NCBI GenBank assembly: GCA_003693705.1
Contig: RBZT01000767.1
Location: forward strand, 1 to 32,773
Source of the DNA: Polymyxa betae A26-41
Taxonomy: Eukaryota > Protista > Endomyxa: Phytomyxea
DNA length: 32,773 nt
Direction: 5' to 3'
Under the pieces are notes generated by a model that was not told the DNA's origin, made no database searches, and worked only from the letters and a program-made list of their open reading frames with translations. Positions 1-32,773 of the stretch are shown here, piece after piece (the first letter of the stretch is position 1; every line of letters begins with the position of its first letter). A program made the position numbers and the translations under genes.

Positions 1-2
1 AA

Positions 3-1154
3 TTTGTTGTTTCAAATAACAGAGCAACGGAATTTTACTTAAATACATATGAGAGACCTCCAACTGCTTACAAATACCATGGCACATTAGAGGATATAGC
101 TCCCAACTATGTAAAGTACCTAAAAATGATTGGGGATGGAACTCCACAAGGATACAACTTTATCATCAATTACATTGCAAAATTAGTTCAAGTGGGGTTT
201 ACTGCTATTGCGATTGTTCTAATGGGCAAGATGGGGGTCGGAAAAAGTACATTTACAGACACCTTGAGTGAAATAGTTGAAAATAAATATTACAAACGAA
301 TTCCAGATGTACAACAACTGACAAATAATTTCAATGCTGATATGGAGAACAAAATTCTAACTGTGTTAGAAAAGGTTTCAACTGATGCTGGAACGTATCA
401 TAGAATGAATAATATTATCAAAACATTAACAACAGACAATTTAGCTGTTAGAATAGAGCGTAAGGGAGTTGATGCATATGAAATTTTTAGTGAAAATAAC
501 TTGGTATTCATTTCAAATGGTTTCAATCCAGTTACAATAACAGAGGATAATCGTAGAAATTATGTGGTTGAAGTTCCAGATACGTATATAAACAATACTG
601 AATTTCTTAGTAATGTGAGAAAGGAACTGGCTGAGGGTATCGAGCAAATCAGAGGATTTTTTTACAATTACAAGTTTCACCATAATTTAAATGAGATTAG
701 ACCAACAACAAAAGCAGAATTAGACGTATTAGAAATAAACCAGTCTCCACTAACACGGTTCATTAAGGAACACTTTCAAGTGTTGTGAAATGAAGATCAC
801 GGTTCTATAAAGAAAAATGGTATTTCTGTTCAATCGTTTATGAATCACTTTGATGATTTTTGTACCACTAAAAGAATTAGAAAATCAGTTGACGAACGAT
901 ACATCAAAGCAGAGTTAAAACGATTTGGTTGGAAAACAAGTTTTCCTTATAAAAATGGAAAAAGACAAATTGAACAGTTAAATGTTCCAGAAAAATTATT
1001 AACTACACCAAAGATTGAATTTATCCCTTTAACTGCTAAAGAATTCAATGACAAGGTAACCAAGACTGGGAAAAAAGAAAATTCTAATACAGACCCCATC
1101 AATTATGTTTCCGAAGAAGTACATGAGACAGATGAGGAAGTAATTGAAATTTAA
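3..1154 (+). pseudogene. D5-like/SF3 (primase-)helicase, C-terminal part, interrupted
   Basis: The frame is open from base 3. ORFs 126..788 and 840..1154 are in the same frame, separated by one TGA (786-788). Motifs: Walker A GKMGVGKST, degenerate Walker B ILTVLEK, IERKGVDAY, motif C FISN and arginine finger DNRRNY. Confidence 0.8.
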
Positions 1155-1177
1155 ACTTTAATGTTAATATTAGTAAT

Positions 1178-1344
1178 ATGGTTCGTTGGGTTGAAGACCA
1201 AACTGGATATTTTAAAGAATATATGAGACAATATACAGTGAAAAAATTCATTGTCTTTGTGGGAAAACTATTGTTAAAGGGGTATTACGAAAACTCGAAC
1301 GTACAAAAGTACATTTAAAATTCATTAATGGTTTAAAAGAATAG
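1178..1344 (+). pseudogene. Small virus-type C2H2-like zinc-finger protein, frameshifted
   Basis: MVRWVEDQTGYFKEYMRQY, then a frameshift near 1234 into SEKIHCLCGKTIVKGVLRKLERTKVHLKFINGLKE*. This fits a C-x-C-G...H..TK.H pattern with the first His replaced by Leu. Confidence 0.55.
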
Positions 1345-1362
1345 AGATAGTTGATATTAACA

Positions 1363-1935
1363 ATGACAATATCAACTACACTAAACGACTTATATGACAA
1401 TCCAGATGTGGTCATTGATGATTATGAAATTGGTATATGTATTAATACAGAGATATATATACCTTCTCTGGGTTCTTCTGTTTATGCAGAATATCAGTGT
1501 GTTTTCGATCAATATGTTATTGAGGACGAAATGGCTAAAAACGTATTTGATAAGTCTGAAAGAGTGGTGAAGTTTATTGATACTAATAAGAGTTTAATAC
1601 TCCAGAAACTATTTCAAGCAATCGATAATGATCAAATAGCATATTATAGCCATAAAAAGAGAATTGAAATTAAACCAAAGCAAGTTCCTAAACATCACAA
1701 ACATCACTTTTGGAAAGTGTGAATATGTTGTATTGAGACATCAGCATGGAAATTCTCGAAAAAAAGGTTTAGGGTTTTCTGATTGTTCAAAATGTGGTAT
1801 ATATTACCGGTCTTTGTTCATATATCAACCGAAAATAAGCAATGTGAGCAGTGCAGAAAAGCAGAGATTGTTGATGACTTGAATAAACCTTCACTTGATC
1901 AAGATTCTATTGGTATTATTGAGCATTTTATTTAA
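1363..1935 (+). pseudogene. Hypothetical viral protein with disrupted Cys-rich C-terminus
   Basis: ORF 1351..1722 is followed by CxxC-like motifs spread over different frames (KCE, CSKCG, CEQC). The original frame ends at TAA 1933-1935 after two TGAs. Confidence 0.45.
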
Positions 1936-1962
1936 CTATTCAATTTTCTTTAAAGAGTCAAA

Positions 1963-2136
1963 TCAGTACTTTATATTCTTGTCGTTACCTTCATTCTTCT
2001 TAAGAGGTCTTTCATAATAAGGAGGGTGGTCATAATGTCTTGAAAATGTCTTTTTACATAGGATCTTTCCATTGTCATCAGTATATATCCAAAGGATATA
2101 ATCAGCGTATTTAATTTCTTTAATATTCACCATCAT
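1963..2136 (-). CDS. Small hypothetical protein of the viral island (57 aa)
   Basis: ATG ATG GTG...TGA reads MMVNIKKIKYADYILWIYTDDNGKILCKKTFSRHYDHPPYYERPLKKNEGNDKNIKY. AT-rich codon usage like its neighbours. Confidence 0.4.
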   Translation of the reverse strand: MMVNIKEIKYADYILWIYTDDNGKILCKKTFSRHYDHPPYYERPLKKNEGNDKNIKY

Positions 2137-2187
2137 TAGTTACGTACCCTTATGGTACTTTTTCAGATGCGAGTCCCTCAAAGAAAT

Positions 2188-2470
2188 CTATTGATTTTGA
2201 AGCCGTGCTATCTCTTCGATACGATTATGGGCATCTAGATCTGCCCTATTCTCTGGGTTCTGGTAAGTAGTCTTTCTAAAAATCGATATAGCTCCCTTTA
2301 ACCCTAACTCACTTGTTATTTTACTAGTTTTCTTGTTCCATATGTTTAAATTCCCAACAAAGAGAGTATCTCGTTTCTTCTTTAATTTCGGAATCAATTT
2401 TCTTGTTATTTTGACTATTTCTTGAGACAACTGGATTACTATACTCTTCTTGTTATCAATGCTAAAACCT
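2188..2470 (-). pseudogene. 5'-truncated hypothetical protein of the viral island
   Basis: AT-rich, Lys-rich part of ORF 2188..2520. The 5' end runs into GC-richer host-like DNA with no ATG. Confidence 0.35.
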
Positions 2471-2530
2471 GTAGGCGAGAGAGGCCACTCAGAAAGAGAC
2501 GAGAGCGCAGCCCGACACACCGCCTAAAAG

Positions 2531-3553
2531 GGGAAACTTACTTCTGTCGGCATCTGTCGACTCACCCGACAGATGGCGCAGCCTGCTGTCTGTCGGTTCG
2601 CAATGGCTGCGAATTATCTTGCTATGATAGCCCTGTTTTGCACAAACCATTATACGTCATCAGTTTTCCGCTGGTGCATTTAACATACACTCTGTTGCTT
2701 GCCGTCGCGTTATTCCATATTAACTCAATGGACAGCTCAGTGATCCGCGTTCATCATTAAAATGAATTCTGCAATTTATGAAATCCAATCAGTGAACAAC
2801 TGCAACGACAACTACAGTCGTGCGACAACAAATACGCCAGTAGTTCAAGTGCATTGTGCTTCATTCAAAAGGTGAATTCTGACATGGAGAAAGCGTGCGG
2901 GGCTCATACATCCAAACATTTCACTGGGAGATGAGCTAATTTTGACACGAACGGTTTTTTACGTCTTGTGATCTCATAGGAACGTTTACTTATTATTAGG
3001 GTCTTGTTACGCTATATTACCATTGGATGTCCCACAAGAGATTTTCGGACAGATCCAGCTGAGTAACGTTAATAACAGCGGCGAAACATAATTGCTGCGT
3101 TTCAAAAAATTGTTAGCTGACATGGACTGACAGGTTTCGCTTCTACCAAAAATGGATGGCGTCTCTGTAACTATCTCTCTATTCTTTAGAGTGTCAAAGA
3201 GTGCAGCTTGTTCGTTCTGGTGCCGTACCCAATGACGAACCAGATGATAGATATTTGTCAACGCTTGAAAGGATCGACCGCGACTCAGCAGAAATCGTAT
3301 TATGCGGGAACATGGCGTTGAGGCAGCAGATCATCGTAGAAGATCACGATGCCCGTTCTTTCAATAAAGTCATATTGAAGTCTAAGAAGCATAGTGTGCG
3401 AACGTCTACCAGACAGACAGATATGAGAGGGAGGGAGAGGGAGAGAAAAGGAGAGAGAGACAGATGGTGCCGCAGCGCATTTCTGTTGACAGACAGCAGG
3501 CGGCTGCGCATCTGTCGACAGATGCGCAGCCCGCTCATCAGAACTAGTTTCCC
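2531..3553. mobile_element. Non-autonomous Mutator-like (MULE) DNA transposon
   Basis: Starts GGGAAACT and ends AGTTTCCC. Imperfect TIRs of about 80 bp (2531-2611 and 3471-3553). Exact 9-bp direct repeat GCCTAAAAG on both sides (2522-2530, 3554-3562). No transposase ORF. Confidence 0.88.
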
Positions 3554-3630
3554 GCCTAAAAGCCCGTACGACAGGAAAACGCCGTGTAGTGATTCGACAT
3601 CATCATATCGTGATTAATTTGATCTCGTCA

Positions 3631-4578
3631 ATGACGAGTGGCGAGAGCTCCTGCAGTAAACGCAGACGCCTCGCTCTCTTTGACACAGCTAAGACACTTC
3701 AAGCTCTGTTTAATCACGAATCCAGCAGTGATTTAACACTGCAGGTGAATGACACGAAATTCTACTGTCATCGGATCGTACTGGACCCGCTATGTGACTA
3801 TCTGAAACGTTTCGTGGAATTACCTCTGGTGAAATCTGAGAACGATGGTGCTCTTCTTTCGGATTCTGTGATCAAAGTCGATCTTCCGGACGTTGAGATC
3901 CCAGAAAGTTTTAAGAAAAATGAGAATGACTGCAGTATTGCTGCCTACTTTGAAAAATTTCTCCATTTCGTGTACAGCCTGCGCGAACTTAATCCCGACA
4001 ATCAATCTGAGTTGTTTATCATGGCTCAGATCGCCGATTTTCTCGTTTGCGCGTCAGTGTTGAAATTCTGTGATGATATTCTCAGCACAATCAGTTACAA
4101 AAAAGATAATGTTCTGGATGTCGCTTTATTCTGCCAAAAATATTCTCTACCGAACACATTTCAAGTTGTGAAGAAGTTCATTGCAGACAATATTTTTGAC
4201 CTTCATGTGGATCCGAAACTTTACGAGATTCAGCAGGAACATTTTTTTCAAATCATGAAACTACCAATTAAAAATAGATATCGGCAGTTTATTGCAGTGT
4301 TTTGTTATGGCACTGGTCAAGTTCCCGTCCAAAATGCTGGTTATCGATCTCTCTATTCTGCTACGCATGCTGTAAAAGTTGATGACAAAAGAAAAGTTTT
4401 TCAGGATGTGGCGTCTGAATGCAGTAAAGAATGGGGTCGTCGGCATTTATATTTGATAGGGTTAAATTTAAGAGCAGTAGACAAACATCAACTTTTTGGC
4501 GGCTCATCAGAAGACCGTGCTTTTCTTTCCGAGATCCTAAACGATTGGCTTCCTATTGATATGAGAGCAACAAGCTGA
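3631..4578 (+). CDS. BTB/POZ (BTB-BACK-like) domain protein, intronless
   Basis: LFNHESSSDLTLQVNDTKFYCHRIVL...CDYLKR and FEKFLHFVYS are BTB signatures, followed by BACK-like helices (NVLDVALFCQKYSL...KFIADN). First ATG at 3631. Confidence 0.88.
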   Translation: MTSGESSCSKRRRLALFDTAKTLQALFNHESSSDLTLQVNDTKFYCHRIVLDPLCDYLKRFVELPLVKSENDGALLSDSVIKVDLPDVEIPESFKKNENDCSIAAYFEKFLHFVYSLRELNPDNQSELFIMAQIADFLVCASVLKFCDDILSTISYKKDNVLDVALFCQKYSLPNTFQVVKKFIADNIFDLHVDPKLYEIQQEHFFQIMKLPIKNRYRQFIAVFCYGTGQVPVQNAGYRSLYSATHAVKVDDKRKVFQDVASECSKEWGRRHLYLIGLNLRAVDKHQLFGGSSEDRAFLSEILNDWLPIDMRATS

Positions 4579-5368
4579 CGATATAGATGCTGCCTATCAT
4601 TAAGCACAGAATCAGACAGCTGTAACTTCAGCAATAAAACCTACTGACGAAAAAGTCGCTCGAACATGCTAAGCCTGAAGCCAAATAACACCAATAGAAC
4701 TTCCAATTGCCAAAAACATGTGATAAAAGCTCTAGGCATGTCTGCAATATAATGTTTTCTCGATATTGTCAGGTGTCAACTATTCCAGCCCGAAACTACA
4801 AACAGAGGATCTCGATACGATGAATCACAGTGAGTCTGTGGGAAAACACCTGAAAAGCATCTCGTGCGAAAACTGCAGCTGAACTTGTTCGAAACTTCAT
4901 TAGAGGGAAGGCCGCGCCTGTGAAATCACAGTTGAAAAGTTTTCCAGCCGCTACCAGGTGCTACTCTGCACTATCTCGCTTAATGCTGTCTATAAAATAC
5001 ATCAGTACTCTTATTCGAATAAGGTCGCAACTTTTCAAATGTCGTGTTGGGTTTCTCCAATCCTGATGGAAGATCGATCGTGAGTTATTAACACAGGACT
5101 ATGACAGTCCATCCCGACTCTATCTATGATCCAAATATCTTGGAGCGGAATTCACAGAACATTTTCTTATGATAGTGATAGTACGGGGTCCAATCCTACA
5201 TATTTGTAGATACAGTCTGAACAGTCAACATCAGAAGATATTTTCTGATGTAGAAAGTATCGGCAGAAAATCCGGAAAGATCTTCTTATCGATCGGCCAC
5301 GTATACGATAAGGGAGCTAAATCTGGGTGATTACAATCTATCCACTTCAATATTTAACTGACTTCCTC

Positions 5369-6980
5369 ATGTGGTTTAGAGTCACTTCAATCTCTATATT
5401 CGTGCTGCTTGTAAACCTCCTACTCCGTAGCCATGCAGCGATCATTATCCCAATGAACACGACCGAGATTATCATTCCAGCATTGGCCGGTAATATGTAT
5501 CTTGGTATCACAACCGTTAATTTCGATCTGGATGCCACAAACGTCACTGTTACTGGCACCATCTATCGAACAGATGCCGACCCGTGTGATCGCAACATGA
5601 TATTGCCTCCGGATCTGTCCGGTCGGGTCGTACTGTTCACCCATGCTATGAACTGCGCATACTTCGTGGTCTATGATAGGTTTGCTGATAGAAATGCTAC
5701 AGCTATCATACGTGAGCCACCCCATACTTTTCCACATCTTTTCAACGATTTTTGAGTGTTTGAAGTTTTTTTTTTTTATTTTAATTTTAATTATATTTTA
5801 TTTCATGGCTCAACCTTGATGTTAAATGGTTCGATTAGGAAAAGTGCCGACTGCCTCGAACGTATTTTATGTTTTTCGCAGCGTTTATGATCATCGTGAG
5901 GGGCGTAACCAGAACGTGGTATTGGTAGAAGGCGCACTGACCTCCGCTCAAGACCTTCTCCTGCAAGATGGACTCATGGTCCGGGTCAAACCGGAGTTCC
6001 CGGAACTTCCCAAATCTTTATTGTTGATTTCTTTCCTTAAAATCGGGATCCCTGGTTTCATCTATGCTGTTGCTGCAGCAATTTGTTTCCGTTATATCTA
6101 TATGCATACTGTATTGATACTGGCAACATCACCATCATTCATGAAGAGGATGAAATCGCTGTCCCTGGTTCATGTCGCCTTGTTGATCGGGGCTCTGAAG
6201 AACGCGATCATGGCCATCTACTTTGTATGGACTGCATCGTCGCAGGATGGGCTGCCATACGAGATTGTGATGGCGTTAGGAACGCAGCTCTCCGGATTCG
6301 AGAATTCCATCTCGATTATCACAGCTCGGTTCTGGCATCAGGTTATCTCGAATGCGGATCAGTCGACGAAATCGTGCGCATTCGGCGCTGTTTCTGCCAG
6401 CATATTCGTGATCCTCACCATCGTACTGGATTTTATCTGCAGCTATCTGAACGCAACTTATCATCAGAATTTGGGCCGTGTTCCTGTCATACAATTAGCA
6501 GCAGGTGTGATCTCTGGTATCACATTCATAGTGGCCATCTATTTCACTATCAGCGTCGTACGGCTACAGCTGAAAATGAATCGCGGCGCCTCCATTGCTG
6601 GAACCGCCAACAATCCGTCCAAAGAGCGCTTTATCCGACACCTGCGTCGTATGGTCATACTGTCCTCGCTCGCTGTGTATTTATTCATAGCGAATGGATT
6701 ATGGTATACGACAAGTCTGGTGAACAGTAAGAACCCGATCGGACTATCGATTTTCTTCTCTCTTCTCAACTATTCGATGTCGCTGAAATCGTTATTCTCG
6801 ATTCTGATATTGAGACCACGTCGAGCTAAGGGTGGTATGGCCGGAAAGAATTTGCATTATTCTACTAAGGGACAAAATACCAAATCTACGGGAAGTCGTG
6901 ACCAGCGTCCTTTAAAATCAGGTCGTGTATCAGGATCTCATAATAATTTACTGACACGGACTCCCTCAAATGCTACATAA
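5369..6980 (+). CDS. Signal peptide + PA-like domain + ~6-7 TM membrane protein (GPCR-like); exons 5369-5711, 5839-6980
   Basis: Hydrophobic N-terminus and a PA-domain-like stretch (DPC...DLSGRVVLF...C.Y...NATAII). A phase-1 GTGAG...TAG intron (5712-5838) joins the two ORFs in frame. Multiple hydrophobic segments and a Ser/Lys-rich tail. Confidence 0.75.
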
Positions 6981-7963
6981 ACCATGTCTGGTTTCATTCA
7001 CAATGGTCAGATAACTGAACTGGAGATTTTAATTCTTTTATTCAAAAAAATTCCATGACAATAAATCTCATTTCAAGCTGTTGGAGTTAAAGGCGTCATA
7101 GTGACGGACCTGCAGCTGCAGATCATCGAATGACAAGGTTCGACTCACTCTGTTATTGGTCCAGCCTTGAGCGCTTTCCACTCGTAGCTTCTATCAAGTT
7201 ATGGGACCGGCAAGCAGCCCTCACTGGGATCTTCTGCTTGTCTAATCAAGTTTTTTGGAGGTTTGCTCTACAAACCCTAACCCTGTGTGCAACTATAGAG
7301 TTGCGAGCGGCCTCCCTTGCACAACTAGTCAACTACCGTAGTTGGGAGCGGCCTCTCTTACAAGAGAGTAGCAGGGTCGAAGCGAGCTATACTTAATGAC
7401 GGCCGATTATCTCGGCTACCAACCGACAGAGCGGAGGGCGTCTTGGACGGCAAATCTGGATTTCTATCGCCCCTTGTAGAAGGACCTAAGAGAGGTTCGA
7501 AGAGGTAAGGTAAGGCACCTGCAAAATCCTACAGGGACTCGAACCCTAAACCCTAAATCATCTATTAAAAACCTACTGGCTGTTGCCCAGCTTTCTATCA
7601 TAGTTCGTTCTATCGAGGATCCGTTGTCACATGCGCAGGAGAGGAACTCGCCCATAAATTCATTCTGGTATAAACTGCTGCATTAATTTACTAATTTCCA
7701 TCTTCCATTTTGGTATCTTGCCTGCGCTTTCGAGCTTTCTGGATAGCTTTGCCTGCATTCCTTGCAAACGGACAGCTTTCTTCAATTTGGGTGTCCAGAA
7801 TTTATTTGGTTTACGCTGTATCTTTTTTATATGCTACAGAATATTTCATAATTTCGTTTACTTGGCTTAGAGTAAGCCTTTCGCTCTCTTATGACATACT
7901 TTTGTATTTTTGAGAAAGGAAGAACTTTAGAACAATTCGAGGCTTTCCATAGCAATATTGACA

Positions 7964-9152
7964 ACACACTAGTTCTGTTCCATGTTTATCACGCTTGCGG
8001 AAGCCTTCAGGCTGCTGGAGATAGATCTCCTCCGAGAGTTCGCCATACAAATAGGCAGTGTCGATATCCATCTGAACAATTTCAAGGTCGTGATGTGCAG
8101 CGATTGTCAGCATCAGGCGCAACGATGTCATCGAGATCACCGGGGAGTACGTCTGTTGGTAGTCAACCCCTTTCTTCTGTGTGAAGCCTCTCGCAACGAA
8201 GCGGGCCTTCTTTCGAATGGCTTCGCCATCAGCTCCGGTCTTCACTTTGAAAATCCACTTACCTTGGATTACTTTTCGCCCCGGTCGCAATTTGACGAGG
8301 TCCCAGGTTCCGTTCTTCACTAGAGATTGATACTCACTTTGCATAGCTGTTCGCCAGCCATCATCTTCGAGTGCTTCAGTGATGCTTGCAGGTTCGTCTG
8401 TCACTTGATAGGCGCGAACTCGCTTCATACGCCTCCGTGCCTCTTCGTCTTCTTGGTGAAACGTGAAGCGATCTGGCTCAGCAAGCAAACGCTTCGTTCT
8501 TCGTTCCGTATTCATCACAACATCGGGCACATCACCAATTTCTACCAGTGAGGTGTCAGCGTTCAATTCTTCAAATGTCGGCGCCTCGATGTCCATGGTT
8601 TCATTGTCATTAGTCAGGGTGTCAAGAGTTTCATCCATATTCGGCCCGACCTTCATGTCCTGCTCGTCGTCGTCTACGACCGGGACTGGTACGGCAGAGG
8701 GCGCGGCCTCCGATTGCTTTATCTCATCGGTCGCGATAGCAGTGTCATCAGCGATATCATTGTTGTCAGTGATGATGATCGTGTCCCGGGCAGTATCAAT
8801 CGGTTGGAGCGCATGAGTGTCAACGATTGGAGTTGCTGTTATTGCCACTGAATTGGGGAAGGTTAGTGGTGTCGTGTCTAACGGTGCAATCTTAGCTTCC
8901 GGGTCAGTTTTCAGCGGGAACGAAGTTTCATCGAAAGTGGCTCCATGCGTCAGGAAGATCCGCCTCGACTTGAGCTCCATCACGATATGACCCTTCTGCC
9001 CAGCAGGATAACCGAGAAATACACACGGTACTGAGACATCGTCGAGCTTCTTACGCTTCTGCTTTGGGATAGTAGCGTATGCTTTGCATCCAATTATGTG
9101 GAAGTAGTCGACGTTGGGTGTCCGCCCGGTCCATATCTCTTTGAGTGTCGGC
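7964..9152 (-). mobile_element. Ty1/Copia pol fragment (integrase C-terminus/SH3-like region, linker, RT N-terminal part)
   Basis: EIWTGRTPNVDYFHIIGCKAY...KKLD...CVFLGY; EPASITEAL..W..AMQSEYQSLVKNGTWDLV; KWIFKVK; KARFVARGFTQKKGVDY; QMDIDTAYLYG. Homology stops abruptly at LVC, before the YVDD motif. Confidence 0.93.
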
Positions 9153-9511
9153 GGGGTTTTATTTTGAGTGTATTTGTCAATTAATATTCTGCTTCAATTC
9201 AAAATTCACCCCGATTTATAAAAAAAAATCTTAATCCGTGCGATTTCGCCGATTTTACGTGGCACGAGAGCTTTACGTGGCACGAGGTCATTTTTGTATG
9301 GGAAAATGGCATTTTTCGCCGATTTTCGGAAATCTTACCTGGCAGGAAGGGGGTTTTACGTGGCATTTTGGGGGTCTTACGTGGCACGCTTGCCTGGCAG
9401 GAAAATATAAGGATTATTATGAATAAATTTCGGATTGATTGCGGATTAATGCGCGTGAATGATGTGTCATTTTCAAAAAATATTTCAAAAATAACTCAAA
9501 AATGACGCCCC
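9153..9511. mobile_element. MITE-like element with internal TTACGTGGCA repeats
   Basis: Imperfect TIRs: GGGGTTTTATTTTGAGTGTATTTG versus the reverse complement of the right end, GGGGCGTCATTTTTGAGTTATTTTTG. Four TTACGTGGCA copies plus two variants inside. No TSD found. Confidence 0.55.
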
Positions 9512-9513
9512 AG

Positions 9514-9627
9514 AGTTGAATACCATAATGATATTTTTGAAACTTTTTTCAATAATATCACGTTATAAGACCCTATAACGTGATATTTTTGGAATTTTTT
9601 TCAATAATATCATTATGGTATTCAACT
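9514..9627. repeat. 114-bp foldback (near-perfect palindrome)
   Basis: Outer arms AGTTGAATACCATAATGATATT / AATATCATTATGGTATTCAACT and inner arms AATATCACGTTATA / TATAACGTGATATT around a 6-nt loop. Confidence 0.9.
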
Positions 9628-10400
9628 ATCGCGATCGTGACCTTCACGACACCGATCACCAATCCGATATCAACCAGCGGCACTGTCTGCAGCCGTTTCC
9701 AGAACGATTGCGAAGCGGTCTGGATCAGTACGGCATGCATGTAGAGAAGCGATGGTGGCCGCCAACACGATAACTTGATGGGAGAGATCGCCCATAGAAG
9801 AGCTTCAGAGGCGTCGCGGGTGTCTTTCACTCCGGAAATCGGCTCGGACCAGGTACGACCAGGCCAGTCTGTCGATTATGAGAATGCCCTGATCAGCGAC
9901 GAGTTTGGCGTCAACCAAAGCTGTATCATTTATGCTGGAAGTGTTATTAAGCTGGACCATCATAGCCTGAACTTCTCCCAAAAGCAGACATCCGAACTGA
10001 TAGAAAGTCCCAAAATCGTCAAAACCGATGAAAATCGATGATGCGAATTCGCAGTGATTGACAAAGTGTTTTGTAAGAAGACGTCTATAGAGGGCGTTTC
10101 CATCAGCAAAAATTTATCATGGCAGGATATGGGCTGTTCATAGCATGTGGGAGAGTACGACTCACCCGGACAGCAAGTAGGCTCATGTTGGGATCACACG
10201 AGGTCGTCTGCTGTTCGAGATATCCTTCTGCTGACAATCACACTTAATATTTACGGCCATTGTTAATATACAGACGGCGTCAATAGGAGGCAGGGCGCCT
10301 AGATAGTTTCAGAAGCTGGTTGGATTCAGCCTAAACCATCAAGTACATACTCGATCGGACCGGAAGATATTTGATTCTCTGCAAAAGATTATGCTGAAGT
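9628..10400 (-). pseudogene. Decayed, 3'-truncated paralog of the 5369-6980 PA/multi-TM gene
   Basis: LYMHAVLIQTASQSFWKRLQTVPLVDIGLVIG aligns by eye with IYMHTVLILATSPSFMKRMKSLSLVHVALLIG. The reverse complement of 10135-10225 resembles 5561-5655 at nucleotide level. Many frameshifts; 5' boundary approximate. Confidence 0.8.
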
Positions 10401-11861
10401 ACCGGGGACAATTAAACAATTGATCAACATCGAAAGTAAATGAAATGGTCTGGGTGATTACAGTGCTGATTTCTTTCCCGATTGTTTGTCTGTGATCGCA
10501 GATTTTTTCATATGGCGCTGTTTATTCACGCAGCTTTCCCGATCTTTTCCTGATTTTTGTGCGTGGCTTAATATTCTATTTGCGCGCATTTTTCTTCCAA
10601 GAGCACTATTGCCTGTTCGCCTTCACAGTTTATGAACTTGTCAGTCTCAAGGCTCGGGCGGTTTGCAGCCGGAGCTCTTCTGAAAACTTGGCCTAATTGG
10701 AGTACATATGCTGTATGCAGCAATGCTAATTAATGGGAGCCAGTAATTTTGCAGAGGCGGGTGGCACTCCATTAACTGCCTAGACCCTACATCAGGCAGT
10801 TTATCACTATGGCAGGGCGATTGTTGCACACTGCAGCCAGATGGATCCATAGCATATCTTGTAGAAAGTTCAGATGCATCACTATAATAAAGTCGAATTT
10901 GATGATAAAGACATTTGTAAACATTCAGACAAGAATGACGCGCTTAAAGAAAGCAGCTGAAAAAGTACAGATAACAGTTGCGAAAATGGAGCTTCTATCA
11001 ATTGAATTTAACACAAAATTTTAATCCGAAGTTGGCTGGTATTCTTCGCTCTCAGCTTACTGATTTCTTCAAAGACTTTGAAGAGCCGGTTCAATTACGG
11101 ATGCTCTAATCCATACCGTGATTAATTTGCGAAATTGAATCCTGGAGCATTTCAAAGCTAATTAAGGAGGTATGGCAACTTTATCGCCGGTGTGTCATCA
11201 ACAAAGCTTCAGAACAAAGTATTATTAATCAAGTCAAGACGTCACTGTTTTCGAATTCCTCACTGATGCAAATCGTGGGCGGATTTGATCGCATTCAGCA
11301 GTCTGTGCCCACCAAGCGACGGCGCAAACAAGCTGAATGTTATTGCTAATGACTCTTTGCTACAGGAAGCGTTCAGTACACTTACGACATATGCAAACTG
11401 GCTTCTTCACGAAAAGAGTACTCAGCCTCTCATATACTTGTAAGAATTGGCCTTCTAGATTTAGAAAAAGTTTGTGAGCCACAAAGACCACCCGGAGCAC
11501 CTGATCAAGACAAACATCTTAACATGAATACGCAGGGAATATCACACTTATATATAACACGTAATTATAGCAAAGCCTAGATGTGAAACATTGCATCAGC
11601 TATATCAAGATGAATCACAGAAGCTGGAACAAAAATGAGACATACAATCTTGCAAGAATGGGAAATCGATTCACGAATAAGATGTCAGTTCAAAGTGTTC
11701 CACGATAGTCAAAACCCCTGGAAATGGTAGGTTACAGAAACAGGCATTATATTGATTAAAATAGAAATCTCAAAGGAGAAAACAGGAAAGGCGGTTTTCT
11801 TTGCCACCAAAGATGGGTTCTTGAGCTAAACTATATATGACTGCCACACATCCAATTTCAT

Positions 11862-13144
<1,283 letters not shown>

Positions 13145-14679
13145 CTAGATCTTCCATCTTCCCAAGACGACGTTGCTGAAAGCAATTTCAGATGATATGA
13201 TGAATCTAGTAATCGTGTAGCTAGGTGCAGAAAAACGTTCTGATTTGATATGAAGTAAACCCTCTTATTGGTCAAAACGGGAATATCTTGCAGATAATCT
13301 TATGGTGGCGAATGGTGTCTGTCGTGATGATGCAGAACGCCTGACTGCCACCCGTCGTAGTTCCCCCAGTCAAGATCGCCTTCAACACGACGGTGTTATT
13401 CAGCCATGAGAGAAAACTAAGAGAGATCAGGTAGCCTATGCAGGAAGGCTTCACTGTTTTCAAGATACAGTAACGTAATAATGCAACGTAATTCGCATGA
13501 TAAACTTTTTAGCCTGAGAGCCACCAAAACATTTAGTATCACGACAGAAGTGAATGGCAGTATCACTGGATGCAAGAACGAACAACCTTGGCAGTTATTT
13601 CATATTGGACGTTGACTGGCAATTTCTCTGTATTCGAACTCGTGTAAACCAGGGGCAGCCGAAACTTCAATTCAATGAATAAATTGGAATGGAATTCAGC
13701 AAGGTTGTTGATGTCAACGGGCGTTTCTGTGTCCGTAGCACAAGATCTGAGGTACGACGGCTTTTCACCTTAATGCCTCACGAGCTCCTGCTCCCGTTTT
13801 CAGACCTGGAATTTTCCCACACTTCAATCCAGTGGTATTTTTGCAGCAGATCTGAGGGCTGCTGCTGTTGCTATGACGGATTTGAGATGTTTGTTGCTGC
13901 TTGTGCTGCAGTTGTTGTAGATATAGACGATCATTGAAATTATAAGATGTTGCAGTGCCACGTCGAACCATAGCTCTAAGGGATGTTCTCTCTAAATAAA
14001 CCCCAAGTCCAAAATCTATCGCCACTTCAAGATCTCGAAACAGAAGTTATCAGGATATGAGCGTTGATTATTCAATGGGCGTACTTCAACTATACACTGA
14101 ATTCAGCCTATGAAGAGGTCGGCTACGAGTATGTTTTGCTTGTTCTGAAAGCTCGACGACATCGATTAAGAGCGGATGTGAATCGCCAACAGTTAGGGTT
14201 AGGGTTTGAAGGCCATCCATTGATTGCGATGTCCCTGCTATCAGAAAGTTCCAATTTTGGGGTTCGATCAGCGGGAAATTGCGTGCGGAATGAATCCTGG
14301 TCCCTGGATGATCAGTGACTCGCTGAAGTTGTACTGGCCCCCCGGCCCCCAAGGGCCCTGGTCAGTGAAATCCGGTGCCCGAAATCTCAAGCCATAAAAC
14401 AATGGTGGCGGTGTATTGCTTTAAGCGTGGCCAAGCCCAATGCCGAGCTGACCAGTCGGGAGGATAATGCGAGACAGCTCGGCACCCGGAGGCCATACTG
14501 GCCCACCATCTACTAGCTACGGTTTCCTGGAGAGACTGAAGCGTGCGCACATCGCTAGTTTATTAGCTGGCATTTGTTATGATACAGATGATAACGACGA
14601 TTGAAAGAGCTGAATGCCATCCAGACCTCGTATTTGTCAGTCCGAATCATTGGGTCCTTCCAGCAACCAGAATCGATTT

Positions 14680-14890
14680 TTCTGGCATCTCTCTCTGCAT
14701 CGATAGCTTATACAGCCTTTTCATGTGAAGGAGGAGGTGGCCTTATAGATGACTTTGGCAGCTCTGTTCAACCTCATCATCGGGTTTGTTCTGTATAATC
14801 AAATCCTTATAAGAGGCGCGTCTCAGCTTCGATATCAAACATTCCAGAAAATACAATAAAAAGGAACTAAAAACCAGAATCATTGGCAAA
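14680..14890 (-). pseudogene. Decayed paralog of the PPxY gene at 16477-16711
   Basis: Reads ...FLECLI...PDDEVEQ / PKSSIRPPPPSHEKAV*AIDAER versus LECLCD...LDDDVGQPPKTGARPPPPSYEEVVKAIEAER. Frameshift and in-frame TAA. Confidence 0.7.
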
Positions 14891-16476
14891 CGGCGATAGA
14901 GGAGGGCAGGATTCAAGACAGTTAGGCAAAAGAGGGCGATTTAGCTCGAAGGATCTGATCTTTAAGATTGTACGATATGGATTGATCAAGATGAGATAAT
15001 GACAACAATGACTAATCATACTGGCCCCCCACGGGTCCCAGCCTCAGGCATCCAGTGATCAGATTCCCAGCAGAGAGATATCGTCGTCTTGTTGACTACC
15101 AGTTCCTCATTCCGCCTTAAGCTCAGCCAAGGCCATTACCAGAATCACGAGTTCTATGATCGTGTTGGTCATCGCCGAGTATAGAGCGCGCAGGAATCTG
15201 GCTAGATCGGAAGCAAGACGAAGGGCCAGTTTGACGACGAGCAGCCACACAGCGTGATCCGGAACCGAGACATCGCCTTCAATCAATAAAGGATCAGATA
15301 CACGTAATGTAATGCTTAAATACATCTCGTATATTGAGATATTGATATATTGCAGACGAAATTAATGAGAAATCGATATAAGAAAGCTGTAAAGAGCTGA
15401 TTGTTAGCCTGAGCTCGTACCGGTACTCGTCTGCTTGTATGATTGTTGGCGTTTCCGGATCAGAATCACTTTGTCGCATTATTCTCTGCATTAATAGCTG
15501 ATACAGCTTCTACATAAGTTGGAGGCTCTGGAGTTTTGTTGTCTTCCGGCGGTGGGTTGTTAGAATGACAGCAAAGCCAAAGACAGGCAAAGAGCTATCA
15601 AGCTATGAGCAGGTATCAGTCATTAAGCACAACATCGTCATACCTCACAACAAACCTCTAAACAGCAGATTACGAAGTCGACGTCCCTGCTTGAACTTGA
15701 TAGAGCCATCCTCGGCCGTGGCATGTGTCCAGACAACGTCTCTCAATAAAAGTTTTTTGCAATCTGGATTGATCCGCAGATCAACCTTCGGAGAAGACAG
15801 GACACTCATAGACCCTGAAGGCTCCCAAGGGCTCCGCAGTCCCCGTGCCCAATCGGATCCGATGGTCGACGTCCAGACCAGCAAAGAATGAGCTGTTGGT
15901 CGGCCTTCTTGCGGCTTCCAAAGTAGACGACGACAGACGGAGACGATGGACGACCCGTTCCTATCCGGGGCTGTACTGGCCCCGATCAAGTGAACGTCCA
16001 GGATTATGTTGTCCCGTTGCACGTGATCACATAAGAATAGTCACCGGCGGCAATCAACGGTAACCCTGGACCTTATGTAAAGCGATCTTGGAGCTCGAAC
16101 TGTGCCGGCTTTTTGCTTTTGAATTTCTATTCATTAGATGAATTGGTCAAAGATGGGATCGCTGTCTTATAGCTACATTGGCGCTGCTGCCTGTTCGACT
16201 GCTAACCTCTATTCCCTTCAGACCGTACCAATACAATTTGTTAGGAAACAGTTTGCAGATGTGGTGCATTTCGCGGCGTCCTATGACAAACTGCATCAAG
16301 CTCTATGGTAATACGGAACTAAAGCCACTTAGAAACTAATTTATACATCTCGTAAACTAACATTTGCATCTGCTATGATGCTGACGAATAATAAAATTAC
16401 TTAACAGGTTGATTGCAACAACTAATTGTTAACCGTCCCGCTTTCATCTAAACCATTGCCCATCATGGGGCTTCTT

Positions 16477-16711
16477 TCAGGCAGAGGCACGTCTTTCTGC
16501 TTCAATAGCCTTCACCACCTCTTCATAGGAAGGAGGAGGTGGTCTTGCACCCGTCTTGGGAGGCTGCCCGACATCATCATCAAGTGAATCCTACATAACC
16601 AAATCTAAGCTCCAAGAAACTTGGCCTTAGCACCGATCATACATCGCATAAACATTCTAAACATGAAAATATGACAGAAAAGCACAGAAACGGGCCCCAT
16701 TCGTTCGACAT
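16477..16711 (-). CDS. Small Cys-rich membrane-anchored PPxY protein A (60 aa); exons 16711-16643, 16590-16477
   Basis: MSNEWGPFLCFSVIFSCLECLCD|DSLDDDVGQPPKTGARPPPPSYEEVVKAIEAERRASA*. 52-nt GTATG...TAG intron. TATAAAAAG about 30 nt upstream of the ATG. Not in the ORF track. Confidence 0.72.
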
Positions 16712-17340
16712 GAGAAAGCTGACGTCCTCGGCCTCTTTTTATAAGATTATGAGGGCAAAGGCGACAGAGTGGCGACGATATCATTCACACGCATGAGCAA
16801 GGAACACAGATTTCAGTTTTATGCGCAGTTAGTTCAGGCAAATGCAAATTTGATGATGAAAGTCTGCGAGAGGGTAACTAACAGCCAACATCGGAGCTAG
16901 GACCGAGCCTCCGAAGTGGGTCCCGCCTATATCACGCGGCGACTGATGAAACTCCCAAGGGCTGTCTTCGGACCACATAACTTTGATCCGTTTGGAGTGT
17001 CTTTACGTATGGACGCCGGGCTCTGTTTGCGTCGAAGACAAGACATGGAATGGCAAACAAATCGTGCAGCTACTTTGCGACAATGGACAGACAGTCTGTT
17101 ATGGTGAAACCGTCTGTCGTTGATTGATACAAACTGGATAAATCTTAAATGAAATCGTCACACTAATCGTACGTGTGTAAGCAGAGACATCTATTGATTT
17201 TCCAGCCCGGGTTCATTCAGCCAACTGTTTATTCTGTTCAATTGCTGGCGACGATTGGACAATCTGCAACTTCTTGAATGCACTTTTGTATCAATATATA
17301 ATTAGATAGGCATTTGCAATAATAATCGAAGCATAATGGT

Positions 17341-17765
17341 TCAGGCATGGCGGCCGAGTCGCATAGCTTCTTCGTAATTAGGAGGTGGTGGAATGGATAC
17401 AGAAACCTGATGATGCCTTTCATCGCTTGAGTAATGATGATTTCGAGCCTGTTGGGCATAAACAGGCAGTCCATAATTAGTTGGACTAGGTTGCTGCTCA
17501 TAATTCATTTGCTGATGACGAGACGGTTGCTGATGAGAACAGTGAACAATAGCAGGCGTCTCATCTGTTTGAAGCACCTAATAAACTGTTATTGATAGAT
17601 TCGCCTTAATAAAAAAAATGTAAGATAAAGTGCAAAAGCGAGACCGACCTCCTCTCTCGAGCAGCAGCACCAACGTATACACCTCCACAGCATCCATAGC
17701 ACTAGAATATCGAAGGCAAGGATGAAGATTCCTGTAGAAACCTGTGCTGCGTGGTCACCGGCCAT
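17341..17765 (-). CDS. Single-pass Cys-rich PPxY protein B (117 aa); exons 17765-17649, 17577-17341
   Basis: MAGDHAAQVSTGIFILAFDILVLWMLWRCIRWCCCSREE|VLQTDETPAIVHC...PPPPNYEEAMRLGRHA*. Phase-0 GT-AG intron. Confidence 0.8.
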
Positions 17766-17802
17766 GGCTCGGCTGCACTAAAGGATCTCGTTTAGTCGGA
17801 AA

Positions 17803-18166
17803 TGAAGATGGAGTTGGACCAAATCTGCGACTGCGCACTTTTGAAAATCTCGACTAAATAATCCGCATTAATCAGTTTACGATTAATTCACGGATCAAAA
17901 AGCGAGATTTTGCCGTTAAGGGTGTGTTGAGTCGCTGCCAAATTTCAGGCTGCGCGCCTCGGTCTTCAAAAGGTCTGATCTTTCTAGAAAGTGAAGACGA
18001 TGGAGTTTGACCAAATCTGCGACTGCGCACTTTTAAAACACTCAACTAAAATAATCCGCAACCCGCATTAAAACGGATCAGAAAGCGAGATTTTGCCATT
18101 GTTTGGTCGTGATGAGTCTCATGTTTGGCTGCCAAATTTCAGGCAGGGCGTCGACTCGGTCTTCAT
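17803..18166. repeat. Two diverged ~170-bp direct repeats upstream of gene B
   Basis: GATGGAGTT.GACCAAATCTGCGACTGCGCACTTTT...AAAGCGAGATTTTGCC...GCTGCCAAATTTCAGGC...CTCGGTCTTCA at about 17803-17968 and 17992-18166. Confidence 0.9.
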
Positions 18167-18671
18167 GCTTCAGTGGTGCGTTTGACGTTCGCGAATAAGA
18201 ATGGGTCTAGCTGTAGCACGACGGGAATTATCAAGGACACTGCCCTACGCTATTTTCGCCAAAATTTCGGGAGGGCGACGGGCTGGGAAGATTCCAGGAA
18301 GGTTGCCGTTCACTGAGCCAGCATCGATAGTGAATGTATTCGTCATGGAAGCGAATGCGATAACGATATGGTCAAGCCCATGATCGCAGTTCTATAGATT
18401 GAGTTGCAGGGCGAAGAATGGTGTACACAACATATCGCTCGTAATCACTGCCCCCGATCAGGTCGATTTTCCACTGAGATATGCAATTGTTTAGCTACGT
18501 TAATGAACTCCAGATCTGTGCTGGTCGTTGGAACTGCTGAAGGCAGAGTATTGAAAATCCAGGAAGAGCGTGACGCTCTGCCAGTGTACGTAAAGCACGA
18601 TAATAAAGCGTTTCTCGCATTGCCACCACCCGGCCTCAATGGAGCATAATACAGTGACATTTACGAGGCGT

Positions 18672-19016
18672 CTACACACGTGACGGCACGTTGTACTGAG
18701 GGGGGCGTACTTGCCCCCCGAATTCGTAACGAGAATCGGGGATTCTGGGCGGATAGGTAACTTGGGGTGGTAGTGGTGGATGTTGGGCGTTCTGTTGGCC
18801 GGAACATCGTATGATTACAGGACGCTCAATCCTCACTGTTCGTGTGACCTGTAAGGGCAAGAAGATCAGAGATGGATCGGGTGATGGTTGGGCGGCACGA
18901 ACCGTCTCGGTATAGCAGATGCAACATCGGCAATATTTCCAGATACACCAGAATATGACGACGTACAGGACGACGAGCAGCACAGCCCAGATTCCGGCCA
19001 GAGACGAGTCGGCCAT
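18672..19016 (-). CDS. Single-pass Cys-rich PPxY protein C (96 aa); exons 19016-18903, 18848-18672
   Basis: MADSSLAGIWAVLLVVLYVVIFWCIWKYCRCCICYTET|VTRTVRIERPVIIRC...VRPPQYNVPSRV*. A 54-nt in-frame GT...CAG intron is inferred at the family-conserved position. Confidence 0.8.
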   Translation of the reverse strand: MADSSLAGIWAVLLVVLYVVIFWCIWKYCRCCICYTETVRAAQPSPDPSLIFLPLQVTRTVRIERPVIIRCSGQQNAQHPPLPPQVTYPPRIPDSRYEFGGQVRPPQYNVPSRV

Positions 19017-19249
19017 TGTTACCTGGGCCAGATTGGCAATCCGATTCCTTTCCCGGCGTGACCCACAACCCGGGCCTCGGACTTCGGAACGTTCCAACCA
19101 AGATTGCACTGCAAATCGTTCCAGAAATAGCCAGCTCGAGGCCCGTCCTAGATGAGAGAGGAATCCGCAGTCGATCTTGGCTGTCTTTGCGCACGATCGG
19201 TGGCCCTTTATGTAGATTTGGGCTATAAATCCTTCGCTGTATCTTGAGC

Positions 19250-19647
19250 TACCTAAATCGGCAGAAATGTCGCATCAGTATATCGATAAGGAGATCCTTG
19301 ACGGCCAGGTCCACCCGCGCATTCCACGAGTTCACGACGATGGGCGACCGGGCCGGTACGACCTGAGAAGCCTGGGCTTCGAGTTCCGCCGCATCGACAG
19401 TCAATCAGTCGAATAAGCGGAATTGCAATGAGAAAGTTGTGGCTGGAACCTTACAAACCCTATCAAAAGCGATGGCCAGTACGGTTTGTAAGCGCCCGCT
19501 GTACCTGTTTGCGTTCAGCTTGCCTGCAGTGCTAGAAATGGAGTTTCCAGCAGACGATGGCTATCATGAAATCGTCAGCCGCCTCGCCCGAAGACGATGA
19601 CAATGATGAGTTCGAATGAGATGACGACGAGCTCTTAGCGCCCACTT
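19250..19647 (-). pseudogene. Decayed member of the PPxY family (resembles gene D)
   Basis: GTG GGC start context like gene D. Reads GAKSSSSSHSNSSLSSSSGEAADDFMIAIVCWKLHF*HCRQAERKQ|GTACAG donor, with a distal remnant PYRYTDA versus PPSYTDA. Confidence 0.5.
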
Positions 19648-20330
19648 CGGCTGGCTGAATCAACGATAATAGGGAATTGACGAGTTGGAATACCTATACG
19701 AAGACCCCGGAACCTGAACCACCCCTGAGAGACAATAAAGGTGTCGCTCCTCTTCAAAACCGAAAACTTATTATCTCTGTAAACTGTTAGTCTTGTCAAA
19801 ATAAAAAATTGAGAACTCGAGCCCGAATTGAGTCAGGATTAACCTTTAGGAGGAGTGCTTCAGATTTTTGATGAAATTCTGAACTCTTGTGTGCATGTTG
19901 ATGAAATGCCTCAAACATATTAGATAGCATGGTCCTGGCCACAACTCATACTTTACATTCTCCAATGAATTTAGAGATACTCTGTAGGTAGTATTGATAT
20001 TGGTAGAGAGGCCCTTCGGAGGTCACCGGGTCGGCTCCGCATCAAGCTCTTACAGCTCCGCAGCCACCTTCTACCAGTCTAGGGGGTTCCTCCGGAGAGC
20101 TCCGAAGTGTGATGACCCGTAACCAACATCATTGCCTATCGATCTGAAATATTTTTCGCCTTTGAGAAGGTTTTTGTCACTCAGTAGCTTTGTAGCATCC
20201 AAGTTGGTTCTAATATAAATCCAAGGTCAAGCCTGTGTGTTTTGAGATGAAGTGAACGCCTGACTTTGAAAGAAATTTGATGGGCTAAATCACATAATAG
20301 TGAAGCCTCCGTATAATCAATGAATAGACT

Positions 20331-20902
20331 TTATAATCCTACATGCCGTATAGCATCGGTATAGCTAGGAGGCGGTAACGGCTCCGTATCAGTTCTGTCT
20401 GGCACCGATACGACAGTATGCGAGGGGGCCGTCGGCCGTACTGGCTCTCCCGAACGGCGGTAACGTGCATCTTCGTAGCTGGGCTCATCATCGTAATACT
20501 GTTGATGGGTCTCGTACTGGTGGTAATACTGGCCCTGATGATGATGGTGATGCATCTCGTGTCCATGATGGCCGTGCTGACATGAGCATTGCAGCACGAC
20601 GGGTGTGGGAACCGCTTCGACGGTATCCTCGTCCTATTTTCATCAATCAATTAAATTTCATATCAGCATTATAAAACAGTTGAAAAGGGACCAGCACGTC
20701 CGTCCTGGTGGCCAAAACTCCCTACCTGACTGCAGACTGTTCGTTTACAGAAGATCCAGCAGCAGCACCCCCAGAATAGCAGGGAGACGACGACAGAGAT
20801 GGTAACGGCTTCCGAGGAGACAGAGCCGGGCGACGATGACGAACTCGAATACGACGAGCTCGAATACGAGTAGGAATCGGGCGAGTTGCTGTACGTGCCC
20901 AT
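20331..20902 (-). CDS. Single-pass Cys-rich, His/Tyr-rich PPxY protein D (159 aa); exons 20902-20726, 20633-20331
   Basis: Ser-rich N-terminus, TM AVTISVVVSLLFWGCCCWIFC, phase-0 intron, then PVVLQCSCQHGHHGH...EPSYEDARY...PPPSYTDAIRHVGL*. Confidence 0.83.
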
Positions 20903-21399
20903 CGCTGGCTTGCTGAATACAACGACTTCAAGAGACTGGGGAGCTGGACGAGACGAGTTGACCAATCACGTGATCACGTCGCCAAACCTCGGTCTACGGA
21001 AAGGAAAGTGCGCCACTTGGCAATTTGTGCGCACTTTTTTCTTTGAAACTTGTACGTACGTCTGTTTGGTTATTTTTGTCAGAGAGAAGTGAGCTCAAAT
21101 ATCCTTTCGAAACGTCGGAAGAAACGAGAGAGCTAGCATGACCTGTGCCAGAATATACCGCAGCAGCCTGAAAAGTGTTTGAGACCTGGCATTGCTGGGT
21201 GAAGTTAGAAATTGACATTAGGGAGAACAGGTTGAAGGATTTGTAGACTGATCTGTTAAGGATGCCTTAAGGCCAGATTTAAGCATCACTAAACCTCTCT
21301 CCAAATGGCTGATCTGATTTTTTTATATCGCTCGTTACATATACCTGCAAGAAGAAAAAACAGTTTCGATTCTTGTATGAAATTCGAGCGCCTTTGTGT

Positions 21400-22090
21400 A
21401 CTCTGTTTTATTGAATACTGACCGATTGATGTGGCCTGTTGCTGCCCAAACACTGAATGATGGAATCTTCTAATACTAGCATGCAGATACCTGGCTGACA
21501 AACAGGATATCGACCAGGAAGAGATATCGTCGATATAATACAAACGCAAAGTACAAAAGCTTGCAGTGGATAATGGGCATTCATAGTATGTAATAATGGT
21601 AGAATAACGTTTGAGACGATTCTGGATGCCGGACAGGAGCGGCTGCAGCGCAGCCATTCTCTAACAATCAGAAGGTTCCCTCTGCTACAGTCAGCTTCAT
21701 TCGGTTTCCATTCGTCTGGAAGGGATAAAAGACATGCTGCAATCAAGGTTAATCTGAAACCAATGACAGATAGGTATTTGGTTCATAGCAATATCGCCTA
21801 CATCTAGCAATTGCCCTAAAGAAAAATTGAAGCCACCCTCGGATCTGTGGGAATCTTATGCCAAGATACGAGCGCATCAGATATCCTGAATCCACTAAAC
21901 CGAAGCTTGCTTGTATATCTTGCTTGTATATGGTTATCCCACGCAATATCATGAAGTATTTTCTGAAAATGCCATTTTATTACAAAGGCATCGGATGCAG
22001 TTTGTCTGCATTGATTACGGAAGAGCACAGAGGATGTCTAGAATCTTGCAAGTGCCACTTTCTTTGGGCGAAGTTTTCGCACAGCTGCAT
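21400..22090 (-). pseudogene. Possible decayed ankyrin-repeat gene
   Basis: Ankyrin-like fragments in different frames (CSRGNLLIVREWL, ESGTCKILDILCALP, QASFGLVDSGYL). Many stops. Weak. Confidence 0.3.
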
Positions 22091-22100
22091 AATTTATCGC

Positions 22101-22762
22101 TCATACTTGCCTTATAACCTCATTGTAGCTCGGAGGCGCTGACAGCTTCGAATCGGGTCCTTCTGGTACCGGGATCACAGTATCTGGGGCTGTCGGGCGT
22201 ACGAACTCCCCAGAACGGTGGTAGCGCGCATCGTCATAGCTGGGCTCGTCGTACTGATCATACGTTTGCGGTGCCGTAGGGCGTACTGGCTCCCCATAAT
22301 CGTGATAGCGTGCATCGTCATAGTTTGGTTCGTCGTAATACGGCTCTTCATAGTATGGCTGCTGCTGGTACTGCTGCAGGGTATGATGCTGGTGGTGCTC
22401 GTGGCCGTGATGACAGTCATTGCAAGGGCAGTCCAGTACAATCGGTTCCTGGATCCGAATGACCTCATCCACGTCGTCTTCCTCGTCATCCTGCGGAATG
22501 TTCGTAAATCGATATCGAATGCGGATCTGAAACTTTCAAACAAGGACAAACGAGTGAAGAGAAGTTCGAATTTTACAACAACAAAATGAAAAGTCAGGAA
22601 TACCTGATTTCGGCGGGATGCACGCTTCCATATCCAATAGATCACGAATACCACAAAGAAAATGAACATCCAGATAACCCAGCTGCCGTCAGACGAGGAC
22701 CCCGACCTGGTGGTCGTGTGCGACCTAAACTTCTTGGAGCCGCCACCCCCTTTACGACCCAT
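22101..22762 (-). CDS. Single-pass His/Tyr-rich PPxY protein E (182 aa); exons 22762-22604, 22490-22101
   Basis: TM WVIWMFIFFVVFVIYWIW followed by KR, phase-0 intron, then PIVLDCPCNDCHHGH, a duplicated YDEP.YDDARYH..GE.VRPTAP block, and APPSYNEVIRQV*. Confidence 0.85.
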
Positions 22763-23209
22763 GACGACTACAAGCTATAAAACAATGACAGCGGCAAGAC
22801 CCAGTAATTACTGGGTCAAGACGAGGGCGTCCGCAATAGGTAGACGCTGGTATAATAATCTGCGGAGCTTTCTGCGTAATTTGTATCATTTTGCGGAATG
22901 TTTTGGTCAGTCTGCGGAGTTTTTTCCATCTTTGGAATATTCTGGTCTTCGTACATAGGAGTAATCATTTTAGAGTGTTTTAAAACACCCGTTTTTCTCT
23001 GATCCATATGATAACTAGCTTCTGATGGCAGCTCCTTAAATGTGCAGTTATTTTCTTGTTGGGTATAATCACTGGAACTCAATCGATCTTTTCTACTTGG
23101 GACCTTTCACTTAATATTTTATAAAAGCCCTGGAAGGTTCCCAATCAAATCTGCGCTTACTGAAGAGCATCAGAAAATAAAGTTTGAAATTTGTTCGGAA
23201 TCTTCGGCT

Positions 23210-24303
23210 ATGGCCCTCATCATTCTCGATAGTTTTCTGTGGAGCGATGTTCTCGGGTCTGATGAAGCCGCCACCATCTTTCATCGTCTTCGCGAGGAAG
23301 TCCAATGGACGACCATGATGCATAAAGGCGGCGAAGTCCCCCGTCTTGTCGCCCTGCAATACATCCCAGGACCAGGCGGCGCCGTCCCTATCTATCGTCA
23401 TCCGATCGACAAGGAGCCACCGGCGACCACCTTCACCCCGACCGTCGATCTGATTCGTCGAACGATCGAAACCAAGTTCAGCTTGCAGCTGAATCATTGC
23501 CTAATCCAGCTATATCGTTCTGGGCAGGATTTTATTGGTGAACATAGCGATAAGACGCTGGATGTTAAGAGAGGATCTCCTATCGTTAACTATAGTACTG
23601 GATCTACTAGGTAATTTTGGTCTTTTTATGCTCTGGAATGTTTTACTTTTCAAAACTGGTTCATAGCCTAAACGTTGCAAACTTGTTTTTCTATGCATTT
23701 TGATGCTTTAATCTGTTTGCTTTTCGACAGGTTTCGAGCAAGCCCTGTCAATGTTGCTGAATTGCTGTCAGGCAGATGATTCTGAAGCCAAAACGAGACG
23801 CCCAAGGTCAGCGTGGCTCGAGCCTTCGAGTCGATCTGCCTCACGATTCGCTATTTGTCCTGGGCTGGGAGACGAATAAGGCTATGACACATAGCATTCG
23901 CCAAGATCGGCGGACGTTAGCTGAGAAGCGGCCTGATGAGCTCCTAGAGAATGGCGAACGCATCTCGTTAACATTCCGAAATATCGCCACCTTCCAGACG
24001 AAAATCGATGGGAATCTCAGACTCTTCGGTAACTTTTTTTCATTTAGTTTTCGTTCGGGGCTTGTACGACCGCTTTCCTATTGGACGTTTTGGTAAATCT
24101 CAAGTTTAGGGCAAGGAGCGCGTTGTAAAACACGGGAGGACTTGCTGTCGGCATGCTCGAATGAAGTTAGCGGCCAGAATGACGAGCAAGATCTTCTGAA
24201 AGCATTCATGGCAGAGAATCGTGAATCTGATTTTGATTGGGATCAGGCGTATGGCGAAGGGTTCGACATCATCACCATTAACAATGACGAGAATAAAGTA
24301 TAG
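23210..24303 (+). CDS. AlkB-like 2OG-Fe(II) dioxygenase; exons 23210-23610, 23772-24028, 24110-24303
   Basis: NHCLIQLYRSGQDFIGEHSDKTLD (HxD), distal THSI His, RISLTFR, and a C-terminal FGQGA...EN...FDW...YGEGFD block. GT-AG introns keep the frame. Confidence 0.92.
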
Positions 24304-24535
24304 CAATGATCAGCTCGCCGCTATTTCGTCTGTCTATGGTCATCACAATGTTTATGCTTCTTCTATGATTAAAGGATAGGAAATCAGAGACGAAGATCAC
24401 AACCTTGGGATATTATTTTGATTTTTTCAGCTACACACTTCTAAGCAGACATTGAAACCAAATGCAACAATGCCAATTACTATAGATTGAGAAGCATTAC
24501 ATTGATAGGAGAATCCATATATGATAGATCGACGT

Positions 24536-25399
24536 TTATCTTCGATTATCATCGTAATCGTCACTGTCCGATACAACTTCAATCTCAAGACGACGCCGTG
24601 GCAGATCTCGGACGCTCTCAGGCAGCTGCGCCGACGACAGAGCTTTCGGTTGCCTCTGGGACACGCGCAGAGTCTCCACGTGTTTCTGGGCGATCTCGGC
24701 CGGCGACGTACCGGCCCCGGCGATCTTGATGACGGCCTCGAAATCGAGGATGGCGCTCTGGATTTTTCGCAGCGATGCTCGTGCCGTCCCGCGTCGTAAA
24801 AGCACTTTCACATTGCGAGCGTCCTGGGCCAGCGCCGCCGTACAGTCCTGTTCGGCATCGGCGTGCCGGCCCAGCTTCAGGTAAGCGGCGGCGCGATTGG
24901 CTAGCGCCTTGGCATCGTCTGGAGCGTGCTCCAGGCATTCGCTGTACGTCCGAGCAGATGCGGCGTACTGGCCCGCACGAAATTGGACGTTGCCCCGCTC
25001 ACGAATGTCATTCACACTAACCTGCAGTTTTGTCAGCTTGAACAGCGGGCAAACATTCTGAAATCAAAAGAACAAACAATCAAAAGACCACGAAAATATT
25101 GAAAAGTCAGCCATTTGAAAGGCAAAGATTACAGATTTTGTGAAAAACCTTTGAATGAAATTAAATAAACTTACTATACTTTTGGAGTATCAGCAATTAA
25201 TGATCCAGAGCGGTTTTTACTATCTGGAATCAGCAATTTCAGGCAAGAACTTAGATCAGCAACTGAGCATCGTACCCGCTGGGCGTCGATTTTCGCATTG
25301 TTTCTGCCAGTCGTGCACGCCTTGCACGAATTGGTTCAGCTCATCAGAATTCTGCCTGATCTGACGCTGGAGCTGGGCGACATCACCCGGGACATTCAT
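24536..25399 (-). CDS. RPAP3: Short RPAP3/Tah1-like TPR co-chaperone (217 aa); exons 25399-25276, 25223-25180, 25021-24536
   Basis: N-terminal QIRQNSDELNQFVQGVHDWQK resembles the RPAP3 N-terminus. One three-repeat carboxylate-clamp TPR (RERGNVQF, NRAAAYLKL, KVLLRRGTAR), then RRRLEIEVV. Confidence 0.8.
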
Positions 25400-26629
25400 T
25401 GAGACGATTGATAAGACGAACAGAAAACCCTAGTTCCAGTCACGAGGAGGGGTTGCGCCACTCCAAGAGGCCACGCCAATGTTTGCCCATCATTTATCGA
25501 ATTAAATGGTCTTTGTGTATGATAGCAATTCAGTATATAGGCGTATTATCAGCAAATTCGGGATCGAAAACTATTGAAAGATTTAATGCAAATTCGCCGA
25601 CGTTTTCTCAGACAGGTGTTGTCACTCAAGTCTCTAAACGTCGTCAACGACATTCCAGCCCGATCCGAATCGTAGCCGCAAAGGATTATAGTACGATGAC
25701 GACTGGATCGGATTTGGCATGGACTCAGATCTGATTGAAAAGCGCGACCGTATCCAGGCCTGATCACTGTAAAACATGGCGCGAAAACCCCATTGAATTG
25801 GAGCGATTTTATCCCGAGCTCTCGATCGAGGTCAGGATTCCGTTCGCAGCGTAGGACTCGATGATAACTTCCTCCAGACAGAAAGATCAGCCAGGACAAG
25901 CCGAGGTTGGTGGCAGCAATATGAGCCCAAACTGTGAAAGGTTCGACAATTACAGAAATGCATCCATAAATAGTTAAACTTTATAAAAAACCGGAATTCA
26001 ACGACGAATAGACGAATGAAAAAATGCCATAAAACAAAAGAAATGGACTTTTGCTGAACTTGCTACAGCAGAGACGGCCTTATTGCAATCTCAGCATGAT
26101 TGAGGCGATATTGATCGCTCCTCTAGGCCGTCAATGGTGACGCTTTCCAGGCATGCCTTTTGCGTCGCGCCCTTCGACGTCGCCTGGTTGAATTCGCGAA
26201 CTCATCTGGTTAAACCCTTAGGGCGACATCGTTCGTCTGTGGTTAGAGACCCCGCCATTGCCAGGTTGGGTTTTTACAACATCGTGGTCGAAATCGGTCT
26301 GTAATTATCATAACGATCTGTCATCACCGAGCTGGCGTCGTTGGCAGGAGCGCATCCCTCTGACTTAAAGAATTAGAGAATCACGCAGTTTTGAAAGATT
26401 CCCGACTTTTTGTAACTTGCGCTTACGTATCAAACGCCATTCCAAAAAATTATCAAAAGATCCTGAAAAGTGAAAACTGCGTAACACACGCACTTCCGAA
26501 ATCGACTTTCTATAACTGCATTTTGCCATTTTCAGAGAAGAGACTAATCACGGACTTTCTGCCGGGATCGCGCAGTCCGAACACGGGGTCATCTCGATTT
26601 TCTTGATCCAGAATCTGATTTCAGTAGCA

Positions 26630-28921
26630 ATGACTGAGGTGAAGAAGCCACGTCGTGGAGGCAAACGATCCAAGAAGTCAGCGCCCACACCCGAGCCGGT
26701 TGTCGAGGCGCCTGTTCATACTGATGTTCTCGATGCCGTCGCCGCTCTCGAAGATAATGAACCCTCTTCGGAGTCCGCAGAGCGCGAGCCAGCTGCTGCC
26801 GCTGTTGAAGACGACGCTCAGAGCAAGAAGCGCAGACGCGACGACGCCGACGAACAGGAAGGAGAACCGTCTGATGCTGGTGAAGCCGAGGCAGCTGTTT
26901 CGTCGACTCCGGTCGAGCTGGCTCTGAACTACGATTTCGAGAGTCTGGACCTGTCGGAGCCGACCCGAAAGGCGCTCCAGGAGATCGGATACGAGCGCAT
27001 GACTGAGGTAACGTTACAGGCTAGGGTTTAGGGTTTGGTGTTGATGCTGGTCTGCAGGTTCAGGCCCGATGCATTCCTTTATGCCTGTCCGGGGCTGATG
27101 TTCTCGGCGCTGCCAAGACCGGATCCGGCAAGACCATGGCCTTCCTGATCCCGTCCGTCGAGCTCCTGTATAAAGCTCAGTTCAAGCCTCGTAACGGTGC
27201 CGGCGTCATTGTTATCACACCCACGCGAGAACTCGCTCTCCAGGTCCTTATTGATCCCGTGTTTCCTTTTTTTCACGTTTTTTTTTGGAAGTTTTTTCCG
27301 ACGATGGATGTTTAATGATTGTCGGTGTATATAGATTTATGGAGAAGTTTGCAAGCTGTGCAAATACCATTCGCAGACGCACGGAATCGTGATCGGTGGT
27401 GCCAGCCGCAAAGCTGAAGAAGACAAGCTGAAGCGAGGTGTAAACTTGCTGATCGCCACTCCCGGCCGTCTCTTGGATCATTTGCAAAACACCAATTTTA
27501 CATTCAAGAACTTGATCGGTCTTGTCATCGATGAGGTATATTTCTTAATGGTTTTTCAAATGTTCATCTTTCTACGATTTTTTGTCACCTCTTTGTGGTT
27601 TTTCTTTCAGGAATTTTGTACTGATTTATGGCGATTCTGTACTGATTTCTGACTGTTCTGTTTGTTAGGCGGACCGTATCTTGGAGATCGGTTTCGAGCA
27701 AGAACTACGCGAGATCGTCAAGCTTCTGCCATCGAAACGTCAGACGATGTTGTTCTCGGCAACTCAAACGCAAAAAGTCAAAGACATTGCTCGTGTGTCG
27801 ACCAATAAACAGCCGGTCTATATCGGTGTTGATGACCACAAGAACAGCGCTACTCGTTCTGGTAGCATCTTCTCATATTACTTTGGCTCTCTGCTGATCA
27901 TTATGATTCAGGTCTTGAACAAGGATATGTGATCTGCCCATCGGAACGTCGTTTCCTGCTTCTGTATTCCTTCCTAAAACGCAACACCAAGAAAAAAGTG
28001 ATTGTCTTCTTCTCGACCTGCATGGCCGTCAAATTCTATGCCGAACTTTTGAACTACATCGATGTTCCGGTCATCGAGCTGCACGGCAAATTAAAACAAA
28101 GCAAACGAACGTCTACTTTCTTTGAGGTAATTTTTGTCGAAATCGCCTCACGCTTTTCGCGTCTGTCCGAATTCGCTTTGCATTCCGTTTCCAATTTTTT
28201 TCCAAGCTTGATGTTTTCGGGATATTTTTTGCAAAATTTCTAACCGGTTTTTTGCATAGTTCGTGAATGCCGAAAAAGGCGCTCTCCTCTGTACCGACGT
28301 GGCAGCCCGAGGTCTCGATATTCCTGCCGTCGACTGGATCATTCAGTTCGACCCGCCGTCCGACACCAAAGAGTACATCCATCGTGTCGGTCGTACTGCC
28401 CGAGGGGTGCAGGGTGCCACTGGTAAGGCGCTCCTGTTCCTGCTGCCTCAGGAGCTGCGCTTCATCCACCACTTGAAATACGCCAAGGTCTGCAATCTGG
28501 TTGCTGGATCGATCTGTTGTCGTACTGACCTTGATTTGCAGATTCCGTTGAGCGAGTTCGAATTCCCGCAGAATAAGATCGCCAATGTCCAGTCTCAGCT
28601 CGAGAATTTGATCGATAAGACGTATTACTTGCACAAGTCTGCTCGTGAAGCTTATCGTGCTTATATTCAAGGCTATGCCCAGGTTAGGGTTAGGGTTCAG
28701 TGTTGTCTCCCTTTCTTACTGTCAATCAGGCTTCCATGAAGGACGTCTTTGATGTGCATCAATTGGATTTAGAGAAGGTCGCTCTATCGTTCGGATTCAC
28801 ATCGCCGCCCAAGGTCCCGTTGAAGATCTCACTGACCGGAAAGCAAGCTAAGAGAGCCCGTCATGGATTTAGTGAAGAGAATCCATATGGACAGAAGCCA
28901 GCCACTCAGTTCTCCAGATAA
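26630..28921 (+). CDS. HAS1: DEAD-box RNA helicase HAS1/DDX18; exons 26630-27007, 27058-27243, 27335-27535, 27669-27861, 27912-28126, 28260-28487, 28542-28682, 28730-28921
   Basis: Q motif, [30 protein letters not shown]|[34 protein letters not shown] and a DUF4217-like tail ([14 protein letters not shown]...FGFTSPP). Seven GT-AG introns keep the frame. Confidence 0.96.
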
Positions 28922-30021
28922 ATAAAATACAATCAGTTTTTCATTGTATCATCACAGCCTTAGTTTTAGTTGATGATTCGATTTTATCGCCGGCGCATAT
29001 AAAGTTTTGTACTGTTTCGTGGCTGCAATGCAATAAAGCAAAACGCAGCCGATCGCTATTCACAGATGGACTATACAATTTCGAGGTCGCAATCGATGCC
29101 ATCACATTGGTGACCAAATGCTAAACAGCATCCAGATCAGCAACTGCAACCCAATTCCAAGCTAGAAGCCAAGCCAGATCCGATTCTTAGGCATCAGGTC
29201 GACAACGCCAACGTCTCGGTTTGCAGCAAAGAAGATAACCGGCGAATGGACGGATAGGACCCGTGCTCTGGCTGTTCAAGTGTGGAAAAAAGTGAAAACC
29301 ATCAGAAGAAGCTATTGGTGACGAGTTCAGGCGGCGTGGTAGGTCATCCCCTTGGTCTATGTGACATCAACTCGACGTCGCCATGTCGTCATGTAAACGA
29401 AGTCGAAACCCAGCGACAATAAAAGCCCTTGCAAAAAATAAGGTACGAGGGAATACAAAGGCGCAGCCAAATGAATATCAATTCGGAACCAAATTCAACA
29501 AAGCAAATTGATTACGATCAAAACTTAAAGATTTACAAGCAGAGAGGTTCGATACGAGAAAGATGCAAGGGCGGATGAGCAAAGGGAAATGATCATTCGC
29601 TCCTACCTAAAAAAAAATCTGATTTCCTTCCGTTCCAGTTTGAACGACTTCACGAGCATGGTCTACAATGCTTACAGAGCGTTAAATCGTAAAATTTCAC
29701 TCAGTGAAGATTTGCAATCAAATTGCAGGCTTGATTCTCGAGGGTTTTGGACACTTGCTAATATCTATAAAGAATCAGGTTACATTGATACTGATTAGGA
29801 AACATCATAACAAAAAACAGGAAGCAATGTTTGCCAGGTTTGTGATGTTCAGATGTTATTCTAAATCTGAACAGGTATCAAAATGGCAGAATATCGATAT
29901 CGCATGAGTTATAGACCCCGAACAGCAACTCATAACGGTCCGGCTCGGCACATGCTATTCTTAAAACAAAGAAAAAGATACAAAGCGGCATCGTAAACAA
30001 AAAAGAAAAATAAATCTTACT

Positions 30022-30412
30022 CTACCAGGTTCTGTGCTCTGTGACGAATTCAACAAGAGGATTTATCTGATCCAGAGAGTGGCGGTCAAGCAAGCCCAGC
30101 GATAACACGAGCTTGGAGTTCGGCTTCATGGTCGCCATCAGCTGTCTTGCGATGAGCTCGAATACCGGGTTGTGCTCGCCCAGCACCGTGCGGATGCTAT
30201 GGACCGGACTGGCGGCGTCCCCTTCGACCTCGCCACGAATCACAGCGCCAACGTCGCCGCATTGGGTCAAGAACACACCAACCTGATCGATGAGTTCGAA
30301 CGTGAAAAGGACGAAGATTGGGAAGCTGGACCTTTTCAGCAAAGGGGCTGATTATGAGGTCCGTATGGCGACCATTTATCAGACGACCATGTGATGACAT
30401 CTGCTTTGTCAT
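30022..30412 (-). CDS. PSMG3: Proteasome assembly chaperone 3 (113 aa); exons 30412-30332, 30282-30022
   Basis: INGRHTDLIISPFAEK|VGVFLTQCGDVG...RTVLG...ELIARQL...LVLSLGL...W* follows the PAC3 pattern, including the terminal Trp. 49-nt GT-AG intron. Confidence 0.85.
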
Positions 30413-31266
30413 TGTTAAACAGACAAATGCCGCTGTCGGGCTCTGCCTAATACCAACTGTGTTATGATACAAATATCCCCAAAGGCCGGGCTGCGCCCGC
30501 GCAGATTTTCTCGCAGGTGTGTTGGATAGAACCATAGTAGCAATTTGTAGAGAATGTGCTTTCTGCTTCCTGTTTTGTAATTGATCACTTAAGCATCTTG
30601 CTTTAAGCCAGGTGACTTAAGTGTAATGTTTGAATTGGCATCTAATGAGATAACAGCCTCACTAATGAAGTCGCAGAAGTTTTTAGAAGCAAATAAAGAA
30701 TGTATTTATTGATGGTCATAAGCTGATATGCGTTCCTTTGCAATCGTTCTGATTTTTCAAGCCGATGGTTTCGAATGTTCAAGGTTATGAACAAGATATC
30801 AGGAGCTAATCACCTGCAATTCAAATCTCTTTCTTTTCATGGTGAAGAGAAAACTGGCAATAATAATGAGCCATTGTGAAAATATGAAATTTGTACCATG
30901 TTCTTAAGTGTTTTCCAACAGTTTTTAATCCTTGTTCGATTTGTGATTCGAAATCATGTTTTACAGCTCCATTTAGACGACGATTGCTCGTAACATTCAA
31001 TTCTCCTTTAGCAGCATGTGTGAAAGAAAGTCCAGAAAACGGAGCCTTTAGCAAACACATGAGCAATAATCAACGCCAAAATTGAAATGAAGCTTGATGG
31101 ATTTTTTTACGAAATAAACGCTCCGTTCGATCACCAAGTTTTCATGTTGAAGACTTCTACCGCTTCCAAGTTTTCATAAGATCCAAGGTTACAGTATAGG
31201 AACTTGCCATCAACGCTTTATTTTTGAAATAAAAAATATTGTGACATCAGTTTGTCTCTATGGCTG

Positions 31267-32010
31267 GTCAAGTGTCGGGCTCGGGGCGTGCTCGAAGCGA
31301 AGCTTCGTCGCGCTGCGCCAGGTCATAAACTATTTTACTCTTTTTAACTTCAATGAAGACTGGATATTTATGGTCTTCATAATCGACATCGTCTTCTTGT
31401 TTCTCGATGATGATCCTGACTACCGGATTAACTAATTTTTGTAGTTAAAATAGTGAACATGTCGTTGCATCACATCCTATTTTATAGGTTATTTTTCTCT
31501 TTAAAAAAACATGATCAATTACCAACTACTCCACAGCAATTCGTAGAGTTGCATTTGCACTCGATTGTGCAGCTAGGTTCGTTCCAACCATATACCACAC
31601 TTATCGCGTGGCCTTGTCAAATTTGCTGCATACTAACCAGGAAAACATGAAATTTCCGGGTGTATTGAAACTCATAGAATACTCAGTTAGGGGTACAACT
31701 GTGATTCGCTATATGAGCTCCAGGTTCATCTGGGTTCCCTATGAGTATTTTCCCGTTGGACAAACAGATAGATCTTTGTCATGGATATTAATGTTGCCGA
31801 ATGGCTTAGAGCGAAGCGCATCGTAATCAATGAACTCGGACATGCCTGAGGATGCAGAAAAAGTAAGAGCCAAGTAATGATCGATGCTGAGGCGACCAAC
31901 CTGTTTGAAGAATGAGCTAAAACGAGGGCCGCGCGGTCGTTCAACATCCGGCATGTACACTCTATTGCCAATGTTGAGTACAGCGAATACAACCCTTATG
32001 TTGAGACGCT
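31267..32010 (-). CDS. Possible unidentified multi-exon gene or pseudogene
   Basis: Protein-like frames follow AG acceptors (NPDEPGAHIANHSCTLTEYSMSF; NPVVRIIIEKQEDDVDYEDHKYPVFIEVKK...PEPDT*). A complete model could not be closed. Confidence 0.3.
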
Positions 32011-32456
32011 AAATCATCTGATGCACAACGCAATCGCCCAATTCCAACACCGTCTTCCTGCCGGGATTCTTCGCGCATGGCTTGCGTCAGGTTTGGCATG
32101 AATCCAAGATACTAGGGTCCGGTAGCACGCGCTTTCGCGCATTTCCAGGTTCCCGCCTTTATTGGTAGCCGTTTACATTCTTCCATTTGAAATGTCTTGG
32201 CTGTGGCAGAAGGTAGACAGTGACAGCATCTTCAAAGATCCAGCTTTTTTATCAAGCATTGTTGGAAGGAGACGGGAGCCTGGAATTGCGCTTTCTTGGA
32301 AGTGCGGGAGGCCGCACGCGATTGGAAGCTCGCCGTTCACAATACCGTATACACAACTTCAAAGTCGTACTTGAGTTTTGAAATAGATATCTCTGCACTA
32401 TCCAAAATCGCACGTACAATTTAAACAAAATACGTTCAAGCTTCTACTTGCACTTG

Positions 32457-32773
32457 TGTTAGTTAGATACACCAGCACTGTACACACTCGAGCACTTGAC
32501 GTTAAAAATAAAATGCGCGACGACTCTACTTCGCCTATTCACAGCATTACCCTCGCAGGCCTCGCTTGGCGTCGTCTTAAAAGATTAAGAGTCCCAGGCT
32601 CCACCAATGAGCGAACCCACTGTTGAACGTCACCTCGTTCCCGTATTCGACGGCTCCAACTTCCAACAATGGCGCCAACGTATTGCCAACCTCCTCATCG
32701 AGAAAGATCTGGATGATATCACGGGGTTCGATCTAACATCCCTCCTTCCTCTAGCATCACAACCATCTCTAAC
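32457..32773 (+). mobile_element. 5' end of a Copia LTR retrotransposon: LTR ~32457-32582, PBS ~32583-32597, gag from 32607
   Basis: TGTTAG...AATAAA...CTTAAAA (degenerate ...AACA end), then GATTAAGAGTCCCAG resembling the GGTTATGGGCCCAG-type PBS, then the gag ORF. Confidence 0.75.
32607..32773 (+). CDS. Copia gag N-terminus (partial)
   Basis: MSEPTVERHLVPVFDGSNFQQWRQRIANLLIEKDLDDITG matches the Copia gag F.G.NY/F..W...L...L motif. The frame is open to the window end. Confidence 0.85.
   Translation, partial: MSEPTVERHLVPVFDGSNFQQWRQRIANLLIEKDLDDITGFDLTSLLPLASQPSL

Follow-up and report, generated by a model that had tools for sequence, protein, structure and literature searches.

A tandem array of small PPxY proteins, apparently private to Polymyxa betae, and a candidate WW-WW-RING partner

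On the minus strand of the Polymyxa betae A26-41 window (the whole stretch of DNA that was analyzed, 32,773 nucleotides), five open two-exon genes, A to E, are predicted at 14.68-22.76 kb. With three further copies (A', A'', and D'), they make up a tandem array of eight small gene copies. The array appears private to P. betae, and its copies seem to share little beyond a PPxY motif near the end of the tail. We suggest, at a little under even odds (roughly 0.45), that these copies form a birth-and-death family specific to Polymyxa, whose very small, membrane-anchored products recruit a WW-domain ubiquitin ligase, apparently of the RING type.

PY-motif adaptors and NEDD4-family ligases set which transporters and receptors stay on animal and fungal membranes, and this logic is usually described as bound to WW-HECT ligases. 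The ligand of a class-I WW domain is (L/P)PxY. Almost no cell biology is known to us for plasmodiophorids, which parasitize crops, transmit viruses, and are unculturable.

Gene Models and Decayed Copies

Genes A to E lie where the sequence-only reading had placed five intact minus-strand genes and follow the plan it had described: a short N-terminus, a hydrophobic segment, a Cys or basic cluster, a phase-0 intron, and a tail with PPxY. The terminal motifs that it had listed (PPSYEE, PPNYEE, PPQY, PPSYTD, and PPSYNE) are likewise confirmed. In A-D, the juxtamembrane cluster counts 4-5 Cys in the ∼12 residues that follow the hydrophobic segment; E has none and carries basic residues at this place. 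All five predicted introns are GT-AG, in phase 0, 52-92 nt long, and directly follow the cluster; similar introns, of 51-56 nt, occur in the Rab2 gene of this window.

Genes D and E are the largest and have related tails. Gene E (22101..22762) consists of exon 1 (22604-22762, 53 aa), a 77-nt intron (22527-22603), and exon 2 (22104-22526, then TGA); with an alternative in-frame acceptor, exon 2 would begin at 22490. Its hydrophobic segment, WVIWMFIFFVVFVIYWI, is followed in exon 1 by KRASRRNQ. The tail carries CPCNDCHHGHEHHQHH, two EP(N/S)YDDARY..GE.VRPTAP units, and PPSY at 22125-22136, and the DNA is internally repeated (22186-22253 and 22270-22337). In gene D (20331..20902), exon 1 (20726-20902, 59 aa) encodes a Ser-rich N-terminus, the hydrophobic segment, and CCCWIFCKRTVC. 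After a 92-nt intron (20634-20725), exon 2 (20334-20633, then TAA) encodes a tail with CSCQHGHHGHEMHHHHH, a single EPSYEDARY..GEPVRPTAP unit, and PPSY at 20361-20372.

The other three models are shorter. Gene C (18672..19016) has a hydrophobic segment and KYCRCCICY in exon 1 (18903-19016, 38 aa) and ends with exon 2 (18675-18848, then TAG). Its putative 54-nt intron (18849-18902; donor GTTCGT) is in frame and free of stops and could therefore also be retained. In alignment, the PPQY of gene C (18693-18704) falls on the internal VRPTAPQTY unit of E and not on the terminal PPSY; it seems derived from a different part of the tail, which we count against an adaptor role. Gene B (17341..17765) has a hydrophobic segment followed by WRCIRWCCCSREE in exon 1 (17649-17765, 39 aa), a 71-nt intron (17578-17648) with a weak donor, GTCGGT, and an exon 2 (17344-17577, then TGA) whose tail holds LPVY and a terminal PPNY at 17374-17385. 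Gene A (16477..16711) encodes only 60 aa. Its exon 1 (16643-16711) is MSNEWGPFLCFSVIFSCLECLCD, with a short and weak hydrophobic Cys-rich segment, and a 52-nt intron (16591-16642; donor GTATGA) separates it from exon 2 (16480-16590, then TGA), with PPSY at 16525-16536.

Where two decayed copies had been reported, three extra copies were found, all on the minus strand. Two are decayed and the third, A', may be intact. This A-type copy of uncertain status (15466..15709) has an exon 1 (15644-15709) that ends in ..FVICCLEVCCE and retains the donor GTATGA. The ancestral acceptor is gone, and an upstream acceptor opens exon 2 (15469-15594, then TGA; LFACLWLCCHSNNPPPEDNKTPEPPTYVEAVSAINAENNATK), with PPTY at 15514-15525. 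In the decayed A-type copy A'' (14684..14883), a frameshift separates the acidic stretch from the PY stretch, PPSH replaces PPSY (14723-14740), an in-frame TAA is present (14708-14710), and the donor is gone. The decayed D-type copy D' (about 19290..19645) has lost its start (ATG to GTG, 19645-19643), has a shortened hydrophobic segment, and is interrupted by an in-frame TAG (19532-19534); the GT donor (19504-19503) is retained and a relic of the exon-2 start (..SPIVVNSW..) persists.

Homology, Selection, and Origin

Tandem order, the common position and phase of the intron, and pairwise matches argue that the copies are homologous. With two of them decayed, the birth-and-death mode proposed from the sequence is borne out. 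Between exon 2 of D and E, dN/dS is ∼0.25 at a dS of ∼1.2, and differences are distributed 28/17/49 over the three codon positions. Divergence mostly at third positions indicates real coding sequence and, together with the dN/dS, a frame under purifying selection. The same codon-position statistics favor the minus-strand frame over a hydrophobic antisense ORF at 22218-22589, which we rejected.

No relative of the array was found in Pfam, among 1.84 billion protein representatives (searched with a HMMER profile built from the aligned second exons of B-E), in metagenome contigs, or in the rest of the genome, suggesting that it is an orphan family. Word and ESM Atlas searches with exon 2 of D gave no match, and within the P. 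betae genome, queries with B, with C, with D, and with the profile recovered the array alone. Contig C19 carries a gene built on a similar plan, with a hydrophobic segment, a Cys-rich stretch, and PPAY. As these searches yielded no orthologs, conservation of PPxY is seen among the paralogs of the array only.

An array that is silent or dying, made of young orphan ORFs little or never expressed and with a motif that has no present cellular role, would account for several of these observations. Decay affects two or three of the eight copies, some donors are weak (those of B and C), and the products are absent from the library of 1.84 billion representatives, which does hold P. betae transcript contigs. 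But the dN/dS, third-position bias, and dS of D and E point to long-term selection on protein, and an open frame, an intron compatible with splicing, and a PY motif persist in five or six copies. We therefore regard a silent array as improbable.

An AT-rich, virus-like island occupies positions 1-2470 of the window. A viral origin of the array was rejected: the island is 12 kb away, G+C in the array equals that of the host, and the short introns are of host type. A shared promoter motif was also rejected, as GTGATCACGTG is upstream of D and A' only and is not significant.

Tail Motifs

Hydropathy (Kyte-Doolittle) and motif positions were counted on exon translations set side by side. In six copies, PPxY lies 6-15 residues from the stop (PPSY, PPNY, PPQY, PPSY, PPSY, and PPTY), and the only invariant columns among A-E are R, P, P, and Y. 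These motifs exceed chance. At the DNA level, PPPxYx[DE][AV] has three matches in the 27-Mb genome, all in the array, and 5 of the 27 matches to the relaxed pattern PPxYx[DE][AV] (19 for a control pattern) fall within its 8 kb. PPxY is only four residues long and stands within tails rich in Pro and Tyr, which calls for caution. It is retained in all non-decayed copies and altered to PPSH in decayed A''. P(S/T)AP occurs once in D and twice in E and is missing from A, A', B, and C; VRPTAP is retained in all three repeat units of D and E despite near-saturated synonymous divergence. D and E carry CxC and a poly-His tract adjoining the membrane segment (CSCQHGHHGHEMHHHHH and CPCNDCHHGHEHHQHH).

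The CxC-poly-His tracts and the CCC/CxCC clusters raise the possibility that the genes are real and the PY motif incidental, the products being small Cys/His-rich membrane proteins with another role, for example in binding or buffering metal. The Cys clusters following the hydrophobic segment are dense in A-D, and Pfam recognizes no domain. However, the His tract is missing in A, B, and C, the Cys cluster is missing in E, and the fate of PPxY, kept in every non-decayed copy and mutated in a decayed one, is at odds with an incidental motif. Another role alongside an incidental PY motif is quite unlikely, in our estimate.

Predicted Topology

The earlier description of single-pass proteins fits B-E, whose best 19-residue Kyte-Doolittle means are 2.06-2.70, and is doubtful for A and A', where the A-type segment is short and weak (1.55). 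No signal peptide is present, the hydrophobic segment is followed by basic residues, and in B-D its N-terminal flank is neutral or acidic. B-E are predicted to be signal-anchor proteins with N-out/C-in topology; A and A' may have no more than a lipid or hairpin anchor, and the Cys clusters may be acylated by S-palmitoylation. We count the weak A-type segment against an adaptor role.

By the positive-inside rule, the flanking residues predict PPxY tails that face the cytosol of the parasite itself. This bears on the possibility, also raised by the sequence-only reading, of host-interface proteins whose tails reach the cytoplasm of sugar beet and hijack WW proteins there. P. betae is an obligate intracellular root parasite (PMC6328671). 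Genes for interaction with a host typically form tandem families that are lineage-specific and evolve fast. Nevertheless, a signal peptide is absent, charge flanks predict a tail inside the parasite, and plants lack NEDD4-type ligases, the group with C2 and WW domains being confined to Opisthokonta and Apusozoa (PMC3673628). Exposure to the host is very improbable.

Comparison with Known PY Proteins

Membership in WBP1, VOPP1, Shisa, RCR, or TMEM52 is not supported, as no Pfam family reaches threshold. Scans exon by exon and of the uninterrupted C reading frame gave nothing above the gathering score; the best trace, TMEM52 over the PY stretch of B, has an E-value of 0.65 and 10.4 bits versus a cut-off of 26.4. 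CYSTM proteins have a Pro/Tyr/Gln-rich N-terminal region and a Cys-rich membrane segment at the extreme C-terminus. The order in the array is the reverse, with a hydrophobic, Cys-rich N-terminal part and a low-complexity C-terminal tail; there is no Pfam match, and CYSTM was rejected.

In yeast, Rcr1 and Rcr2 are small PY-bearing membrane proteins that act as adaptors of Rsp5 (PMC7401822). Like them, the array proteins are small and are predicted to have a short luminal N-terminus, no cleaved signal peptide, one hydrophobic segment, and a cytosolic tail that is disordered and bears PY motifs; both occur as paralogous copies. Unlike them, the array proteins show no sequence similarity to Pfam RCR, which they do not match, and have in addition a juxtamembrane Cys cluster, PTAP motifs, and a poly-His tract. 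Further, a counterpart of Rsp5 (C2-WW-HECT) is absent from this genome.

Small PY membrane proteins of animals include NDFIP1/2, WBP1, VOPP1, PMEPA1, TMEM52, and Commissureless/PRRG4 (PMC5578492). They recruit or activate WW-domain ligases, and their sequences outside the motifs are often poorly conserved. The array proteins are predicted to share their membrane anchor and a cytosolic (L/P)PxY near the tail end, although NDFIPs differ in having three membrane spans. The animal proteins all act together with HECT ligases of the NEDD4 family, and this genome has none.

A Candidate Ligase Partner

An adaptor system of the NEDD4/Rsp5 kind had been proposed from the sequence. One half of this stands, in that PPxY motifs and class-I (PPxY-type) WW domains are both present; the other does not, since a WW-HECT ligase was not found in the genome. 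WW domains give 16 matches on 9 contigs, and HECT gives 23 matches at 11 loci spread over 10 contigs. The 10 kb upstream of each HECT locus contain no WW domain, and the two domains share only contig C1, at least 40 kb apart. A search for a C2-WW-HECT ligase thus found no HECT gene with a WW domain, in line with the Nedd4 group having been reported from Opisthokonta and Apusozoa only (PMC3673628).

A different arrangement is present on contig C245, where a 261-aa ORF encodes two WW domains and, C-terminal to them, a C3HC4 RING finger (Pfam WW, 1.9e-20; zf-C3HC4_3, 8.6e-10). The WW pair matches WW1-2 of ITCH at 9e-30 (∼55% identity, by eye from the alignment), as well as NEDD4L, WWP1, YAP, and KIBRA, and bears the class-I signature ..NH....TTW.DPR. 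Compared with ITCH, WWP1, and NEDD4L, the protein is short, has no C2 domain, and has a RING in place of HECT. The gene is transcribed, as it is carried by a spliced Logan contig of run SRR18189690. An ESM Atlas search with the protein gave no match, and the WW-WW-RING layout was found neither in the literature searched nor among word-search matches. Linked to the array only by presence in the same genome, this protein is in our view its most likely candidate partner. A multi-WW coiled-coil protein on contig C1 is a second candidate.

The genome also has a Tsg101-type UEV domain. Where PTAP is paired with PPxY, as in ARRDC1 and viral late domains, Tsg101 and WW ligases are recruited and budding is driven by ESCRT, and D and E similarly join conserved PTAP motifs to a terminal PPSY in one short disordered tail. 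The array proteins may then bind WW domains as cargo or budding factors and not as adaptors. PTAP and PPxY would drive their own sorting by a ubiquitin- and ESCRT-dependent route into multivesicular bodies or outward-budding vesicles, by analogy with ARRDC1, viral late domains, and yeast Sna3, a PY-bearing cargo. The UEV/Tsg101 and class-I WW proteins this needs are encoded, but P(S/T)AP is lacking in A, A', B, and C. Moreover, the array is predicted to encode integral membrane proteins with neither an arrestin nor a Gag/matrix fold. We consider a role solely as cargo or budding factors rather unlikely.

Proposed Mechanism and Implications

Under the adaptor reading that we prefer, disordered cytosolic tails ending in one to three (P/L/E)PxY motifs would dock class-I WW domains and so bring a WW-domain protein to the membrane, most likely the WW-WW-RING protein or else the coiled-coil protein. 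Ubiquitination by the recruited ligase might target neighboring membrane proteins or the PY protein, or the two together, leading to ESCRT-dependent sorting. In D and E, the PTAP motifs are a possible direct handle on ESCRT-I, and CxC and the poly-His tract beside the membrane could bind metal. More broadly, and doubtfully, a rhizarian lineage that never possessed NEDD4-type ligases may have built an equivalent from a protein that joins NEDD4-like tandem WW domains to a RING and from private, fast-evolving PY adaptors, among which D and E would link juxtamembrane Cys/His metal tracts and PTAP/ESCRT-I handles to the down-regulation of cargo.

Without expression, the array is no more than a decaying orphan family. 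If it is expressed and its products bind the WW-WW-RING protein, it would extend the logic of PY adaptors beyond Opisthokonta and Apusozoa and to another catalytic module, and would offer a first handle on the turnover of membrane proteins in plasmodiophorids.

Gene Models and Shared Plan

Five open two-exon gene models, A to E, lie on the minus strand at window 14.68–22.76 kb, where the sequence-only reading had placed them. Products and predicted introns are 194 aa and 77 nt (113 nt with an alternative acceptor) for gene E, 159 aa and 92 nt for D, 96 aa and 54 nt for C, 117 aa and 71 nt for B, and 60 aa and 52 nt for A. The common plan described for them also holds: after a short N-terminus come a single hydrophobic stretch and a Cys cluster (in E, KRASRRNQ), directly followed by a predicted phase-0 GT-AG intron and then a low-complexity tail, with PPxY 6–15 residues before the stop. 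Genes around the array are of ordinary eukaryotic types and include Rab2 (window ∼11.9–13.0 kb), an AlkB-like oxygenase (23.2 kb), a TPR protein and a HAS1-type helicase. As a local yardstick, Rab2 has three introns of 51–56 nt and one of ∼370 nt, with donors GTAAGT, GTATGT, GTGATG and GTATGA and a CTRAY-like branch site.

The array proteins had been proposed to be single-pass membrane proteins, which fits B–E (best 19-residue hydropathy of 2.06–2.70) better than the A type, which may not span the membrane because its value is only 1.55. With basic residues after the hydrophobic segment and, in B–D, a neutral or acidic flank on the N-terminal side, the predicted topology is N-out/C-in with a cytosolic tail. 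On the opposite strand, where gene E encodes its His/Gln/Tyr-rich tail, a very hydrophobic antisense ORF of 123 aa (window 22218–22589, plus) is most likely not a gene and most likely a by-product of sense-strand composition.

Three extra copies were counted rather than two decayed ones. Copy A'' (14684–14883, minus) has a frameshift, a change of PPSY to PPSH, an in-frame TAA and no donor, and in copy D' (∼19290–19645, minus) the ATG has become GTG, the hydrophobic stretch is shortened and a TAG is present. Both are decayed, but A' (15469–15709, minus) may be intact: its ancestral acceptor is lost, yet an upstream AG keeps the frame open through PPTY to the stop.

Just upstream of gene B, a block of ∼190 nt is duplicated in tandem (window 17804–18150; 89–93% identity in parts). 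The palindrome-containing sequence GTGATCACGTG, with a CACGTG core, lies ∼310 nt ahead of the A' start (window 16020–16030) and ∼65 nt ahead of the D start (window 20967–20977); an exact match at just two sites does not make it a significant motif by itself. Elsewhere in the window, positions 1–2000 are AT-rich (30–32% G+C versus ∼45% elsewhere), include an ORF with a P-loop motif (126–788) and are a candidate decayed DNA-virus island. A 364-aa ORF on the minus strand (7889–8983), 6 kb from the array, resembles a Ty1/copia-type reverse-transcriptase fragment when its motifs are inspected by eye and looks like a transposon relic.

Family Unity and Selection on the Reading Frame

In the 95 aligned codons of exon 2 of D and E, pS is 0.61, pN is 0.25 and dN/dS is ∼0.25, with 28 first-position, 17 second-position and 49 third-position differences. 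The low ratio and third-position excess therefore show that the reading frame of D and E has long been under purifying selection. Pairwise matches among array genes, with E-values computed in a tiny search space, are weak yet consistent (C–E, 5e-6; B–D, 3e-4; B–C, 7e-4; A–B, 1e-4; A–D, 2e-4). Because of this similarity, the common intron position and phase, and the tandem order, we take the array to be one family with two subtypes, A/A'/A'' and B/C/D'/D/E.

Across A–E, no column is invariant other than those of one Arg and the P, P and Y of the PY motif. At the DNA level, PPPxYx[DE][AV] occurs three times genome-wide, all within the array, versus one occurrence of the same pattern reversed. 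The looser PPxYx[DE][AV] has 27 genome matches versus 19 for its control, with 5 of the 27 inside the 8 kb of the array. In the alignment, the PPQY of gene C is paired not with the terminal motif of E but with its internal VRPTAPQTY unit, and it may thus be a secondary PY motif. D and E also have in common a CxC-poly-His tract and the repeat unit EP(S/N)Y(D/E)DARY..GE.VRPTAP, of which D has one copy and E has two.

Search for Relatives

Searches with the spliced models used one exon at a time. Pfam scans of array exons found no relative, and membership of a known small PY membrane-protein family is not supported. Likewise, a profile of B–E exon 2 had no match at E ≤ 0.001 among 1.84 billion representatives. 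No relative was found by word-indexed protein search, in the ESM Atlas, in metagenome contigs or in the rest of the P. betae genome; array tails are short and compositionally biased, such that distant kin could escape all of these searches. Locus products are absent from protein collections that do contain other P. betae transcripts, which suggests that the locus was never annotated and hints weakly at low expression.

A gene on another contig, C19 (L039:943–1711, minus), encodes a protein that combines a hydrophobic segment with a very Cys-rich stretch and has PPAY 25 residues before the end. The plan is like that of the array genes, but there is no detectable sequence similarity. An NCBI entry, "hypothetical protein BVRB_032380, partial [Beta vulgaris]", matches this protein at 100% identity and thus most likely reflects contamination of the beet assembly with P. 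betae.

Candidate WW Partners and Ubiquitin Ligases

The searched assembly has 27,085,814 bases in 1001 contigs, with the window as contig C514; the published draft is described as 1,001 contigs, 27,085,946 bp and 45.1% G+C (PMC6328671). Profile searches of this genome identified 16 WW domains on nine contigs and 11 HECT loci on ten contigs. Matches to both co-occur on contig C1 alone, at least 40 kb apart, and no WW signature is present in the 10 kb upstream of each HECT locus. By these searches, the WW-HECT (NEDD4/Rsp5) ligase named as partner in the sequence-only reading is absent, in agreement with a survey that traces the Nedd4 group back to an ancestor shared by Opisthokonta and Apusozoa (PMC3673628).

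Class-I WW domains are nevertheless present. On contig C245 (G000:C245:6968–7753; L008:814–1599, minus), a 261-aa ORF encodes two WW domains and, after a Pro-rich linker, a C3HC4 RING finger at the C-terminus, with neither C2 nor HECT domains. The class-I, ITCH/NEDD4-like WW pair matches ITCH WW1-2 at 9e-30, as well as NEDD4L, WWP1, YAP and KIBRA. This gene is transcribed, since a Logan contig of run SRR18189690 carries it with an intron of ∼45 nt removed and a short final exon thereafter. The WW-WW-RING layout was not found in the literature searched. A C1 protein (G000:C1:85646–86072, L014, minus) with three or four class-I-like WW domains and then a long coiled coil, a layout like that of KIBRA/WWC, is a further candidate to read PPxY motifs. 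The genome also encodes a Tsg101-type UEV domain, which could read the PTAP motifs in D and E.

The adaptor interpretation is partly supported as to the kind of protein, PY-motif membrane proteins, but not as to the named partner or any known family. Judging from conservation of the PY motif and the parts list of the genome, array products would be PY proteins anchored in a membrane that bind WW domains, most plausibly those of the WW-WW-RING ligase. Their role would be to bring ubiquitination to a membrane as adaptors, as self-sorting cargo, or as both. The array is of interest mostly for this possible pairing of PY adaptors with a WW-RING protein in a lineage without NEDD4 ligases.
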